A program made the translations under genes and the position numbers. Of a DNA stretch of 64,000 nucleotides, positions 1 to 64,000 are shown piece by piece (position 1 is the first letter of the stretch; each line of letters opens with the position of its first letter). The DNA lies in assembly GCA_036381125.1 (NCBI GenBank), contig DASVDK010000177.1, forward strand, positions 6,104 to 70,103, written 5' to 3'. The notes beneath the pieces were generated by a model that saw only the letters and a list, made by a program, of their open reading frames with translations, was not told where the DNA came from and made no database searches. This stretch comes from Thermodesulfobacteriota bacterium (lineage in GTDB: Bacteria > DASVDK01).

Positions 1-855
1 TTCCAGGATCGCGTCGACGGCGAGGCGACCGAGACCGGGCCAGGAGAAGACCGTCTCCGTGAGGACGGCGCCGCCGAGCAGGGCCGGCAGCGAGAGGCCG
101 ACGGCGGTGACGACCGGGATGAGGCCGTTGCGCAGGGCGTGCCGGTAGAGGACAGCGCCGCGACCGGCTCCCTTGGCCTCCGCCGTGCGGACGTAGTCGC
201 GCCCGAGGGCGTCGAGCATGGAGGAGCGGGTGAAGCGGGCGAGCGCCGCGAACTGCGTGACGGCCAGCGTGACGGTCGGCAGGACGGCGTACCGGACCCG
301 CTCCAGGAGATCGCCCTCGAGCCCGTACGGCGCAATCCCGGCGGCCGGCAGCCACCCGAGAAGGCTCGAGAAGCCGAGGATGAGGAGGATCCCGAGCCAG
401 AAGCTCGGGAAGGAGACCCCGATGATCATCGCCGCCGACGCGAGGTGGTCGGTCGCGCGCCCCCGCCGCGCGGCCGCCGCCACGCCGAGCGGCACCGCCG
501 CGAGCACCGCGAGGAGAAGCCCCCCGGCCGTGAGCTGCAGCGTGGGGCCGAGGCGCTCGCGGATGTGGAGCATGACCGGTTGGCCGTCGCGGAACGAGCG
601 CCCGAAGTCCCCCCTCAGCGCCCCGGCCGCCCATCGGACGTACTGCACCGGAACCGGGTCGTCGAGACCGTACTGCCTCCGAAGGCTCTCCGCGACGGCC
701 GGATCGAACGTCTCGCCGACGAGCATGGCCTCGGGCCCGCCCGGCGCCGCGTGCATGATCGCGAAGAGGAGCACCGACACGCCGACGAGCAACACGGCCA
801 TGCCGGCCGCCCGGGCGGCGAGATACCGGATGCGGAGGAGCGCTCGGGTCTGCAC
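1..855 (-). CDS. ABC transporter permease, OppB/DppB-like (partial; C-terminus runs off the window start)
   Basis: Minus-strand translation reads ...VQTRALLRIRYLAARAAGMAVLLVGVSVLLFAIMHAAPGGP... near 855 and ...TETVFSWPGLGRLAVDAIL at position 1, which are hallmarks of peptide permeases. It is absent from the ORF track because it is truncated. The start is inferred as GTG near 855, with an alternative ATG at 801. Confidence 0.75.
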   Translation of the reverse strand, partial: MQTRALLRIRYLAARAAGMAVLLVGVSVLLFAIMHAAPGGPEAMLVGETFDPAVAESLRRQYGLDDPVPVQYVRWAAGALRGDFGRSFRDGQPVMLHIRERLGPTLQLTAGGLLLAVLAAVPLGVAAAARRGRATDHLASAAMIIGVSFPSFWLGILLILGFSSLLGWLPAAGIAPYGLEGDLLERVRYAVLPTVTLAVTQFAALARFTRSSMLDALGRDYVRTAEAKGAGRGAVLYRHALRNGLIPVVTAVGLSLPALLGGAVLTETVFSWPGLGRLAVDAILE

Positions 856-905
856 GCCGTCCCTTGCGGCCGCCTCGCGCCCCGCCGGCGCCCGGGAGGC
901 TCGCG

Positions 906-2062
906 TCACACCCGGACGTCTCGTGGGAAGGGCGTCCAGAGTTCGGTGCCGGTGTCGGTGACGACCACGACGTCGGAGTGACGGAAGCCGCCGAGGCCCG
1001 GCACGTAGATGCCCGGCTCGACCGAGTTGACCATGCCGGGCGCGAACCGTCCACCATTGTAGACGCGGATCTCTCCCAGCTCCTCCCGGCTCGCGGCGCC
1101 GATCATGATGCCGTGCGCGTGCCCGGTCCCGTGACGGATGTAGTCGAAGTAGCCCTGCTCGCGCAGGTAGTCCCGCGTCAGCCGGTCCACGTCGGCGAAG
1201 CGCACGCCCGGTTTCACCGCGGCCTTGCCCATGTCGAAGGCGGCGTTCACGGCGTCGAGCGCGCGCTGCTGCTCGCGGGTCGGGTCGCCGAAGACGAAGG
1301 TCCGTTCGAGCTCCATGCAGTAGCCCCAGATGACCGGGAACACGTTGAGGGCGATCAGCTCCCCTTTGCGGATCCGCTTGCCGGTCGGGTGGAGGTGGGG
1401 CGTGAGCGTGTTGAGACCGGTCTGGCAGTAGGCGTACGTGCTCGACCCGCCCTCCGGGTAGCGCTTCGCCAGCTCGACGTTCATGGCGTGCACGGCGTGC
1501 GAGGCGACCTCGAGCTCCGTCGTCCCGTCCCGCAGCGCCTCGAGGAACGCCTTCGCCCCCACCTGGGCGATCTCGCCCCCGAGCTTGAGGAGCCGCTGCT
1601 CCTCGGCCGACTTGATGATCCGCAGCCCCATGATCGCGGGCGTGACGTCGACCAGCTCGGCGTCGGGGAGCGCCTCGCGCAGGAGCCGCTCGGTGCCCCG
1701 GGAGAGGTAGTCCATCTCGACGCCGACGCGACCCCGGCCGTGCCCCTTCCGCTTCACGAAGTCCGCGATCAGGCGGATGGCGGCGACCCAGACGTTCTCC
1801 TCGTCGGCGTACGCGCGGACGTCGCCGAGCCAGGTGTCGCGCTCGGCGTTCTCCTTCTCGATCATCGCGCAGGCGATGGTCCCCTCGCCGTCGGACGCGA
1901 CGGCGACGACGGCCGGCCGCCCCCAGGCCGAGAGGAGCGGCAGGCCGCTCAGGTAGAAGGCGTTGTCGGCCGTGTGGCAGACGACCGCGTCCACGCGCGC
2001 GGCCCCCATCGCCTCCCGGAGGCGCGCCACGCGGCCCTTCATCTCCGCCGTGCTGAAGATGC

Positions 2063-2066
<4 letters not shown>
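906..2066 (-). CDS. M24-family metallopeptidase (Xaa-Pro aminopeptidase/creatinase-like)
   Basis: A 386 aa ORF with a creatinase-like N-domain and a pita-bread C-domain (…HGTGHAHGIMIGA…, …EPGIYVPGLGGFRHSDVVVVT…). It is co-directional with the upstream liv genes and overlaps livF by 4 nt. Confidence 0.85.
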
Positions 2067-2817
<751 letters not shown>

Positions 2818-2821
<4 letters not shown>

Positions 2822-3588
2822 GCCGGGCCCCCGAGGTAGGCGTCGAGCACGAGCGGGTCGCGCTGGACCTCGTCGGGGGTGCCGGCGGCGATGACGCGCC
2901 CCTCGGCCATCACGATCACCCGGTGGCAGAGCGACATGACGAGGTCCATGTCGTGCTCGATGACGAGGAAGGTCGTCCCCTCCTGGTTGCGCGCGCGGAT
3001 CGTCTCGACGATGCGGGCCATGAGGGCCGGGTTCACGCCGGCGCCCGGCTCGTCGAGCAGGGCCAGCCTGGGCCCCGCCATCAGCGTGCGGGCCAGCTCG
3101 AGGAGCTTCTTCTGGCCCCCCGAGAGGCGGCCCGCCGGGGCGTCGGCGTGGGAGGCGAGGCCCGTCAGCTCGAGGATCGCTTCGGCGCGCCGCCGGTGCG
3201 GCGCCTCCTCCGCGAGGACCCGGCCGAGCGAGACGATCGCCGGGAGGAGCCGCTCGCCCCGGCGGGCGGGGGCGGCCACGAGGAGGTTGTCGAGGACCGA
3301 GAGCGCGGCCAGCTCCCGCGGGACCTGGAAGCTGCGCACGAGCCCCCGGCGGGCCCGTTCGTGCGCGGGGAGGCCGTCGATCCGCCGGCCGTCGAACCAG
3401 ATCTCGCCCGCGTCGGGCCGCAAGAGCCCCGCGACGAGGTGGAAGGCGGTGCTCTTGCCCGCGCCGTTGGGTCCGATGAGACCGGTGATGCTGCCGGCCT
3501 CGACGTCGAGGTCGAGACCGTCCACAGCCCTGATGCCGCCGAAGCGCCGCGTGAGCCCGCGAGTCGAGAGGAGGCCGGACGGGCTCAC
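2818..3588 (-). CDS. livG: branched-chain amino acid ABC transporter ATP-binding protein (LivG-like)
   Basis: GPNGAGKSTAF, LSGGQKKLLELARTL and LLDEPGAGV motifs. GTG start inferred at 3588, overlapping the livM stop (GTGA). The ORF track fuses this gene into a 625 aa read-through frame. Confidence 0.85.
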
Positions 3589-4469
3589 GGCGCCTCCCGG
3601 CGCGCCATCGCCTCGGGGCGCCAGAGGCAGAGCGCCACGAGCGCGGCGCCGATGACCATCAGCCGGAGCGCGGCGAGCTGGACCCCGTCGATCCCCGGCA
3701 GGTAGTCCTTGAGGAAGCGGGTGCCCTCGAGGATGACCGCCACGACGACGGCGCCGAGGACGGTGCGGGCGTGGCTGCCGCCGCCGGCCGCCAGGACGGC
3801 CACGAGGACGAAGACGCTCACCTGCGCGGTGAACATCTCGGGCGCGATGTAGCGCAGGTAGTGGACGTAGAGGCTCCCCCCGAGGCCCGCGGCCGCGGCG
3901 CCGAGCACGAACGCCTGGGCCTTCAGGCGAAGCACCGACTTGCCGACCGCCTGCGGAACGACCTCGTCCTCCCGGACGGCTCGTAGCAGCCGGCCGATCG
4001 GCGCGCGGGTGATCCGGCTGAAGACCCAGCCGGTGACGGCGAGGGCGGCGACGGTGAGCGCGGCGTACGCGGCGGTGTACGCGCCGTCGGGCACGACCCC
4101 CCGCAAGGGCTGGGGGAGGTCCACGAGGCCGCGGGCGCCGCCCCCGATCCAGGCCTCGTTGAGCAGGACCAGGCGGATCGCCTCGCTGAAGCCGAGCGTG
4201 ACGATGGCCAGGTAGTCCTCGCGAAGCCTGGGGGTCACGGCGACCAGGAGGACGCTCGATGCCCCGGCGGCGGCCGCCGCCGCGGGGATCGCGAACCAGA
4301 ACGGCCACCCGGCCAGCGCGAGAAGCGCCGAGGTGTAGGCGCCGATCGCCATGAAGCCGACCTGACCCAGGTTGACGAGCCCGGTCTCGCCCCACTGGAG
4401 GTTGAGGCCGAGGGCGACGACGGCGTAGATGGCGGTGAAGGTGACGATGGCGATGGCGTACTCGAGCAT
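3585..4469 (-). CDS. livM: branched-chain amino acid ABC permease (LivM-like)
   Basis: A 294 aa polytopic membrane protein. Position in the liv operon supports the call. Confidence 0.85.
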   Translation of the reverse strand: MLEYAIAIVTFTAIYAVVALGLNLQWGETGLVNLGQVGFMAIGAYTSALLALAGWPFWFAIPAAAAAAGASSVLLVAVTPRLREDYLAIVTLGFSEAIRLVLLNEAWIGGGARGLVDLPQPLRGVVPDGAYTAAYAALTVAALAVTGWVFSRITRAPIGRLLRAVREDEVVPQAVGKSVLRLKAQAFVLGAAAAGLGGSLYVHYLRYIAPEMFTAQVSVFVLVAVLAAGGGSHARTVLGAVVVAVILEGTRFLKDYLPGIDGVQLAALRLMVIGAALVALCLWRPEAMARREAP

Positions 4470-4472
4470 CGC

Positions 4473-5342
4473 CTACCGCCCCGACGGTCTGGCGCGGCCG
4501 AGGAGGCCAGACGGGCGCCAGAGGAGGATGGCCGCGAGGATGACGAACGCCACGAGGTTCTTGTACGTGGCGGGCAAGAGGAGCGTGCTCCACTCCTGCG
4601 CGAGCCCGACGATCAGGGCGCCGACGAGGGCGCCGCTCAGGCTGCCGAGGCCGCCGAGGACGGCGACGGCGAAGACCGGCAGCAGGAGGTTCCACCCCAT
4701 GAGCGGCGACACGACGGTCTCCAGCGCCAGGAGCCCGCCCGCGACGCCGGCCAGGATCCCCGTGGCGAACCAGACGATCCGGGCCACCCGCTCGGCGTCG
4801 ATGCCGGAGGCCAGCGCCACTTCCGGGTTGTCGGCCGTGGCCCGGATCGCCTTGCCGATCCGCGTGCGCGCGAGCAGCAGGTGGCCGACGACGAGCAGGA
4901 CGACGGAGACGCCGACCATCACGAGCTGATAGGGCCCGATCCTGAGCCCGAGGACCTCGAGCGGCCGGAGCACCGGCAGGTCGAACGCCCGCATCCGATT
5001 GCCCGCGACGAACCGCACCGCGTTCTGCAGGATGAACATGACCCCGATCGACATGAGCAGGGGCGGGAGCGGGCCGTAGCGGCGCACGCGCCGGAAGAGG
5101 CCCTGGTCGAGCCCCGTGGCGAGCGCGCCGACGAGCAGGCCGGCGCCGCCCACGGCGAGCGGCAGCGGAACGCCGACGACCTGGAGCGCGACGGCGACGT
5201 ACGCGCCGACCATGACCAGCTCCGCAATGGCGAAGTTGGGGTAGTGGAGCAGGCCGTAGACGAGCGTCAGCGCCGAGGCCGGCAGCGCGAGGATGCTGGC
5301 CGAGACGAGGCCGTAGAGGGCGTACTGGGCGAGGAGGTCCAT
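4473..5342 (-). CDS. livH: branched-chain amino acid ABC permease (LivH-like)
   Basis: The C-terminal part of the 950 aa track ORF starts MDLLAQYALYGL... and is hydrophobic. ATG inferred at 5342. Confidence 0.85.
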   Translation of the reverse strand: MDLLAQYALYGLVSASILALPASALTLVYGLLHYPNFAIAELVMVGAYVAVALQVVGVPLPLAVGGAGLLVGALATGLDQGLFRRVRRYGPLPPLLMSIGVMFILQNAVRFVAGNRMRAFDLPVLRPLEVLGLRIGPYQLVMVGVSVVLLVVGHLLLARTRIGKAIRATADNPEVALASGIDAERVARIVWFATGILAGVAGGLLALETVVSPLMGWNLLLPVFAVAVLGGLGSLSGALVGALIVGLAQEWSTLLLPATYKNLVAFVILAAILLWRPSGLLGRARPSGR

Positions 5343-5407
5343 GGGCCGCGCCGGAGGAGTGGACGCGCGGGCGGACGGCATGCCGTCCGCCCGCCGCCCG
5401 GGAGCCG

Positions 5408-6631
5408 CTACCGCAGGGAGACGGTGATCGTCTTGCCGGTCTCGACGATGCGGCCCTGCTCGACCTTCGCGACGCTGAAGTTCCCGCGGCTGATGTTGCC
5501 GTGCTCGTCGAAGTCGATGGGGCCGCTCGCCCCTTCGTAGTTGATCCGCTGGCCCTCCCGGAGCCGCTTCGCGCCCTCCTCGAACCCGACGACCGCGACG
5601 CCGTCCGGACCGGACACCTGGCGCATCGTCCGGTTGATCGCCTCGCCGGAAGCCGTCCCGGCCGCCTCGATGGCGAGCGCCACGAGCTGGATCTGGTCGT
5701 ACGCCTGGGAGGCGAAGGGGTACGGCTTGCGCTCGCCCATGAGCGCGAGGAAGGCCTCGTGGGCCCTGCTGCCGCCCGCCACGCCCTCGTTGAGCATGAC
5801 GAGCCCCTCGGCCGGGCCTCGGCCGACGTTCGCGAGGAGGTCGGCCGTGACGGAGAAGCCGGGGGCGAGGAACTGCCCCTTGAAGCCTGCCTGGTACGCG
5901 TCCTTCAGGATCTGCGCCGTGTCCGGCTCGTACCCGGCGACGAGGACGACCTCCGCGCGCGACCGCACCACGCGGTCGACCTCGGCGCGATAGTTCGGCT
6001 GGTTCTCGGCGTAGGTCACCCGCTCGGCGAACTGCCCGCCGCCGGCCTCGATGCCCGCGCGGAAGGCGGCCACCATGCTGTCCGCGTAGGGGACCTGCAG
6101 CTCGAGCGCGGCCGTGCGCCGCGCGCCGCTGCCGAGCGCGTACTGGGCGAACGCCCGGCCGAAGAAGGCGTCGTCGGGCTCGGTGCGGTAGACGAAGCCG
6201 CGCTTCTGGATCTCCGTGATGCGGCTCGCGCCCGACGTGCTCATCTGCACGACCTTGTTCTCGATGCAGATGGGCGCGACGGCGAGCGTCTCGCCGCTCG
6301 CCCAGCTCCCGATCACGGCGACGACCCTGTTCACGTCGATGAGCTTCTTCACGCCGCGAACGGCCGCCTCGGGGTTGGTTTGCGAGTCCTCGACGAAGAG
6401 CCGGATCCGCCGGCCGAGGGGGCCGCCGGCCGCGTTGATCCGCTCGACGGCGCCCGTGATGGCCTTCTGCATCTCGGCCCCGAAGGGGCCGCCCGCGCCG
6501 GTGAGGGGGGTGAGGACGCCGACCGGGATCGGGTCCGCCGCCGCCGCGAATGCCCGCAGCGGCGAGGCGCCCGCGAGTCCGGCCGCCGCCGCGGCGAGCA
6601 CCGTCCGTCGAGAAACCGTCCACGTGGCCAT
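5408..6631 (-). CDS. livK: branched-chain amino acid ABC transporter substrate-binding protein (LivK-like)
   Basis: Starts MATWTVSRRTVLAAAAAGLAGASPLRAFAA (Tat/Sec-like signal) and has a periplasmic binding fold. An AGGAGG SD precedes the ATG at 6631. Confidence 0.85.
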   Translation of the reverse strand: MATWTVSRRTVLAAAAAGLAGASPLRAFAAAADPIPVGVLTPLTGAGGPFGAEMQKAITGAVERINAAGGPLGRRIRLFVEDSQTNPEAAVRGVKKLIDVNRVVAVIGSWASGETLAVAPICIENKVVQMSTSGASRITEIQKRGFVYRTEPDDAFFGRAFAQYALGSGARRTAALELQVPYADSMVAAFRAGIEAGGGQFAERVTYAENQPNYRAEVDRVVRSRAEVVLVAGYEPDTAQILKDAYQAGFKGQFLAPGFSVTADLLANVGRGPAEGLVMLNEGVAGGSRAHEAFLALMGERKPYPFASQAYDQIQLVALAIEAAGTASGEAINRTMRQVSGPDGVAVVGFEEGAKRLREGQRINYEGASGPIDFDEHGNISRGNFSVAKVEQGRIVETGKTITVSLR

Positions 6632-6761
6632 CGGGCGCCTCCTTGCCTGCTCGCCGCTTGCCGGCGACTCCCGGATAGGGTAGATGTAACCCCGTTCTGG
6701 CTCGTGGGTCAAGGTCGACTTCAAAATATTGAACTCCTGCCGGAGGGGATCGATTCCGCCG

Positions 6762-7385
6762 ATGGACGCCACCATGGCCCGCCGCCTGCGCGAGCTGCGG
6801 CACGCGAGCGGTCTGACGCTTGCCGAGGTCGCCCGGGCCACACGCCTGTCCCCGTCGTTCGTGAGCATGGTCGAGACGGGAAAGACCGACATCTCGCTCG
6901 CGCGGCTCCTCTCGCTGGTGACCGCGTACGGGGTGACCATCCACGACCTGTTCGCCGACAGCGCGACCCCTGCCGGGCGCCGGGAGGCGCGCGTGATCCG
7001 CCGCTCCGGCTACGTGTCGGTGCCGCTCGCCGACCGGGGCGTGCGGCTCCTCCTCCTGGCGCCGGCAGCCGAGCGCCGGCTCGAGCCGGTGTTGATCGTG
7101 ATCGACCCGGGGGCGGGGCTCGGCGCGCCGCTCAGGCACGAGGGGGAGGAGTTCGTGTACGTAATCGAGGGGGAGGTGACGCTGACGGTCGGACGCCGCC
7201 GCCACCGGCTCGGGCGGGGCGAGACGGCCTACTACTCGTCCACGCTGCCCCACCGGTTCGCCAACCCGGGGCGGCGGCGGGCGGTGCTCCTCGGGGGCGC
7301 CACCTACTCGCCGCTGCACGTGCACGGCATCGGCCGGGGCGTGGGTGCGCCCGCTACGCCACCGCGAGACGGACGCCGGCGGTGA
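6762..7385 (+). CDS. XRE-family HTH plus cupin domain transcriptional regulator
   Basis: HTH LRELRHASGLTLAEVARATRLSPSFVSMVETGK followed by a cupin (…EFVYVIEGEVTLTVG…). It is divergent from livK. Start chosen at MDATM because an SD-like ccggagggga precedes it. Confidence 0.75.
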   Translation: MDATMARRLRELRHASGLTLAEVARATRLSPSFVSMVETGKTDISLARLLSLVTAYGVTIHDLFADSATPAGRREARVIRRSGYVSVPLADRGVRLLLLAPAAERRLEPVLIVIDPGAGLGAPLRHEGEEFVYVIEGEVTLTVGRRRHRLGRGETAYYSSTLPHRFANPGRRRAVLLGGATYSPLHVHGIGRGVGAPATPPRDGRRR

Positions 7386-8067
7386 GGCCGGGGTCGAGCG
7401 GGCCGCGCGGCGCGCCCGCTCGCGCCGCGAGCGTGACGGCGAGCGGCCCGGCCGCGCCGACCGCGGCCACGTACTCGAGCCGGTGCGGGCCGAGCGTCAC
7501 CTCGAGGCCCGACCGCGTCGGGTCGAGGCCCGCGGCCGCGGCGACGACGGCGGCGATGCGGGCGGGGTCCCGGGCGCCGATGGTGACCGCGACGAGCCCG
7601 GTGACGCCGTTGGCGTGCGGGGCGGCGGCCGGCACGCGCGCCTCGCGGGGCGTGTCGTCCTCGATCAGGAAGGGCGCGACGCCGAGATCGGCCGGCGGCG
7701 GGAAGGCGAGCCGCCACCGCAGCGTGTAGCCGTCCGGCCTGACCCGCGTCCAGGGGGCCGGGTCGGTGTAGCGCAGGCCCGCGCGGTCGAAGGCGGCCAG
7801 GTCCGCCGCGAAGTCGGTCGTCCGCAGACAGACGTCCACGAGCCCGCCGCCCCGCTGGCCGGCGGGCCACCAGCGGTGCTCGGGGGCCGGCTCGAAGAAG
7901 GCGACGAGCTCGAGGTAGGAGCCGTCCTCGAAGGGGACGAGCGCGTTGTTCGTGCCGCGCGCATGGCGTCCGCCGGGCACGACGGTGAAGCCGAGCCGCG
8001 CGTACCGGTCCTCGGCCTCCGCGAGGTCGCCGACGAGGACCACGACGTGATCGATCCCGGCGAGCAT
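7354..8067 (-). CDS. VOC/glyoxalase-family protein
   Basis: N-terminus MLAGIDHVVVLVGDLAEAEDRYARLGFTV is typical of glyoxalase/bleomycin-resistance folds. Its ATG overlaps the stop of the upstream GntR gene (ATGA). Confidence 0.7.
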   Translation of the reverse strand: MLAGIDHVVVLVGDLAEAEDRYARLGFTVVPGGRHARGTNNALVPFEDGSYLELVAFFEPAPEHRWWPAGQRGGGLVDVCLRTTDFAADLAAFDRAGLRYTDPAPWTRVRPDGYTLRWRLAFPPPADLGVAPFLIEDDTPREARVPAAAPHANGVTGLVAVTIGARDPARIAAVVAAAAGLDPTRSGLEVTLGPHRLEYVAAVGAAGPLAVTLAARAGAPRGPLDPGLTAGVRLAVA

Positions 8068-8786
8068 CAGCGCGGAGGCGGCAGGGCGAGGACCATGCGG
8101 TGACGGTCGGCCCTGGAAAAGACCTGGCTGAAGAACACCGGCCGACCGTCGGCGTCGAGGTACCGGCGCTCGGCCTCGAGGACCGGCGCGCCGACCTCGA
8201 TGCCGAGCGCGGGCGCGAAGGCCGGGTCGGCAAGCCCCGCGGAGATCGTCTGGTGCACCGACGCGACCGCCACGCCGAAGCGCCGCGACAGGAGGGCGAC
8301 GATCCGCGTGCGCGCCAGTTCGGCCTGCGCGTCGAGCACCTTCAGGCCGAGGGCGTGAGGCAGGTAGGCGACGACGAAGGCGATGGGCGCCCGGGCGAGA
8401 TACGCGACGCGGTCGATCGCGACGACCGGGGCTTCCGGCGCGAGCGCGAGCCGCTCGGCGATGCGCGGCGTCGCGCGCACGGTCCGATGGTCGACCACGC
8501 GCAGGGCGTCGCCCTCGCCGCGCATCAACTCGACGAGCCCGCCCGGCGGCGTCTCGATGCGGTCCCTCGGCGCGCCGATGTAGAACGTCCCGCGCCCCTG
8601 CTCGCGCCGGATCGTCCCGTCACGCTCGAGCACGCGCAGCGCCTGCTGGATGGTGATGCGGCTGACGTCGAACTCCGCGCAGAGGTCCGTCTCGGACGGC
8701 AGCCGGTCGCCGGGGGTGTACTCGCGCTCGAGCCGCGCCTCGATGATGCGCTTGATCACATAGAACTTGGCGACGAGGGGGCGCAC
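8067..8786 (-). CDS. GntR-family (HutC/UTRA-type) transcriptional regulator
   Basis: wHTH PSETDLCAEFDVSRITIQQALRVLERDGTIRREQGRGTFY plus a C-terminal UTRA-like domain. Confidence 0.8.
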   Translation of the reverse strand: MRPLVAKFYVIKRIIEARLEREYTPGDRLPSETDLCAEFDVSRITIQQALRVLERDGTIRREQGRGTFYIGAPRDRIETPPGGLVELMRGEGDALRVVDHRTVRATPRIAERLALAPEAPVVAIDRVAYLARAPIAFVVAYLPHALGLKVLDAQAELARTRIVALLSRRFGVAVASVHQTISAGLADPAFAPALGIEVGAPVLEAERRYLDADGRPVFFSQVFSRADRHRMVLALPPPR

Positions 8787-8932
8787 GCCGTCGATCCTAA
8801 CATGCGGCGCCGCGACGACGTCAACGGTTGCGCGGCGCCGCGCGTCGTCTCGAGCGATGCGTTCGCCGCTTCCGCGAGGGACCGCCTACGCCATCGGCCG
8901 AGCGACGATCGCCCGTCGCCGGCGGCCGGCCG

Positions 8933-9997
8933 TCAGTAGCGGTCGTTCGGCCGCCCGAACGCGGCGCGCACGAGGGCGCCGAGCGCGCCCCGGTCCACCT
9001 GCCTGGGTATCGAGAAGCGCGTCGGCTCCGCGACGAGCCGGCCCGCGGCGTCGAACACGCCGCGAACGCCCCAGAAGCCCCGCTCGTTGCCGCCGGGCAG
9101 CCCGTACCGCAGGTCGGTGAGTTCGACCACGGCGCCTCCCCGCTCCGCCGGCCGCACCACGGCGAGCGTCTCGCCGCTCGTGAACCATTCGAACGTCCGG
9201 CCGGCCTCCGTGGCGCGCACGCGGTCGACGAGCGGGCTCTCCGGGACCGGGTAGCGGGTCCAGCGAATCGGCCGCGGCGACCAGGTGGAGACGAAGCCGA
9301 CCCACACCTCGTCCGGCCTCCGCACGACGACCCGGCGCAGCCAGATCTGGAAGATCGTCGTGTAGACGCGAACGCGGTCGTAGCGCACCCCTTCGGCGGC
9401 GAGCTGCCGCCGGGCCTCGGCTTCGGCGCGCGCGTTCTGGGCGAGACCGAGGAAGAGGTAGCCGGTCCCCACAATGAGCGCCGCGCAGGCGGCCGCGGCG
9501 GCGAGCCGCGCGCGCGCGGGGCGCAGCAACCCGACCGCCAGGGCGGCGACCAGGATCCCCGTGTAGACCGGGTCGATGATCGGCACGGCCGAGAGCGCGA
9601 AGCGCCGGGTCGAGAAGGGCGCCAGGAGTTGCGTGCCGTAGACCGTGAGGACGTCGAGGAGCGGGTGCGTGACGAGCGCGAGGACGAGGAGCGCGATCCA
9701 CGCCCGCACCCGCCCCGGGTCCGCGCCGGGGGCGGGGCCCGGGGCGCGGCGCGTCTCCCAGCGGGCGATCGCGGCGCCGAGCACCGGACCGAGCACCAGG
9801 CCGAACCAGAGCGCGTGGGTGATGCCGCGGTGGTACCGCCACTCGGCAAGCGGGCCCATGAAGGCGACCGGCACGACGTCGAGGTCCGGCAGCAGGGCGG
9901 CGACGGCGCCGACGAGCGCCGCGCGGCGGCCGAGGCGCCGGCGGAAGCCGGCCTGTCCCACGGTTGCGCCGAGGGCCATCTGGGTCAGCGGATCCAT
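8933..9997 (-). CDS. membrane-bound metal-dependent hydrolase (YdjM/DUF457-like) with C-terminal extension
   Basis: MDPLTQMALGATVG…HRGITHALWFGLVLGP…THPLLDVLTVYGTQLLAPFS matches the LexA-regulon YdjM-type hydrolase. Start moved to MDPL at 9997, internal to the 386 aa track ORF. Confidence 0.6.
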   Translation of the reverse strand: MDPLTQMALGATVGQAGFRRRLGRRAALVGAVAALLPDLDVVPVAFMGPLAEWRYHRGITHALWFGLVLGPVLGAAIARWETRRAPGPAPGADPGRVRAWIALLVLALVTHPLLDVLTVYGTQLLAPFSTRRFALSAVPIIDPVYTGILVAALAVGLLRPARARLAAAAACAALIVGTGYLFLGLAQNARAEAEARRQLAAEGVRYDRVRVYTTIFQIWLRRVVVRRPDEVWVGFVSTWSPRPIRWTRYPVPESPLVDRVRATEAGRTFEWFTSGETLAVVRPAERGGAVVELTDLRYGLPGGNERGFWGVRGVFDAAGRLVAEPTRFSIPRQVDRGALGALVRAAFGRPNDRY

Positions 9998-10122
9998 ACG
10001 CGGCTCAGGATGGCAGGCGGGAGAGAGGCCGGCAACCGGCCGTCCGGCCCGGCGGCCCGGCCGGCGTGCACGCCGCGGCCGAGCGTGCCACACTCGAGCC
10101 GAGCGAGCACCTGGAGGACGAC

Positions 10123-11562
10123 ATGCCGCTGGCTCGAGACCCCGACGTCTGTTTCCTTTCCGCCGGCGACCTCGTGCGCCGCTTTCGCGCCAGGCGCCTG
10201 TCGCCGACGGAGGTCGTGCAGGCGGTCCTCGCCCGGATCGACGCCCTGAACCCCCGACTCTGCGCGATGGTGACCGTGGACCGGGAGGGGGCGCTCGCCG
10301 CGGCCCGGCGAGCCACGGCGGCGCTCGGGCGAGGCCGTGCGCTGCCGCCGCTGCACGGCGTGCCGGTCACCGTCAAGGACGTGATCCCGACCAGGGGCAT
10401 GCGCACGACCTGGGGCTCCAGGATCTACGAGCGCCACGTCCCCGACGAGGACGCGCTCGTCGTCGAGCGGCTCAGGGCGGCCGGCGCCATCGTGATCGGC
10501 AAGACCAACACGCCGGAGTTCGCCGCGGGCGCCAACACGTTCAACGCCGTCTTCGGCGCCACGCGGAACCCGTGGGATCTCCGGCTCACCTGCGGCGGCT
10601 CGAGCGGTGGGGCCGCCGTCGCGCTCGCGACCGGCATGGGGCCGCTCGCGCTCGGCAGCGACCTCGGCGGCTCGCTCCGCATCCCGGCGGCCTTCTGCGG
10701 CGTCGTCGGCTTCCGGCCCACGCCGGGCCTCGTGCCCGTCTACCCGACGGTCCTCGCGTGGGACACGTTGAGCGTGCAGGGGCCCATGGCGCGTACCGTC
10801 GACGACGCCGCGCGCCTCCTGGCCGTCATCGCCGGGCCGGACGACCGCGCCCCGATCTCCTATCCGGTGGACCCGCGCGAGTTCCTCCGGGCCGTGCGCT
10901 CGCCGTCCGTGCGCGGCTGGCGGGTGGCGTTCAGCGCCGACCTGAACGGGCTCGTCCCGATGGACCCGGAGGTGGCGAGCGTGGCCGAGGGCGCGATCGC
11001 CGTCTTCCGCTCGCTCGGCGCCCGCGTCGAGAGGGGGGCGCCGGACTTCGACGGCCTCCACGAGATCGTGCTCGCCACCCGCGGCCTGTCCATGGTGGCC
11101 CGGCACGCGGAGAAGCTGCCGCGCTGGCGCGACGAGATGCAGGCCGGGCTCGTGCGGAACATCGAGCAGGGTCTCTCGCTCGACCCGTCGACCATCGGTC
11201 GGGCCGAGCGGCTGCGGACGGCGCTCTGGCATCGCGTGCGGGCCTTCATGGCGGAGCGAGACCTCCTGCTCCTGCCGACCACCTCGCTGCCCCCTTTCCC
11301 GGTGGAGCAGCCGTACCCGACCGAGGTCGCCGGCCGCCGGCTCGAGACCTACGTCCAGTGGATCTACCCGACCTACGCGGTCTCGGTCGTCGGCCTGCCG
11401 GCCATATCGGTGCCGTGCGGCTTCACGCGGGGGGGGCTGCCGGTCGGCCTGCAGATCGTCGGCCGTCGCATGCAGGACGCGGCCGTGCTGCGGGCCGCCG
11501 CCGCCTTCGAGCGGGCGGCGCCGTGGGCCGGCGCCGTGCCGCCGGTCGTGCGCGGCGCGTGA
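10123..11562 (+). CDS. amidase (amidase-signature family)
   Basis: GGSSGGAAVALATG and GSDLGGSLRIPAAFCGVVGFRPT signature motifs. ATG at 10123 with a ggagg SD. Confidence 0.85.
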   Translation: MPLARDPDVCFLSAGDLVRRFRARRLSPTEVVQAVLARIDALNPRLCAMVTVDREGALAAARRATAALGRGRALPPLHGVPVTVKDVIPTRGMRTTWGSRIYERHVPDEDALVVERLRAAGAIVIGKTNTPEFAAGANTFNAVFGATRNPWDLRLTCGGSSGGAAVALATGMGPLALGSDLGGSLRIPAAFCGVVGFRPTPGLVPVYPTVLAWDTLSVQGPMARTVDDAARLLAVIAGPDDRAPISYPVDPREFLRAVRSPSVRGWRVAFSADLNGLVPMDPEVASVAEGAIAVFRSLGARVERGAPDFDGLHEIVLATRGLSMVARHAEKLPRWRDEMQAGLVRNIEQGLSLDPSTIGRAERLRTALWHRVRAFMAERDLLLLPTTSLPPFPVEQPYPTEVAGRRLETYVQWIYPTYAVSVVGLPAISVPCGFTRGGLPVGLQIVGRRMQDAAVLRAAAAFERAAPWAGAVPPVVRGA

Positions 11563-11568
11563 CGGCTC

Positions 11569-12279
11569 GTGCTCCGCCTTCTCCTCGCCGACCCGGACCT
11601 GGCCGAGACGGTGGCGCGGGCCCGTCTCTTCCGCAATCAGCCGAACGCGCGCATCGTGTCGGCGCGCGGTCGGGCCGAGCTGCTCTCCGCGGCGAGGAGC
11701 GAGCGACCGCAGCTCGTCGCCGTGGACGCCGACCTCTACCGGAGCCGGATCGACGACCTCGTGCGCACCCTGCGCCGCGTGCCGGTCCTGCGATCCGTCC
11801 CGATCATCGTGACCACGGCGAAGTGGCGCGAGTCGTTGCAGGAGCTGCTGCTCGGCGCCGGCGCCAACGCGCTCCTCGTCAAGCCGGTGCGCGTGCAGCA
11901 GATCTACGATCTCGTTCGCGCCGCCGGGCCGGCCATGGCCCTCGACGTCCGCGTGCCGGTCGGCGCCGAGGCGGCCTTCCGGGTGGGGAATCGGGAGCGG
12001 CGGGGGCGGATCGTGAACGTGTCCAGGGGCGGCCTCTACCTCGAGTGCGAGGCGCCGCCGGCCGTGGGGACGCGCGTGCGGGTGGCGCTGTCGCTGCCGG
12101 CCTTCACGAACGTCGTGCAGATCGACGGCGTCGTCACCTGGACCAACGACGGCCGGACCGCCGCCGTCTCCCACGTCCCGCGCGGGGTGGGCGTCAGGTT
12201 CGTCGACGCGCCGCTCGTGGCGCGCAAGACGATCGCGCTCTACGTCTCGATGTCGAAGACGGTCGTCCGGGTGACGTAG
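11569..12279 (+). CDS. response regulator receiver domain fused to a PilZ (c-di-GMP binding) domain
   Basis: REC features: acidic pocket, D in QLVAVDADL, T in IIVTTAKW, K in LLVKP. PilZ motifs RERRGR (RxxxR) and NVSRGG (D/NxSxxG). GTG start follows the amidase stop by 6 nt. Confidence 0.75.
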   Translation: MLRLLLADPDLAETVARARLFRNQPNARIVSARGRAELLSAARSERPQLVAVDADLYRSRIDDLVRTLRRVPVLRSVPIIVTTAKWRESLQELLLGAGANALLVKPVRVQQIYDLVRAAGPAMALDVRVPVGAEAAFRVGNRERRGRIVNVSRGGLYLECEAPPAVGTRVRVALSLPAFTNVVQIDGVVTWTNDGRTAAVSHVPRGVGVRFVDAPLVARKTIALYVSMSKTVVRVT

Positions 12280-12345
12280 GCCCCCGCCGGATGAGACGCG
12301 CGAAACCGCGCGGACGCCGCCCGGCGCGCCGCGTATGATCGTCGC

Positions 12346-13053
12346 ATGAGGATCGAGGACCGACTTGCCGCGTACGACTGGGCCGCCGTCGAGCGGAGCC
12401 TCGCCGAGCGGGGCTACGCCCGCCTTCCCGGCCTGCTCACGCCCGACGAATGCGCCGGCGTCGCCGCCCTGCACGGCGATGCCGGCCGCTTCCGCAGCCG
12501 CATCGACATGGCTCGCTACCGCTTCGGCGTCGGCGAGTACGGGTACTTCGCCCAGCCGCTGCCGCCGATCGTCCAGGCGCTCCGCACGCACGCCTACACG
12601 CCCCTCTCGGCGGTGGCGAACCGCTGGATGGCGGCCCTCGGCGGCCGGGAGCGCTTTCCCGGCGACCTCGAGACCTTCCTGGCCCGCTGTCGCGCCAGGG
12701 GCCAGCGGCAGCCGACGCCGCTCCTGCTGCGCTACGAGGCGGGCGGCTACAACTGCCTGCACCAGGACCTCTACGGCGACGTGGCGTTCCCGCTGCAGAT
12801 CGCCATCGTCCTCTCGCGACGGGACGTGGACTACGAGGGCGGGGAGTTCCTGCTCGTCGAGCAGCGGCCGCGGGCCCAGTCCCGCGGCGAGGCGATCGCG
12901 GTCGACCAGGGAGAGGGGATCGTCTTCACGACGCGCTACCGCCCGGCCCAGGGAGCCCGGGGCGCCTACCGGGTGAGCGTGCGCCACGGCGTCAGCACGA
13001 TCCGCCGCGGCGTCCGCTTCACCCTCGGCATCATCTTCCACGACGGGAAGTGA
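12346..13053 (+). CDS. 2OG-Fe(II) oxygenase family protein
   Basis: HQD…H-type jelly-roll motifs (NCLHQDLYGD, VSVRHGVSTI) and overall similarity to prolyl-hydroxylase-like oxygenases. Confidence 0.7.
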   Translation: MRIEDRLAAYDWAAVERSLAERGYARLPGLLTPDECAGVAALHGDAGRFRSRIDMARYRFGVGEYGYFAQPLPPIVQALRTHAYTPLSAVANRWMAALGGRERFPGDLETFLARCRARGQRQPTPLLLRYEAGGYNCLHQDLYGDVAFPLQIAIVLSRRDVDYEGGEFLLVEQRPRAQSRGEAIAVDQGEGIVFTTRYRPAQGARGAYRVSVRHGVSTIRRGVRFTLGIIFHDGK

Positions 13054-13160
13054 TCCGTTCGCACCCGAGCGCCGCTCCGCTCCGGCCCGAGCGAGTGGCG
13101 GAATGGCGAGGTCGCGCCGCGTCGGCGGCGCGACGTGCCGTGGCCCGTGACGACCGGACG

Positions 13161-13415
13161 CTAGCGCCCGCCGCCGTGGTCGAGGTCGTAGGGGGCGGGG
13201 CGCGAGACCAGCCGGACCGCGTCGAGCCGGGCCGGCGCCTGGGCCGAGTCGATCTCGCCGTTGACGATGCGGCCGGCGCCCGGCAGCGGCGCGGGCGCGC
13301 TCACGACCTGCACCGGGGCGTCCTTCTCCATGGCGACCTCGTCCATCGCGCCGGCGAACGCCGGGGTGGCCGAGAGGGTGACGAGCGCGGCGGCGGCAAA
13401 GAGCAGGGGCTTCAT
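13161..13415 (-). CDS. small secreted protein, paralog A (84 aa)
   Basis: Signal peptide MKPLLFAAAALVTLSATPAFAGA. A strong SD aggaaggag precedes the start. Paralogous to 17827..18084 (shared PLP/AGxxVNGExD core). Confidence 0.6.
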   Translation of the reverse strand: MKPLLFAAAALVTLSATPAFAGAMDEVAMEKDAPVQVVSAPAPLPGAGRIVNGEIDSAQAPARLDAVRLVSRPAPYDLDHGGGR

Positions 13416-13685
13416 GGCGGGGCTCCTTCCTCGTATCGGGGGCGCGGCCTGCACGACCGCGCCGCGTGATCTCCTGCGCGGGAGCGAGAGCAGGAGCCGT
13501 GCCGGTCCCGGTGCGCGGGGCGGGAGACGGTCGAAAAGGGACGTGCGGACGAGGAGTTGCGGAGATGTCGCCGGTGCGGCCCGGCCGCGGCGACCGCGCC
13601 GCGGCCGGCGGCGTGCTTCACGCTGCAACGCGAGTGCTCCAGATCGGATCAGGGGAGCCCGATCCGGATCGCCGACGGCGAGCCG

Positions 13686-14105
13686 CTACCGCGCGGCGTA
13701 CCGGCGGGCGAGGTGGCCGGCGAGCATGCCGAGCGCGTAGAGGAGGCTCGAGGCGCTCCACCAGAAGACGAGCCCCCCGATCCAGAACGTGGCGCCCGCG
13801 TCCTCGGGGACGCGCGCGGCGGCGCTCCCCGGGTCGAGCATCGCCGGCACGAAGCGGAACGCGACGAGGACCAGGGAGGCGCCCCAGCCGAAGCCGAGGA
13901 CCTCCCGGAACGTGCGCAGGCGGATGCCGAAGGCGAGGACGACCAGCAGGCGCGGCGCGAGGATCGCCGCCGCACCGGCTCCGAGCGGGTAGAGCACCTG
14001 CTCGCCGAGGACGATGGCCGCGGCCAGGGCGGCGAGGCTCGCGAGGAACCAGCCGACCGGGAAGGGGGCCTCCGGGGGGGGCGCGCCCCCGGTCGGACCG
14101 GACAC
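13686..14105 (-). CDS. small hypothetical membrane protein (about 139 aa, 4 predicted TM)
   Basis: Hydrophobic ORF whose GTG start abuts the ilvD stop (taGTG). Only this part of the 262 aa track ORF avoids overlapping ilvD. Confidence 0.45.
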   Translation of the reverse strand: MSGPTGGAPPPEAPFPVGWFLASLAALAAAIVLGEQVLYPLGAGAAAILAPRLLVVLAFGIRLRTFREVLGFGWGASLVLVAFRFVPAMLDPGSAAARVPEDAGATFWIGGLVFWWSASSLLYALGMLAGHLARRYAAR

Positions 14106-15784
14106 TAGCCGGTCACCGCCCCTTCGGACGCGGACGACACGAGCTTCGCGTACTTCGCGAGCACGCCGGTCGTGTACATCGGCTTCGGCGGCTTCACCGC
14201 CTTGAGGCGGCGCTTGAGCTCGGCGGCGGAGAGCTCCACGTCGAGCCGCCGCTTCTTGATGTCGATCGCGATGACGTCGCCGTTCCTGATCGCGGCGATC
14301 GGTCCCCCGTCGGCCGCCTCGGGCGCCACGTGGGCGATCATGAAGCCGTGCGTGGCCCCGGAGAAGCGTCCGTCGGTGATGAGGGCGACCGAGCCGCCGA
14401 GGCCGGCCCCCTGCAGGGCGGCGGTCACGTGCAGCATCTCGCGCATGCCGGGGCCTCCCTTCGGCCCCTCCCACCGGATGACGACCACGTCACCCGGCTT
14501 GATCTTGCCCGCCTTCACCGCCGCGAAGGCGTCCTCCTCGCGCTCGAAGACGCGGGCGGGGCCGCGGTGGGCGTCGCGGCTCTGGCCCGAGACCTTCGCC
14601 ACGCACCCGTCGGGGGCGAGGTTGCCCCTGAGGATGACGAGGCCGCCGTAGCTCTTGAGCGGCTGGTCGACGGGGCGGATGACCGTCTGCCCCTCGGGCT
14701 CGCGCGCCGCGCGCGCCTCCTCGCCGATCGTCCGGCCCGTGACCGTCTTCTCGTCGGGGTGGAGGAGGCCCGCCTCGAGCAGGCGCTTCGCCACGACCGC
14801 CATGCCGCCCGCCTCGTACATCTCCGGCGCGGTGTAGCGGCCCCACGGCTTCATGTCGGCGAGGACCGGCACCTTGCGGGCGATGCGGTCGAAGTCGTCG
14901 ATGGAGAGCCTGACGCCCGCTTCGCGCGCGACGGCGAGGAGGTGCAGGACGGCGTTCGTGGAGCCGCCGGTCGCCATCACGCCGGCGATCGCGTTGAAGA
15001 GCGCCTTGCGGGTGATGATCTGCCGCGGGAGCAGGCCGCTCCTCAGCACCTCCATCATGATCCGACCGGTCTCGAACGCCGCGCCGCCCTTGTCCTTGTG
15101 GAGCGCGGGGACGCCGTTGGCGCCCATGGGCGACACGCCGAGCATCTCGAACGCGGTCGCCATCGTGTTGGCCGTGAACTGGCCGCCGCACGCCCCGGCG
15201 CCGGGGCAGGCCCGGCTCTCGATCTCGCCGAGTTCGCAGGCGTCGATCCGCTTCGCGTTGTACGACCCGATCGCCTCGAAGACGTCCTGGATCGTGAGCC
15301 GCCGGTCCTTGTACTCCCCGTACATGATCGAGCCGCCGTAGAGCAGGACCGACGGGATGTTCAGGCGCGCCATGGCCATGGCCATGCCCGGGATGGTCTT
15401 GTCGCAGCCGGCGATGCCGACGAACCCGTCGAGCCCGTGACCACGCACCACCAGCTCCACGGAGTCGGCGACCAGCTCCCGGCTGACGAGGGACGCCTTC
15501 ATCGCCTGGGTACCCATGGAGATGGCGTCGTTCACCGAGATCGTGTTGAACTCGATCGGCGTGCCGCCGTTCGCGCGGATGCCGTCCTTCACCTTCTCGG
15601 CCACCGCCCGGTGGTTGAAGTTGCAGGGGGCGATCTCGATCCAGCAGTGCGCGACCCCCACCAGGGGCTTGCGGAGGTCGTCGTCGGTGAAGCCGATCGC
15701 CTTGAACATGGCTCGGGCGGCCGCGCGGTCCGCGCCGTCGAGCAGGACACGGCTCTTGTGCCGGGCGTCGAAGGCCACGGTCAC
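14105..15784 (-). CDS. ilvD: dihydroxy-acid dehydratase
   Basis: 559 aa with the CPGAGACGG Fe-S cluster motif. Full-length and recognised as IlvD along its whole length. Confidence 0.95.
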   Translation of the reverse strand: MTVAFDARHKSRVLLDGADRAAARAMFKAIGFTDDDLRKPLVGVAHCWIEIAPCNFNHRAVAEKVKDGIRANGGTPIEFNTISVNDAISMGTQAMKASLVSRELVADSVELVVRGHGLDGFVGIAGCDKTIPGMAMAMARLNIPSVLLYGGSIMYGEYKDRRLTIQDVFEAIGSYNAKRIDACELGEIESRACPGAGACGGQFTANTMATAFEMLGVSPMGANGVPALHKDKGGAAFETGRIMMEVLRSGLLPRQIITRKALFNAIAGVMATGGSTNAVLHLLAVAREAGVRLSIDDFDRIARKVPVLADMKPWGRYTAPEMYEAGGMAVVAKRLLEAGLLHPDEKTVTGRTIGEEARAAREPEGQTVIRPVDQPLKSYGGLVILRGNLAPDGCVAKVSGQSRDAHRGPARVFEREEDAFAAVKAGKIKPGDVVVIRWEGPKGGPGMREMLHVTAALQGAGLGGSVALITDGRFSGATHGFMIAHVAPEAADGGPIAAIRNGDVIAIDIKKRRLDVELSAAELKRRLKAVKPPKPMYTTGVLAKYAKLVSSASEGAVTG

Positions 15785-15847
15785 ACCTCCCGTCGTGAGA
15801 AATGGTGGCTGCGGGGAAAACGCCGGAATTCTAGCACCAGGCGGGGC

Positions 15848-16774
15848 TCACGCGACGCTCGCCGGGTCGGTGTTGCCGCCGCAGACGAGGACGGCCACCC
15901 GCTCGCCGGCGCCCGGCCGGTAGGCCCCCGACGTCACGGCGGCCAGCGCCGCGGCGCCGCCCGGCTCCGCCACCACCCGGAGCGCCTCCCAGAGGGCGCG
16001 CTGGGCGGCGCGGATCGCCTCGTCGTCGACGAGCACCACCCGCTCGACGTGCGCCCGGGCCAGCGCGAACGCGAGGTCACCAACGCGCCTGGCGCCGAGG
16101 CTGTCGGCCGCGATCCCGCCCACCTCCACGTCCACCGGCCTGCCCACCGCCAGCGCCGCGTGCAGGGTTGGGGCCCGGACCGGCTCGACCCCGATCACGC
16201 GCACCCGGCCGGCGAACCAGGCGGCGGCGCCCGCGACGAGGCCGCCGCCCCCGACGGCGACGACCACCGTGTCGAGCCCGCCGGCCTGCCGGTCGAGTTC
16301 TCGGAACAGGGTCCCCTGGCCGGCCACGACCTCCGGCTGGTCGTAGGCGTGGACCACCAGGGCGCCGCTCTCCGCGGCCCGCCGGTCGGAGGCGGCCTTG
16401 GCGTCGGCGTAGGTCGCGCCGGTGACCGTCACGGCCGCGCCGTAGCGCCGGAGCCGCTCGACCTTCACGGGCGAGGCGACCTCCGGGACGAAGATCTCCG
16501 CCCGGTGGCCGAGCACGCGGGCCGCCCAGGCCACGGCCGCGCCGTGGTTTCCGCCGGAGGCGGCGATGACGCCGGCCGCCGGCACCTCGGCCGAGAGGAT
16601 CCGGTTCAGGGCGCCGCGCGGCTTGAAGGAGCCGGTGTGCTGGAGCGACTCGAGCTTGAGGACGAGCGGCGCGGCCGCGCCCAGGGCCCCTCCCTCCAGC
16701 GCGATCACGGGGGTCTCGCGCACGCGGCCGGCGATGCGATGCGCGGCCGCGTCGATGGCGTCTCGATCGACCAT
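15848..16774 (-). CDS. PLP-dependent threonine/serine dehydratase
   Basis: PLP lysine motif in ESLQHTGSFKPRGAL, plus the GGGGLVAG glycine loop. Confidence 0.85.
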   Translation of the reverse strand: MVDRDAIDAAAHRIAGRVRETPVIALEGGALGAAAPLVLKLESLQHTGSFKPRGALNRILSAEVPAAGVIAASGGNHGAAVAWAARVLGHRAEIFVPEVASPVKVERLRRYGAAVTVTGATYADAKAASDRRAAESGALVVHAYDQPEVVAGQGTLFRELDRQAGGLDTVVVAVGGGGLVAGAAAWFAGRVRVIGVEPVRAPTLHAALAVGRPVDVEVGGIAADSLGARRVGDLAFALARAHVERVVLVDDEAIRAAQRALWEALRVVAEPGGAAALAAVTSGAYRPGAGERVAVLVCGGNTDPASVA

Positions 16775-16838
16775 GCGGCTAGCCTAGCGCGGGTTCGGCC
16801 TGCTAGACTCCGCCACCGCGCGCCCGAGGAGGAGGACC

Positions 16839-17645
16839 ATGGTCGAACTCTGTCGCCGCATCGCCGAACATCCGGCGTTCCAGCACGTGATCCTGGTGGT
16901 CATCCTCGTCAACGCCGTCGTGATCGGCTTCGAGACGTCGCCCGCGGTCATGGCCCGGTGGGGCGGGTTCCTGCTCGGGCTCGGCACGGCGATCCAGGCG
17001 CTCTTCGTCGTGGAGATCCTCGTTCGCCTCGTCGCCTACTGGCCGCGGCTCGGCCGCTTCTTCACCGACGGCTGGAACGTCTTCGACTTCCTCGTCGTCG
17101 CGATCTCGCTCGCGCCGCAGGCCGGCCCGTTCTCGACCGTGGTCAGGCTCGCGCGGGTGCTGCGCGTCGCGCGCCTGCTGTCGGTGGTGCCGGAGCTGCG
17201 GCTCATCATCGGCACGATGCTCCGCTCGATCCCCTCCATGGGGCACGTGATCGCGCTCCTGTCGCTCCTCCTGTACATCTACGCCGTCGTCGGCTTCTAC
17301 CTCTTCGGCCGTCACGACCCGTCCCACTGGGGTTCGCTCTCGCAGGCCTTCCTCACTCTCTTCCAGATGCTCACGCTCGAGGGGTGGGTGGAGATCCAGG
17401 CGACCAGCATGGAGGCGGTGCCGCTCGCCTGGATCTACTACGCGAGCTTCGTCGTGGTCGCGGTCTTCGTCGTGATCAACCTGTTCATCGCGGTCGTCCT
17501 CAACAACCTCGAGCGGGCGAAGGACGAGGAGCAGGCGGAAGCCGACCGCAAGAGCCCGCAGGGCGCGCTCATCGAGCAGGTCGAGCGGCTCAAGGCCGAG
17601 CTCGCGCGGCTCGAGCGGGACCTGAGGGCGTCGGGGAGGTCCTGA
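16839..17645 (+). CDS. bacterial voltage-gated ion channel (BacNaV/NaChBac family), selectivity filter TLEGWVE
   Basis: 6TM architecture. S4 sensor VRLARVLRVARLL has Arg at every third position. The pore helix and filter read FQMLTLEGWVEIQ, and a C-terminal coiled-coil is present (ERLKAELARLERDLRA). Confidence 0.85.
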   Translation: MVELCRRIAEHPAFQHVILVVILVNAVVIGFETSPAVMARWGGFLLGLGTAIQALFVVEILVRLVAYWPRLGRFFTDGWNVFDFLVVAISLAPQAGPFSTVVRLARVLRVARLLSVVPELRLIIGTMLRSIPSMGHVIALLSLLLYIYAVVGFYLFGRHDPSHWGSLSQAFLTLFQMLTLEGWVEIQATSMEAVPLAWIYYASFVVVAVFVVINLFIAVVLNNLERAKDEEQAEADRKSPQGALIEQVERLKAELARLERDLRASGRS

Positions 17646-17826
17646 CTCCGGGGGGCGCGCTCGCCTCGTCCTCGTCGGCGAGGCGTTCCGTGCGATGCAG
17701 GCCCGTCGCTTCCGGGCGTCGGCGCTCCGATCTCCGGATGATGGCCCGTCAGTCACGCGGCCCGAGATCACCGATCTCCGCGACCCGGCGCCCGTCGTCG
17801 TGCGGGTGGAGAGCCCCCCGAGGGAT

Positions 17827-18084
17827 TTACCGGTCGCGATCGGTCGCCGGGCGCAGGTCGCTCGGGTACGTCGCCACGCGCTTGCGTTCCGCGCGGGACG
17901 GGGCGCCGGAGCCGTCGCTCTCGCCGTTCACCGTCTTGCCGGCCGGCATGGCCAGGGGCGAGGGGGCGGCGGTCTCGATTACCATGCGCCGGTCCCGGGC
18001 GATCTCCTCGATGGGCCTGGCGGCGGCAGGCGTGGCGGCGATGGCCGCGAGCGCGACGGCAAGCGCGACGAACGGGGTCTTCAT
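17827..18084 (-). CDS. small secreted protein, paralog B (85 aa)
   Basis: Signal peptide MKTPFVALAVALAAIAATPAAA. The core PLAMPAGKTVNGESDGSGAPSRAE aligns with paralog A. ATG inferred at 18084 inside the 143 aa track ORF. Confidence 0.6.
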   Translation of the reverse strand: MKTPFVALAVALAAIAATPAAARPIEEIARDRRMVIETAAPSPLAMPAGKTVNGESDGSGAPSRAERKRVATYPSDLRPATDRDR

Positions 18085-18530
18085 GGCGGCGGTCCTCGGG
18101 GAGGTACGCCCGCCCGGGGAGCATGCTTCGTGCCGGGGCGGGCAGTCACGCAAGAAATCGAAGAGAGACGGCCGCTTACGTGACACTCCTGTGAGGATCG
18201 CGGACTTCCCGCTGCGGCACGGCATTGCGAAACGGAACGACGCCCGCTCCACATGCAACAGAGCCTCGGCCCTCCGAATCGGAGCCTGCGTCGATCAGGG
18301 GCGGAAGCGCTGTACATTGGAGCCTCGCGAAGGTCCACATGGGACGATCGGAGTGACCGTATGGCCTGCGAGACGCCTTTCGTGCCCGCTTCTGGGGGCT
18401 CGTGTGCGATCGCTGGCGCGCGTGGAGCATCGGAGAAGCGCCCGTGTCCCTCTCCGAACTGGATCCCGAGATCGTCGCCGAACACGGTCCCGTGAATGCC
18501 AGCTTGCCGAGGCTCGTCCAGGCGCGGCCG

Positions 18531-19118
18531 CTACCCGGCCTGGAGGAGCCGCACGGCCCGCCCTTCTCGTGCGATCCGCCCCTCGGCCTCGAGCGCGGCG
18601 AGGGTCCGGTAGAGCGCTTCGTGCGTGAGGCCGATCTCGGCCGCGACCTGCTTGAGCGGACGATCGCCGCCGATCGCGCCGCGCGGGGCCAGGGCGAGGT
18701 ACTGGAGGACGCGCGCCCGCGCCGATCGGACGTTGCGCAGCTCGAGGCGCGCACGGAGCACCTGGATCTGCGCCGCCATCTGCCGCATGAAGCCTTCGGC
18801 GACCTCCGGGTCCGCGCGCAGGGCGCGCCTCACGGCCGCCCGGGGCAGCACCGCGACGCGCGAGGGGACCTCGGCCACGGCGTCGCAGTGGTAGCGGTCG
18901 GAGAAGAGCGCCGCCTCGGCGAACGTCTCGCCCGGGCGAGCCACGTGCACCGTCACGCCGACCCCCTCGCTCGTGTGCCGGACGAGCAGCACCCGCCCCG
19001 CCTCGACCACGAAGATCGCGGTCGTCGCGTACCCCTGTCGGAAGAGGGCTTCTCCGGCCGCGAGGTCGCGCCGCCGCGCGGAGTCGAGGAGCGCGGCGAA
19101 GGGGTCGGCCGCCGTCAT
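18531..19118 (-). CDS. Crp/Fnr-family transcriptional regulator
   Basis: cNMP-binding domain followed by a C-terminal HTH (QVAAEIGLTHEALYRTLAALEAEG). ATG at 19118 overlaps the stop of the upstream decarboxylase (ATGA). Confidence 0.8.
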   Translation of the reverse strand: MTAADPFAALLDSARRRDLAAGEALFRQGYATTAIFVVEAGRVLLVRHTSEGVGVTVHVARPGETFAEAALFSDRYHCDAVAEVPSRVAVLPRAAVRRALRADPEVAEGFMRQMAAQIQVLRARLELRNVRSARARVLQYLALAPRGAIGGDRPLKQVAAEIGLTHEALYRTLAALEAEGRIAREGRAVRLLQAG

Positions 19119-19891
19119 GCGGCCGGCAGGGACAGGACGGCGCCGCGGGCCACGCCGAAGGCGTCGAGGTGACCGGTCACCGTCCGCCCGGGGTCGAGCA
19201 GGTGGACGTGGATCCGCTCGCCCGGGTGGCTGATGACCCCCTCGAGCGCCGCGCCGGAATGGAAGCCCACCAGGTCGGCCGCCATCCGATCGCCCCGCCG
19301 GACGACCCGGGCCGCGGCGGCGTGCCTGCCGCGACCGCCGTGCCCACCTCGGCCGCCGTGCCCGCCGCCCGGCGGCTCGCCGGGACCGGCCAGCACGTGC
19401 CAGGCGTAGCCGGTGACGACGCCCCGCACGAGGAAGGGGAAGGGGCGGGAAACGTCGATGCCGCGGCGCCCCGCCGTCGCGGCGACCGCCGCCTCGAGCG
19501 CGGGCATGGAGGCGAGGTCGGCCTCGACCGGCTCCGCCGTCCAGCGGTCCACCCGGGCGGTCACGAGGAGGGCCGCCTCGGCGTCGCGAGGCGCCGGCAC
19601 GATCCTGCCGTCGGCTCGCCGACCGTAGCTCACGAAGAGGCGGCTCCCCTCCGCGGTCACCTCGCCCTCGAGGCCCGCCAGGGCGCCGACGGCGTAGACG
19701 CCGGGCGCGGCGACCGCATCGGCGAGCCTCACCCGCCCGGCGACGGCGCCGTCGCGCATCATCCGCTCGAAGTGGCCGTAGACGCGGATGTCGAAGGGCA
19801 GGTCGTCGGCGGCGCGGGCGAGGCGGGGCGGCGCCGCGAGGCTGCCGGCGGCCACGGCGAGGAGCGTGCGGCGAGTGAGCCGAGCGCGCAT
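19115..19891 (-). CDS. alpha-acetolactate decarboxylase family protein with a Tat signal and a Gly/His/Arg-rich insert
   Basis: Twin-arginine motif TRRTLLAVAAGSLAAP…ARA. ALDC-like blocks GVYAVGALAGLEGEVTAEGSRLFVSYG and ADLVGFHSGAALEGVISHPGERIHVHLLD. A strong SD GGGAGGAT sits 5 nt before the ATG at 19891. Confidence 0.7.
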   Translation of the reverse strand: MRARLTRRTLLAVAAGSLAAPPRLARAADDLPFDIRVYGHFERMMRDGAVAGRVRLADAVAAPGVYAVGALAGLEGEVTAEGSRLFVSYGRRADGRIVPAPRDAEAALLVTARVDRWTAEPVEADLASMPALEAAVAATAGRRGIDVSRPFPFLVRGVVTGYAWHVLAGPGEPPGGGHGGRGGHGGRGRHAAAARVVRRGDRMAADLVGFHSGAALEGVISHPGERIHVHLLDPGRTVTGHLDAFGVARGAVLSLPAA

Positions 19892-19948
19892 GGGGTATCC
19901 TCCCGGTGCGGGTCCGCCGGCCACTCTGCCGCGGGCCGTCCGGCTCGC

Positions 19949-19966
19949 ATATGATCCGGATCATAT
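19949..19966. promoter_or_regulatory. perfect 18-bp palindrome ATATGATCCGGATCATAT (FNR/CRP-like TGAT-N4-ATCA box)
   Basis: Seen directly. Its centre lies about 66 nt upstream of the decarboxylase ATG, and a Crp/Fnr regulator gene is the second gene of the same operon. Confidence 0.55.
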
Positions 19967-20293
19967 CATCCGGCGGAGGTCGGCGCGGCCAGCGCCCTGG
20001 GAGTGGACGTGTCCGAGCGGATGCTGGCGCGTGCGAAGGCGGAGACCCGGGACGCGGCGATCTCGTATATCAGGGCCGACCTGGAGGGCCTTCTGGGCAG
20101 GGTCCACGCGGCGCTTGCGCCCGGCGGCCATCTGCTCTTCTCGGTCGAGCACCCGATCGTTACCGCGCCCACCGATCCAGGCTGGTCGGTCGATGCCGCG
20201 AGACGCGCGGCGTGGCCCGTCCGCGGGTACCCCGACGAGGGCCCCCGTCGCACGGATTGGCTCGTGGCGTGCCGCTGTTCGACCTACCGGTAG
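19955..20293 (+). pseudogene. 5'-truncated class I SAM-dependent methyltransferase remnant
   Basis: The frame reads …GVDVSERMLARAKAETRDAAISYIRADLEGL…LAPGGHLLFSVEHP… (post-I and motif II regions). The GxGxG motif I is missing because an in-frame stop lies at 19952-19954. Confidence 0.5.
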
Positions 20294-21072
20294 CCGGTCG
20301 CGTCCGCCGGTCTGCCGGCCTCCTGAACCTCCCGGATGTAGCGCCAGCAGTCCGGTTGCGATCCGTCGAGGTCGGTGAAGCCGTAGACCTTCGCGAGCCC
20401 GCCGCTCGAGAGCGACTGTCCCGTCCAGCGGGCCTTCTGCGGGTCGGCGGCGAGCGCGGCGACGGCGCGTCCGACGAAGCGCGGGGACTCGGAGATCACG
20501 AAGTGGGGCGACCTGGCCGTGGCGTCGCGCCAGTTCTCCTCGGTGACGCCGTAGGTGTCGAGCATCATCTCGGAGCGCATCCACCCCGGCGTGATCGACA
20601 CCGCCGTGGCGCCGTGGCGCGCGAGGTCCCTGGCGTGCGCCCAGGCCATCCGTATGGCGGCGACCTTGGCGAGGTCGTAGAAGACCGACAGGCGGTAGTG
20701 GTCCGCGTTGTACTCCGCCGTGCCGCCGGTCACCTCGACCATGAGGCCGCCGGGGTTCGCGATTCGAACAGGCGTTCGCCGCCCCAGATGTCGTTCACCA
20801 GGACGTCGAGCCGTCCCGTTCCGTCCGGATTCGCGCGACCAGCGCTTCGACCTCGCTCGGGACGAGATGGTCGACGCGAACCGCGATGCCCTCGCCGCCG
20901 GCCCCGGTGACCAACGCCGCGGTCTCCTCGATGGTCTCGGGACGGCCGTACTCCGACATCTGGCTTCGGGTGGTGCGGCCGGTCACGTAGACCGTGGCGC
21001 CTGCCGCGCCGAGCTCGATCGCGATTCCGCGCCCCGCGTCGCGCCGGCGACGAGCGCCACCTTTCCCTCGAG
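20284..21072 (-). pseudogene. SDR-family oxidoreductase disrupted by frameshifts and an internal deletion
   Basis: The N-terminus MRSLEGKVALVAGATRGAG reads in one frame. …GRGIAIELGAAGATVYVTGR…RIRTERDG reads in a second. RLDVLVNDIWGGERLFE reads in a third. …GGLMVEVTGGTAEYNADHYRLSVFYDLAKVAAIRMAW… is in yet another frame. About 40 expected residues between WGGERLFE and PGGL are missing. Confidence 0.55.
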
Positions 21073-21263
21073 CGATCGCATCCGTTCGCCCCGATCTCGC
21101 GCGCGTGTCGCGCGCGGCCTCCGTGACCTGCCCCCCGGCTCGGACGTCTCCGGGCGCCCGGGTCTCCTGGGTGCAGGGTGGCGCCGGCGGGCCGGGCGGC
21201 CAACGCACGCGGCGCCTGCGACGGGCCCCCGCGCCGGTCGAGGACCTGACCTGGTCCCCGGAC

Positions 21264-22055
21264 CTAGGCCCCGTCCCCCTTCGCCAGCACGCGTGCGAGG
21301 AAGCGCCGCGTCCGGTCGTGGCGCGGGTTGCCGAGCACCTCGTCGGGCGGCCCCTCCTCGACGATCACGCCCCCGTCCATGAACACGACCCGGTCGGCCA
21401 CCTCGCGGGCGAAGCCCATCTCGTGCGTCACGACCACCATCGTCATGCCGTCGGCGGCGAGCCCGCGCATCACCTTGAGCACCTCGCCGACGAGTTCCGG
21501 GTCGAGCGCGGAGGTGACCTCGTCGAAGAGCATGATCTCGGGCTCCATCGCCAGCGCACGCGCGATGGCCACCCGCTGCTGCTGCCCGCCCGAGAGGCGC
21601 GAGGGGTACTGGTCCGCCTTCTCGGCGAGGCCGACCCGGGCGAGCTACCGCCGGCCGATCTCGAGCGCCTGCTCCCGGGGGAGCTTGCGGACGACGAGCA
21701 GCGCCTCGATGACGTTGCCGAGGGCGGTCCTGTGCGGCCAGAGGTTGTAGGCCTGGAAGACGATGCCGATCCGCTGGCGCATGGCGTTGAGGCGAGCCGC
21801 CGAGTCGCGCACCCAGCCGCCGGCCGGGCCCTCGCGCAGGCCGATCGGCTCGCCGTTGATGTACACCATCCCCCGGGTCGGCTCCTCGAGGAAGTTGATG
21901 CAGCGCAGCAGCGTGCTCTTGCCGGAGCCCGAAGGGCCGATCAGGCAGAGGACCTCGCCCCGCCCGATCTCGAGGTCGATTCCCCTCAGCACCTCGAAGC
22001 TGCCGAAGGACTTGTGGAGGCCGACGATCTTCACGGCGGGGACGTCGGCAGTCAT
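21264..22055 (-). pseudogene. polar amino acid ABC transporter ATP-binding protein (GlnQ-like) with an in-frame amber stop
   Basis: Walker A GPSGSGKSTLL. After …LEIGRR a TAG sits at 21645-21647 where a Tyr codon is expected. The same frame then continues [42 protein letters not shown]…. Confidence 0.6.
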
Positions 22056-22714
22056 CAGCGGAGATGCCTCGTCACGCGGCGCTCGAGGACCCGGCCGCCC
22101 CACGCGACGACGTCCGTGAGCGCCCAGTACATGAGCCCCGAGAGGATCAGGGCCTCGAAGGGGGCGTAGCTCTCGGCGATGACCTGGTAGGCGCGGTAGG
22201 TCAGCTCCGGCACGGTGATGACCGACAGGATCGAGGACCACTTGAGGACGCCGGTGAACTCGTTCGTCAGGGCGGGCGTCACGAGGGCGGCCATGATCGG
22301 CACCGTGACGCGGCGCAGCGTCTGCCAGTAGCTCATGCCGAGCGACCGTGCCGCCTCGATCTGCCCCTTGTGCACCGCCGTGATCCCCGCCCGGAAGATC
22401 TCCGACGTGTACGCGCCGACGTAGAGGGACAGGGACGTCACGCCGGACACGACCGGGGGCAGGGTGAGGTGATAGTAGGGGGCCGCCGCGTACAGGAAGT
22501 AGACCTGGACGAGGAGCGGCGTCCCCCGGATCAGCTCGACGTAGCCGCGGGCGACGAGCCGAAGCGGCCGCCACGGCGAGAGGCGCGCGACCGCCGTGAG
22601 GAGGCCGAGGGCCAGGCCGATCGCCATGGAGAGGACGGAGATCCACACCGTCGTCACGGAGGCGCGCACGAACAGGGGCCAGATCTCGGCGAGGAGCGCC
22701 TGGTCGAGGACCAT
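22055..22714 (-). CDS. polar amino acid ABC transporter permease
   Basis: MVLDQALLAEIWPLF…, an EAA-like loop and a polytopic profile. Its stop overlaps the ATG of the downstream ATPase gene. Confidence 0.8.
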   Translation of the reverse strand: MVLDQALLAEIWPLFVRASVTTVWISVLSMAIGLALGLLTAVARLSPWRPLRLVARGYVELIRGTPLLVQVYFLYAAAPYYHLTLPPVVSGVTSLSLYVGAYTSEIFRAGITAVHKGQIEAARSLGMSYWQTLRRVTVPIMAALVTPALTNEFTGVLKWSSILSVITVPELTYRAYQVIAESYAPFEALILSGLMYWALTDVVAWGGRVLERRVTRHLR

Positions 22715-23394
22715 CAGCGGTGCGCCACGAGGCGCCGCTCGAGCGCGTGCGACGCCCAGAAGATGGCCGCGTTGACGAGCAGGTAGAGGAGCGCCACCGC
22801 GAAGTAGATCTCGAGCGGGCGCAGGAGGCGGCCGACGAGCTGGTGGCCGGCGCGCGTCAGCTCGATGATGGCCAGCACCGAGATCAGGGAGGAGCCCTTG
22901 AGGAGGCTCGCCGCCTCGTTCGTGAGGGCCGGCAGGACGTTGCCGACCACCTGGGGGAGCACGATGCGACGGACCGCCTGCCACTGCGTCATGCCGAGCG
23001 AGCGCGCGCTCTCCACCTGGCCCTTCGGGAGGGCCACGATCCCGCCCCGCAGGATCTCGGCCGTGTACGCGCCGCCGTTCAGGCCGAGGGCGAGCACCGC
23101 CGACTGGAGCGGGGTGAGGTCGATCCCGACGAGCGGGGGCAGGTAGAAGATGGCGTAGAGCTGGATGAGGAGCGGCGTGCCCCGGACGGCGTCGACGTAG
23201 AGGAACGCAAGTGCCCGGACGGCACGCGAGGCCGACAGCCGCGCGAAGGCGACCGGGACCGCGAGGACGCCCGCCAGCAGGATCCCGAGCGCCGAGATCT
23301 GAAGGGTGACGAGAGCCCCCCGGACGAGGACCGGGAGGCTCTCGACGACGACGCCCGGGTCGAACCCGGGCAGAACGTCCGCAAAGCCGGCCAC
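22714..23394 (-). CDS. polar amino acid ABC transporter permease
   Basis: 226 aa HisM/GlnP-like permease. Its stop overlaps the start of the next permease. Confidence 0.8.
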   Translation of the reverse strand: MAGFADVLPGFDPGVVVESLPVLVRGALVTLQISALGILLAGVLAVPVAFARLSASRAVRALAFLYVDAVRGTPLLIQLYAIFYLPPLVGIDLTPLQSAVLALGLNGGAYTAEILRGGIVALPKGQVESARSLGMTQWQAVRRIVLPQVVGNVLPALTNEAASLLKGSSLISVLAIIELTRAGHQLVGRLLRPLEIYFAVALLYLLVNAAIFWASHALERRLVAHR

Positions 23395-23397
23395 CGC

Positions 23398-24240
23398 CTA
23401 CTTGGCGTAGACCACCTGGTCGGGTACGTCCATGGGCCCGCCGAACCACTTGATCTGCAGCTCTCGCAGCGTGCCGTCCTTCTTGAGGGCGAGGATGCGC
23501 TGGCTGAACCAGTCGGCCAGCTCCTGGTCCTCCTTGCGGGTCGCCCACGAGAAGAAGGTCTGCTCGCCGAGCTGCCCGGCCGTCTTGTACTTGCCCGGCT
23601 GCTGCTTGATCAGGTAGAGCGCGTTCGGCAGGCCGTTCAGCGTGGCGTCGAGCCGGCCGTTCTCCACGTCGGTGTAGATCTCGGCGAAACCGACGTACTC
23701 GCGCAACTCCTTGATCGGCGCCCGCCCCTTGCGCGCCAGGTCCTCGCTGAGCGCCCTGGCGGCGGCGAGGTAGCGCGTGCCCTGCGGCGCGCCGACCACC
23801 TTGCCCGACAGGTCCTCGGGCTTCGTCACCGCTGCGTTGTCCGCCCTGGTGATGATCGTGGCCGTGCCGACCGCCGTGGGAACGGTGAACGCGAAGCGGC
23901 GCGCCCGCTCCTCGGTGGCGAAGAGCGCGGTCACCACGGCGTCGAACTTCTTCCCCTGGAGCCCTGCGAGGAGGGACTGGAAGGGGACGTCGAGCTGGGT
24001 GATCTTCACCCCCTGCTCGGTGAGGTCCTTCATCACCAGCGCGAAGAGATCGGCGTGGTAGCCGATGATCTTGCCGTCCTTCACGAACTCGAACGGCGCG
24101 TAGCCGGCCTCCGTCCCGACGACGATCTCCTTCCTGGCCTTGATCTCGTCGAGGATGCCGGCCGTGGCGGGGGCGGCGGAGAGGGCCGCCGCCAGCGCGA
24201 GGGCCGCCGCCGTCGTCCAGGGCGCGAGCAGTCTCGTCAT
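23398..24240 (-). CDS. polar amino acid ABC transporter substrate-binding protein (family 3)
   Basis: Signal peptide MTRLLAPWTTAAALALAAALSAAPATAG followed by a periplasmic binding fold. Confidence 0.85.
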   Translation of the reverse strand: MTRLLAPWTTAAALALAAALSAAPATAGILDEIKARKEIVVGTEAGYAPFEFVKDGKIIGYHADLFALVMKDLTEQGVKITQLDVPFQSLLAGLQGKKFDAVVTALFATEERARRFAFTVPTAVGTATIITRADNAAVTKPEDLSGKVVGAPQGTRYLAAARALSEDLARKGRAPIKELREYVGFAEIYTDVENGRLDATLNGLPNALYLIKQQPGKYKTAGQLGEQTFFSWATRKEDQELADWFSQRILALKKDGTLRELQIKWFGGPMDVPDQVVYAK

Positions 24241-24300
24241 GCAACCCTCCTCTCCCGGTGGTTGTTAGGATACATGAAAATACGTCTTCGGAGGCGGCTC

Positions 24301-25131
24301 ATGACGGAGAACCTCTGGCCCTCGGGCACCCGCTGCCCGGTCACGCTCACGGTGGACGTGGACGGCATGTCGGTCTGGCTCAACCGGGGGCCCGAGTTCG
24401 CCCGACTGCCGTCCATCTGCTCCATGGGGGAGTACGGCCCGAACGTGGGCGTCCCGCGGATCCTCGACCTGCTCGACGCCGAGGGGGTGAAGGCCACCTT
24501 CTTCGTGCCCGGCTTCGAGGCGGAGCACCACCCGGCGCTCGTGCGGGACATCCTTGCCCGCGGGCACGAGGTCGCCCACCACGGCTACAAGCACGAGCAC
24601 GTCTGGAAGCTCTCGCCCGAGGCGGAGCGGGAGGTGTTCCTGCGCGGCCTCAAGGCCTTGCAGGACGTGACCGGCCAGACCCCGCGCGGCTGGCGCGCGC
24701 CAGGCGGGGAGATGAGCCCCCACTCGATCGACCTCCTCGCCGAGCACGGCTTCCTCTACTCGAGCAGCCAGATGGGGAACGACGTTCCCTATCCGGCGAG
24801 CGAGCGGCAGCCGGAGATCGTCGAGGTGCCGATCCACTGGATGCTCGACGACTACAGCTACTTCTTCTACCAGCCGTGGGTGGGGGCGGGCGCTCCGCCC
24901 GCCACGCCGGACCACGCCTTCGCGGCCTTCTCGGCGGAGTTCGACGGGCTCTACCGGTTCGGCCGCATGTTCATGGTCGTCATGCACCCCGAGATCACGG
25001 GGCGGGCGTCGCGACTGACGGTGCTCGAGCGGATCATCCGGCACGCCAGGAGCCGGCCGGGTGTCCGCTTCATGCGGGTCGTGGACCTCGTCGAGACCTG
25101 GGTGGCGACCCGGGCCGGGGGGCCTCGCTAG
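24301..25131 (+). CDS. polysaccharide deacetylase family protein (NodB homology domain)
   Basis: NodB-type blocks LTVDVD, ATFFVPG and HGYKHEH. ATG at 24301 with a GGAGG SD, inside a larger artifactual track ORF. Confidence 0.8.
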   Translation: MTENLWPSGTRCPVTLTVDVDGMSVWLNRGPEFARLPSICSMGEYGPNVGVPRILDLLDAEGVKATFFVPGFEAEHHPALVRDILARGHEVAHHGYKHEHVWKLSPEAEREVFLRGLKALQDVTGQTPRGWRAPGGEMSPHSIDLLAEHGFLYSSSQMGNDVPYPASERQPEIVEVPIHWMLDDYSYFFYQPWVGAGAPPATPDHAFAAFSAEFDGLYRFGRMFMVVMHPEITGRASRLTVLERIIRHARSRPGVRFMRVVDLVETWVATRAGGPR

Positions 25132-25737
25132 GGGCGGCCGGCGGCCGCGTTGCCGAAGGCGCGTTCGGCATCGGCCACCGTCGTGAGGCGGCAGAAGACG
25201 TGCGAGAGGCAGAGGAGCGCGGCGCGGTGGCGCTCGAGACTCGTGGCGGCCACGCCGTCCTCGACGAGGAAGACGCGGTAGTCGAGGTTCCGGGCGCGCT
25301 GGACGGTCGCGCTCACGCAGACGTCGGTGCAGACGCCGGCGACGACGAGCTGGCGGACGCCGAGCATGCGCAGCAGGCCGTCGAGGTCGGTCCCCTCGAA
25401 GGCGTCGTACCGGCGCTTGCTCGTGATGTGGTAGTCCCCGGGCGCGACCGCGAGGCCGGCAACGAGGTCGGCGCCGGGCGTGCCTTCGATGCAGTGGATC
25501 GCCTCGTACTCGAGCTCGATGCCGAAGTCCGAGAGGTCCGGCCGGTGGCGTTCGTGCGTGAAAATCACCGGCACGCCGGCCGACCGGGCGGCGGCGGTGA
25601 GGCGGTTGATCCGGGGGACGAGGGCGAGGCCGTCCAGCGTCTCCGCCGGCGCGCCGGGGTCGAGGAAGTCGCGTTGCATGTCGATGACGAGCACTGCGGC
25701 ACCTTCCGCGGAGAGCGGGGGCGACGGTCGTACGGGT
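25128..25737 (-). CDS. isochorismatase-family cysteine hydrolase
   Basis: AAVLVIDMQRDF…IFTHE…CVSATVQRA is the Asp/Lys/Cys triad layout. The GTG start is approximate. Confidence 0.7.
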
Positions 25738-25802
25738 CGTGGCACGGCGATCCCTCGTCGAGGCCACGATTGTAGCCGGCGGTCCGCCGAGAAGGGAGAG
25801 AG

Positions 25803-26513
25803 ATGCACGAGGACGACATCTACCGGCAGCTCAAGGCCGCGATCGTCGGCCATCGTCTGCCTCCCGGGACGCGGCTCGCGGAGGAGTCGCTGGCCGAGGC
25901 CTTCGGCGTGAGCCGGACGCCGATGCGCAACGTCCTGCGCCGGCTCTCCTACGAGCGGCTCGTCGTGATCGAGCGCAACCGGGGCGCGTCGGTCTGCTCG
26001 CCGTCCCCCCAGGACGCCCGCGAGGTCTTCGAGATGCGCCGGATCCTCGAGGACGCGGTCGTGCAGCGGATCGCCTCGCGGCTCGGCCCGGACGATCTCG
26101 CGAGGCTCAGGGAGATCGACGCGGCCGACGCCGCGGCCGCGGCCCGGGGCGACTTCCCGGCCTCGGTGCGCATCGCCGTCGACTTCCACCTGACGCTCGC
26201 CAGGTTCACCGGCAACAGCCTGCTCGTGCGCAGCCTCACGGAGCTGGTCGACCTCACCTACGTCATCATCGCCCTCTACGGGCAACGGTTCGAGGAGATC
26301 GGCCGGACGGAGGGGCACGAGGCGCTCCTCGCCGCGCTCGAGGCGCGCGACGAGGCTCGCGCCCGCGCCGTCATGCGCGAGCACCTCGACCGGCTGGTCG
26401 CCGATCTCGACTACTCGCGTCCGGCCAGCCGGGAGATCGACTTCCGGCGCCTCTTCGCCCCGGCCTGGCAGAGCCGCCGGGGGGTCATCGGCGCACGCGG
26501 AAGAGGGCGCTGA
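25803..26513 (+). CDS. GntR-family (FadR/FCD-type) transcriptional regulator
   Basis: wHTH ESLAEAFGVSRTPMRNVLRRLSYERLV plus a helical FCD domain. SD gaagggagag. Divergent from the isochorismatase gene. Confidence 0.8.
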   Translation: MHEDDIYRQLKAAIVGHRLPPGTRLAEESLAEAFGVSRTPMRNVLRRLSYERLVVIERNRGASVCSPSPQDAREVFEMRRILEDAVVQRIASRLGPDDLARLREIDAADAAAAARGDFPASVRIAVDFHLTLARFTGNSLLVRSLTELVDLTYVIIALYGQRFEEIGRTEGHEALLAALEARDEARARAVMREHLDRLVADLDYSRPASREIDFRRLFAPAWQSRRGVIGARGRGR

Positions 26514-28017
26514 GGAGCCGCTTCACGCCCGGCGTGAGCTTCCTCCGACGCCACGCGTCCGCGGCCTTCCTCACGACCTCGGCCTGGGTGGGGTAGGGGT
26601 GGATCGTCCGGGCGATGGCGCCGAGGCCGATGCCGGCCGTGCAGGCGAGCGCGAGTTCGCCGACGATGTCCCCCGCGTGCTCGGCCACGATCGTGGCGCC
26701 GAGGATCCGATCGCCGCCGGCCTCGACGTGCACGCGCAGGAACCCCTCCGTCGCGCCGTCGAGCACGGCGCGGTCGACCTCCTCGAGCGGCACGGTGATG
26801 GTCTCCGCCGGGATGCCGGCCCGCGCCGCATCCGCTGCGGACATCCCGACGTGAGCGACCTCCGGGCTCGTGTAGGTGCACCGGGGCACCACGAGGCGCG
26901 AGGCCTTGCCGCGGCCGAAGAAGAGGGCGTTGGCCACGACGAGGCGCGCCTGGGCGTCGGCCACGTGGGTGAACTGGAGGCGCGAGCAGACGTCGCCGAT
27001 GGCGTAGACCCTCGGGTTCGTCGTGCGGAGCCGGTCGTCCACCGTCACGCCGCCCGGGCCGCAGGCGACGCCCGCCCGGGCGAGGTCGAGCGACTCGACA
27101 TTGGGCGTGCGGCCGGTCGCGACGAGGATCGCGTCCGCGACGACGGTCTCCAGCCGGCCGCCCTGTCGGACGTGGATCGCCGCCCCGGCGCCGCGCCGCT
27201 CCACCCGCTCGAGCGCGACCCCCGCCTGCACGACGACGCCGTCGCGCGTCATCGAGGCCTCGACCAGGCGCGCGGCGTCGGGGTCCTCCCGGGGCAGGAT
27301 CCGGGGCGCGGCCTCGAGCAACGTCACCCGGCTGCCGAACCGGGCGAACGCCTGCGCCAGCTCGCAGCCGGCGGCGCCCGCGCCGATCACCGCGAGGCGT
27401 TCGGGCAGGGACTCGAGCGAGAAGACGGTCTCGTTGGTGAGGGGGGCGGCTTCGGCGAGGCCGGGGACGGGCGGAATCGTGGGGCGCGCGCCGGTGGCGA
27501 TGACGCAGCGCCGGAAGACGAGCCGCGCGCCGTTCACCTCGACGGCGTCCGGGCCGGCGAAACGCCCCTCGCCGAGGAACACGTCCACGCCGAGGTCGCG
27601 GTAGCGACGGACGCTGTCGGTCTTCGAGAGGTCGGCGCGCAGCCGGCGCATGCGGCGCATCGCCGCGCCGAAGTCGCCCGGGCCCGAGACCGCCGGTGCG
27701 CCGAAGGCCTCGGCGCCGCGGCGGGTCTCGTGCCACGCGCGCGCCGCGCGAATCAGGGCCTTCGAGGGGACGCAGCCCACGTTGAGGCAGTCGCCGCCCA
27801 TGAGACGGCGCTCGACGAGCGCCACGCGAGCCCCGAGGGCGGCGGCCGCCGCCGCGGTGACGAGCCCGCCCGGCCCCGCGCCGATGACGACCAGGTGGTA
27901 GCGCGACTTCGGGTCGGGGTTGACGTAGCCGTCCGGGTGGACGTTGGCGAGGTGTCGGCGGTTCGCCTCGTCGAGCGGGTGGACGAGGCCGGGCGGACTA
28001 CCGTCCCGCGGCGGCAT
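26485..28017 (-). CDS. FAD-dependent pyridine nucleotide-disulfide oxidoreductase (mercuric reductase/dihydrolipoamide dehydrogenase family)
   Basis: FAD fold VVIGAGPGG, redox-active disulfide GGDCLNVGCVPSK and a C-terminal dimerisation domain. Confidence 0.8.
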   Translation of the reverse strand: MPPRDGSPPGLVHPLDEANRRHLANVHPDGYVNPDPKSRYHLVVIGAGPGGLVTAAAAAALGARVALVERRLMGGDCLNVGCVPSKALIRAARAWHETRRGAEAFGAPAVSGPGDFGAAMRRMRRLRADLSKTDSVRRYRDLGVDVFLGEGRFAGPDAVEVNGARLVFRRCVIATGARPTIPPVPGLAEAAPLTNETVFSLESLPERLAVIGAGAAGCELAQAFARFGSRVTLLEAAPRILPREDPDAARLVEASMTRDGVVVQAGVALERVERRGAGAAIHVRQGGRLETVVADAILVATGRTPNVESLDLARAGVACGPGGVTVDDRLRTTNPRVYAIGDVCSRLQFTHVADAQARLVVANALFFGRGKASRLVVPRCTYTSPEVAHVGMSAADAARAGIPAETITVPLEEVDRAVLDGATEGFLRVHVEAGGDRILGATIVAEHAGDIVGELALACTAGIGLGAIARTIHPYPTQAEVVRKAADAWRRRKLTPGVKRLLSALFRVRR

Positions 28018-28771
28018 CGGTCGCCTCCTGGAGCGCTCGCCGGGCGATGCGCGTGACGAGCATCGTCGCGGCGAGCGTCGCGACGAGTCCCAGCGCCAGC
28101 ACCGCGTAGTATCCCACGCCTCGCGGCATCGCCGTGCCGGACGCCAGCCGCGCCAGGTCGCCGGCCACCGTGCCGTAGTACACGTAGAGGACCATGCCCG
28201 GAAGCATACCGACCGAGGCGACGAGGTAGTCGACGAAGCGGACGCGCGTGAGGCCGAGGGCGTAGTTCAGGACGGTGAAGGGAAAGACCGGCGACAGGCG
28301 CAGGAGCAGCACGATCGTCCGTCCGTTTCGCCCGATCGCCCGATCGATGGCGGCGAGCCGGTCGTCGCCCGCGAGCCGCCGCTCCACGGCCCCGCGGGCC
28401 GCGTATCGCGCGATCAGGAACGCGGCGCAGGCGCCCGCGGTGGCGCCGATGGCGACGTAGAGGATCCCCGCGAGGCCGAAGAGCGCCCCGGCCGCCAGGG
28501 TGAGGACCGAGCCGGGCACGAAGGCGACCGTCGCGAGCGCGTAGCCGACCACGAAGGCGGCCGGCGCGGCGCTGCCGAGGCGGTCCACCCAGCCGAGGAC
28601 CCACTCGACGTGCGCCCCGACCGCGTGGCCGAGGGCGAGCACGAGCGCGCCCAGGAGGGCGGCGCCGACGGCGGCCAGGGCGGTCCTGCGCCCGATCACG
28701 ACGCGTCTCCCATCGGTCGTGATGCTTGCACATGGCCGCGCCCTTGACAGGGCCGTCCGTCCCGACGGCAA
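27998..28771 (-). CDS. DedA/TVP38-TMEM64 family membrane protein
   Basis: Polytopic protein with the conserved …RLSPVFPFTVLNYALGLT… block. The start is uncertain and there is a 20 nt overlap with the reductase gene. Confidence 0.65.
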   Translation of the reverse strand: MPSGRTALSRARPCASITTDGRRVVIGRRTALAAVGAALLGALVLALGHAVGAHVEWVLGWVDRLGSAAPAAFVVGYALATVAFVPGSVLTLAAGALFGLAGILYVAIGATAGACAAFLIARYAARGAVERRLAGDDRLAAIDRAIGRNGRTIVLLLRLSPVFPFTVLNYALGLTRVRFVDYLVASVGMLPGMVLYVYYGTVAGDLARLASGTAMPRGVGYYAVLALGLVATLAATMLVTRIARRALQEATDAAAGR

Positions 28772-28944
28772 GCGCCGCCACGCCCGCGGCCGGCGGAGTC
28801 GGGCGCCCGACCGTCGTGACCATCGGGCCGGAGGGCCCGCCCCGGCCGGCGCGGTGGTTGCCGGGGGCTCCGGGCGCCGGCGGCCCTCCCGTCGACGGTC
28901 GTCCGGGCGGCCTGCGTCGTCCTCGCCGGCGCGAACCTCTCGCG

Positions 28945-28974
28945 GCTGCCGTGCCGGTTGCTGCCGTGCCGGTT
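28945..28974. repeat. perfect 15-bp tandem duplication GCTGCCGTGCCGGTT x2
   Basis: Seen directly in the DedA/SulP divergent intergenic region. Confidence 0.7.
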
Positions 28975-29046
28975 CATGTCGTACCCGGCGTTCCCCTCGG
29001 GCACCTGGCCTCGATCCCGCTCCGGCGTCTGCCCGGGCTCGTCGAG

Positions 29047-29075
29047 CATTGACACCATCACCGGGGCGCTGTACG
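29047..29075 (+). promoter_or_regulatory. sigma70-like promoter candidate TTGACA-N17-TACGCT upstream of the sulfate permease
   Basis: Hexamers and spacing seen directly. It lies about 110 nt upstream of the SulP ATG. Confidence 0.35.
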
Positions 29076-29185
29076 CTCCCGCCGCCATTCGGTCACTCGC
29101 GGAGTCAGGTCGCTCGACCGCGTCGTCAGTCATTCGTATCGCAAAGTCAGGCACCGGGACCGCGCTCGCCGCAGGAAGGCCCCTC

Positions 29186-30898
29186 ATGTTCATCCCCAAG
29201 CTCGTGGTCACCTTGCGGGAGGGGTACACCCGCGCCCAGTTCACGTCCGACGTCGTCGCCGGGGTCATCGTCGGCATCGTCGCGCTGCCGCTCGCGATGG
29301 CGTTCGCCATCGCCTCCGGCGTGCCGCCCGAGCGCGGCCTCTACACGGCCATCGTGGCGGGGTTCCTCATCTCGGCGCTCGGCGGCAGCCGGGTGCAGAT
29401 CGGCGGGCCGACCGGCGCCTTCGTCGTGATCGTCGGCGCCATCGTCCACCAGTACGGCTACACGGGGCTCGCCGTCGCCACGTTCATGGCCGGCCTGGTG
29501 CTGATCGGCATGGGCATCGCGCGGCTCGGCGGCACCATCAAGTTCATCCCCTTCCCCGTGACGACCGGCTTCACCTCCGGGATCGCCGTCATCATCTTCT
29601 CCTCGCAGATCAAGGACCTCCTCGGGCTCCGGATGGCCGAGGTCCCGCTCGAGTTCGTCGAGAAGTGGGAGGCCTACTGGGCGAACCTCGCGACCGTTTC
29701 CTGGCCGACCGCGGCGCTCTCGGCCGGGTGCCTCGCCCTGATCCTGCTGTGGCCGAGGGTCACCCGGCGGATACCGGGCGCGGTGGTCGTGCTCGTGGTC
29801 GCGACCGCCGCGTCGGCGGCCCTCGGGCTGCCGGTGGAGACGATCGGCTCGCGATTCGGGCAGATCCCGCACGGGCTCCCCGAGCCCGAGGTGCCCGCCA
29901 TCGGGGTGACCGAGGTCCTCGACCTCGTCGGGCCGGCGCTCACCATCGCCATGCTGGCCGCGATCGAGTCGCTCCTCTCGGCCGTCGTGGCCGACGGCAT
30001 GATCGGCGGCCGCCACAAGTCGAACATGGAGCTGGTGGCCCAGGGCGTGGCCAACATCGCGTCGCCGATCTTCGGCGGCATCCCCGCCACGGGGGCCATC
30101 GCCCGCACCGCCACCAACGTGAAGAACGGGGCGCGGACGCCGGTGGCCGGAATCGTGCACGCGCTGACGCTCCTGCTCATCCTCGTCGCCTTCGGCGGGC
30201 TCGCGAAGTACGTGCCGCTCGCCGCGCTCGCCGCCATCCTCGTCGTGGTGTCGTACAACATGAGCGAGTGGCGCTCGTTCCGGGCGCTCCTGCGCGGGCC
30301 GAGGAGCGACGTCGCGGTCCTCCTGGCCACCTTCGGCCTCACGGTCCTCGTGGACCTCACGGTCGCCGTGGCGGTCGGCATGGTCCTCGCGGCCTTCCTC
30401 TTCATGAAGCGGATGGCGGACGTGACGGACATCCACGCGATCACCAAGGAGTTCCGCGAGGCCGACGACCTGAACGGCGCCGACCCGATGTCGATCGAGA
30501 AGCGGACGGTACCGAAGGAGGTCGAGGTCTACGAGGTGAACGGGCCCTTCTTCTTCGGCGTGGCCGACCGGGTGAAGGACATCCTGTCGGTCATCGGCAC
30601 GCCGCCGCGGGTCTTCATCCTGCGCATGCGCAACGTGCCGGCCATGGACGCGACCGGGATGAACGCCCTCATGGACCTCCACGCCAAGTGCGTGCGCCAG
30701 GGCACGACGCTCATCCTGTCGGGCATCCACGCCCAGCCGCTCGTCGCGCTCGAGAAGTCGGGCAACGTCGAGCGGATCGGCCGCGAGAACCTCGCCGCCG
30801 ACATCGACGCGGCGCTCGCCCGCGCCCGCGACATCCTCGAGGGGCGGGTCCCCGAGGTCGCCGCCCGCGCGCCCGCCGCCGCGCCGACGCACCGGTAG
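29186..30898 (+). CDS. SulP-family sulfate/anion permease with C-terminal STAS domain
   Basis: MFIPKLVVTLREGYTRAQFTSDVVAGVIVGIVALPLAMAFAIASGV… followed by a STAS domain. SD aggaagg. Start is internal to the 646 aa track ORF. Confidence 0.85.
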   Translation: MFIPKLVVTLREGYTRAQFTSDVVAGVIVGIVALPLAMAFAIASGVPPERGLYTAIVAGFLISALGGSRVQIGGPTGAFVVIVGAIVHQYGYTGLAVATFMAGLVLIGMGIARLGGTIKFIPFPVTTGFTSGIAVIIFSSQIKDLLGLRMAEVPLEFVEKWEAYWANLATVSWPTAALSAGCLALILLWPRVTRRIPGAVVVLVVATAASAALGLPVETIGSRFGQIPHGLPEPEVPAIGVTEVLDLVGPALTIAMLAAIESLLSAVVADGMIGGRHKSNMELVAQGVANIASPIFGGIPATGAIARTATNVKNGARTPVAGIVHALTLLLILVAFGGLAKYVPLAALAAILVVVSYNMSEWRSFRALLRGPRSDVAVLLATFGLTVLVDLTVAVAVGMVLAAFLFMKRMADVTDIHAITKEFREADDLNGADPMSIEKRTVPKEVEVYEVNGPFFFGVADRVKDILSVIGTPPRVFILRMRNVPAMDATGMNALMDLHAKCVRQGTTLILSGIHAQPLVALEKSGNVERIGRENLAADIDAALARARDILEGRVPEVAARAPAAAPTHR

Positions 30899-31081
30899 CG
30901 CCGCGCCGGCGCCTCGGTATCCGGGTCGGATGGGGCCTCTCACCACAGGGAGCTCCTCGCCCCGGCCGTCGCGCGAGCCGCGTGCCGAGCAGGCGTGCGC
31001 CCCCGGCGGTCACTGCGCTCGTCCCCGCGCACCGGCCGCAAGCGGCAGGCCCTGTCTCCGAACGTCCCCGGCGTCGTGCGC

Positions 31082-31450
31082 TCAGCGGTGCTCGTAGCGC
31101 TCGACTGTCAGGGCGTAGTCGTTCGACAGGACTTCCTCGAGGCGGCGAACGAGGCCGTCGATCTCGGCGCGCACCTCCGGCCGCCTGCCGTCGGCGCGCC
31201 TCAGACCGAAGTTGACCAGGTATCCCACCGGCCGGTTCTTCGTCGCGGTCGTATACCAGCACGTGGAGATCGTCACGGGCTCCTCGATGCTCGCCAGGCG
31301 CCGCGTGAAGTATCGGCAGTTCGCGGGCTGCTGGGTGATGCGAATCTCCTCCGCGTCGCCGAGGCGGAGGACGGCTTGCGCCAGCGTCTCGTCCGGTCGA
31401 GGCGGCAGCACGCTCGACCGCACGCCGGCGTTGCAGGTAGGGGCGTGCAC
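31082..31450 (-). CDS. hypothetical small protein downstream of glgP
   Basis: An open frame after the glgP stop with no recognisable family. Start codon choice (GTG) is weak. Confidence 0.3.
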   Translation of the reverse strand: MHAPTCNAGVRSSVLPPRPDETLAQAVLRLGDAEEIRITQQPANCRYFTRRLASIEEPVTISTCWYTTATKNRPVGYLVNFGLRRADGRRPEVRAEIDGLVRRLEEVLSNDYALTVERYEHR

Positions 31451-31470
31451 GCCGCGACCGATGCCAGCAC

Positions 31471-33975
31471 CTACGCGATCCCCCAGATCCCCCTGGCGTA
31501 CTCGAGGATCGTCCGGTCGCTCGAGAAGAAGCCGGCGCGCGCGATGTTGACGAGGGCGGAGCGGGCCCAGCCGTGCCGGTCGGCGTAGCGCTGCACGGCC
31601 TGCGACTGCGCCGCCGCGTAGGCCGGCAGGTCGGCCAGGACGAAGTAGCGGTCGCCGTGGACCATGAGCGCGTCGTGAATGGGGGCGAAGAGCGAGGGGT
31701 CGCCGCCGTTCAGCCAGCGGCTCCGGAGCGCCTCCACCGCCTGGGCGACCTCGGGATGGCGGCTCGCCACCTCGGCCGGACGGTAGCTGCCGGCCGACCG
31801 CATCGCGGCCACCTCCTCGGTCCTGAGGCCGAAGATGAAGATGTGCTCGGGGCCCACGCGCTCGAGGATCTCGACGTTCGCGCCGTCGAGCGTGCCGATC
31901 GTCAGCGCCCCGTTCATCTGGAACTTCATGTTCCCGGTGCCGGAGGCCTCGTGGCCGGCGGTGGAGATCTGCTCGGACAGGTCGGCGGCCGGAATGATCT
32001 TCTCGGCGAGCGACACGCGGTAGTTCGGGACGAACACGACCGAGAGCCGGCCGCGGCAGTCGGGGTCGGCGTTGATCACCTCGCCGAGCCGCGTGAGGAG
32101 CCGGATGACGAGCTTGGCCATGTGGTAGCCCGGCGCGGCCTTCGCCGCGAACACGAACGTCTGCGGCTGCACGTAGTCGCGCGGCCTGGCCTTGATGCGC
32201 TGGTAGAGCACGAGGATGTGCAGCGCGTTGAGGAGCTGTCGCTTGTACTCGTGGAGCCGCTTCACCTGGACGTCGAAGAGCGAGTCGGGCTCGACGGCGA
32301 CCCTGCACTCCTGCCGGATGATCGCGGCGAGCTGCTCCTTCTTGCGCCGCTTGACCGCGAGGAACTCGCTCCGGGTGTCGAAGTCGTCGGCGTAGGGCTC
32401 GAGGCGCGCGAGCTGCTCGAGGTCGGTCACCCAGCGGTCGCCGATGCGGCTCGTGATGAGCGCGGACAGCTCGGGGTTCGCCGCGAGGAGCCACCGGCGC
32501 GGCGTCACGCCGTTGGTCTTGTTGCTGAAGCGCTCGGGCCAGAGCTCCGCGAAGTCGGGGACGAGCTGGGTCGCGACGAGGCGCGAGTGGAGCGCCGACA
32601 CGCCGTTCACCGCGTGGCTCCCCGCGATGGCGAGGTTGGCCATGCGGGCGCGCTTCTCGTTCCCCTCCTCGATGAGCGACATGCGGCGCAGCCTCGCCGG
32701 GTCGTTCGGCCAGCGGCGCCGCACCTCGGCGAGGAGCCACTCGTTGATGTCGTAGATGATCTGGAGGTGGCGGGGGAGGAAGCGCGAGACCATCTCGATC
32801 GGCCAGCTCTCGAGCGCCTCGGGCATGAGCGTGTGGTTCGTGTAGCCGAACGTCCGCGTCGTGAGCTGCCAGGCCTCGTCCCAGTCGAGCCCTTCCTCGT
32901 CGAGGAGGACGCGCATCAGCTCCGGGATCGCCAGCGCGGGGTGGGTGTCGTTCAACTGGATCGCCACCTTGTCGGCGAACTCGAGCAGGTACGGGTCGCC
33001 GGGCCGCTCGCGCTTGTAGCGGCGGACGATGTCCTGGACGGCGCACGCGACGAAGAAGTACTCCTGCTTGAGGCGCAGCTCCTGGCCGCTGCGCACGGAG
33101 TCGGACGGGTAGAGGATCTTCGAGATCGTCTCGGAGAGCGCCTTGTCCTCGACGGCGCCCACGTAGTCGCCCCGGTTGAACTTGACGAGGTCGAGCTCGT
33201 TCGAGGCCTTGGCGGCCCAGAGCCGCAGGCGGTTGACGGTCTTGCCGCCGTAGCCGACGATCGGCATGTCGTACGGGACGCCGAGGATCGTCTCGCCCCC
33301 CACCCATCGGGGGCGGTAGCGGCCCCGGGCGTCGACGTCGTCCTCGAGCCGCCCGAAGAACCTGACGGTGACCGTGTCGTCGGGGCGCACGACCTCCCAC
33401 GGGTTGCCGTACCGCAGCCAGTGGTCCGGGTCCTCCACCTGGAACCCGTCGACGATCCGCTGCTCGAACATCCCGTACTCGTACCGGAGGCCGTAGCCGT
33501 GCCCCGGCAGCCCGAGCGTGGCGAGCGAGTCGAGGAAGCAGGCGGCGAGGCGGCCGAGGCCTCCGTTGCCGAGCCCCGCGTCCAGCTCCTCCTCCAGCAC
33601 GTCGTCGAGGTCGACGCCGAGGTCGGCGAGGATCTCGCGCGCCGTGTCGCGGATGCCGAGGTTGATGAGGTTGTTGCCGAGCAGGCGGCCGACCAGGAAC
33701 TCCATCGACAGGTAGTAGACCTGCTTGCGATCGGCGGCCCGGGTCTCCTGCTCGGTGCGCAGCATCCGCTCGACGAGGCGGTCGCGCACGGTGAGCGAGA
33801 GGCTCACGAGCCGGTCGAGGTTGGTCGACTCGCTCCACCGCTTGCCGAGCGCGCACTTGAGGTAGCGGATGAACGAGCGCTCGATCGCCGCACGGTCGGT
33901 GCCGAGCGAGGCCTCCTGCCAGATGGCCGGTTCGCTGGCGAACGGCGACGAGGTACGGGTGACGGCGCGGCTCAT
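31471..33975 (-). CDS. glgP: glycogen/alpha-glucan phosphorylase
   Basis: 834 aa with the PLP-binding region …EASGTGNMKFQMNGALTIGTLDGANVEI…. Phosphorylase-like along its whole length. Confidence 0.95.
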   Translation of the reverse strand: MSRAVTRTSSPFASEPAIWQEASLGTDRAAIERSFIRYLKCALGKRWSESTNLDRLVSLSLTVRDRLVERMLRTEQETRAADRKQVYYLSMEFLVGRLLGNNLINLGIRDTAREILADLGVDLDDVLEEELDAGLGNGGLGRLAACFLDSLATLGLPGHGYGLRYEYGMFEQRIVDGFQVEDPDHWLRYGNPWEVVRPDDTVTVRFFGRLEDDVDARGRYRPRWVGGETILGVPYDMPIVGYGGKTVNRLRLWAAKASNELDLVKFNRGDYVGAVEDKALSETISKILYPSDSVRSGQELRLKQEYFFVACAVQDIVRRYKRERPGDPYLLEFADKVAIQLNDTHPALAIPELMRVLLDEEGLDWDEAWQLTTRTFGYTNHTLMPEALESWPIEMVSRFLPRHLQIIYDINEWLLAEVRRRWPNDPARLRRMSLIEEGNEKRARMANLAIAGSHAVNGVSALHSRLVATQLVPDFAELWPERFSNKTNGVTPRRWLLAANPELSALITSRIGDRWVTDLEQLARLEPYADDFDTRSEFLAVKRRKKEQLAAIIRQECRVAVEPDSLFDVQVKRLHEYKRQLLNALHILVLYQRIKARPRDYVQPQTFVFAAKAAPGYHMAKLVIRLLTRLGEVINADPDCRGRLSVVFVPNYRVSLAEKIIPAADLSEQISTAGHEASGTGNMKFQMNGALTIGTLDGANVEILERVGPEHIFIFGLRTEEVAAMRSAGSYRPAEVASRHPEVAQAVEALRSRWLNGGDPSLFAPIHDALMVHGDRYFVLADLPAYAAAQSQAVQRYADRHGWARSALVNIARAGFFSSDRTILEYARGIWGIA

Positions 33976-33984
33976 CGGGCGTAT

Positions 33985-34002
33985 CCTCCGGACGGCCGGA
34001 GG
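33985..34002 (-). promoter_or_regulatory. SD-sequestering hairpin CCUCCGG-N4-CCGGAGG at the glgP ribosome binding site
   Basis: A 7-bp GC-rich inverted repeat. On the mRNA its 3' arm contains the GGAGG SD located 9 nt from the AUG, and its 5' arm is the anti-SD mimic CCUCC. Confidence 0.4.
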
Positions 34003-34097
34003 GTAGTGAGAGGGGGGGCCGCTGTCAACCAGGCCGACAGCCGGGCGCGGGAAAGTGCTTTCCGAACGCCTGCGAAGTGTAATAAAGTCGGCAGTCG

Positions 34098-35009
34098 ATG
34101 GCCCGGCCGATCAAGCTGTCGGTTGTCATCCCGACCTACAACCGGGGCTGGCGGATCGTCCAGTGCCTCGACGCGCTGGCCCGGCAGGCGGGCGGCTGGG
34201 ACGAGGCCGAGGTCATCGTCGTCGACGACGGGTCGACGGACGATACGCTCGATCGGCTGCGGAGCTACCCGCCGCCCCCCTTCCGCCTTCGGGTGCTCAC
34301 GAAGCCCAACGGAGGGTGCGGGAGCGCCCGGAACCTCGGGCACGCGAAGGCGCGAGGCGAGTGGGTGGCCTGCCTGGACGACGACTGCGTCGTCCCGCCC
34401 GACTGGCTCCGGACGGCGCTGGCGGCCATTGCCGCGAACCCCGATGCGGCCGCCGTCGGCGGTCTCGTCGAACCGATCTCGGCCGACGGTCTGGTGAGCC
34501 GGTACACCCGCGCGCGCCGCGTCCTGGCCGGTCCGTCGATCATCGGGGATCGGGTGGTCGCGGTCGTCACCGCCAACGCGCTCTTCCGCAAGGCGTCCCT
34601 CGACGCCATCGGCGGGTTCGACGAGCGCTTCCGATTCCCGGGGGGCGAGGACGTGGACGTGTGCCAGCGCCTCCTGGCCGCCGGGGGCCGCCTGGTCGCC
34701 GACACGCGCCTGGTCGTGCGTCACCACCACCGGCAGGGGCTGCGTCCGCTGCTCGCCCAGGTCTACTGGTACGGACACGGGTCGGGGCTGCTCAACTGCA
34801 AGGCGCGGCGCCGGCCGCTGCGGCTGCACGCGCCGGTCAAGGCCCTCTCCGCCGCGGGTTTTCTCCTGATGACGCCCCTCTACGCCGCCCGGTACGCGGC
34901 CAGTCGGGCCGATCGCCTCGAGGGCGCCGCCTTCGGCTGCATCGAGGGCTTCAGGCGAGCCGCCTACGCGCTCGGCAAGGCCCGCGGGCTCTGGCGGGGC
35001 TTCGCCTGA
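34098..35009 (+). CDS. family 2 glycosyltransferase
   Basis: LSVVIPTYNR…VIVVDDGSTDDT…ACLDDD (DxD) defines a GT-A fold. Confidence 0.85.
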   Translation: MARPIKLSVVIPTYNRGWRIVQCLDALARQAGGWDEAEVIVVDDGSTDDTLDRLRSYPPPPFRLRVLTKPNGGCGSARNLGHAKARGEWVACLDDDCVVPPDWLRTALAAIAANPDAAAVGGLVEPISADGLVSRYTRARRVLAGPSIIGDRVVAVVTANALFRKASLDAIGGFDERFRFPGGEDVDVCQRLLAAGGRLVADTRLVVRHHHRQGLRPLLAQVYWYGHGSGLLNCKARRRPLRLHAPVKALSAAGFLLMTPLYAARYAASRADRLEGAAFGCIEGFRRAAYALGKARGLWRGFA

Positions 35010-35047
35010 GCGCGAAGGCCCACGCGGCGCCCGCTATACTTCGGGCC

Positions 35048-35710
35048 ATGCGACCCCCGTCCGTCCGTCCGGCCGTGGATGACCCGGCGTTCTGGGAGGC
35101 CCTCTACGCGAGCGGCCGCGACGGCTGGGACCTCGGCGGCCCGACGCCGATCCTCGAGCGGGTGATCGGCGAGGGGGCGCTTCCCCCCGGCGCCCGCGTG
35201 GCCGTGCCGGGGTGCGGCCGCGGGTACGACGCTCGCCTGCTCGCCGACCTGGGATACCCGACATGGGGCTTCGACTTCGCCCCCAGCGCGGTGGCCGAGG
35301 CGCGGCGGCTCGCCGGCGCCGCGTTCGCGGCCTCGGGGCCAGGCCCCGCGCCGCTCGTCTTCGAGTCGCGCGACGTCTTCACCCTGCCCGGCGCCTACGA
35401 CGGGGCCTTCGACGCGGTCTGGGAGTACACATGCTTCCCGGCCATCGACCCGGCGCGCCGCGCCGAGTACGTCGAGGTACTGCGGCGGATCCTCGCGCCG
35501 GGCGGTCGCCTGCTCGCCCTCTTCTTCCCGGTGGAGGAGGCCCCGCGCAGCGAGGGGCCGCCCTTCGCCTCGACGCGGGGCGAGGTCCGCGCGCTGCTCG
35601 AACGGGCGTTCCGGATCGACGCGGCGGAGGATCCGCCCGACTCGATCCCGCTGCGGCGGGGCAAGGAGTGGCTCGTACGGGCGACGCGGCTGGACCAGGA
35701 CCCATGGTGA
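35048..35710 (+). CDS. SAM-dependent methyltransferase, thiopurine S-methyltransferase (TPMT)-like
   Basis: FWEALYASGRDGWDLGGPTPIL…RVAVPGCGRGYDARLLADLGY…VWEYTCFPAI is the TPMT-family pattern. ATG at 35048. Confidence 0.7.
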   Translation: MRPPSVRPAVDDPAFWEALYASGRDGWDLGGPTPILERVIGEGALPPGARVAVPGCGRGYDARLLADLGYPTWGFDFAPSAVAEARRLAGAAFAASGPGPAPLVFESRDVFTLPGAYDGAFDAVWEYTCFPAIDPARRAEYVEVLRRILAPGGRLLALFFPVEEAPRSEGPPFASTRGEVRALLERAFRIDAAEDPPDSIPLRRGKEWLVRATRLDQDPW

Positions 35711-35815
35711 GCGTGGCCATCGGGCAACCTTGGGGCGCGAATGGCGAGACTTCCAGAATGGATGCCAGACGGATGCTGGGCGAGCGCGCCCGACCTGTCG
35801 GCGAGGCGGCAGCCC

Positions 35816-36710
35816 GATGAGCCGTTCGGAAGCGCCCCCGCGCGCGGTCGCCGACCTGGCCGATCGGGTCTCGACCGAGGGGGGCCAGGTCGTCGGGGTA
35901 TACCGCGAGCCGGTGGGCGGCCACTGGCACGTCTTCGCCCTGATCCCGGTCGACCGGCTCGAGCCGACGCCGTTCCAGCGCGATCGCTCGAAGCCGCACG
36001 TCGAGCGCCTGCGGACCGTGATCGCCCGGCTCGACCGCTTCGTGGACCCCCTCGTGGCCGTCCCGGCGCCGGAGCCGGGGCGCTACTGGGTGCCGAACGG
36101 CAGCCACCGGCTCGCGGCGCTCGAGAAGCTCAGGGCGCGGCGGGCGCCGGTGATCCTCGTGCCCGAGGTCGACACCGCCTACGAGATCCTCGCCCTCAAC
36201 ACCGAGAAGGCCCACACGCTCAAGGAGAAGTCGCTCGAGGTCGTCCGGATGCTCCGGGGCCTGGCCGAGGCGCGCCCGCGCGCCACCGAGGCGTCGCTGG
36301 CCGCGGTCTTCGAGGCGCCCCACTTCGCCACGCTCGGCCTTCTCTACGAGGCGAAGCCGCGCTTCGCCGGCGGCGCGTTCGCCCCCATCCTCCGGCGGGT
36401 GGACCGGTTCCTCGACCTCACGCTCCCGAAGGCGCTCGCCGAGCGGGAGCGCCGGGCAGACCTCGTCTCCACCGCGGACGACCACCTCACCGCGCTCGTG
36501 GCGAAGCTCAGGCGCCGAGGCGTCACGCATCCGTACGTCAAGCCCTATCTCCTCGCCCGCTGCTCGCCGCTCACGCGCGCTCGCAAGCGGCTCCCCTCGT
36601 TCGACCAGACCTTCGAGCGGCTGGCCGAGGCGCTCGCGGCCTTCGACGTGGCCTCGGTGCGCGCGGACGCCATCGCGCGCGCGGCCATGGCCCCTCCGGC
36701 CGCCGAGTAG
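35816..36710 (+). CDS. ParB/sulfiredoxin-fold (ParB N-terminal nuclease-like) domain protein
   Basis: IPVDRLEPTPFQRDRSKPHVERLRTVIARLDRF…VPNGSHRLAALEKL resembles ParB-N box motifs, followed by a helical C-terminal region. Confidence 0.6.
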
Positions 36711-36749
36711 GCCGAGCATCCGCCCGCGCTGCCGGGTACAATCGCCTCC

Positions 36750-37532
36750 ATGCCGACCGACCTCGACCTTGCACGCGCGCTCACCACCGCTCGCCGGGCC
36801 GTCTCCGCCGCCGCCGAGGCGAGCCTCAAGTACTTCCGGCGCGGCGTCGCCGTGGAGACCAAGCCGGACCGCACGCCGGTCACCGCGGCCGACCGGGAGG
36901 CCGAGGCCGCCATCGTGGCCGTCATTCGCGACGCCTTCCCCGACCACGGGATCCTCGGCGAGGAGAGCGGGGTGCACGCGGCCGGCTCGGCCTGCCGCTG
37001 GATCGTCGATCCCCTCGACGGCACCCGCGGCTTCAGCCGGGGCGGCATCTTCTGGGGGCCGCTCGTGGCGCTCGAGCAGCGCGGCGAGATCGTCGCCGGC
37101 GCCATGGCGCTGCCGGTGCTCGGCGAGACCTACTGGGCCGCGAAGGGGCAGGGCGCCTTCCGCAACGGGGAGCGGCTGCGCGTCTCGAGCATCGCCGACT
37201 GGCGCGAGGCGACGGTGAGCTTCGGCGAGCTCGGCCGCCTGCTGGAGCCCCCGTACCAGGGCGGCGTCGGCGAGCTGGCCCGAACGGCCGCCTCGGCGCG
37301 CTGCTACGGCGACCTGGCCGGAGCCGTCCTCGTCCTGACCGGTCGGGCCGAGGCCTGGATCGAGTGCGGGGTCAAGGTCTGGGACGTGGCCCCCGTGAAG
37401 ATCCTGGTCGAGGAGGCGGGGGGGCGCTTCACGGACATGGCCGGGGCGGGCTCGGTCGAGAGCGGCCACGCCGTCGCCACCAACGGCCGCGTCCACGACC
37501 ACGTGCTGCGGACCCTGCGCGCCGGGGCCTAG
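36750..37532 (+). CDS. inositol monophosphatase family protein (IMPase/CysQ/HisN-like)
   Basis: EESG…WIVDPLDGTRGF…WDVAP metal-binding motifs. Confidence 0.8.
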   Translation: MPTDLDLARALTTARRAVSAAAEASLKYFRRGVAVETKPDRTPVTAADREAEAAIVAVIRDAFPDHGILGEESGVHAAGSACRWIVDPLDGTRGFSRGGIFWGPLVALEQRGEIVAGAMALPVLGETYWAAKGQGAFRNGERLRVSSIADWREATVSFGELGRLLEPPYQGGVGELARTAASARCYGDLAGAVLVLTGRAEAWIECGVKVWDVAPVKILVEEAGGRFTDMAGAGSVESGHAVATNGRVHDHVLRTLRAGA

Positions 37533-39001
37533 AACCTGAGCGTGACGCCGGCGTTCAGGCGGCCCTCCTCCGGATACTCGCGGCCGTCGTAGGTCGTCCG
37601 GTCGACCGCCACCGCGCCCTCGACGTCCACGGTGAGCCAGGGGACGCCGACGGCCAGCCCTGCGGTCAGGACCGGGCTGCTGCCCGACTCGGCCAGGTTC
37701 GTGTAGGCGCCGCCGCGCAACCGGAACCACTGGAAGGGCGCGAGCTCCACGCCGCCGCCGAGGATCCGGCTCCGCACCCCCGCGAGGGCCGTCTCGTTCT
37801 CCGTCAGGTCGATGTCCGCCGCGAGCGAAAGCCACCGGAGCGGCGCCCAGGAGACGCCGGCCCGCACCTGGGGGTCGACCTCGAGGTCGGGGCCGATCGG
37901 CGCCTCGAACCTCGGGCCGTTGAGGTGCTTGCCGACCACGCCGACGCCGATCGTCCGGTTCGGCCACCAGACCGCTCCCAGGTCGAGGCCGAACGCCGTG
38001 CTGTCGCGGTAGGACTCCCGGAGCTCGTCGAGCGCCTCCCCCGCGTCGGTGCCGAAGACCTCGATCTCCGAGACGTACACCCGACCCCGCATGAGCTTCA
38101 CCGACGCGCCGAGCCCGAGGCTGCCCAGGCGCCCGAGGCGGATCGGGTGGCCGTACGACAGCGGCACCTCGACGAGGCCGATGCCGCGGTTGCGCAGGAC
38201 CGAGGCGTTGGCGTCGATCGGGCCTCCGGAGCCGAGCGCCTCGGCAAGGGCGACGAGCGCGTCGGTCGCCTCGGCCGGCGTGACGCCGGCCTCGTTGGAG
38301 CCGTCGAGCTCGGCGTCGAACGCGCTCACCACATCGGCCGGGTTCGCGACGCCGGCCGCGGCGAGCGCGGCCTCGATCTCGGCGCGTTGGGCCGGCGAGA
38401 AGAAGGCGTTCGAGGGCGGCGCGCCGACGCCGAGCGCGCTCATGGCGGCGGCGTCGATGGGCGCGCCGCCCGCCTCCGGCAGGACGTTGGTCGTGTCGAT
38501 GTCGGGCAGCAGCGCCGCCTCGCCCGTCCCGTAGACGCCGAAGCCGAGGCGCCGGACGTGCAGCCCCGCGAGGGCGTTGGCGCGGACCGACAGCGCCCCC
38601 TCGCTCCGATCGATCTTCCGAAGCAGCGCGAGCATCTGCACGGCGTCGGCTGCGACGCCCCGGTCGGTCGCCGGCGATCCGGTGAAGTCGGCGATGGCCT
38701 CGACGTCGATGCGCGAGAGCCGGTCGAGGTCGTCGACGATGTCGTCGTGCGCGGCGGCGCCGACGCCCGCGCCGAGGCGAGCGGCGACCCGGCGGTTGAA
38801 CGCCAGGGCGGCGGGGTTCCAGTAGGGTGCGAGCCCGTCCGGCGGCCGGGCGACGCCCGCGCCGCCCATGCCGAGCGTGCCGAGGGGCTGGAACTCGACG
38901 GCGGCAGCCGGGGCGGCGGCAGCGAGGCCGAGGGCGGCGGCGAGAGCCGCCGCAGGGGCGAGCGGCCACCGGCCCGCCCATCGGTCCGGGGTTCGGTGCA
39001 T
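37529..39001 (-). CDS. outer membrane beta-barrel protein (TraF_2-like family)
   Basis: Signal peptide MHRTPDRWAGRWPLAPAAALAAALGLAAAAPAAA, alternating amphipathic strands and a C-terminal …GVTLRF ending in Phe. Confidence 0.55.
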   Translation of the reverse strand: MHRTPDRWAGRWPLAPAAALAAALGLAAAAPAAAVEFQPLGTLGMGGAGVARPPDGLAPYWNPAALAFNRRVAARLGAGVGAAAHDDIVDDLDRLSRIDVEAIADFTGSPATDRGVAADAVQMLALLRKIDRSEGALSVRANALAGLHVRRLGFGVYGTGEAALLPDIDTTNVLPEAGGAPIDAAAMSALGVGAPPSNAFFSPAQRAEIEAALAAAGVANPADVVSAFDAELDGSNEAGVTPAEATDALVALAEALGSGGPIDANASVLRNRGIGLVEVPLSYGHPIRLGRLGSLGLGASVKLMRGRVYVSEIEVFGTDAGEALDELRESYRDSTAFGLDLGAVWWPNRTIGVGVVGKHLNGPRFEAPIGPDLEVDPQVRAGVSWAPLRWLSLAADIDLTENETALAGVRSRILGGGVELAPFQWFRLRGGAYTNLAESGSSPVLTAGLAVGVPWLTVDVEGAVAVDRTTYDGREYPEEGRLNAGVTLRF

Positions 39002-39143
39002 GGGTCCCTCCCGCGAAGCGGCGGGACCTTACGCCAGGCGGGCCGGCGATGCAAGCGGAACCTGGTCTCGATCGTGAGGGACAGGCTCGGGCCGGAGTCG
39101 CACGCCGCGAGCCGGTGGACGGCGGTCGTTCGGCAGGGCGGCG

Positions 39144-40025
39144 TCAGCGTCCCGGCGCCCGCGCCTCCCCGCGAAGGGGCCCCCGCGCCTCGTCCTCCTC
39201 GCGGGCCGACCAGATGAGGAAGACGGTGGTGAGGGCGAAGAGCCAGAAGAACCCGCCCGCCACCCACATGATGAGCGCCCCGAGCTGCTGGTCGTAGAGG
39301 GCCGTCATGTCCGTGACCCGCGGCGCCTCGGCGTACCAGGGATAGAGCGGCTCGGTGGCGAGGGCGATGATCGCGCCCACGAGGGAGCCGGGCACGATCT
39401 GGAAGAAGAGATAGAGCATGGCGACCGGCGGCGCGAGCCTCGGCCAGCCGGGGACGCCGAGGGGGCCGCTGACGGGCCACCACATGATCACCGCGGTCAC
39501 CAGGTAGGCGAGGTGAAGCGCGATGTGGAAGTCGTGGTTCCGCATCTGCAGCTCGTACACGGGCACCACGTGGGAGACGGCGAAGAGGACGTTGAAGATC
39601 AGGAAGGCCGGCACCGGCCGCGTCACCCGGCGGCCGAGGGGGCCGATCACCCGCATGCGCGCGAGGGGCCGGAACGCCCAGGCCGGCATTCCGGCGAGGA
39701 GGAGCGGCGCCACGACCAGCGTCACGAGGAGGTGCTGCACCATGTGGACGCTGAAGAGGCAACAGTCGCCGTACTCGTGGATCGGACCGCTGAGCGCACC
39801 GAACATGACGGCGACCCCGGCCACGAAGGCCGCCTGCCGCGCGCGGTGAACCGGCGCCGACCCGGCGATCCGCGCGCGTCCCGGTCCGACGAGCCAGAAG
39901 TACCCGGCGAGAAGGGCGAGGCACCCGATGACGATGCTCGGGTGCCCGAGCCAGACGGTGAGCCCGTCGGGGACCGTGTAGGTCCCCGACGACGGGTCGA
40001 GGACGAGCGGATGGGAGAGGAGCAC
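39144..40025 (-). CDS. ctaG: cytochrome c oxidase assembly factor CtaG (Caa3_CtaG family) membrane protein
   Basis: Polytopic protein last in the cox operon. HMVQHLL…YELQMRNHDFHIALHLAYL motifs. Confidence 0.65.
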   Translation of the reverse strand: MLLSHPLVLDPSSGTYTVPDGLTVWLGHPSIVIGCLALLAGYFWLVGPGRARIAGSAPVHRARQAAFVAGVAVMFGALSGPIHEYGDCCLFSVHMVQHLLVTLVVAPLLLAGMPAWAFRPLARMRVIGPLGRRVTRPVPAFLIFNVLFAVSHVVPVYELQMRNHDFHIALHLAYLVTAVIMWWPVSGPLGVPGWPRLAPPVAMLYLFFQIVPGSLVGAIIALATEPLYPWYAEAPRVTDMTALYDQQLGALIMWVAGGFFWLFALTTVFLIWSAREEDEARGPLRGEARAPGR

Positions 40026-40029
40026 CCCG

Positions 40030-40356
40030 CTACCAGAGCCCCTTGAAGAGGGCGATGAAGGACAGGATCGTCGCCGTCGCCACCATGAGGCCGAAGAGGA
40101 AGAAGCCCGAGAAGATCCGGCTGTCGAACTTGAGGTGCATGTAGTAGGCGACGACGAGGGCGAACTTCAACGTGCCGAGCGCGAGGATCGTCGGGACGAG
40201 GATCGGCCGCAGGAAGGTCGCGTAGTAGGTCCAGACCTCGACCGCCGTGACGACGGTGAGGATGACGGCGATCTTCCAGTAGGTCGCGTCCGACGCGTGC
40301 GTCTGGTGCGCCGCCTGGTGGCCCGTCTGCGAGATGGCGTTGCCGTGGTCGCTCAT
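40030..40356 (-). CDS. cytochrome c oxidase subunit IV (prokaryotic CoxIV family)
   Basis: A 108 aa two-TM protein with YWKIAVILTVVTAVEV…, sitting between coxC and ctaG. Start inferred at MSDHG. Confidence 0.7.
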   Translation of the reverse strand: MSDHGNAISQTGHQAAHQTHASDATYWKIAVILTVVTAVEVWTYYATFLRPILVPTILALGTLKFALVVAYYMHLKFDSRIFSGFFLFGLMVATATILSFIALFKGLW

Positions 40357-40367
40357 GCGCGTGGCTC

Positions 40368-41000
40368 CTACGGGATCAGGTAGATGATCGCGAAGAGGAC
40401 GATCCAGACGATGTCGACGAAGTGCCAGTAGAGGCCGCAGATCTCCACGTTGATGGCGTTCGCCGGCGTGAGGCGGCCGGTGAACGACCAGAGGAAGAGG
40501 GAGAGCAGCCAGACGACCCCCACCGTCACGTGCGCGCCGTGGAACCCGGTCAGGGTGAAGAAGGTCGCGCCGAAGAGGTTGCCGCCGAGCGAGAGCCCCT
40601 TGTGATAGAACTCCGTGAACTCGTAGACCTGGAAGCCCACGAAGATCGAGCCGAGGGCGGCGGTCATGAAGATCCAGAAGCGGAACTTCCGCATGTTGCC
40701 GGCGGTGATGCCCGAGAGCGCCAGCACCATGGCGAGGCTGCTCATGAGGAGCACGAACGCGCTCACCGACGTGAGCGGGATGTTCAGGATCCCCTCGCCG
40801 AGCGCCGTCGTGTGCGGCGTCGGTCCGACGGCGTCCCGCCCCTTGTAGACGAGATAGGTCGCGATGAGCGACCCGAAGAACATGCAGTCCGAGCCGAGGA
40901 ACGCCCACCAGAGCATCTTGCGGTGGTCGAGCCCCGTTGCCGTCGCGTGCTCGACGCCGTGCGCGTCGAGGTGGGCGGTGGCGGAATGGGTTGCGGACAT
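40368..41000 (-). CDS. coxC: cytochrome c oxidase subunit III
   Basis: 210 aa with …FFGSLIATYLVY… and …TGFHGAHVTVGVVWL…. Confidence 0.9.
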   Translation of the reverse strand: MSATHSATAHLDAHGVEHATATGLDHRKMLWWAFLGSDCMFFGSLIATYLVYKGRDAVGPTPHTTALGEGILNIPLTSVSAFVLLMSSLAMVLALSGITAGNMRKFRFWIFMTAALGSIFVGFQVYEFTEFYHKGLSLGGNLFGATFFTLTGFHGAHVTVGVVWLLSLFLWSFTGRLTPANAINVEICGLYWHFVDIVWIVLFAIIYLIP

Positions 41001-41031
41001 GGGTTGTCGTCTCCTCGAGATGTCGTTCGGC

Positions 41032-42849
41032 CTAGCTGGCCGGCTCGAAGGCCCACGCGAAGAAGCCCGCGAGCATGATCCCCACGCCGGTCAGGAAGAC
41101 CGGCACCGAGTGCGAGACGCCGCCGGCGCCCATGGCCAGCAGGCCCACGGCGGCGAACGCCGGCCAGAACGACGGGTTCGGCAGGTGGATGCCGTGACCG
41201 TCGCCGGCCGTGACCCCGGTCTGGCTCCGCTCCTCCCAGAGCGGGTAGCGGCTCTGCACCGTCGGGACCACGGCGAAGTTGTAGGCCGGAGGCGGTGAGG
41301 GGATCGACCACTCGAGGGTCGGCGCGTCCCACGGGTTGACCGGCGCGCGGTCGCCGCTGCGCAGGCTCTTCATGAGGGTCCAGATGAAGACCAGGAACGC
41401 CAGCATGAGCACGAAGGCGCCGATGGTCGAGGCCATGTTGAGGCCGCCGAGCCCGAGCTCCTCGTGGTACGTGTAGATGCGGCGAGGCATCCCCAGGAGC
41501 CCGATCATGTGCATCGGGAAGAAGGTGAGGTTGAACCCGATCAGGGCGAGCCAGAACACCACCTTCCCGAGCTTCTCGTCGAGCATCTTCCCCGTCATCT
41601 TCGGGAACCAGTAGTGGAAGCCCCCGAGGAGGGCGAAGAGCGCCCCGCCGAACAGCACGTAGTGGAAGTGGGCGACGATGTAGTACGTGTCGGTCTGCTG
41701 CAGGTCGGCCGGCGGCGAGGCGTGGTGCACGCCCGACAGCCCGCCCATCGTGAACATCGCGATGAAGGCGACCCCGTAGAGCAGCGGCGTCCGCATCGCG
41801 ATGGACCCGCCCCAGAGCGTCGCGAGCCAGTTGAAGATCTTGACGCCGGTCGGGATGGCGATCGCCATCGTCGTGACGGCGAAGATCGCGTCGGCGAGCG
41901 GCCCCATGCCGACCGCGAACATGTGGTGCGCCCAGACGCCGAAGCCGAGCACGGCGATCCCGATGCCCGAGAGGATGACGAAGGGATAGCCGAACAGCGG
42001 CTTGCGCGCGAACGTCGGCAGCACCTCGGAGATGATGCCGAAGGCCGGCAGGATCAGGATGTAGACCTCCGGGTGGCCGAACACCCAGAAGAGGTGCTGC
42101 CAGAGCACCGGATCACCGCCGCCCTGCGGGATGTAGAAGTGCGTCCCGAAGTACCGGTCGAACGTGAGGAGGATCAGCGCGACCGTGACGACCGGAAACG
42201 CCAGGGCGACCAGGACGTTCGTGATGAGCGTCATCCAGACGAACGGCGGCATCCGCATCAGCCGCATGCCCGGCGCGCGGAGGTTCACGATCGTCACGAT
42301 GAAGTTGAAGGCCGAGGCGAGCGACGAGACGCCGAGGATCTGGAGCCCCACGAGCCAGTAGTCCACCGACTTGCCCGGCGAGTACTGCGGCGAGGTGAGG
42401 TTCGCGTAGCCGAACCACCCCGTGTCCGGCGCCGCCCCCGCGATCCAGCTCCAGTTCAGCACGAGCGCCCCGGCGAGGAAGACCCAGTAGCTGAACGCGT
42501 TGAGCCTCGGAAACGCCACGTCCCGCGCGCCGATCATGAGCGGCACGAGGTAATTGAAGTACATGGCGTTGAGCGGCATGATCGCCAGGAAGATCATCGT
42601 CGTGCCGTGCATCGTGAAGAGCTCGTTGTAGGTCTGAGCCGTCACGAGGTCGTTGTTCGGCACGGCGAGCTGCGTGCGGATGATCAGCGCCTCGATGCCT
42701 CCGAGCAGGAAGAAGACGAAGGCGCTCACACCGTAGAGGATGGCGATCCGCTTGTGGTCGACGGTGGTGATCCAGCTCCACACGCCGCCGGCGTACGGGC
42801 TCACCGCCGGGGCGGCGGCGGCCGTTGCGCCCATGGCTCTCGTCGTCAT
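41032..42849 (-). CDS. coxA: cytochrome c oxidase subunit I
   Basis: WFGHPEVYILILPAFGIISEV and HHMFAVGM copper/heme ligand motifs. ATG at 42849 overlaps the coxB stop (ATGA). Confidence 0.95.
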   Translation of the reverse strand: MTTRAMGATAAAAPAVSPYAGGVWSWITTVDHKRIAILYGVSAFVFFLLGGIEALIIRTQLAVPNNDLVTAQTYNELFTMHGTTMIFLAIMPLNAMYFNYLVPLMIGARDVAFPRLNAFSYWVFLAGALVLNWSWIAGAAPDTGWFGYANLTSPQYSPGKSVDYWLVGLQILGVSSLASAFNFIVTIVNLRAPGMRLMRMPPFVWMTLITNVLVALAFPVVTVALILLTFDRYFGTHFYIPQGGGDPVLWQHLFWVFGHPEVYILILPAFGIISEVLPTFARKPLFGYPFVILSGIGIAVLGFGVWAHHMFAVGMGPLADAIFAVTTMAIAIPTGVKIFNWLATLWGGSIAMRTPLLYGVAFIAMFTMGGLSGVHHASPPADLQQTDTYYIVAHFHYVLFGGALFALLGGFHYWFPKMTGKMLDEKLGKVVFWLALIGFNLTFFPMHMIGLLGMPRRIYTYHEELGLGGLNMASTIGAFVLMLAFLVFIWTLMKSLRSGDRAPVNPWDAPTLEWSIPSPPPAYNFAVVPTVQSRYPLWEERSQTGVTAGDGHGIHLPNPSFWPAFAAVGLLAMGAGGVSHSVPVFLTGVGIMLAGFFAWAFEPAS

Positions 42850-43889
42850 TTGAGGCTCCCGAGGTAGGCGACCAGGGCCTGCACGGTCTCGTCGTTCAGG
42901 TTGAGGTTGGGCATCTTCGACCCGGGCTTCACCGCCGGCGGGTTCCTGAGCCACCGCGCGAGGTTCTCCGGGGTGTTCGGCATCATGCCTGCCGCGATGG
43001 TGTGGCGGCGGGCGAAGTACGTGAGGTCGGGCCCGATGACGCCGGCAGCGGGCGTGCCCGCGATCCGGTGGCACCCGATGCAGGCGCTGGTGATGAACGC
43101 CTGAGCACCTTTGGCCGCGAGCGGATCGGTCGTGTCCGGCGGCTTCGGGGCCTTGAAGTCCTGGACCCAGCGGTCGAACTCCGCCGGCTCGGCGACCACC
43201 ACGCGGAAGCCCATGTTGGCGTGCGAGGCGCCGCAGAACTCCGCGCACTGGCCCCAGAAGAGGTCGGCGACCTGCGGGGTCAGGCTGATGTGGTTCACGT
43301 GGCCGGGAACGAGGTCACGCTTGCCGCCGAGCTTCGGCGCCCAGAAGCTGTGGATCACGTCCGCCGACTCGAGGGCGATGTCGACCTTGCGCCCCCTGGG
43401 GAGCCAGAGGTCGTTCGCCGTGACGATGTCGAGCTGCGGGTAGCGGAACTCCCACCACCACTGGTGCCCGATCGCACGGACCTGCAGGTTCTCCTCGGCG
43501 GGCGGCGCCTGGGTGTCGAAGATCGTCTGCACGGTCGGCACCGCCACCGACGCCAGGATGAGCGCCGGGGCGAGCGTCCACGCGATCTCGATCCGGGTGT
43601 TGCCGTGGACCTGGGCCGGAAGCGGCTGGCCGGGCCTGCGGCGGAACCGGAAGATCGCATAGATCAACAGGACCTCGACCAGGATGAAGATCACGATGGA
43701 CCACCAGATGATGGTCCAGAAGAGGTCGTTGATGGTATGCGCGAAGTCCGAGTGCGGATCCATGGCGTTCTGGACGTACTCGCCAGCGCAACCGGACAGC
43801 AGGATCGTCAGAGCCGGGAGGACGACACCGGACAGGAAGCGGACCCGTCCGGGCCGCGCGTATGTGCCGTGTGCCACGCTGTGGACCAC
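42846..43889 (-). CDS. coxB: cytochrome c oxidase subunit II with fused C-terminal cytochrome c domain (caa3-type)
   Basis: CuA site HSFWAPKLGGKRDLVPG…CAEFCGASHANM, then CIGCHRI heme-binding in the C-terminal extension. Lipoprotein-like N-terminus. Confidence 0.9.
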   Translation of the reverse strand: MVHSVAHGTYARPGRVRFLSGVVLPALTILLSGCAGEYVQNAMDPHSDFAHTINDLFWTIIWWSIVIFILVEVLLIYAIFRFRRRPGQPLPAQVHGNTRIEIAWTLAPALILASVAVPTVQTIFDTQAPPAEENLQVRAIGHQWWWEFRYPQLDIVTANDLWLPRGRKVDIALESADVIHSFWAPKLGGKRDLVPGHVNHISLTPQVADLFWGQCAEFCGASHANMGFRVVVAEPAEFDRWVQDFKAPKPPDTTDPLAAKGAQAFITSACIGCHRIAGTPAAGVIGPDLTYFARRHTIAAGMMPNTPENLARWLRNPPAVKPGSKMPNLNLNDETVQALVAYLGSLK

Positions 43890-44191
43890 CTTCGCAAGAG
43901 AGGGTGACGGTCAGTTTGCTGGAGACCAGGGTAGTTTTGATCTGAAACAGTAGCCCGGTCAAGTGATACCTGGCACATGCTTGGTTTTGCACGACTTTAT
44001 CGGCGCCGGGCCTCTCCGGAAAGCTCCGTAACCGCTCGAAGCGTCCGCCTGTCGAGTCAGCGGGCCGACGGGCCCGGCCCTGCGGGGCTGTCGCGGCGCC
44101 CGCGGCTGCGGCGGGCGAGGGTGCGGCGCTGTCCCGGGTGGGGCGTGTCTCGGGGAGGCGGGCCGGCTGGCGCCGGCCCGCCAGATGGGCG

Positions 44192-44752
44192 CTACTTGCC
44201 CTTGAGGGAGAGGATGTAGGCTACGAGGGCGTGCCGGTCGGCCTCCGGGAGCGAGGCCCAGGAGACCATCGCCGTTCCGGGCACCCCGTTGGTAATGGTC
44301 TGAAAGATCTGGTCCGGCGAGCCGCCGTGCTTCCACTCGTCGTCGGTCAGGTCCTGCGGCTTCGGGTTGAGGGCCGCGGCGGCCGGCCCGTCGCCGTGCC
44401 CGCTGGCGCCGTGGCAGGTGGCGCAGTTCTGGGCGAAGAGCTGCTGGCCGCGCTGGACGTCACCGCCGCCACCGCCACCGCCCGCCGGGGCCGCCGCGAC
44501 CTGCGTGCCGCCGCCTGCCCCGGGGCTCGCCTCGGTGGTCGCGCCGGCGGGCGACTCATCGGCGGCCGGTGCTGCAGGGGAGGCGGCGGCCGTGGGGCCT
44601 GCCGGGGACGTCGCCGCCTGCGGGCTCGAGGCGGCCTGACCGCCCGGCGCCGGAGATTCGCCCTGGCTGCAACCGGCGGCGAGCCCGCCGCCGAGCAGGG
44701 CCGATGCCATCAGTGCTGCCACGCGCCCGGAAACCGGGAAGAGCTGTCGCAT
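44192..44752 (-). CDS. lipoprotein cytochrome c (class I) with Ala/Pro/Gly-rich linker
   Basis: Lipobox LAAGC, a low-complexity linker of about 80 aa, then heme-binding CATCHG and …AMVSWASL…. Confidence 0.8.
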   Translation of the reverse strand: MRQLFPVSGRVAALMASALLGGGLAAGCSQGESPAPGGQAASSPQAATSPAGPTAAASPAAPAADESPAGATTEASPGAGGGTQVAAAPAGGGGGGGDVQRGQQLFAQNCATCHGASGHGDGPAAAALNPKPQDLTDDEWKHGGSPDQIFQTITNGVPGTAMVSWASLPEADRHALVAYILSLKGK

Positions 44753-44988
44753 GTGAGTCCTCCTTACGGGAGACCAGGTGAGTTAATTAGAGGAGACGCT
44801 GCCGGGGGGCGCGGTCTCGAGGACCGGGTGAACAGGCGAGCAAGAAGCGCGCCGGCCTGTCGCGAGCCTGGGTGGCGCTATCCTATCGCGTCCGGACGCT
44901 CGCTGCCGGTAGCCGGTCAGGGGATCTGCCCCACGTCCTGCGGCGCAGCGCCGGGTCCGTGCTCGGGCGAGCGATCGGGAGAGGCCCA

Positions 44989-45951
44989 GTGAAGCTGCGC
45001 GGATGTCGGATCGCTGCCGGAGTCGTGCTGGCCGCCCTGGTCGCCGGGTGCGGCGGCGCCAGCGGGGACGACGCCGGCACGTTCAGCCTCCAGATCGGCG
45101 ACACACCGATCGACGGTACGTCGCGCGCGGTGGTGACGTTCGACCGGGTGGAACTGGTCGGTGAAGGGGGGCGGCTCACGGTCTGGCAGGGGTTCGAGAC
45201 GGTCGACCTCCAGCGGCTCGGCGGCTGCGTCCTCTTCGACCTCGTCCCGCCGACCACGGTCCCGGCCGGGACCTACGCGGAGATCCGGCTCGGCATCGTC
45301 GCGCAGGACGACCCGCGGTTCCGATCGACCGACGAGCTGCCCCACCCGAGCTTCGTCGACCTCGGCGGCGCCGACGTCCGGCTGCTCAGCGTGCCGGGCG
45401 GCGGGCAGGCCGAGGCCAGGATCCCGGGGCCGTTCGTCGTCCCCGACGGCGGCTCGCTCGGCGTCCTGGCCGACCTCGACCTGCGCCGGTCGATTCGCAC
45501 CGTCGCGTCCGGCGCGGGCGCCCGGTACATCCTCCGGCCCGTCCTCAGGACGGTCGAGGACGCGCAGGCCGCCGCCATCCGGGGGACGGTCCGCAAGGCC
45601 GACGGCTCGGCCTTCTCCGCCGCGGAGGCGCCCGTGGTCTACGCGTGGCGGGGCACCGGCTCGCTCGTCGATCCCACGACCGACTTCGTGGATGCGGCGA
45701 AGGTGGTCGCGTCGGCCATCCCGCGGCCGGCCGGCGATCCGGCCGAGGGGGAGTACTGCCTCGGGCCGCTCGAGCCGGGCACCTACCGGGTGACGGCCGT
45801 GGCGGGGGTCGAGACGGTGGCCGCGCTCGACGGTGCGCTCCTCGACCGGTGGGACGGCCGCTACGCGCCCGCCGAGGTCGACGCGCCCGTGACGGTCGGC
45901 GCGGCGCAGACCGCCGACGGCGTCTCGTTCACGCTCTCCCCCCTCTACTGA
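44989..45951 (+). CDS. lipoprotein, paralog 1 (DUF4382-like N-domain plus CarbReg-like C-domain)
   Basis: Lipobox LVAGCGG. Conserved VVTFDRVELVG…DLVPPTTVPAGTYAEIRL. GTG start at 44989 with a gggagagg SD. The ATG at 44872 in the track would add an implausible 39 aa leader. Confidence 0.6.
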   Translation: MKLRGCRIAAGVVLAALVAGCGGASGDDAGTFSLQIGDTPIDGTSRAVVTFDRVELVGEGGRLTVWQGFETVDLQRLGGCVLFDLVPPTTVPAGTYAEIRLGIVAQDDPRFRSTDELPHPSFVDLGGADVRLLSVPGGGQAEARIPGPFVVPDGGSLGVLADLDLRRSIRTVASGAGARYILRPVLRTVEDAQAAAIRGTVRKADGSAFSAAEAPVVYAWRGTGSLVDPTTDFVDAAKVVASAIPRPAGDPAEGEYCLGPLEPGTYRVTAVAGVETVAALDGALLDRWDGRYAPAEVDAPVTVGAAQTADGVSFTLSPLY

Positions 45952-46889
45952 TCCGTCCCTCGAGAGCGCCCGTCAGACCGCCCGATCGCCGGGGAGCGGC
46001 GCTGGCGCTCGCCGCTGCGCTGGCGGGCTGCGGCGCCGGCGAGGAGCAGGGGACCGGGACCTTCGGCCTGCGGATGGGGGACGCGCCGATCGAGGGCGCG
46101 GAGCGCGTCGTCGTCACGTTCGACCGCGTCGAGCTCGTCGGCGCGCCGGGCCGGGTGACGGTGTGGGAGGGCCGACGGTCGGTCGACCTCCTCGAGTTCC
46201 GGAACTGCGAGCTCTTCGACCTCGTGCCGCCGACCAGCGTGCCGGCCGGCGTCTACGAGCAGGTGCGGCTCCACATCGTCGGCCCGAGCGGCCGGGACCC
46301 GATGCCGAACTACGTCGAGTTCGCCGGCGGCCGGCGCGAGGCGCTCGAGGTCCCGAGCGGCGGGCAGTCGGGCGCCAGGATCCCGGGGCCGTTCGTCGTC
46401 CCCGCCGGCGGCTCGCTCGGCGTCCTGGCCGACTTCGACCTCGGCAAGTCGATCCACCTCGTCGAGACGGGGAGCGGGAAGTACCTCCTCCGCCCGGTCC
46501 TGCGCGCGGTCGAGGACGTGCGGGCCGCGGCCGTCCGCGGCACGGTGACGGCGGTCGGGGGCGAGCCCCTGGCGCTCGAGGACGCCCCCGTGGTCTACGC
46601 GTGGCAGGGGACCGGCCCGCTCGTCGACCCCGCGACGCGCATCGTCGCCGCCGAGAAGGTGGTCGCCTCGGCCGCGCCGAGGGTCGACGGGAGCTACTGT
46701 CTCGGCCCCCTCGGGGCCGGAACCTACCAGGTCACGGCGCTCGCCGGGGTCCATCGGGCCCCGGTCGGAGACACCCTCGTGGACCAGTGGGACGGCCGCT
46801 TCACGCAGGAGACCTGGCCCGTCCCGCTGGCGCTCGAGTCGGGCGAGGAGGCGACGGGCGTGGACTTCTCTCTCTCGCCGATCCCGTAG
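45951..46889 (+). CDS. lipoprotein, paralog 2 (tandem duplicate of 44989..45951)
   Basis: …RRGAALALAAALAGCGAGEEQGTGTFGLRMGDAPIEGAERVVVTFDRVELVG… is about 55% identical to paralog 1. No ATG/GTG/TTG lies between paralog 1's TGA and the lipobox, so the start is unresolved. Confidence 0.5.
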   Translation: MRPSRAPVRPPDRRGAALALAAALAGCGAGEEQGTGTFGLRMGDAPIEGAERVVVTFDRVELVGAPGRVTVWEGRRSVDLLEFRNCELFDLVPPTSVPAGVYEQVRLHIVGPSGRDPMPNYVEFAGGRREALEVPSGGQSGARIPGPFVVPAGGSLGVLADFDLGKSIHLVETGSGKYLLRPVLRAVEDVRAAAVRGTVTAVGGEPLALEDAPVVYAWQGTGPLVDPATRIVAAEKVVASAAPRVDGSYCLGPLGAGTYQVTALAGVHRAPVGDTLVDQWDGRFTQETWPVPLALESGEEATGVDFSLSPIP

Positions 46890-46906
46890 CGTCGGCGCCG
46901 CGGCGC

Positions 46907-48280
46907 TCAGCGCCTCGCCTCCCACGCGTTCATGCCGCCCACCACGTTGAACACCTCGCGGAAGCCGGCGCGGGCGAGGAGGCTCGCCGCGACACTCGAC
47001 CGGTAGCCGCTCTGGCAGACGACGGCCAGGGGCGCGTCGCGCGGGGGGAGCCCCTCGCCCGACGCCAGCCTCGCCGGCAACTCGCCGAGCGGCAGGTGTC
47101 GGGCGCTCTCGAGGTGCCCCCCGCTCCACTCCGGCGGCCGCCGCACGTCGAGCACGAGCGGTGCACGCGCCGGGTCCTCGAGCCGGCGCGCCAGCTCGTC
47201 GGCCGGCATCTGCGCCAGCGTCGCCACGGGGCGGCCGGCGGCCGCCCACGCCGCGAGCCCTTCCTCGAGCACGCCGACCACCCGCTCGATGCCGACCCGC
47301 GCGAGCCGGATGCGCGCCTCCTCGGCGCGCTGCGGGTCCTCGGCCACGAGCACGACGGGGGTGTCGAGGCCGATCACGGCGCCGGCCCACGCGGCGAACT
47401 GCCCGCCGAGGCCGATGTTGACCGAGCCGGGCAGATGCCCGGCGCCGAACCGGGCCGGATCGCGCGTATCGAGCACGACGGCGCCGGCGGCCAGCTCGCG
47501 CGCCGCGGCCTCGGGCGAGAGGGGGGCGGGGGGCGGCAGGCCGGTGAGGAGGGGCGGACCGCTCCGGTTGATCTCGGCGTCGCGCCCGAAGTAGCCCGGC
47601 AGCTCGGGGAGGTCGGTCGTCATCATCCGGACGAACACCTCGCGCGACATCGGCGCGAGGGCGTAGTTGAAGCGGCGCTCGCGGCCGATGGTCGAGCGGG
47701 TGTCGGAGGAGAGGTTGCGGCCGCAGAGCGATCCCGCGCCGTGCGCCGGATAGACCACGACGTCGTCGGGCAGCGCGAGGAGCGTGCCGTGGAGGCTGTC
47801 GTAGAGCTGCCCGGCCAGGGTCTCGGCCGAGACGCCGCGCGCGGCCACGAGATCGGGCCGCCCCACGTCGCCGATGAAGAGGGTGTCGCCGGTGAGGACC
47901 GCAACCGGCCGGCCGCCCTCCACGACGAGCAGCGAGATGCTCTCCGGCGTGTGCCCCGGCGTCTCGAGGACGCGCAGGCGCACGCCGCCGAGCGCGATCT
48001 CGTCGCCGTGGCGGGCCGCCATGTGGGGGAAGGCGACCCCGGCACGGTGTCCGAAGACGATCGTCGCGCCCGTGCGCGCGGCCAGCTCCCGGTGGCCCGA
48101 GACGAAGTCGGCGTGGACGTGCGTCTCGACGACGTAGCGGATCTCGAGGCCGTGCCGCGCCGCCGCCTCCAGGTACGGGTCGACGTCGCGCCGGGGGTCG
48201 ACGACCGCCGCGACGCCGCCGTCGCCGACGAGATAGGAGGCCTGGGCGAGACAGCCGAGGTAGATCTGCTCGAGGACCAT
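46907..48280 (-). CDS. MBL-fold persulfide dioxygenase fused to two rhodanese domains (CstB-like)
   Basis: HVHADFVSG metal site. First rhodanese contains …AGHLPGSVNI…. Second rhodanese has the catalytic Cys in VVCQSGYRS. ATG at 48280 with a ggagg SD. Confidence 0.8.
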   Translation of the reverse strand: MVLEQIYLGCLAQASYLVGDGGVAAVVDPRRDVDPYLEAAARHGLEIRYVVETHVHADFVSGHRELAARTGATIVFGHRAGVAFPHMAARHGDEIALGGVRLRVLETPGHTPESISLLVVEGGRPVAVLTGDTLFIGDVGRPDLVAARGVSAETLAGQLYDSLHGTLLALPDDVVVYPAHGAGSLCGRNLSSDTRSTIGRERRFNYALAPMSREVFVRMMTTDLPELPGYFGRDAEINRSGPPLLTGLPPPAPLSPEAAARELAAGAVVLDTRDPARFGAGHLPGSVNIGLGGQFAAWAGAVIGLDTPVVLVAEDPQRAEEARIRLARVGIERVVGVLEEGLAAWAAAGRPVATLAQMPADELARRLEDPARAPLVLDVRRPPEWSGGHLESARHLPLGELPARLASGEGLPPRDAPLAVVCQSGYRSSVAASLLARAGFREVFNVVGGMNAWEARR

Positions 48281-48551
48281 GGGGCACCTCCGGGGAGGCG
48301 TCCGGGCCGGGCCCGTGCCGGCAGAGTCTCGGGGGAGGGCTCCGGCAGGGGCCTCCCGCCGCGCCACGTCGTTCGACCGCCCCCGCTCGGCGGGGGACGA
48401 TACGGCTCCTGTCCCGGCGTGCCGCCCACGGACCGGCGTCACGGCGCCCGGGCCTTTGGCCCGGGGCCGCTTGCGCGGCCCGCCTCAACGCTCCGGTGCC
48501 GGCGGCCGCCGCGTTCCGGCCGGTCCCGCAACCGGCCGCTGCGGACGGGCC

Positions 48552-49244
48552 CTAGAGCGCGGCCGGCCGCTCGGGGGCGTCGAGATCGAGGCAGCCCTCG
48601 GGCGCGCGGCCGTCGAGGAGGGCGCTCACCACGTCCCGGTACCGCGCCTCGTCCGCGACGCCGGCGAGGACGAACCGCTCGTCGAAGACCACGGTCGGCA
48701 CGCCGGTGAAGCCGAGCGCCCGGGCGCCGGCGTCGTCGGCGAACGCGTCGGGCAGGAACGCACCCTGCTCGAGCCCGATGGCGAGCGGCGTCGGGTCCAG
48801 GCCGACCGCCGAGGCGCACTGCAGGATGACGCCGGGGTTGCCCGTGTCGCGCCCTTCGACGAAGAGCGCCTCCTGCAGGCGCCGCAGAAGCACGAGGTGC
48901 GCCGCCATCCCGGCGATCTCCTCGGCCCCCTTGACGGCCGCGGCCGCCGGCAGGGAGAGCGGCATGCGCGCGAGCTGCCGGCGCGCCCGGTCCGGGTCGA
49001 TCGCCTCGCCGCCCGGCTGCGCCTTCGCCCGCGCCCACCCGGCCAGGATCGCCTCGGTCCGCGCGGCCTGGTCGGGCCATCGCCTGAGCGCCTCGGTCTC
49101 GTCGCGGGCGAGCAGGAACACCTTCCCGGCGAGCGTCACCCGGTCGCCGAACGCCTCCGCCACGCGCCGCAGCCGGACGGCCGAGAGGAACGACCAGACG
49201 CAGACCGGATCGTGGAAGAGGAGGATGCGGACCGGATCGCCCAT
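48552..49244 (-). CDS. DsbA-like thioredoxin-fold protein (FrnE/HCCA isomerase-like), single Cys
   Basis: …ILLFHDPVCVWSF… has a thioredoxin-fold N-terminus without a CxxC motif. Start inferred at MGDPV. Confidence 0.65.
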   Translation of the reverse strand: MGDPVRILLFHDPVCVWSFLSAVRLRRVAEAFGDRVTLAGKVFLLARDETEALRRWPDQAARTEAILAGWARAKAQPGGEAIDPDRARRQLARMPLSLPAAAAVKGAEEIAGMAAHLVLLRRLQEALFVEGRDTGNPGVILQCASAVGLDPTPLAIGLEQGAFLPDAFADDAGARALGFTGVPTVVFDERFVLAGVADEARYRDVVSALLDGRAPEGCLDLDAPERPAAL

Positions 49245-49274
49245 GACGGCAGAGGGTAGCGCTACCCTCCGGGG

Positions 49275-49841
49275 ATGCCCTCCCCGCTGGGACACGCACT
49301 CGCCGGGCTCGCCCTGGCCGTCGCCCTCGCGCCCGGGGCCCGCGTCGCGTCGGCGGCCGTTCTCGCCGTCGCGGCGAGCCTGTCGCCCGACCTGGACTTC
49401 GTCCCGGGCCTCCTCGTCGGCGACCCCGGACGCTACCACCACCACGGGGCGAGCCACAGCGTGGGGGCCGCCGCCGCGGCGGCCCTCCTCGGCGGCGCGC
49501 TCGCGGCCTCCCCTTACGGGCGGGCAACCGGTCTCGCCTCCGTCGGCGCGGGACGCGCGGCGCTCCTCTGCGGGCTCGCGGTGCTCGCGCACGTCGTCCT
49601 CGACGCGCTCGCCGTCGACACGTCGCGGCCGTACGGGGTCGCCCTCCTCTGGCCGTTCGACGGCGCGTACCTGATCAGCCCGTGGACCCCCTTCGCCGAC
49701 ATCCAGCGCGAGGAGAGCGACGCGTCCGCCTTCTTCCGGACGCTCGCGAGCTCGCACAACCTGCGCGCCGTGGTCGTCGAGGCGGCCCTGATCGGCCCGC
49801 TCGTCCTCCTCGCGGTGTTGGCCCGCCGCCGGACGCGATGA
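49275..49841 (+). CDS. membrane-bound metal-dependent hydrolase (YdjM/DUF457-like)
   Basis: …SPDLDFVPGLLVGDPGRYHHHGASHS… and …HVVLDAL…. Same family as 8933..9997. Confidence 0.6.
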   Translation: MPSPLGHALAGLALAVALAPGARVASAAVLAVAASLSPDLDFVPGLLVGDPGRYHHHGASHSVGAAAAAALLGGALAASPYGRATGLASVGAGRAALLCGLAVLAHVVLDALAVDTSRPYGVALLWPFDGAYLISPWTPFADIQREESDASAFFRTLASSHNLRAVVVEAALIGPLVLLAVLARRRTR

Positions 49842-50326
49842 CCGACGACGCGCGGTTCATGGCAATGGCCCTGCGGGAGGCCAGGCGGGCGGCCCGCCTC
49901 GGCGAGGTCCCGGTCGGGGCCGTGCTCGTCGGGCCGTCGCCCGACGGCGCGGCGGTCGTGCTCGCGGCCGGCCACAACCTGCGAGAGGCCCGCCAGGACC
50001 CCACCGCGCACGCCGAGATGCTCGCCATCCGCCGCGCGAGCCGCCGCCTCGGCGCCTGGCGCCTCACCGGGACCACGCTCTACGTGACGCTCGAGCCGTG
50101 CCCCATGTGCGCGGGCGCGCTCGTTCTGGCACGCGTCGCGCGCCTGGTCTTCGGCTGCCGCGACCCCAAGGCGGGGGCCGTGGGGTCGCTCTACGACCTC
50201 GCCCGCGACCGGCGGCTCAACCACCGCCTGAGCGTCACCGAGGGGGTCCTCGGCGACGAGGCGGCGGCGCTTCTCAGCGACTTCTTCCGGGCGCGGCGGC
50301 GCGGCGGCGAGGCGGCCCGACGCTGA
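49837..50326 (+). CDS. tadA: tRNA-specific adenosine deaminase
   Basis: HAEMLAI…TLEPCPMCAGAL zinc motifs. Its ATG overlaps the upstream stop. Confidence 0.9.
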
Positions 50327-50422
50327 AAAAACGGAGCGATTTCGAGGCTTTCGGAGACATCGCGCGCTTGACGCCCCCGGACGCCGGTGGTACAGTCCCC
50401 TACCAGTTTTCGCCGGTTGCGC

Positions 50423-50515
<93 letters not shown>

Positions 50516-50563
50516 TCTGTGGAGGCGGGGTGCCCGGGGCGCCCCGCGTCGCCTGCATGCCCC

Positions 50564-50657
50564 GGAGAGATGTCCGAGTGGTTGAAGGAGCACGCCTGGA
50601 GAGCGTGTAGGCTGGCTCAAACCGGCCTCGAGGGTTCGAATCCCTCTCTCTCCGCCA
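50564..50657 (+). tRNA. tRNA-Ser (anticodon GGA)
   Basis: Same acceptor stem, anticodon loop CUGGAGA, long variable arm, TTCGAATCC T-loop and a 3' CCA. Confidence 0.9.
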
Positions 50658-50689
50658 GACACGCAGCAGCCCCGCCAGGCCGGCGCCGT

Positions 50690-50803
50690 GAGCGGTGGTC
50701 GCTGGGTCCTTCGCAACGGAGCGCGGCGAACCCCGCCAGGTCCGGAAGGAAGCAACGGTACCCGTTTCCTCCGTGTGCCGAAGGGGTGCCTAGCGATCAC
50801 CCT
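50690..50803 (+). ncRNA. ffs: signal recognition particle RNA (4.5S/ffs-like)
   Basis: Contains CAGGUCCGGAAGGAAGCA (helix 8 motif) and GUGUGCCG. The 5' GGUGGUCGCUGGGUCC can pair with the 3' GCCUAGCGAUCACC. It sits upstream of dnaX as in scr-dnaX-ybaB-recR arrangements. Ends are approximate. Confidence 0.7.
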
Positions 50804-50858
50804 TGACGGCGTCGGCCGGGCCCGGGGCGACCCGGACCCTGGCCGACCCGGAGTACCG

Positions 50859-52655
50859 ATGGCCGACACCGGCGCCGCCTACCAGGTCATTGCCCGCAAG
50901 TGGCGTCCACCGACGTTCGACGACCTCGTCGGGCAGCGGCACGTCGCCCGGACGCTGCAGAACGCCATTCGCACCGGCCGTCTCGGCCACGCCTTCCTCT
51001 TCACCGGTCCGCGCGGGGTCGGCAAGACGTCGGCCGCGCGCATCCTGGCGAAGGCGCTCAACTGCACCGCCGCCCCCGGGCCCAACCCGACCCCCTGCGG
51101 CGCCTGCGCCTCGTGCGAGGCGGTCGCGGCCGGCACCGCGGTGGACGTCGTCGAGATCGACGGCGCGTCGAACAACGGCGTCGACGAGGTGCGGGAGCTG
51201 CGGGAGAACGTCAAGTACCTGCCGGCCTCGTCGCGCTTCAAGGTGTACATCATCGACGAGGTCCACATGCTGTCGACGGCGGCCTTCAACGCCCTCCTCA
51301 AGACCCTCGAGGAGCCGCCGGCGCACGTGAAGTTCGTCTTCGCCACGACCGAGGTCCACAAGGTCCCGGCCACCATCCTCTCGCGCTGCCAGCGGTTCGA
51401 CTTCCGCCGCATCCCGCTCGACGAGGTGACCGCGCGCCTCGGGACGATCACCGAGGCCGACGGCGTCAAGGCGGACGTCCGGGCCCTGCGCCTCATCGCG
51501 CGCCAGGGGGAGGGGAGCATGCGCGACGCGCAGAGCCTCCTCGACCAGGTCATCGCCTACGCGGGCAGCGGCGAGGTGACCGAGGCAATGGTGCGCGAGG
51601 TGCTCGGCATCTCGGACCGCGCCGCGGTCCGCGACCTCGCCGACGCGGTCCTCGCGCGCGACGCGGCGGCGGCCCTGGTCGGGCTCGACGCGCTCTACCG
51701 GGGCGGCTCGGACCTCCGGCAGCTCGCGCGGGACCTCCTCGAGCACTTCCGGCACCTGCTCCTCGCCCGCGTCGCCGGCGCGAAGGCGCTCGAGGCGGAG
51801 CTCGGGCCGGACGACGCCGCCGAGGTGGTCCGCCGTGCGGAGGGGCACGGCGTCGACGAGCTGCAGGCGCTCGTCGGCCTCCTCGTCAGGGGCGAGGAGG
51901 AGCTCTCCCGCGCGCCGGCCCCGCGGCTCGCCTTCGAGGTCACGCTGATCCGCATGGCGCGCGTGGCCGAGCTGCGATCGCTCGGCGACATCCTGGCCGA
52001 CCTCGACCGTCTCGGCGCCCGCCTCGGCGGCGGCGACGGGACGGCCGGCTCGGGGAGCGGTCCGGACGGCGGCAAGCGCGGGCCCGGCTCGGCCGGGCCA
52101 GGCCGCGGGGGTGCCGGGCACCCGGCCGAGAGGTCGGGTGCCACGGGCGGAACGCCGCGGAGCAGCGCCGCCCGGGCGTCCACGGGCGAAGGCGGGCCTG
52201 CGCGCGGCGGCCGCGGGGCAGGGGCCGCGGCGCCCATCGAGCTGACGCCCGAGCGGTGGGTCGACGCCGTGCAGTTCGTGGCGTCGCGGAAGCCGGCCCT
52301 CGGCGCGATCCTTGAAGAGGCCGTGCTGCTCGAGGCGGCGCCCGGCCGGGTTTCGCTCGGCATGCCCGAGGGCAACCCCTTCCACGAGGACACGCTTGCC
52401 GACGCGGCGCGTTCCGGGGTCCTCACCGACCTCCTCGCGCAGGCGACCGGCCGGCGCTACGAGGTGCGGGTGGGGCGACTCACGGCCGGCATGTCGCCTC
52501 TCGCGCCGTCGGTGGCCGAGACCGCCGAGGCCAGGGCGAGGCGCGAGCGGGACGCGCTCCTCGCCGAAGCGCTCGCGCACCCGGTGGTGCAGGCCGCGGC
52601 CGAGGTCTTCGAGCTTGCGCCCGACGCCCTCGCCGTGAAGCCGCTCGCGAGCTAG
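50859..52655 (+). CDS. dnaX: DNA polymerase III subunits gamma/tau
   Basis: AAA+ Walker A GPRGVGKTS and zinc module CGACASCE, then a Gly/Pro-rich tau linker. Confidence 0.95.
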   Translation: MADTGAAYQVIARKWRPPTFDDLVGQRHVARTLQNAIRTGRLGHAFLFTGPRGVGKTSAARILAKALNCTAAPGPNPTPCGACASCEAVAAGTAVDVVEIDGASNNGVDEVRELRENVKYLPASSRFKVYIIDEVHMLSTAAFNALLKTLEEPPAHVKFVFATTEVHKVPATILSRCQRFDFRRIPLDEVTARLGTITEADGVKADVRALRLIARQGEGSMRDAQSLLDQVIAYAGSGEVTEAMVREVLGISDRAAVRDLADAVLARDAAAALVGLDALYRGGSDLRQLARDLLEHFRHLLLARVAGAKALEAELGPDDAAEVVRRAEGHGVDELQALVGLLVRGEEELSRAPAPRLAFEVTLIRMARVAELRSLGDILADLDRLGARLGGGDGTAGSGSGPDGGKRGPGSAGPGRGGAGHPAERSGATGGTPRSSAARASTGEGGPARGGRGAGAAAPIELTPERWVDAVQFVASRKPALGAILEEAVLLEAAPGRVSLGMPEGNPFHEDTLADAARSGVLTDLLAQATGRRYEVRVGRLTAGMSPLAPSVAETAEARARRERDALLAEALAHPVVQAAAEVFELAPDALAVKPLAS

Positions 52656-52698
52656 GGTCACGGAGGACGCCGGAGCGGACGCCGGCCGCGAGCCGTTA

Positions 52699-53052
52699 AT
52701 GGAGATTCGCATGAACAAGAACATCGGCCAGCTCCTCAAGCAAGCCCAGAAGATGCAGCAGAAGATGCAGGAGCTGCAGGAGGAGCTGGGGAAGAAGACC
52801 ATCGAGGCGACGGCGGGCGGCGGCATGGTCACGGCCGTGGTCAACGGCAAGCAGGAGCTGGTGTCGCTCAGGATCGAGAAGGAGGTGATCGACCCGAACG
52901 ACGCCGCCATGCTCCAGGACCTCGTGGTCGCCGCCGTCAACGAGGCGATGGGCAAAGCCCGTCAGCTCGTGGCCGACGAGATGGGGAAGCTCACCGGCAG
53001 TCTCGGGCTGCCCGGCCTCGGGGGCCCGGGCGGTGGAGGGTTTCCCTTCTGA
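52699..53052 (+). CDS. ybaB: nucleoid-associated protein YbaB/EbfC
   Basis: …[21 protein letters not shown]…[27 protein letters not shown]…. Confidence 0.9.
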
Positions 53053-53648
53053 TCCCCTACGCCGGCCCCATCGCGGCCCTCATCGCCGAGCTGGCCAAGC
53101 TGCCGGGGGTGGGGGAGAAGACCGCCTCGCGGCTCGCCTTCCACATCCTGCGCGCCCCCCGGGGGGACGCCGACGCGCTGGCGCACGCCATCTTGCGGGT
53201 CAAGGACGAGATCCGGCTCTGCGGCACCTGCTTCAACGTGACCGACGTCGATCCCTGCCGCATCTGCGCGGACCCGAAGCGGGATCCGGCGCTCATCTGC
53301 GTCGTCGAGGAGCCGCCCGACCTCCTGGCCATCGAGCGGACGCGCGAGTACCGGGGGCGCTACCACGTGCTGCACGGCGCCCTCAACCCCATCGAGGGGG
53401 TCGGGCCGGAGGCGCTGCGCATCCGGGAGCTGCTCACGCGCCTCGCCGACGGCGAGGCGCGTGAGGTCATCCTCGCCACGAACCCGAACGTCGAGGGGGA
53501 GGCCACCGCCATCTATCTGTCGAAGCTCCTCAGGCCGCTCGGCGTGACGGTCAGCCGCATCGCCCACGGGGTGCCGATGGGGGGCGAACTGGAGTACGCC
53601 GACGAGGCGACGCTCGCGCGCGCCCTCGAGGGGCGCCGCGCGTTCTGA
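53052..53648 (+). CDS. recR: recombination protein RecR
   Basis: Hh[18 protein letters not shown], zinc finger [16 protein letters not shown] and a Toprim domain. Conserved N-terminal residues ([16 protein letters not shown]) start at 53052, but the first canonical start is the GTG at 53109. Confidence 0.8.
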
Positions 53649-53784
53649 CCCTCGCGCCGAGCGCCGCGACCGACCGACGGCCGCCCGCGGAGTTGCGGGC
53701 GAAGCCGGGGCCGCGGGCCCGGCGGCGGCCGGAAGGTCTCGTTCGGCTTACGGTTTCGTCCCCCTTCCCGCCCCTTCCCGCCGC

Positions 53785-53811
53785 TTGACAACCCCCACGG
53801 CCTGGTATAGT
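53785..53811 (+). promoter_or_regulatory. sigma70-like promoter candidate TTGACA-N15-TATAGT upstream of mglBA
   Basis: Near-consensus hexamers seen directly. It is preceded by a tandem CCCTTCCCGC x2 and followed by a GCGCGCC-N3-GGCGCGC hairpin at 53829-53845. It lies 69 nt before the mglB ATG. Confidence 0.45.
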
Positions 53812-53879
53812 GTCCGCGCCCACTTGCCCGAGAGCGCGCCCCGGGCGCGCCCCGAGTCGGCTCCGGAGAATGATCGCGC

Positions 53880-54368
53880 ATGGCTGGTCCGTCGCTCGTC
53901 ATGTATGAGGGTGAGTTCAAGCAGATCAACGCCCTCATCGAGAAGCTGTGCCGGGAAGCCAACGCCAAGGTCGTCTTTCTGGTCGACAAGAACGGTCAGC
54001 TCATCGCGGCCACCGGCGAGACCAACGGCCTCGACACGACCTCCCTCGCCTCCCTCACCGCCGGCAACATCGCCGCGACCGGCGGCCTCGCGAAGCTGAT
54101 CGGCGAGAAGGAGTTCTCCGTCCTCTTCCACGAGGGCGAGCGCGACCACATCCACATCACGCTCGTCGGCTCGCGCGTGATCCTGGTGGTCATCTTCGAC
54201 CAGCGCTCCTCGCTCGGGCTCGTGCGGCTCAGGGTCAAGAAGGTGGCCGACGAACTCGGGACGATCTTCGGCGCGCTGCTCAAGAAGGTGGAGGCGACCA
54301 ACCACGACGCCGACTCGCCGTTCGCCGAGATCACCGACGACGACATCGACAACCTCTTCCGGGAGTAG
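53880..54368 (+). CDS. mglB: Roadblock/LC7 GTPase-activating protein MglB
   Basis: …VMYEGEFKQINALIEKLCREANAKVVFLVDKNGQLIAATGET…SLASLTAGNIAATGGLAKLIGE… closely matches my recollection of M. xanthus MglB (no alignment run). Confidence 0.95.
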   Translation: MAGPSLVMYEGEFKQINALIEKLCREANAKVVFLVDKNGQLIAATGETNGLDTTSLASLTAGNIAATGGLAKLIGEKEFSVLFHEGERDHIHITLVGSRVILVVIFDQRSSLGLVRLRVKKVADELGTIFGALLKKVEATNHDADSPFAEITDDDIDNLFRE

Positions 54369-54377
54369 GCGGCCGCG

Positions 54378-54970
<593 letters not shown>

Positions 54971-54971
<1 letters not shown>

Positions 54972-54987
54972 GGTCCCGCGCGGACCC
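54971..54987 (+). terminator. candidate intrinsic terminator hairpin after mglA
   Basis: GGGTCC-gcgc-GGACCC directly follows the mglA stop. No U-tract, as is common in high-GC genomes. Confidence 0.3.
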
Positions 54988-55104
54988 GCACGCCCGCTCG
55001 GACGCGATCGCCGCCCGGTTGCTCCGGCCGGCGGCATACCGCTCGCCTTCCGGCCGCCGGCCCCCGTCCGGCGCGCGCTACGATTCCCCCGAGACGAGAG
55101 CCGA

Positions 55105-56229
55105 ATGCGTTCGCATCGCGCGCACGACTCGCCGGCCTTTCGCCTCGAGTGGGCCGAGCCTGCCGACGGCCGGGCGCGCCTGCGCATCACCGGTGCCCTC
55201 GTGCTGCGGGATGCCGCTGCCTTCTCGAGGGAGGTCCGCCGCCTGCCGCCCGACGCGAAGGTCGTGCTGGACCTCGCCGGGCTCACCCGCGTCGACGCCG
55301 GCACGGCGGCGCTCCTCGTGCGCCTCGCGTCCGCACGCGGGACGGGCGACATCGTCGGCGCGTCGGGTCAGGTCGCGGCGATGCTCGCGCTGGTCGCGCC
55401 GCGCGGCACGGTCCTCCCCCCCGCGCCGCCGCCCACGGGCCTCCTCGAGCAGATCGGTGGAGGCCTCCTCAACCTGCGGGACGAGGCGAAGGCGACGCTC
55501 GGCTTCCTCGGGGACGCCGTCGTCGCGGCGGGTGCGGCCATCGGCGCGCCGCGGTCCGTTCGCTGGCGCGACGTCGCGCCGCTCATGGAGCGCGCGGGCG
55601 CCGAGGCGGTGCCGATCGTCGCCCTCGTCAACTTCCTCGTCGGCCTCATCCTCGGCTTCCAGGCGGCGGTCCAGCTCCGCCAGGTCGGCGGCAGCATCTT
55701 CGTCGCCGACCTGGTGGGCATCGCCATGACGCGGGAGCTGGGACCGCTCATGACGGCGATCGTCGTGACCGGCCGCTCCGGCGCCGCGTTCGCGGCCGAG
55801 CTCGGCACCATGGCGGTGAACGAGGAGGTCGACGCCCTCGAGACGCTCGGCCTCGACCCGCATCGGTTCCTCGTCCTGCCGCGCACCCTCGCGCTCGTCC
55901 TCGTCGCGCCGCTCCTCACGGTCATCGCCGACGTCATGGGCATCCTCGGGGGCCTCGGCGTCGGCGTCGGCGGGCTCGACCTCACGGCCCTCGCGTACCT
56001 CACCGAGACCCGGCAGGCGCTCACGCCGTGGGACGTCGGCTCCGGCCTCCTCAAGTCGGTCGTCTTCGCCCTCATCGTGGCCCTCGTGGCGTGCGGCCGC
56101 GGGCTCGCCACGCGGGGCGGGGCGGCCGGCGTCGGGCGGTCGACGACAGCGGCCGTCGTGTCGATCCTCTTCCTCCTCGTTGCGGCCGACGCGGTCTTCA
56201 CCGCGCTCTTCCACGTCTTCGGGCGCTAG
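55105..56229 (+). CDS. MlaE-family ABC permease with N-terminal STAS domain
   Basis: STAS region …VVLDLAGLTRVDAGTAALLVRL…, then the MlaE core …LGPLMTAIVVTGRSGAAFAAELGTMAVNEEVDALETLGLDP…. Confidence 0.8.
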   Translation: MRSHRAHDSPAFRLEWAEPADGRARLRITGALVLRDAAAFSREVRRLPPDAKVVLDLAGLTRVDAGTAALLVRLASARGTGDIVGASGQVAAMLALVAPRGTVLPPAPPPTGLLEQIGGGLLNLRDEAKATLGFLGDAVVAAGAAIGAPRSVRWRDVAPLMERAGAEAVPIVALVNFLVGLILGFQAAVQLRQVGGSIFVADLVGIAMTRELGPLMTAIVVTGRSGAAFAAELGTMAVNEEVDALETLGLDPHRFLVLPRTLALVLVAPLLTVIADVMGILGGLGVGVGGLDLTALAYLTETRQALTPWDVGSGLLKSVVFALIVALVACGRGLATRGGAAGVGRSTTAAVVSILFLLVAADAVFTALFHVFGR

Positions 56230-56312
56230 CGGGGGGATGCGTCCGTCCGGGTCGTTCACGCCGCTCCGCGGGTCCGGGCGGCGACGTGCGACCCGGCGGG
56301 TCTAGCCCGGCC

Positions 56313-57047
56313 ATGGCCGTCATCGAGGTCGAGGACCTGGCGATCGGCTACGACGACGAGCCGGTCCTCGAGCACCTCACCTTCGAGGTCGCGGACGGGG
56401 ACATCTTTTTCGTCATCGGGGGCAGCGGCTCCGGGAAGTCGACCCTCCTCAGGGCCCTCGTCGGCCTCCTCCCGCCGCTCCGCGGTCGGGTCCGGGTCGC
56501 GGATGGCGAGTCCGCCGCGGCGCGGCGAGCGCCGCCGTCCCTCGGCGTCGTCTTCCAGTCGGGCGGGCTCTTCGGCTCGATGACGCTCGCCGAGAACGTG
56601 GCCCTCCCGCTCGAGGCCTGGACGGACCTCGACGCGGCCGCCATCGAGACGATCGTGTGCAGCAAGCTCGACCTCGTCGGCCTGCGCGGGGCGGAGCACC
56701 GGCTGCCGGCCGAGGCCTCGGGGGGGATGGTCAAGCGAGCGGGCATCGCCAGGGCCCTGGCGCTCGAGCCGCGGCTGCTCGTCCTCGACGAGCCCTCCGC
56801 CGGGCTCGACCCGGTCGTCTCGGCCGAGATCGACGACCTCGTCCTCGCGCTCAACCGGAGCCTCGGCACGACGTTTGTGATCGTGTCCCACGAGCTCGCG
56901 AGCATCCTGACCATCGGCCGGCACTGCATCATGCTCGACCGCGAGGCGCGCGGCATCATCGCGCGGGGCGACCCGCGGCAGCTCGCGGCCCGTGCCGAGG
57001 ACCCGAGGGTGCGGCGCTTCTTCGACCGGATGCCGGCACGGAGGTGA
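56313..57047 (+). CDS. MlaF-like ABC transporter ATP-binding protein
   Basis: GGSGSGKSTLL, ASGGMVKRAGIARAL and VLDEPSAGLD motifs. Confidence 0.85.
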   Translation: MAVIEVEDLAIGYDDEPVLEHLTFEVADGDIFFVIGGSGSGKSTLLRALVGLLPPLRGRVRVADGESAAARRAPPSLGVVFQSGGLFGSMTLAENVALPLEAWTDLDAAAIETIVCSKLDLVGLRGAEHRLPAEASGGMVKRAGIARALALEPRLLVLDEPSAGLDPVVSAEIDDLVLALNRSLGTTFVIVSHELASILTIGRHCIMLDREARGIIARGDPRQLAARAEDPRVRRFFDRMPARR

Positions 57048-57051
57048 CGCC

Positions 57052-58056
57052 ATGGCGACGACCCCCGCCACCAGGTGGAAGCTCGGCCTCTTCGTCGTCG
57101 TCGGGCTCGCGCTGGCGATCGGCGCTCTCTTCTGGCTCGGCGTGAGCGCCGTCGGCCGAGAGACGCTGACGATCGTGACCTACTTCGACGAGTCGGTGCA
57201 GGGTCTGAGCGTCGGCTCGGCGGTCACGTTCCGCGGCGCGCCGATCGGAACCGTCTCGCGCATCAGCGTCGCGCCGGACCGCCGCCGCATCGAGGTCGAG
57301 TGCAGCATCCTGGTGGACAGCCTCGAGCGCCTCGGGCTCGTCGAGCCGAGGGCCCTCTTCGACAGCAAGACGCGGGAGATGCCGGCCGAGCTCCGCACGC
57401 AGCTCACGCTGGCCGGTCTCACGGGCCTCGCGCTCGTGCGGCTCGACTTCTTCGACCCGGAGGCCTACCCTCCGCCGGCGCTCCCGTTCCCGACGCCGCC
57501 CAATTACATCCCGTCGGTGCCGTCGGTGTTCCGGGACATCCGCGAGGCCGTCCTGGTGGCGCTCGCCCGGTTGCCGGACCTCGAGGCACGGCTCACGGGC
57601 GTCCTCGGGAACACCGACGATGTGCTCGCGGAGGTCAAGGGCCTCGTGCGGTTCCTCGGCGCGGAGGACGGCCCGCTCGTCCGGCTCCTCACGCGGTTCG
57701 ACCGGGTCGGCGGCTCGCTGGACCGACAAGTCCAGGAGGCGCACCTCGGCAAGACCGCTGCGTCCGTGCGCGGCGCGGCGGACGCCCTCGCCGAGGCTGC
57801 GCGCAGGCTCGGGGCCGCCAGCGCCGAGTTCGACCGGGCCGCGCAGCGCGTCGCCGACGCCTCCGAGCAGGTCGGCCGCAACGCCGACGGCGTCGCCGCG
57901 GACCTGCGCGGGACGCTCGAGGACCTCGGCGAGTCGGCCGAATCGATCCGCGCGCTCGCCGACTACCTCGAGCGCGATCCCGGCGCGTTGCTGAGGGGCC
58001 GAGCGCCGGGCTCGGCCGGGCCTCCCGGCGGGGTGCGCGACGCGGGGCGGCGATGA
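57052..58056 (+). CDS. MCE/MlaD-family substrate-binding protein
   Basis: N-terminal TM …WKLGLFVVVGLALAIGALFWLG…, an MCE domain and a helical C-terminus. Confidence 0.8.
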   Translation: MATTPATRWKLGLFVVVGLALAIGALFWLGVSAVGRETLTIVTYFDESVQGLSVGSAVTFRGAPIGTVSRISVAPDRRRIEVECSILVDSLERLGLVEPRALFDSKTREMPAELRTQLTLAGLTGLALVRLDFFDPEAYPPPALPFPTPPNYIPSVPSVFRDIREAVLVALARLPDLEARLTGVLGNTDDVLAEVKGLVRFLGAEDGPLVRLLTRFDRVGGSLDRQVQEAHLGKTAASVRGAADALAEAARRLGAASAEFDRAAQRVADASEQVGRNADGVAADLRGTLEDLGESAESIRALADYLERDPGALLRGRAPGSAGPPGGVRDAGRR

Positions 58057-58700
58057 CCCGCCCCGTCCGGCGCCGAGGCGGCCGGTGGGGCCCCGCCGGG
58101 ATCGCGGCGGCGCTGGCGCTGTCCGGCTGCCTCTCGGGGCTCGTGCCGGCCCCGCCCGAGACGCCGCGGTACTTCCGCCCCGATTTCCTCGAGACCGAGC
58201 CGGCCGGTACGAGCGGAGCGGCCGGCGTGGCCGGGCGGGCCGGCCTGCCGCTGCGGCTCCGGGAGGTGCGTGCGAGCGGCAGCCTCGGCGAGCGGATCGC
58301 GTGGCGCGCCTCCGACGTCGAGGTCGGCTTCTACGAGATGCTCAGGTGGACGGACCCGCCGGCGGCCCTGGTCGAGCAGGCGCTCGCGCGCGAGTTCTAC
58401 GAGCGGCGGGGCTTCCAGCGGGCCGTGTCGGGCCAGGCTCCGGCGCTCGCCGTCACGGTGCTTGCCTTCGAGGAGGTCGTGGCCCCGGCCCACGAGGGGC
58501 GCGTCGCCCTGGCCGTGCTCCTGACCGAATCGGGCCGCGCCGTCGTCGACCGCGTCGTCGTCACCCGGCGGCCGGTGCCGGACCACGAGGCCTCGTCGCT
58601 CGCCCGGGCCCTCGGCGACGCCCTTGCCGAAGCGGTCGAGGAGATCGGCGCCCAGGTCGAGGAGGCGCTCCACGCCGCGCGGGCGGGGCCGGCGCCTTGA
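58053..58700 (+). CDS. ABC-transport auxiliary lipoprotein (YmbA/LptM-like)
   Basis: Lipobox ALSGC. Its ATG overlaps the upstream stop (ATGA) and it is last in the mla-like operon. Confidence 0.65.
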   Translation: MTRPVRRRGGRWGPAGIAAALALSGCLSGLVPAPPETPRYFRPDFLETEPAGTSGAAGVAGRAGLPLRLREVRASGSLGERIAWRASDVEVGFYEMLRWTDPPAALVEQALAREFYERRGFQRAVSGQAPALAVTVLAFEEVVAPAHEGRVALAVLLTESGRAVVDRVVVTRRPVPDHEASSLARALGDALAEAVEEIGAQVEEALHAARAGPAP

Positions 58701-58779
58701 CACCGGACGGCCCGGCTCTTACCATGACCTCTCTTCGCGCGCCCAACCCCACGGCGCGCCAGCCGTTATTCCTCGGTAG

Positions 58780-58854
58780 CTCAATGGTGGAGCAAGCGGC
58801 TGTTAACCGCAAGGTTGCAGGTTCGAGTCCTGCCCGAGGAGCCAACTGACCAGG
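58780..58854 (+). tRNA. tRNA-Asn (anticodon GTT)
   Basis: TCCTCGG acceptor, D-arm GCTCAATGGTGGAGC, anticodon loop CUGUUAA, T-arm GGTTCGAGTCC and a 3' CCA. Confidence 0.9.
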
Positions 58855-58859
58855 AGCCC

Positions 58860-59257
58860 CGATCGCGGCGCCGCGATCGGGGCTTCGCGTTTCTCGCGCG
58901 GCGCGGTCGAGGCGCCGAGCCTCAGTCCCGAAGGATCACAAGGTCTCGGCCACGGAAACCGCCCCGCGGACCTCGCTCGGTGCCCCCGCCGCCACGGCTG
59001 CGCCGTCGGCCGGACCACGGCCTCCGGGTCGAGCAGCGCGAGAAGCACGTCGAGGTCGCCGCTGCGCGAGCCGCGAGGGAGGCCCGGACGAATTCCCGCC
59101 GGCGCGTGAGATCGGCATCGGACACCGTGGCCACGCCCTGTACCCGGCGGCGCGCACGGTTGGCGAGCTGCCGTGCCGCCGTCGGGGAGCGTCCCAGCCG
59201 TGCTGGCCAAAGCCGAACGCGCCGGCGGCAGGATCGCCGGGCCGGCGCAGACTGCAA
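58860..59257 (-). pseudogene. remnant of an ECF sigma factor C-terminus with a SnoaL-like extension (5'-truncated and frameshifted)
   Basis: Region-4-like …TAARQLANRARRRVQGV… is followed by …SDADLTRRREFVRASLAARAA, and GDLDVLLALLDPEAVV continues in another frame. No sigma region 2 lies upstream. The track ORF in this frame runs through tRNA-Asn. Confidence 0.35.
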
Positions 59258-59340
59258 CCTCGGGCGGATACTTCGGCCACTTCACCGATCCAGACGGCTG
59301 CCTCTGGAAAGTCGCGAAGGGTTACGGGAAGGAGCCGTTC
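59170..59340 (+). pseudogene. C-terminal fragment of a VOC/glyoxalase-family gene
   Basis: …PAVLAKAERAGGRIAGPAQTATSGGYFGHFTDPDGCLWKVAKGYGKEPF… with no N-terminal half. Confidence 0.3.
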
Positions 59341-60158
59341 GCCGCGGAATGGCCCGTGCCGCCGCTCTGGCGCCGGCCGGCGAGCCCGAGCATCACGGTC
59401 CACCGGGGAGGCTCGATCCCCACGTCGCGGAGCCGGCGCGGCACGGCGCGCGACGTCGAGGTCGCCAGGCGACGGACGTCGACGCCGAGCGCCACGAGGA
59501 GCGGGACGGTGGCGGCGACGGTCCGGAGGTTGAGCCACATGGCCCGCGACACCGCCCGCCGGGCCGCGTGCACCCCGCGCGGGTCGGCCCGGAGGAGGCG
59601 GCGGGCCCACTCGGCGCCGCCGCTCACGTGGCGCCCCTCGTCCGCGTGGATCGCCGCGAGGACCGCTCCGGTGTCCGGGTCCACGAGGTCGCGCAGGGCG
59701 GCATAGAGGTGCAGCGAGAGCGCCTCGATCGTCAGGTGGGTGGTGGTGAGCCGCTCGGCCCAGGTGGGGGCGTCGTCCTGCCAGTCCATGAGCCGGACGA
59801 TGCTGCGGGGCGGCGATGGTAGCCGCGGGTGACGATCCGGCCGGCGGGCGGCCGAGACGGCGCCGCCCGGCGGCATGGGAATCCCCCGCCGCACGAGCCA
59901 GTCCGCCCAGAGAGCGGCGTGCCGCCGCTCGTCGTCCACCTGGCCCGCCAGGAAGCCGATGAAGTCCGCCTCGACCTCCGGCGGCCCGCCGTCGCGGCGC
60001 GCCTCCTCGAGCCACCGCGCCATGGTCTCGGCGCCGCGTGCCTCGCCGTACCAGAACACGCCGCCGGCAAGCCGTACGAGCGCCTCGTCGGCACGGGAGC
60101 GGAGTCGTCCGTCGGGCAGGTCGGTCGAGGCGCGGGGGTGCAGGCGGGACAGCATCAT
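59322..60158 (-). CDS. ferritin-like diiron-carboxylate domain protein with C-terminal TM segment
   Basis: Two ExxH motifs (DDERRH, ADEGRH). The last ~80 nt of its coding end are repeated at 63925..64000. Confidence 0.5.
   Translation of the reverse strand: MMLSRLHPRASTDLPDGRLRSRADEALVRLAGGVFWYGEARGAETMARWLEEARRDGGPPEVEADFIGFLAGQVDDERRHAALWADWLVRRGIPMPPGGAVSAARRPDRHPRLPSPPRSIVRLMDWQDDAPTWAERLTTTHLTIEALSLHLYAALRDLVDPDTGAVLAAIHADEGRHVSGGAEWARRLLRADPRGVHAARRAVSRAMWLNLRTVAATVPLLVALGVDVRRLATSTSRAVPRRLRDVGIEPPRWTVMLGLAGRRQSGGTGHSAANGSFP
59375..59453. repeat. diverged direct repeat, copy 1, of the ferritin-like gene 3' end
   Basis: gagcccgagcatcacggtccaccggggaggctcgatccccacgtcgcggagccggcgcggcacggcgcgc matches 63929..64000 with about 7 mismatches. 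Confidence 0.6.
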
Positions 60159-60307
60159 CCGGGTCCGGTCCTCCAGAGCCTACGTCCGGCGCGAGCCGTC
60201 CCACAAGAGGCGGTGCGTGGCCTGCCGGGCAAGAGAGGGTCGGCCGACGCGGCACGCGGCCGCGCTACGGTGAGCGTGACGAGAACGGCGAGTACCAAGG
60301 AGGCCCT

Positions 60308-60772
60308 ATGCGTGACACATCCGCGATACGGTCGGTGCCGGTCTGGTCCGCCCGGCGCGCCGGCCTTGCGTTCGTTGCCGGGTTCGTGTCGGTCCTGATC
60401 TTCCACCAGCTCATGTTCGCCCTCCTCTACGCCGTCGGGCTGGTCCAGGCGGCCCCCTACAACCTCCAGCCGGTCCCGCCCTTCGGCGTCCCGGCGGTGC
60501 TGTCGGCGGCCTTCTGGGGCGGCGTCTGGGGCATCGTGTTCGCCCTCGTGGAGCCGCGCTTTCCACGCGGCCCGGGCTACTGGGTCGCGGCCGTGCTGTT
60601 CGGCGCCGTGGCCCTGACGGTGGTGTTCTGGTTCGTCGTGGCCCCGCTCAAGGGCTTGCCGGTGGGCGGCGGCTGGCGGGCGGCGGCGTGGGTGCCGGGG
60701 CTGCTGGTCAACGGCGCCTGGGGGCTCGGCACCGCCCTGCTCCTGCGGGCGTTCGCCCGGCCTGCTCGCTGA
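60308..60772 (+). CDS. hypothetical membrane protein (154 aa, 4 TM)
   Basis: MRDTSAIRSVPVWSARRAGLAFVAGFVSVLIFHQL…, with an aggagg SD. Confidence 0.5.
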   Translation: MRDTSAIRSVPVWSARRAGLAFVAGFVSVLIFHQLMFALLYAVGLVQAAPYNLQPVPPFGVPAVLSAAFWGGVWGIVFALVEPRFPRGPGYWVAAVLFGAVALTVVFWFVVAPLKGLPVGGGWRAAAWVPGLLVNGAWGLGTALLLRAFARPAR

Positions 60773-61451
60773 CGCGGGCGGCCGCCCCGGCGCACGGTCG
60801 CCAGGGGGAGCCGGCGAGGCGCGCCGCCGTGCCGTCGAGGGCGTCGAGGAGCCGGTCTACCACCCAGGGGCGGCCGGTGGCTGTTGGTCTTCCAGGCCGC
60901 CGGCCTGCGCGCCTGCAATCGGCTCGTCCCGGTCCGGTACCGGCATCGGTTTGCGGGTGAGCCGGCCGACCTGCCGCCCGGGCCCCCGACCGCGGTCCCC
61001 TGGCCAGCGGGGCTTTCGGCTCGAGCCACCTCGTACGCGCATCCTCGCCGCCGACGACGCGACCGGACTCGGCCATCCGCTTTCGCATTCTTGCGGAATA
61101 GTACGGACGCGTGCAGCCCACCCATCCCATGCGGCCGTCACAACACCGAGGCGCCCACGACCACACGCTAGACCCGCCCAACGGGCCTGTCGCCTGGTGG
61201 CAGTACCGCGAGAACGGCGTAGTGACGTCGGTGGGGATGTGCTGCCCTTCGATGGCCCGGAGTCCGGAGATTGCGTGACAGCTCCTCGAGCAGCACAGGC
61301 CCAGTCCTCTGAGGGCGCCCCGATAGCACCATGATAAGGGAGCTGGCGGCCCCACGCCTGGCGGCGTGGCGGCCGCCGGCGTGGACGTGGCGCCGGCAGT
61401 GGTCCAGGCCGACGGCCAACCCGTGAGCGCGCGCGAGGAAGGACACGCACG

Positions 61452-62207
61452 ATGAAGATCGTCGTTGTCGGCGGCACCGGCCTGATCGGCTCGAAGACCG
61501 TCGCCATTCTGCGCCAGGGCGGCCACGAGGTCGTCGCCGCCTCGCCCGGTACCGGCGTCAACACCATCACCGGCAAAGGCCTCGAGGAGGCCATGGCCGG
61601 CACGCAGGTGGTGATCGACCTCGCCAATTCGCCTTCGTCCGAGGACAGGGCGGTGCTGGAATTCTTCGAGACCTCCGGCCGCAATCTTCTCGCGGCGGAG
61701 GCCGCAGCCGGCGTCCGGCACCATGTCGCGCTCTCCATCGTCGGAACCGACCGGATGCCCGACAATGGCTATTTCCGCGCCAAGGTCGCCCAGGAGAAAC
61801 TGATCGAGGGGTCGGGTATCCCCTACACCATCATCCGCTCGACCCAGTTCCTGGAGTTCCTCGGCAACATCGCCGCTTCGGCTACGGATGGAAACACGGT
61901 CAGGCTTTCGCCCGGCCTGTTCCAGCCTATCGCAGCGGACGACGTTGCCGCCATCGTCGCCGATGTGGCGCTCGCGGCGCCGCGAAACGGGATCGTCGAG
62001 ATCGCCGGCCCGGAACGAGCACCGTTGAACGAGATCGTCGCCCGCTATCTGAAGGCGCTCGGCGACCCGCGCGTCGTCGTGAGCGGCCCCGAGGCCCGAT
62101 ACTTCGGCGGCCGGGTCGAGGAGCGCTCGCTCGTGCCGCTGGGCGAAGCGCACCTCGGCCGCATCGGTCTCGACGAATGGCTCCGCCGCCCACAGGCACG
62201 AGCCTGA
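61452..62207 (+). CDS. NAD(P)H-binding SDR-family oxidoreductase (NmrA/YbjT-like)
   Basis: MKIVVVGGTGLIGSK… Rossmann fold. It shows lower GC and atypical codons (GTT, ATT, AAT, CTT) relative to the rest of the window. Confidence 0.8.
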   Translation: MKIVVVGGTGLIGSKTVAILRQGGHEVVAASPGTGVNTITGKGLEEAMAGTQVVIDLANSPSSEDRAVLEFFETSGRNLLAAEAAAGVRHHVALSIVGTDRMPDNGYFRAKVAQEKLIEGSGIPYTIIRSTQFLEFLGNIAASATDGNTVRLSPGLFQPIAADDVAAIVADVALAAPRNGIVEIAGPERAPLNEIVARYLKALGDPRVVVSGPEARYFGGRVEERSLVPLGEAHLGRIGLDEWLRRPQARA

Positions 62208-62239
62208 TCCTGCATCCGCCAACCGAAGGAGAGGACTCC

Positions 62240-62656
62240 ATGAAACGCGCCCTCTGTGCGCTGCTTGTCGCCGCCCTGCCGCTCGGCAGCGTCCTCGCCG
62301 CCGAACCGAAGTCGAAGAACGCCAAGGTGACCCTCGTCTACCAGCACGAGCTGCCGAACGTTCCCGGCAAGAGCATCAAGGGCGTGCTCGTCGAATACGG
62401 CCCGGGCGGGTACTCGCCTGCCCACACGCATGCCAGATCCGCCTTCATCTACGCGACCGTGCTCGAGGGGGCGATCCGCAGTCAGGTCAACGACGGACCG
62501 GTGACGACCTACCGGGCGGGCCAGAGCTGGTCCGAACTGCCCGGCGACCGCCACCGCGTCAGCGCCAACGCCAGCGAGACGAAGCCGGCCAGGCTCCTCG
62601 CGGTGTTCGTGGTGGACACGAACGAGACGGAACTGACGATCCCATCCGGGACCTGA
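62240..62656 (+). CDS. secreted cupin-domain protein
   Basis: Signal peptide MKRALCALLVAALPLGSVLAA and cupin motif …GPGGYSPAHTHARSAFIYATVLEG…. SD gaaggagagg. Same atypical composition as the preceding SDR gene. Confidence 0.7.
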   Translation: MKRALCALLVAALPLGSVLAAEPKSKNAKVTLVYQHELPNVPGKSIKGVLVEYGPGGYSPAHTHARSAFIYATVLEGAIRSQVNDGPVTTYRAGQSWSELPGDRHRVSANASETKPARLLAVFVVDTNETELTIPSGT

Positions 62657-62861
62657 CGTCCTGGCGGTGCAGCAAGGTGCCAGGATGACGACGGACACGG
62701 TGACAGTCGAGGAGGCCGGGCGCTGTCAGATGACCGGGCGAGACCGCCCGGGCTCTCTTGTTCCGCCGACATGCAGGTAGAACGGCGCCGACCTCGTCGT
62801 GCGCCTGCCCAATCCGGCCGTAACGAGGAGGTCGGCGATGCCATTGCACTGGGCGTGAGTT

Positions 62862-63504
62862 TCTGAGCGGGGTCGCCGATCGGTTCGGCCTGTGGGGCCC
62901 GGCAGGCGCCGTGAACGTTGCCTGGGGCGACTTCCAGCACTTCACCGCGTACACCGCTCGACTGAACCCATGGGCGCCGACGCCGGCAGCGCCGGCGCTG
63001 GCCTGGGCCGCCACCGTCGCCGAACTCGTCCTCGGCGTTGCCCTCATCCTGGGGTTCTTCACCCGGTGGTCGGCGCTTCTGAGCGGAGTCCTCCTGCTCC
63101 TGTTCGCCTTCGGGATGACCGTCGGCACCGGGCTCAAGTCCGCTCTGGGCGCTTCTGTCTTCTCTGCGGCGGCCGCGGGATTCGCGCTCGCAGTTCTGGG
63201 GCCGGGGCTCTGGACCGCGGACGGCCGGCTCGGGGATCGCCACGAGGTCGCGCGAGCACCCGGCGGCGCGGTACCCCTCGGCCCTCCCGAGCGTCCCCGG
63301 CGATCCTCGGTGGTCTCGATCCGGGAGCGCGCCGCGGTCACCCGCGCCCGCGCGCTCGGCGCGGCGGCTCCTCGACCAGTCCACGCAGACGCTCGATCGC
63401 GCGATCCCAGCCTGCGGAGATCGCATCGAGGAACGCCCGCGCCTCGTCGAGTCGGCGCGCATCGAGCGCGTAGAGCACCTCCCGGCCGCGCCTCTCGTGC
63501 GTGA
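62862..63504 (+). pseudogene. DoxX-family membrane protein remnant (N-terminal half missing)
   Basis: The frame reads FLSGVADRFGLWGPAGAVNVAWGDFQHFTAYTARLNPWAP…LILGFFTRWSALLSGVLLLLFAFGMTVGTG, which is only the C-terminal half of the family. There is no plausible start, and the ORF over-runs into arsR by about 165 nt. Confidence 0.45.
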
Positions 63505-63691
63505 CCAGGCCGGCAGCCTCGAGCACCTGCAGGTGCTTCACGATCGCCTGTCGGCTGACCTTCGCCCCGTCGGAGAGCGAGGTGGCCGACAGGGCTCCGT
63601 CGGCCCTCAGCCTGGTCACCACCGAGAGCCTCGTGCCGTCGCCGAGCGCGAAGAACACGTCGGCGATCGTCTGCTCAGCTCCCCTCGACAT
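63338..63691 (-). CDS. ArsR/SmtB-family transcriptional regulator
   Basis: wHTH …ADVFFALGDGTRLSVVTRLRADGALSATSLSDGAKVSRQAIVKHLQVLEAAGLV…. Confidence 0.8.
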   Translation of the reverse strand: MSRGAEQTIADVFFALGDGTRLSVVTRLRADGALSATSLSDGAKVSRQAIVKHLQVLEAAGLVTHERRGREVLYALDARRLDEARAFLDAISAGWDRAIERLRGLVEEPPRRARGRG

Positions 63692-63899
63692 ACCTCTTGA
63701 CGTTCTCCGCCTGCCCGGCCCAGCCCCCCTCGTTCATGCGGAAGGCCCGCTCACGTCGGTGCGGCGGCACCTTGTCGAATCCGGACTCCACGATCGTGAG
63801 GAGCGTCCCCTCGGCGACCGCCTCGAGGCGGAACTCGACGAGCGTCGATGATGGCGGCTTCGTCGTAGCAGGATGCCAGGGGGTCGGGACTATGTGCAA
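63675..63899 (-). pseudogene. C-terminal fragment of an SRPBCC (Aha1/activator of Hsp90 ATPase-like) domain protein
   Basis: …STLVEFRLEAVAEGTLLTIVESGFDKVP…MNEGGWAGQAENVKRYVEG is the usual C-terminus of ArsR-associated SRPBCC proteins. Only 74 aa are present. Confidence 0.45.
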
Positions 63900-63900
63900 C

Positions 63901-64000
63901 TCATTTGTTGCATGTCTCGGAGGCGGCCGCGAGCCCGAGCGTCACGGTCCATCGGGGCGGCTCGATCCCCACGTCGCGGAGCCGCCGCGGCACGGCGCGC
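63901..64000 (-). CDS. second ferritin-like paralog (partial; only the C-terminus lies inside the window)
   Basis: The minus frame reads …RAVPRRLRDVGIEPPRWTVTLGLAAASETCNK followed by a stop. This parallels …RAVPRRLRDVGIEPPRWTVMLGLAG… of 59322..60158. Confidence 0.45.
   Translation of the reverse strand, partial: RAVPRRLRDVGIEPPRWTVTLGLAAASETCNK
63925..64000. repeat. diverged direct repeat, copy 2
   Basis: gagcccgagcgtcacggtccatcggggcggctcgatccccacgtcgcggagccgccgcggcacggcgcgc. Confidence 0.6.

Follow-up and report, generated by a model that had tools for sequence, protein, structure and literature searches.

An uncharacterized family of chromosomal orphan ParB/Srx-fold proteins with a variable gene neighborhood next to glgP in a Thermodesulfobacteriota bacterium

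In the DndB (DGQHR-domain) and DUF262 families, a Q-R motif is followed by a G-x-H-R motif. The ParB-CTPase fold binds CTP, ATP or GTP and has been co-opted repeatedly; orphan ParB-fold proteins, such as Noc, KorB, VirB and PadC, are widespread and bind these nucleotides through the arginine of the GxxR motif, and DndB-like proteins bind ATP or GTP (Kaljevic et al. 2025, PMC12704722). The same survey indicates that bacterial orphan ParBs of ~300 aa that look like 'single-domain' proteins probably contain additional, unannotated domains, and describes ATP-binding fusions of the ParB fold with SAM-dependent methyltransferases, which are predicted DNA or RNA methyltransferases and not of the TPMT type (PMC12704722). 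The Srx fold is also found in SerK (TK0378 from T. kodakarensis and PF0380 from P. furiosus) and in SbnI from Staphylococcus, free serine kinases that are standalone proteins unrelated to partition; in the passage of PMC9641203 that cites Verstraete 2018, SbnI is stated to need Glu20 and Asp58. Specialists already treat orphan ParBs as a class, and the protein described here, which we denote ParBL, will not come as a surprise to them.

ParBL is encoded in a 64-kb stretch of contig DASVDK010000177.1 (hereafter the window) within a run of four co-directional genes separated by gaps of 38, 106 and 39 bp (Table 1). All four ORFs of this closely spaced run, as reported in the initial annotation, are present. 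On the upstream side, glgP is divergent from the glycosyltransferase gene at a distance of 122 bp; at the other end, the TraF_2 gene is convergent with the phosphatase gene, with a 4 bp overlap that terminates the run, and is followed by ctaG and caa3 oxidase genes. The ParBL gene was originally placed at 35816..36710; the end is retained, whereas the start is moved to the ATG at 35817, in agreement with the N-termini of the homologs. The peptide motifs DRLEPTPFQRDR and NGSHRLAAL are both found in the ParBL sequence, which is identical to a database entry described as 'ParB N-terminal domain-containing protein'.

Table 1. Genes, motifs and candidate signals of the ParBL locus (window coordinates)
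Feature	Position	Strand	Basis
glgP, glycogen/maltodextrin phosphorylase, divergent neighbor	31471..33975	-	PF00343, 1069 bits
GT2-family glycosyltransferase	34098..35009	+	PF00535, E 2e-35
TATACT, -10-like box, 7 nt 5' of TPMT ATG	35035..35040	+	direct sequence reading
TPMT-family SAM-dependent methyltransferase, small-molecule thiol/halide/chalcogen type	35048..35710	+	PF05724, E 1e-29
GAGG, SD-like, ahead of ParBL	35803-35806	+	sequence
ParBL, orphan ParB/Srx-fold protein, 297 aa	35817..36710	+	fold and motifs; HEX7126175.1
ParBL QRD motif	35976-35984	+	
ParBL NGSHR, GxxR P-motif	36096-36110	+	
ParBL ALNTEKAH motif	36192-36215	+	
TACAAT, -10 box, 7 nt 5' of IMPase ATG	36737..36742	+	conserved in relatives
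IMPase-family phosphatase, HisN-like	36750..37532	+	PF00459, E 3.5e-47
TraF_2/PorV-like outer-membrane beta-barrel protein	37529..39001	-	PF13729, E 2e-26

ParBL consists of an alpha-beta-beta N-terminal extension (residues 1-45), a ParB/Srx core (residues 46-135) and a basic helical domain (residues 136-297), with a pI of 10.1 for the entire protein and 10.3 for the C-terminal domain. In a Foldseek search with the predicted structure (pLDDT 88), Noc and ParB came out on top (E 3e-6 to 4e-5), aligned over ~190-240 columns, a span that reaches past the Srx core, and the best PDB match of the family profile was ParB from H. pylori (E 8e-5), with Boxes I-III covered. G95 and R98 of ParBL align with the G and the second R of GERR in the H. 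pylori protein, which corresponds to the GxxR signature of Box II, and the key positions are nearly invariant among 162 full-length members (G95, R98 and E130 in 160 each, Q54 and R55 in 158 each). The fold search and the family profile thus confirm the original description of a standalone ParB/Srx-fold protein, the fold being that of the N-terminal domain. The PF02195 (ParB_N) profile gave no match to the window's ParBL at E-values up to 1 and matched 10 of 24 relatives weakly (best E 1.5e-4); the family is too divergent for this model, and it is the fold evidence that carries the superfamily assignment.

The closest described proteins are the orphan ParBs (PMC12704722), with which ParBL shares the N-terminal fold, the GxxR motif with its invariant Arg, the Box I-like Q-R and Box III-like E/K residues, the location away from parA, the lack of a ParA-binding motif and, as is common in that set, a length of ~300 aa with just the N-terminal domain recognizable. 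ParBL differs from them in that its Box II reads NG[NSH]HR instead of GERRxR, that it has an additional N-terminal extension, and that it has no recognizable helix-turn-helix (no match to PF17762) or dimerization domain; furthermore, its family is confined to chromosomes, in contrast to the many orphan ParBs that reside on mobile elements, and keeps its sequence across phyla to a much greater degree than canonical ParB does. A partition role was rejected: the 64 kb window encodes no KGGxGK[ST] Walker A motif, whichever frame is read, and carries no parS consensus within 3 mismatches, in line with the initial statement that no parA or partition site is nearby; no ParA is encoded among the neighbors in related loci; the motif [LFI]G[KR]G[LFI] is found in none of the 162 members; and the TIGR00180 model is not reached (15.7 bits; cut-off 58.45), with no Pfam match to an HTH or a C-terminal domain. 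Nor is ParBL a truncated partition protein, its 297 aa being full length in comparison with its homologs. The position of the catalytic Cys of sulfiredoxin (GGCHR) is occupied at residue 96 by N (108/162), S (16/162) or H (15/162), the ParBL core has no conserved Cys, and the protein is three times larger than sulfiredoxin, with extra domains. ParBL has the same order of the Q-R and G-x-H-R motifs as the DndB/DGQHR-domain and DUF262 ParB-like NTPases, but with Asn rather than Asp ahead of the Gly, and no Pfam, NCBIfam or PADLOC match to these families and no dnd or restriction genes nearby were found. Finally, ParBL is not an equivalog of SerK or SbnI: the SerK model NF053625 gives 22.2 bits where 380 are required, and the PDB matches have E-values of 1e-4 to 6e-3.

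The ParBL family comprises more than 4800 clusters at 90% identity and 1260 at 50% identity, and is represented in at least 595 species genomes. It spans at least 8 phyla and hundreds of mostly uncultured soil species at ~60% identity, is abundant in Methylomirabilota, Acidobacteriota, Binatia, Gemmatimonadota and other soil phyla, and is recognized by the signature TP[YF]QRD.S..H, PNG[NSH]HR and ALNTEKAH together with an Arg-rich helical C-terminal domain. No homologs were detected in the 72,556 plasmids and 50,697 phages searched. The neighbors of ParBL are metabolic or housekeeping genes, most commonly an SDR in position +1 and a LivM-like permease in position -1, each in no more than 19% of the loci; this synteny is stable within Methylomirabilota; PD-(D/E)XK and HNH genes also recur. 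Outside the lineage of the window, the IMPase gene is adjacent to ParBL in none of 80 genomes, and a TPMT gene is nearby in 8, all Methylomirabilota. Among 39 informative upstream and 39 informative downstream flanks from an independent metagenome sample, GT2, IMPase and TPMT genes are all missing. ParBL is thus found without a TPMT gene in ~90% of the loci, namely 72/80 from genomes and all 39 informative ones (39/39) from metagenomes. The subject that remains is a chromosomal family of orphan ParB/Srx-fold proteins, well delimited, highly conserved and completely uncharacterized.

The window is collinear with related genomes L001, L086, L088, L089, L156 and L157, and glgP, which is collinear in L001, L086, L088 and L156, is part of the conserved syntenic backbone, outside any module. 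In L156 and L157, ParBL is cleanly absent and the TPMT gene is followed by the IMPase gene after a 54-bp gap, so ParBL is dispensable in this lineage; because L156, the second-closest relative (87% for GlgP, 84% for IMPase), is nested among ParBL-positive genomes, loss of ParBL is more parsimonious than repeated gain. An opposite-strand vapBC pair is inserted between the TPMT gene and ParBL in L001 only, and an MFS gene interrupts the co-directional run in L086 only. L001, L156, L086 and L088 all lack a counterpart of the region 34030-35080, and no GT2 homolog was found in 89 and 65 related loci (~150); the ~1 kb that carries the GT2 gene between glgP and the TPMT gene is an insertion specific to this genome. 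Its product belongs to PF00535 (122.5 bits, cut-off 23.3) and reaches no NCBIfam equivalog (the best is MftF, 154 against 280). The methyltransferase gene precedes ParBL or, in the ParBL-less genomes, the IMPase gene in every relative of the lineage; it is a backbone gene, and judging by profile scores, its product is a member of the TPMT family (PF05724, 103.8 bits, cut-off 26) that stays below the level of the Tpm (thiopurine/selenium/tellurium) equivalogs (TIGR03840, 52.5 against 223.2; NF009732, 48.1 against 213). The phosphatase is another backbone component, probably a histidinol-phosphatase: the best NCBIfam match, TIGR02067 (HisN), stays below its cut-off of 275.15 with 227.6 bits but far exceeds SuhB (110) and CysQ (94.9), and the homologs from Anaeromyxobacter and Polyangium (64-69% identity) are named histidinol-phosphatase in JGI and UniRef. 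The A. paludicola homolog lies in an unrelated gene context. The initial identification of the flanking genes as a small-molecule-type methyltransferase and an IMPase family member is therefore retained, with HisN-like replacing 'CysQ-like'.

We consider it fairly probable that the locus is a backbone with variable cassettes, without a four-gene module, and that ParBL is a nucleotide-binding orphan ParB-fold switch or regulator. The backbone would consist of glgP on the minus strand, the TPMT and HisN-like IMPase genes on the plus strand, and the TraF_2 gene and the ctaG-cox genes on the minus strand, with junctions that accept single-gene cassettes; ParBL would be an old but dispensable gene in this lineage. 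The initial annotation instead united the GT2, methyltransferase, ParB/Srx and IMPase genes in a modification or salvage module tied to glycogen catabolism, as their shared direction, short gaps and divergence from glgP might suggest. The conservation of the neighborhood, on which that proposal had been made to depend, is for the most part not observed, the neighbors varying from genome to genome: GT2 is unique to this genome and corresponds to a clean indel of 1 kb in the comparison with its closest relative, ParBL is missing from two collinear relatives, the IMPase adjacency is confined to the lineage, vapBC or MFS genes on the opposite strand break the run elsewhere, and the IMPase, apparently a HisN-type housekeeping enzyme whose gene has other surroundings elsewhere, has a separate conserved promoter-like box. 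Such a module is hardly credible and, given that it fails the comparison with relatives, is best dropped as a proposal for a new pathway. The sole recurring pair of the run is TPMT-ParBL, a minority pattern seen in some Methylomirabilota. The TPMT gene is upstream of ParBL on the same strand in 5/5 ParBL-positive members of the lineage, and the two overlap or abut in L088 (by 4 bp) and L089 as well as in Methylomirabilota L031, L042, L044 and L047 (from a 7-bp overlap to ~51 bp), even though ParBL is just 56-60% identical in the 8 Methylomirabilota; together with the SD-like sequence of ParBL, its lack of a nearby -10 box and the known ATP-binding methyltransferase fusions, this could point to a two-gene unit with ParBL as a nucleotide-binding partner or regulator and GT2 and IMPase as bystanders. 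We regard this as distinctly improbable, considering that TPMT persists without ParBL in L156 and L157 and ParBL without TPMT in most loci, that vapBC splits the pair in L001, that the TPMT gene is 4-5 kb away in three Methylomirabilota loci, that no TPMT-ParBL fusion was found among the family representatives, and that the known fusions involve methyltransferases of other types. A very unlikely alternative makes ParBL a horizontally moving accessory cassette, for example a defense-related or selfish one, as many orphan ParB-fold proteins are, in a small variable hotspot. Its presence is polymorphic within an otherwise collinear block whose junctions also carry vapBC, MFS and GT2 insertions, the nearest relatives are discordant (the MAG is labelled Thermodesulfobacteriota, the IMPase is closest to Myxococcota, and ParBL outside the lineage to Methylomirabilota/Armatimonadota), and PD-(D/E)XK and HNH genes recur among the neighbors; yet PADLOC has no match at the locus, integrase and transposase genes and flanking repeats were not observed around ParBL, the plasmid and phage collections contain no homologs, the SDR/LivM synteny is stable, and conservation is very high, unlike in fast-evolving defense genes.

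With respect to biochemical activity, a SerK/SbnI-like ATP- or ADP-dependent small-molecule kinase, possibly paired metabolically with the adjacent HisN-like phosphatase, is rather unlikely. In its favor, the best single-sequence PDB matches of ParBL are SerK (E 9e-5 to 7e-4) and SbnI (6e-3), SerK is the top NCBIfam model (E 6.6e-5), these proteins combine an Srx-fold N-domain with a helical C-domain as ParBL does, and G-x-H-R resembles DG[HV]HR. The very high conservation, with many invariant residues in both domains, also suggests an enzyme; the ParBL and IMPase genes are only 6 bp apart in L088; and a HisN-like IMPase can act as a phosphoserine phosphatase instead (10.1101/2024.10.14.618325). 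However, the C-terminal domains do not superpose, ~110 residues being aligned, and the residues reported for SbnI in PMC9641203 are not kept: the position of SbnI E20 and SerK E30 (mutated in PDB entries) is R55 or V62 in ParBL, depending on the weak alignment, with the invariant D56 one residue off, and SbnI D58, the Asp of DG[HV]HR, corresponds to N94 (N in 155/162, D in 4/162). Moreover, SerK and SbnI come slightly behind canonical ParB in the matches of the family profile, Foldseek ranks Noc and ParB first, the IMPase adjacency is lineage-specific, the IMPase gene has a promoter-like box of its own, and a kinase and a phosphatase acting on the same product would constitute a futile cycle. 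Most likely, ParBL is an orphan ParB-fold protein that binds a nucleotide and acts in regulation or in binding nucleic acid. The Srx-fold pocket would take up a nucleoside tri- or diphosphate (G95/R98, Q54-R55-D56 and E130/K131), and this binding would control the contact of the basic C-terminal half with nucleic acid or another polyanionic partner, making ParBL a ParA-independent switch or regulator in the style of Noc, KorB or VirB, as opposed to a partition protein, a sulfiredoxin or a SerK-type kinase. Two features run counter to this mechanism: an identity of ~60% across phyla fits an enzyme better than a regulator that binds specific DNA sequences, and the consensus at the helix-turn-helix position of ParB, TEEDYAFQFEAPHFITLGLLYE, is hydrophobic, without the polar and basic recognition residues of ParB and Noc. 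It is conceivable, if doubtful, that the family differs in activity from the CTP clamp, serine kinase, sulfiredoxin and DndB, either as a novel enzyme that depends on nucleotides or as a switch acting on a conserved cellular target, and that in some lineages it might work with a TPMT-type methyltransferase. Because the fold binds nucleotides, Box II is atypical and the C-terminal domain is unique, the family is a reasonable target for nucleotide-binding screens.

The intergenic sequences offer some indications on transcription. TATACT, also found in L086 and L088 10 nt ahead of the TPMT ATG, may act as the promoter of a TPMT transcript with a short leader or none; near the start of ParBL there is an SD-like sequence but no separate -10 box, and the gene may share a transcript with the TPMT gene. 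TA[CG]AAT is retained 7-9 nt ahead of the IMPase ATG in L001, L086, L089, L156 and L157, and the window's TACAAT, one of 4 TANAAT hexamers on both strands of the 64 kb, is a candidate independent promoter of the leaderless type, from which the IMPase gene would be transcribed.

The gene set of the initial annotation was confirmed by the ORF list together with Pfam and NCBIfam scans (see the table), in DNA with a G+C content of approximately 73%. The gaps separating the genes for the glycosyltransferase (GT2), the TPMT-family methyltransferase (TPMT), the ParB-like protein (ParBL) and the IMPase-family phosphatase are 38, 106 and 39 bp, and the N-termini of 23 homologues back the ATG at 35817 as the start of ParBL. 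For the IMPase, the top NCBIfam equivalog is HisN (227.6 bits vs a cut-off of 275), far above SuhB and CysQ; its nearest named homologues are 'histidinol-phosphatase / IMPase family' proteins of Myxococcota, and in Anaeromyxobacter paludicola the homologue lies in an unrelated gene context. Genes of the ctaG-caa3 oxidase follow downstream of the run. The TraF_2-family protein (490 aa, with a signal peptide and a PorV/PorQ-like N-terminal signature) is encoded by a gene that overlaps the IMPase stop by 4 bp and is kept beside the ctaG-caa3 oxidase genes within the lineage, and is missing from two related loci, L086 and L089. In PADLOC, the methyltransferase hits mad2, a model belonging to the methylation-associated defence system, with E 4.6e-20 over positions 274-449 of the 492 in the model; this probably reflects only the similarity of a shared generic SAM-methyltransferase domain. 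The ORFs of 974-1200 aa at 35379-38981 (-), 35741-39217 (+) and 31573-34497 (+) overlap real genes, either in another frame or on the other strand, and were discarded as typical high-GC artefacts.

Genes of the glgP-TraF_2 interval of the window
Feature	Coordinates	Strand	Basis or remark
glgP	31471-33975	-	ORF list and Pfam/NCBIfam scans
GT2 glycosyltransferase	34098-35009	+	PF00535, E 2e-35
TPMT-family methyltransferase	35048-35710	+	PF05724, 103.8 bits
ParB-like ORF (ParBL)	35817-36710	+	No Pfam match for the window copy
IMPase-family protein	36750-37532	+	PF00459
TraF_2/PorV-like outer-membrane protein	37529-39001	-	Convergent with IMPase

The initial annotation had proposed that GT2, the methyltransferase, the ParB-like protein and the IMPase form a modification or salvage module, and this proposal does not survive comparison with related loci of the same lineage. 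The closest relative, L001 (ParBL 91% identical), has the order glgP (-), TPMT (+), vapBC (-), ParBL (+), IMPase (+), TraF_2 (-) and onward from ctaG; GT2 is absent, and the opposite-strand toxin-antitoxin pair vapBC (PIN + RHH) separates TPMT from ParBL. In L088 (76%), TPMT and ParBL share 4 bp and the IMPase begins 6 bp further on, an arrangement shared by L089 (76-77%), and L086 (74%) has a 420-bp gap after TPMT and an opposite-strand MFS gene between ParBL and IMPase. Two further loci, L156 and L157, located via their IMPase (84% identical), match the window in gene order from the Pyr_redox/DedA/SulP genes, via glgP, as far as cox and lack ParBL, the IMPase starting 54 bp after TPMT. Blastn found no counterpart of window positions 34030-35080 (GT2) in any of these relatives, and none of 35689-36726 (ParBL) in L156 or L157. 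Thus, GT2 was probably gained in the lineage of the window; L156, whose GlgP and IMPase identities make it the second-closest relative, falls within the ParBL-positive genomes, which indicates that ParBL was probably lost there.

Between the window and L001, the indels are clean and reciprocal: window 34030-35080 (GT2) corresponds to L001 6214-6236, and L001 6846-7485 (vapBC) to window 35694-35704. Both sit at junctions of one backbone, with the MFS gene of L086 at a third, and the glgP-cox interval acts like a small hotspot for insertions. In L156, the segment without ParBL is at 7299-8786. In a single MAG assembly, GCA_040960765.1, this region occurs on two contigs, one with ParBL (L001) and one lacking it (L157), so that either two related populations were co-binned or the region is duplicated.

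Outside the lineage, a tblastn search of 80 species genomes detected neither GT2 nor IMPase at a distance of up to 6 kb from ParBL. A TPMT homologue is found upstream of ParBL, on the same strand, in 8 of these genomes, all from Methylomirabilota; four of the homologues abut or overlap ParBL and four are 0.8-5 kb away. Among 65 independent metagenome loci (39 informative on each side), GT2, TPMT and IMPase were all found zero times, in a scan where the best full-length match to the window ParBL was 64% identical and no closer relatives of the lineage were recovered. De novo clustering of the neighbours in 84 loci gave, as the commonest, an SDR-family protein in 16 loci and, at position -1, a LivM-like permease in 14; no neighbour occurs in more than 19% of the loci, and a family-wide conserved partner was accordingly rejected. 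The SDR-family oxidoreductase comes immediately after ParBL in 10 loci and lies at most three genes from it in 16 of the 84 (e.g., L044 and L030), with a median gap of 4 bp by six-frame ORF clustering. The permease, of the branched-chain amino-acid ABC type, stands immediately before ParBL in 12 loci, and both kinds of neighbour come from Methylomirabilota-type loci. In Binatia-type loci, ParBL is flanked by a YceI-like protein and RNase E/G.

The four genes are therefore no module and their arrangement is a genome-specific juxtaposition: GT2 and IMPase are not conserved neighbours of ParBL, and TPMT only partly escapes the same verdict. That TPMT and ParBL are a functional pair, as the Methylomirabilota loci might be read, is quite improbable. 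We propose a stable backbone, glgP / TPMT, HisN-like IMPase / TraF_2, cox, at the junctions of which GT2, vapBC and MFS would be lineage-specific insertions and ParBL an older, dispensable resident.

Transcription units were read from the sequence alone. A TACAAT hexamer (36737-36742) lies 7 nt upstream of the IMPase ATG, and TA[CG]AAT is kept at this position in L001, L086, L089, L156 and L157, the remaining spacer diverging. In the 64 kb window, the two strands together contain only four TANAAT hexamers, the others being at 25774 (-), 15833 (-) and 1061 (-), and all four look like -10 boxes; one of them, TGCTAGAAT, carries the TG of an extended -10. The conservation of the hexamer and its rarity point to the IMPase having a leaderless-type promoter of its own, and the 7-nt spacing suggests that leaderless transcription is used in this organism. 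A TATACT stands 7 nt upstream of the TPMT ATG (10 nt in L086 and L088), whereas ParBL has, in place of such a box, an SD-like GAGG 10 nt upstream. A consensus sigma-70 and terminator scan, uninformative in DNA of such high G+C content, returned no promoter-like sites and two overlapping terminator-like matches inside TPMT. ParBL overlaps TPMT in L088, L089 and L031, so the two genes may be co-transcribed where they are adjacent.

ParBL is identical to HEX7126175.1, a 'ParB N-terminal domain-containing protein' from a MAG labelled Thermodesulfobacteriota, and its annotation in public databases is generic. The sequence signals to known families are weak: Pfam ParB_N is matched, weakly, by 10 of 24 relatives; the top NCBIfam match is SerK (E 6.6e-5), and TIGR00180 gives E 0.0095; and a single-sequence phmmer search of PDB gave SerK (9e-5) and SbnI (6e-3). 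With the family profile, this order is slightly inverted, ParB from H. pylori (8e-5) now preceding SerK (7.5e-4) and SbnI (3e-3), followed by Noc (1e-2) and sulfiredoxin (~0.1). The family lies about as far from the CTP-clamp branch as from the kinase branch. An AlphaFold model from the family alignment is confident (pLDDT 88, pTM 0.73) and, in Foldseek, retrieves Noc and ParB on top (E 3e-6 to 4e-5, alignments of ~190-240 columns), making the predicted ParB/Srx fold a solid assignment. The model comprises an alpha-beta-beta extension (residues 1-45), the Srx core (46-135) and a helical domain (136-297); with a pI of 10.1 for the whole protein and 10.3 for its C-terminal domain, ParBL is basic.

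Over 162 full-length members, three motifs are near-invariant, namely TP[YF]QRD.S..H (Box I-like), PNG[NSH]HR (Box II, with the G and R of the phosphate-binding GxxR retained in 160) and ALNTEKAH..EK..E (Box III-like). The best-supported reading places ParBL in the ParB-CTPase fold as an orphan member independent of ParA, predicted to bind nucleotide via the residues that it retains in GxxR, Box I and Box III, with a basic C-terminal half that would act on nucleic acid or another polyanionic partner. A fragment of a partition protein is ruled out: ParBL is full length like its homologues, the ParA-binding motif is present in 0 of the 162 members, and neither a ParA-type Walker A motif nor parS (up to 3 mismatches) occurs anywhere in the 64 kb window. 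A sulfiredoxin-like enzyme is likewise dismissed, the catalytic Cys position being occupied by N, S or H. A kinase of the SerK/SbnI type, to which the sequence searches also lead, is unlikely. SbnI activity is stated, in a passage of PMC9641203 citing Verstraete 2018, to need Glu20 and Asp58, and Glu30 of SerK is the residue mutated in PDB entries 5x0e and 5x0j, whereas in ParBL the Glu aligns with R55 or V62 and the Asp with N94, so that the required residues are not kept. Nevertheless, the kinase retains appreciable weight because, counter to the nucleotide and nucleic-acid reading, the segment that takes the place of the ParB HTH is hydrophobic, there is no structural neighbour for the C-terminal domain and the very high conservation is more enzyme-like.

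As an orphan ParB/Srx-fold protein, ParBL is a further member of a recognised class and fits the orphan ParBs of Kaljevic et al. 2025 (PMC12704722), which are widespread and bind CTP, ATP or GTP in a manner not reliably predicted from sequence or by AlphaFold3; bacterial 'single-domain' orphans of at least 300 aa probably carry unannotated domains (PMC12704722). Nothing in this case would strongly surprise a specialist; the size and conservation of the family are sufficient to merit a biochemical look. The family comprises more than 4800 clusters at 90% identity (1260 at 50%) and is present in at least 595 species-representative genomes, the matches listed including Methylomirabilota, Acidobacteriota, Binatia, Gemmatimonadota, Armatimonadota, Nitrospira, Bacillota and others. 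Across phyla, homologues are ~60% identical to the window protein, with a mean column identity of 76%. A mobile-element origin was rejected after tblastn against plasmid and phage collections gave zero matches, as was a role as a defence-system component, PADLOC yielding no match for ParBL. Longer representatives (345-748 aa) share no consistent extra Pfam domain or fusion partner, and the PmbA and HAD pieces in some look like chimeric gene calls. The family splits into groups of ~60% and ~48% identity, each of mixed taxonomy, and one MAG (Rokubacteria RIFCSPLOWO2_02_FULL_73_56) contains two paralogues, L026 and L055, which share 62% and 53% identity with the window protein; together these observations suggest paralogy and/or horizontal transfer. 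L011, a ParBL with 61% identity, comes from a 6 kb contig assigned to an archaeal MAG (Nitrosotalea sp.); it probably reflects contamination of the bin and not an archaeal member of the family.

Follow-up and report, generated by a model that had tools for sequence, protein, structure and literature searches.

Directly 3' of the tRNA-Asn gene near the right end of the window (by which we mean the whole stretch of DNA analysed, 64,000 nucleotides) there is a decayed islet that adjoins the tRNA and carries a recent horizontal acquisition, a known kind of feature. The explanation that we consider probable is a small (~5.2 kb), immobile and decayed variable region that starts at the 3' end of the tRNA, was built by gains and deletions, and has recently gained a pair of genes encoding an SDR and a cupin. 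As such, the patch illustrates, in a routine way, how sites beside tRNA genes gather foreign DNA and then erode it. We flag five putative pseudogenes in it, which automatic annotation would probably label as short “hypothetical” or truncated proteins.

Anatomy and composition of the patch

The features of the patch and of its left border are as follows (coordinates, strand, description).

58770-58844, +, tRNA-Asn (GTT) (ARAGORN; Rfam tRNA 66.7 bits)
58853-58886, +, perfect GC-rich hairpin, terminator-like (RNA fold -36.2 kcal/mol, z -4.67)
58936-59200, -, internal fragment of a SigJ-type ECF sigma gene, end of region 4 and start of the SnoaL-like domain (NCBIfam NF007214)
59197-59316, +, glyoxalase/VOC C-terminal fragment, ~38 aa (Pfam PF00903 positions 83-120 of 121, E 4.9e-4)
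59322-60158, -, ferritin-like gene, DUF455-related, intact (weak DUF455 match; GC3 0.94, codon z -0.40)
60305-60772, +, orphan membrane protein of host-like composition (GC3 0.94)
60773-61451, no strand, 679 bp without recognisable gene, RNA, or repeat (no codon periodicity)
61452-62207, +, NmrA-like atypical SDR, 251 aa, intact, horizontally acquired (Pfam NAD_binding_10 and NmrA)
62237-62656, +, Cupin_2 protein, 139 aa, intact, co-acquired with the SDR (PF07883, 51.6 bits against 27.2)
62734-62751, +, terminator-like hairpin with T-rich tail 3' of the cupin (weak evidence: a consensus scan gave 2 sites against 1.2 expected)
62851-63240, +, DoxX-family membrane protein, N-terminus missing (Pfam DoxX positions 22-81 of 85)
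63338-63691, -, ArsR/SmtB-family regulator, intact (NCBIfam NF033788, 68.6 bits against a cut-off of 55)
63675-63899, -, AHSA1/SRPBCC C-terminal fragment, 74 aa, 5'-truncated (Pfam AHSA1 positions 61-125 of 125)
63901-64000, continuing to ~64047 past the window, -, 3' fragment of a second ferritin-like gene (direct repeat)

From 58844, the last base of the tRNA, to ~64100 the stretch holds five intact genes (ferritin-like, membrane protein, SDR, cupin, and ArsR) and as many gene fragments (the frameshifted SigJ-type ECF gene, the glyoxalase C-terminus, the N-truncated DoxX, the AHSA1/SRPBCC C-terminus, and the ferritin-like 3' piece). Host-type coding periodicity is found in 40% of its 150-nt windows against 83% elsewhere in the 64-kb window, where no other 5.25-kb stretch falls below 64%. 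An earlier note on this DNA had described a mosaic region, and its anatomy is largely borne out: the ECF-sigma/SnoaL remnant, the glyoxalase fragment, the ferritin-like gene, the membrane-protein ORF, ~680 bp without credible ORFs, the SDR and cupin pair (both intact), the ArsR gene, and the 5'-truncated SRPBCC gene are all present. What it said of the extent of DoxX and of the second ferritin-like copy does not hold, as detailed below. Its reading of the whole as a scar of repeated insertion and deletion finds support in the five gene fragments, the foreign pair, and a gene order that is not conserved; the two findings that it had named as counter-evidence, a conserved order and composition across the family and host-typical codon usage of the pair, did not materialise.

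Composition divides the patch in two. The block 61452-63899 is atypical throughout (GC3 0.85-0.90 against a host value of 0.94 +/- 0.026, the reference gene set being picked by a GC3 threshold), so the earlier restriction of atypical composition to the SDR and cupin was too narrow, and 59322-60772 is, in contrast, host-like. Since the ferritin-like and membrane genes look native, the patch is not one foreign block.

On the left, the sigma remnant is truncated at both ends and carries at least two frameshifts. No single frame of it matches Pfam, and an 88-aa peptide reconstructed from three frames matches NF007214 at positions 141-225 of 293 (E 1.4e-11, 44 bits against a cut-off of 271); a complete ECF sigma factor of SigJ/ECF41 type, with regions 2 and 4 and the SnoaL-like domain in one frame, is absent. 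The truncated 5' ends of the sigma and glyoxalase fragments abut each other, a junction that, as read, would fit a single deletion across a divergent sigma/glyoxalase gene pair. The intact ferritin-like gene has a 15-codon C-terminal extension relative to its homologues, which finish at ...LAGR-stop. The membrane protein belongs to no Pfam or NCBIfam family, and no homologue of it lies beside the ferritin-like genes of relatives. For 60773-61451, there is no Pfam, Rfam, or plasmid match and no meaningful PHROG match; when one frame was compared with 1.84 billion representative proteins, the antisense of the SDR 5' end was the sole match.

On the right, DoxX homology sets in at ~62851-62857, ~195 bp 3' of the cupin stop, with an in-frame stop upstream at 62821-62823. 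Compared with a homologue, the protein lacks 16 N-terminal residues; if translation began at the first usable start, 62911, the loss would be 34 (in BLASTP against a Hymenobacter DoxX, query residue 10 aligns to subject residue 17). A full-length four-helix DoxX with a start codon is not found, GC3 is 0.85 and codon z -3.3, and the gene is a probable pseudogene. The earlier note was right about the N-terminal loss, but this amounts to 16-34 codons rather than half the gene, and the gap separates it from the end of the pair.

The ArsR protein, a full-length winged-helix regulator, is 65% identical in amino acids to a copy on an Ensifer adhaerens chromid. There, on pCTYH.Ch1_1, AHSA1(SRPBCC) and ArsR genes (~65% aa identity) stand in the same order and the AHSA1 stop overlaps the ArsR start, but the full-length Ensifer AHSA1 is a 197-aa ORF, and the window copy keeps just the last 74 residues. 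The second ferritin-like sequence appears as a direct repeat (59380-59451 and 63929-64000, 94%) and shares ~125 nt with the intact gene at 91% identity, with ~42 homologous codons. It is ferritin-like, as had been claimed, but a 125-nt 3' fragment rather than a full paralog. Contig L100, which is 100% identical, runs 1291 nt past the window end, and a host-like PMT_2 glycosyltransferase gene begins at 64157 (Pfam E 1.2e-14, GC3 0.93).

The tRNA end, relatives, and assembly support

Database relatives of this lineage are few: the native PqiC-like neighbour has 14 homologues in 5.8 billion proteins and the ferritin-like neighbour has 3. One relative contig, L093 (89% nt identity over 846 nt), is collinear through 58844, the CCA of the tRNA, and unrelated beyond, a comparison that covers a single relative with 63 nt of downstream flank; it carries a different hairpin at the 58853-58886 position. 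A more distant relative at 62% identity (L092) keeps the upstream Mla operon and none of the downstream content, and has no tRNA at all after PqiC. The ferritin-like homologues are found in other genomic contexts. Gene order is not conserved, as the earlier note's reading of the patch as a hotspot scar would have it, and the comparison supports a variable site tied to the tRNA.

Pfam and PHROG searches of ORFs and six-frame pieces turned up no remnant of an integrase or transposase, nor did the single-frame search of 60773-61451 against 1.84 billion proteins, and the earlier statement that no integrase survives agrees with the lack of a recombinase domain in any ORF or six-frame piece. Similarly, a search of the whole window and on to 65291 for a direct repeat of the 3' end of the tRNA, allowing as many as 6 mismatches in 32 nt, came back empty. 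Because neither is there, integrase-mediated insertion at the tRNA is a step that we infer, together with the number of the events and the order in which they came. For other bacteria, integration at tRNA-Asn is established (PMC6202445). Like the tRNA-Asn islands and ICEs of the Yersinia HPI/ICEKp family (PMC6202445, PMC13023037), the patch lies directly 3' of tRNA-Asn, varies in content among close relatives from the tRNA end onward, and, at least in the GC3 of 61452-63899, holds cargo that deviates from the host. Unlike them, it has no P4-like integrase, flanking direct repeats, or conjugation or excision genes, and is only ~5 kb of mostly gene fragments in an unrelated uncultured lineage. 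Of the marks of an integrase-mediated tRNA island, then, the 3' position and the variable content are present, and the recombinase and the att repeat are absent. Composition speaks less plainly, GC3 being lowered over 61452-63899 while 59322-60772 is host-like and the codon z-scores are modest.

It could be argued that the position of the tRNA is incidental and that a stretch under low constraint has gathered illegitimate recombination and deletions. General decay of this kind would agree with the lack of an integrase and of an att repeat, with the native-looking genes inside the patch, and with the missing tRNA in L092. We regard it as unlikely, given that divergence in L093 starts exactly one base past the tRNA CCA, terminator hairpin included, and that tRNA-Asn serves as an integration site elsewhere (PMC6202445).

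As the source is a contig of a metagenome-assembled genome, the quality of the assembly must also be considered. In Logan contigs, an independent assembly of the same run, the sequences of 57932-61497 and 63235-65291 recur without any difference, and one of these contigs (L096, window 58817-61497) physically joins the gene-free stretch to the initial 45 nt of the SDR. The ends of these contigs fall within the tRNA, at 61497 (45 nt inside the SDR), and at 63235, so that 61497-63235 has no independent contig; the Logan assembly has no record of the full SDR, and the module is highly repeated among soil genomes. All of this would suit a chimeric contig in which a soil-common SDR and cupin bridged two unrelated genomes. 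We think such a mis-assembly quite improbable. Both sides of the gap belong to the same very rare lineage (the ferritin-like gene on the left, the 91-94% ferritin-like fragment on the right), the right side also carries the PMT_2 gene with GC3 0.93, the left junction from the gene-free stretch into the SDR start is independently reproduced, and GC-enriching substitutions in the window copy fit residence in a 73% GC host.

Origin of the SDR and cupin genes

The SDR passes the cut-offs of PF13460 (44.7 bits, cut-off 27.2) and PF05368 (36 bits, cut-off 27), and its translation shows the NAD(P)-binding glycine-rich N-terminal motif VVGGTGLIG, as is proper to the family; in the PDB it has a weak match to 5F5L/5F5N only. 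The cupin, with no PDB match, has a signal-peptide-like segment at its N-terminus, and its HTH...E and PGDRHRVSAN correspond to the two cupin metal-binding motifs, which, with the profile match, places it in Cupin_2. The codon usage of the pair had been called non-native: GC3 is indeed lowered, but taken alone the deviation in codon choice is modest (z -1.8 and -1.1). The foreign origin is decided by homology rather than composition.

The homology is extensive. At the nucleotide level, the pair is 84-92% identical to more than 60 of 80 soil-metagenome loci and 70-86% identical to 375 alpha- and beta-proteobacterial plasmid records (Rhizobium, Sinorhizobium, Paraburkholderia, Azospirillum, and Rhodovastum), and in both sets the matches always span just the two ORFs. 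Soil metagenomes yield hundreds of matches in the 84-92% range. The alpha- or beta-proteobacterial top matches that the earlier note expected were obtained among cultured records, the best being Rhodovastum (85.6%), Paraburkholderia (~80%), Azospirillum (75%), and Rhizobium (~70%). The closest of these, plasmid RHOApc of Rhodovastum atsumiense (WP_150045207.1 and WP_150045206.1), encodes proteins of equal length (251 and 139 aa) in the same gene order, with ~30 nt between the genes, and its 85.6% identity extends over both ORFs. Thousands of proteins share 87-92% identity with the SDR, which is also 90-92% nt identical to contigs L004-L007; for the cupin there are at least 464 metagenome relatives, the best 83-90% identical in amino acids. 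On these matches the pair is clearly foreign and would come from the alpha/beta-proteobacterial gene pool.

The limits of the homology are sharp. The matches to L004-L007 begin at 61449-61452, and the 3' limit falls at 62643-62664 (62653-62662 for most loci). Within the pair, 26 of the 29 positions of the SDR-cupin spacer are conserved and dS is only 0.10-0.14, so that any co-transferred flanks should still be recognisable. Most soil copies have a ~60-nt leader and a ~45-nt trailer, the latter occurring only beside this module, and nhmmer found no trace of either consensus beside the window copy, whose flanks share nothing with any other locus. Compared with the proteobacterial operon, the window copy thus sits in another phylum, has a higher GC content, and lacks both leader and trailer. 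Against the consensus of 27 soil copies it shows 41 AT>GC and 20 GC>AT changes (592 and 895 in the other copies pooled; Fisher p 3e-5), and its GC is the highest among the 28 copies.

Vertical inheritance of a native and very strongly conserved pair might be defended on the grounds that both ORFs are intact, GC3 (0.85-0.90) is near the host value, and codon z lies within 2 sd. It is effectively refuted by nt identities of at least 90% to contigs binned as Binatia, aa identities of 87-92% to proteins labelled Methylomirabilota and Alphaproteobacteria, the low dS, and the unshared flanks, in a lineage whose own genes, two or three relatives apart, find nothing above 41% aa identity.

Under the gain-and-deletion explanation that we prefer, several rounds of DNA gain would have been followed by deletion in this rare high-GC uncultured soil bacterium. 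Deletions would have clipped the SigJ-type sigma, glyoxalase, DoxX, and AHSA1 genes and the second ferritin-like copy. The latest recognisable gain would be the two-gene operon from the proteobacterial (alpha/beta) pool, of whose donor DNA only the two ORFs and their spacer appear to survive, and the window copy may have begun to drift toward the higher GC of its host.

Mobility and possible function of the pair

Compact promoter-poor ORF units with tight boundaries in many contexts bring integron gene cassettes to mind. The pair differs from them in comprising two genes behind a leader of their own and in having no integron integrase in the vicinity, and we rejected a cassette because attC is missing: homology is lost 0-4 nt past the stop or, in other loci, after the ~45-nt non-attC trailer.

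A more speculative suggestion, which we rate as doubtful, is that the pair is a self-contained “nomadic” operon of ~1.2-1.3 kb, made up of the two ORFs, the ~60-nt leader and the ~45-nt trailer, that crosses phyla among soil bacteria and enters dozens of unrelated contexts with near-ORF-precise boundaries and without a recognisable transposase, integrase, attC, or terminal repeat. If this were true, it would call for either a means of capture not yet recognised or exceptionally strong selection on some redox or detoxification function.

The SDR and cupin, uncharacterised and widely plasmid-borne, count among the more promiscuous of the small gene units found in soil metagenomes, reaching even a lineage whose own genes have almost no database relatives, and are a reasonable candidate for functional study. 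The intact ORFs, the GAGGAAGGA ribosome-binding site 8 nt 5' of the ATG, and the downstream hairpin suggest that the pair may still be expressed.

Genes and remnants downstream of tRNA-Asn

The order of features around and beyond the tRNA gene, listed here in window positions, was established by combining GC-phase plots, domain scans, and pairwise comparisons.

58770-58844: tRNA-Asn(GTT), with a perfect hairpin directly 3'
58936-59200, minus strand: SigJ-type ECF sigma fragment (NCBIfam SigJ positions 141-225 of 293, E 1.4e-11)
59197-59316, plus strand: glyoxalase C-terminal fragment, whose clipped 5' end abuts that of the sigma fragment
59322-60158, minus strand: intact ferritin-like gene, GC3 0.94, host-like
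60305-60772, plus strand: orphan membrane protein, GC3 0.94, host-like
60773-61451: 679 bp without detectable content
61452-62207: SDR (NmrA-like)
62237-62656: cupin (Cupin_2)
about 195 bp between the cupin and the DoxX homology, including a terminator-like hairpin
from about 62851: DoxX gene, with an in-frame stop ahead of the homology
63338-63691, minus strand: intact ArsR
63675-63899, minus strand: AHSA1/SRPBCC, last 74 residues
from 63901: ferritin-like 3' fragment

The sigma fragment becomes detectable only once three reading frames are spliced, and a single deletion across a divergent gene pair could have clipped the 5' ends of both it and the glyoxalase fragment. The membrane ORF has excellent host-type codon periodicity and matches no family in Pfam or NCBIfam, and the ferritin-like genes of relatives were found to have no homologue of it beside them. 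The overlap between AHSA1 and ArsR is arranged as on an Ensifer chromid. A small AT-rich inverted repeat (TGCAAC-N6-GTTGCA, 63884-63912), unusual against the 73% GC background, sits precisely where the AHSA1 fragment meets the ferritin-like 3' fragment.

The far limit of the region can be drawn with L100, a contig assembled independently from the same sequencing run, which is 100% identical and reaches 1291 nt past the window. On this contig only ~125 nt of the ferritin-like 3' fragment are common to the first ferritin-like gene (91% identity), and a PMT_2 glycosyltransferase gene of host-like composition (GC3 0.93) starts at 64157, so that the abnormal region runs from 58845 to ~64100. Host-type codon periodicity is present in only 40% of its 150-nt windows; the remainder of the window reaches 83%, and no other 5.25-kb stretch lies under 64%. 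A tandem duplication spanning both ferritin-like copies cannot be established from a common sequence of 125 nt. The ferritin-like family (weakly DUF455) is nearly confined to this lineage: 5.8 billion proteins include only three homologues, 100, 72, and 71% identical, each from a Logan assembly.

The earlier note, made from the sequence alone, had described a mosaic, decayed region, and its ECF-sigma remnant, glyoxalase fragment, and 5'-truncated AHSA1/SRPBCC gene all hold. Its DoxX gene, said to lack the 5' half exactly where the SDR and cupin pair ends, is less damaged: the first 16 residues of the homologue are missing (34 if the earliest possible start codon is taken), and homology begins ~195 bp past the cupin. 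The supposed second ferritin-like paralog is a 3' fragment only. In the 680 bp reported to be free of credible ORFs, we likewise detected no gene content. This stretch was searched against Rfam, plasmid DNA, Pfam at E≤5 (eight six-frame pieces), and PHROGs, and one frame was also run against 1.84 billion proteins; the only matches were antisense ones to the SDR start and one of 19 residues to a PHROG, the latter regarded as noise. Within the reach of those searches, an integrase, transposase, or riboswitch is rejected.

Origin and limits of the SDR and cupin pair

The pair had been singled out for its lower GC and non-native codon choice. The deviation is there, both in GC (0.68 vs 0.73 ± 0.035 for host genes) and in GC3 (SDR 0.85 and cupin 0.90 vs 0.94 ± 0.026). 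It is a mild foreign signal, with codon-usage z-scores (SDR -1.8, cupin -1.1) that are approximate because the reference gene set was chosen by GC3, and it is not peculiar to the pair, as DoxX, ArsR, and AHSA1 deviate as much or more.

Homology is decisive for a foreign origin. The SDR has thousands of relatives among database proteins, the best 119 non-self matches being 87-92% identical and carrying labels that include Binatia, Methylomirabilota, and Alphaproteobacteria. For the cupin, a metagenome scan returned at least 464 relatives, the best 80 at 83-90% amino acid identity; more than 60 of these 80 loci also match the window at the DNA level (84-92%). Every match to a soil locus starts at 61448-61452 (ATG at 61452) or where a contig ends, and finishes at 62643-62664 (stop codon 62654-62656). 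The rest of 58700-64000 has no counterpart in any soil locus, as DNA or protein, and no homologue of DoxX, ArsR, AHSA1, or the ferritin-like gene adjoins the SDR or cupin in other loci. In PLSDB the pair occurs on 375 plasmid or chromid records, again as a match of the two ORFs only, and the alpha- and beta-proteobacterial relatives predicted by the earlier note are among them (Rhodovastum 85.6%, Paraburkholderia ~80%, Azospirillum 75%, Rhizobium/Sinorhizobium/Agrobacterium ~70%). DNA flanking the pair in the soil loci is 60-66% GC and, where tested, resembles proteobacterial replicons. The unit belongs to a common, uncharacterised type of proteobacterial operon.

The window copy and a consensus built from 27 full-length soil copies disagree at 79 of 1205 sites; dS is 0.14 in the SDR and 0.10 in the cupin (dN/dS 0.33 and 0.58), and 26 of the 29 positions of the spacer are conserved. 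Given so low a dS and so well kept a spacer, neutral flanks transferred together with the genes should still be recognisable. The majority of soil copies have a common leader of ~60 nt and trailer of ~45 nt, of which profile searches found no trace in the window; the donor DNA here thus comprises the ORFs and spacer only. In the soil contigs L008-L087, most of which have both, the leader reads …TTGCATTCGAACCCATTTAAGGGTCTCCAGTCATCGACAAGGGAGGGTAAACC-ATG and the trailer TGA-GGTTTAATACCTTTCGTGCGGAGATATTGCGTCGCGAGAAAATGCGGGACGCC, with a small hairpin inside; the window has neither. Deletion has probably trimmed the window copy back to its functional limits, and equally tight junctions are seen at other loci of the pair too. 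Among all 28 copies the window's is also the richest in GC, and its substitutions (41 AT>GC and 20 GC>AT, vs 592 and 895 pooled over the remaining copies; p 3e-5) are what amelioration in a host of 73% GC is expected to leave.

The wider interest of the region is limited to this unit, with its promiscuity and sharp limits in soil. There, 32 upstream flanks sort into 20 clusters and 62 downstream ones into 45, and mobile-element genes are often nearby. The leader and trailer were found nowhere away from the module. We therefore reject them as a repeated mobile-element end, there being no convincing terminal inverted repeat beyond TAAACC and GGTTTA, hexamers that directly border the soil ORFs and are inverted repeats of one another. 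An integron cassette is rejected as well, the unit having no attC. SDR and cupin alleles are shuffled in soil contigs L004-L007, L009, L016, L022, L024, L026, and L084: some have a 90%-identical SDR beside a cupin only 42% identical, or beside a toxin gene, and others a ~90%-identical cupin after a diverged SDR. These sequences suggest frequent recombination at the SDR-cupin spacer.

Contiguity and the link to the tRNA

Logan contigs from run SRR25158368 contain exact copies of 57932-58842, 58817-61497, and 63235-65291, and the interval between the last two, 61497-63235, is precisely where a chimeric contig could form. We consider such mis-assembly improbable: ferritin-like sequence otherwise near-unique to the lineage lies on both sides of the interval, the right side runs on into a gene of host composition, and the host-directed substitution bias within the module itself speaks against a copy from another organism. 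The contig ends fall within the tRNA (58817-58842), 45 nt into the SDR (61497), and exactly at the end of the DoxX homology (63235), and breaks at these three points hint at strain heterogeneity or cross-genome repeats.

The closest relative, L093, is a contig of 909 bp from a different sample (SRR25508621) and has 89% identity over 846 nt, a stretch that takes in the PqiC gene; its whole tRNA is identical, and at the base that follows the CCA end it becomes unrelated, with a different hairpin. Its 63-nt tail, sought as a means of defining the empty site, occurs nowhere in the window or its extension. The more distant L092 (62% amino acid identity) keeps MlaE-MlaF-MlaD-PqiC, has no tRNA, and carries other genes downstream, and on three other contigs the ferritin-like homologues have unrelated surroundings. 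Beyond the tRNA, then, gene order is not conserved.

No recombinase remnant was detected, in agreement with the earlier statement that no integrase survives, and the 3' end of the tRNA is not repeated anywhere up to 65291. In other settings tRNA-Asn is a classical integration site (PMC6202445), and entry here may have been integrase-mediated. The region differs from an integrase-type genomic island, for which an integrase and an att repeat are both defining, in having neither. It behaves like a decayed tRNA-linked islet, and is a fresh example of an already-known kind of feature.

The host lineage

The window has 73.1% GC and comes from a lineage very thinly sampled in databases. Across 185,579 species genomes, the MlaD-like gene upstream of the tRNA has relatives at only 39-40% identity, none with a tRNA nearby. 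For the PqiC-like lipoprotein encoded immediately ahead of the tRNA, 5.8 billion proteins contain 14 homologues, of which one is the protein itself, two are 87% and 62% identical, and the rest reach 41% at most. Elsewhere in the window, two adjacent tRNA-Ser genes (CGA and GGA, 50423-50657) are followed within a few kb by lower-GC stretches (0.62-0.66; 52600-54800) that may be another variable region.
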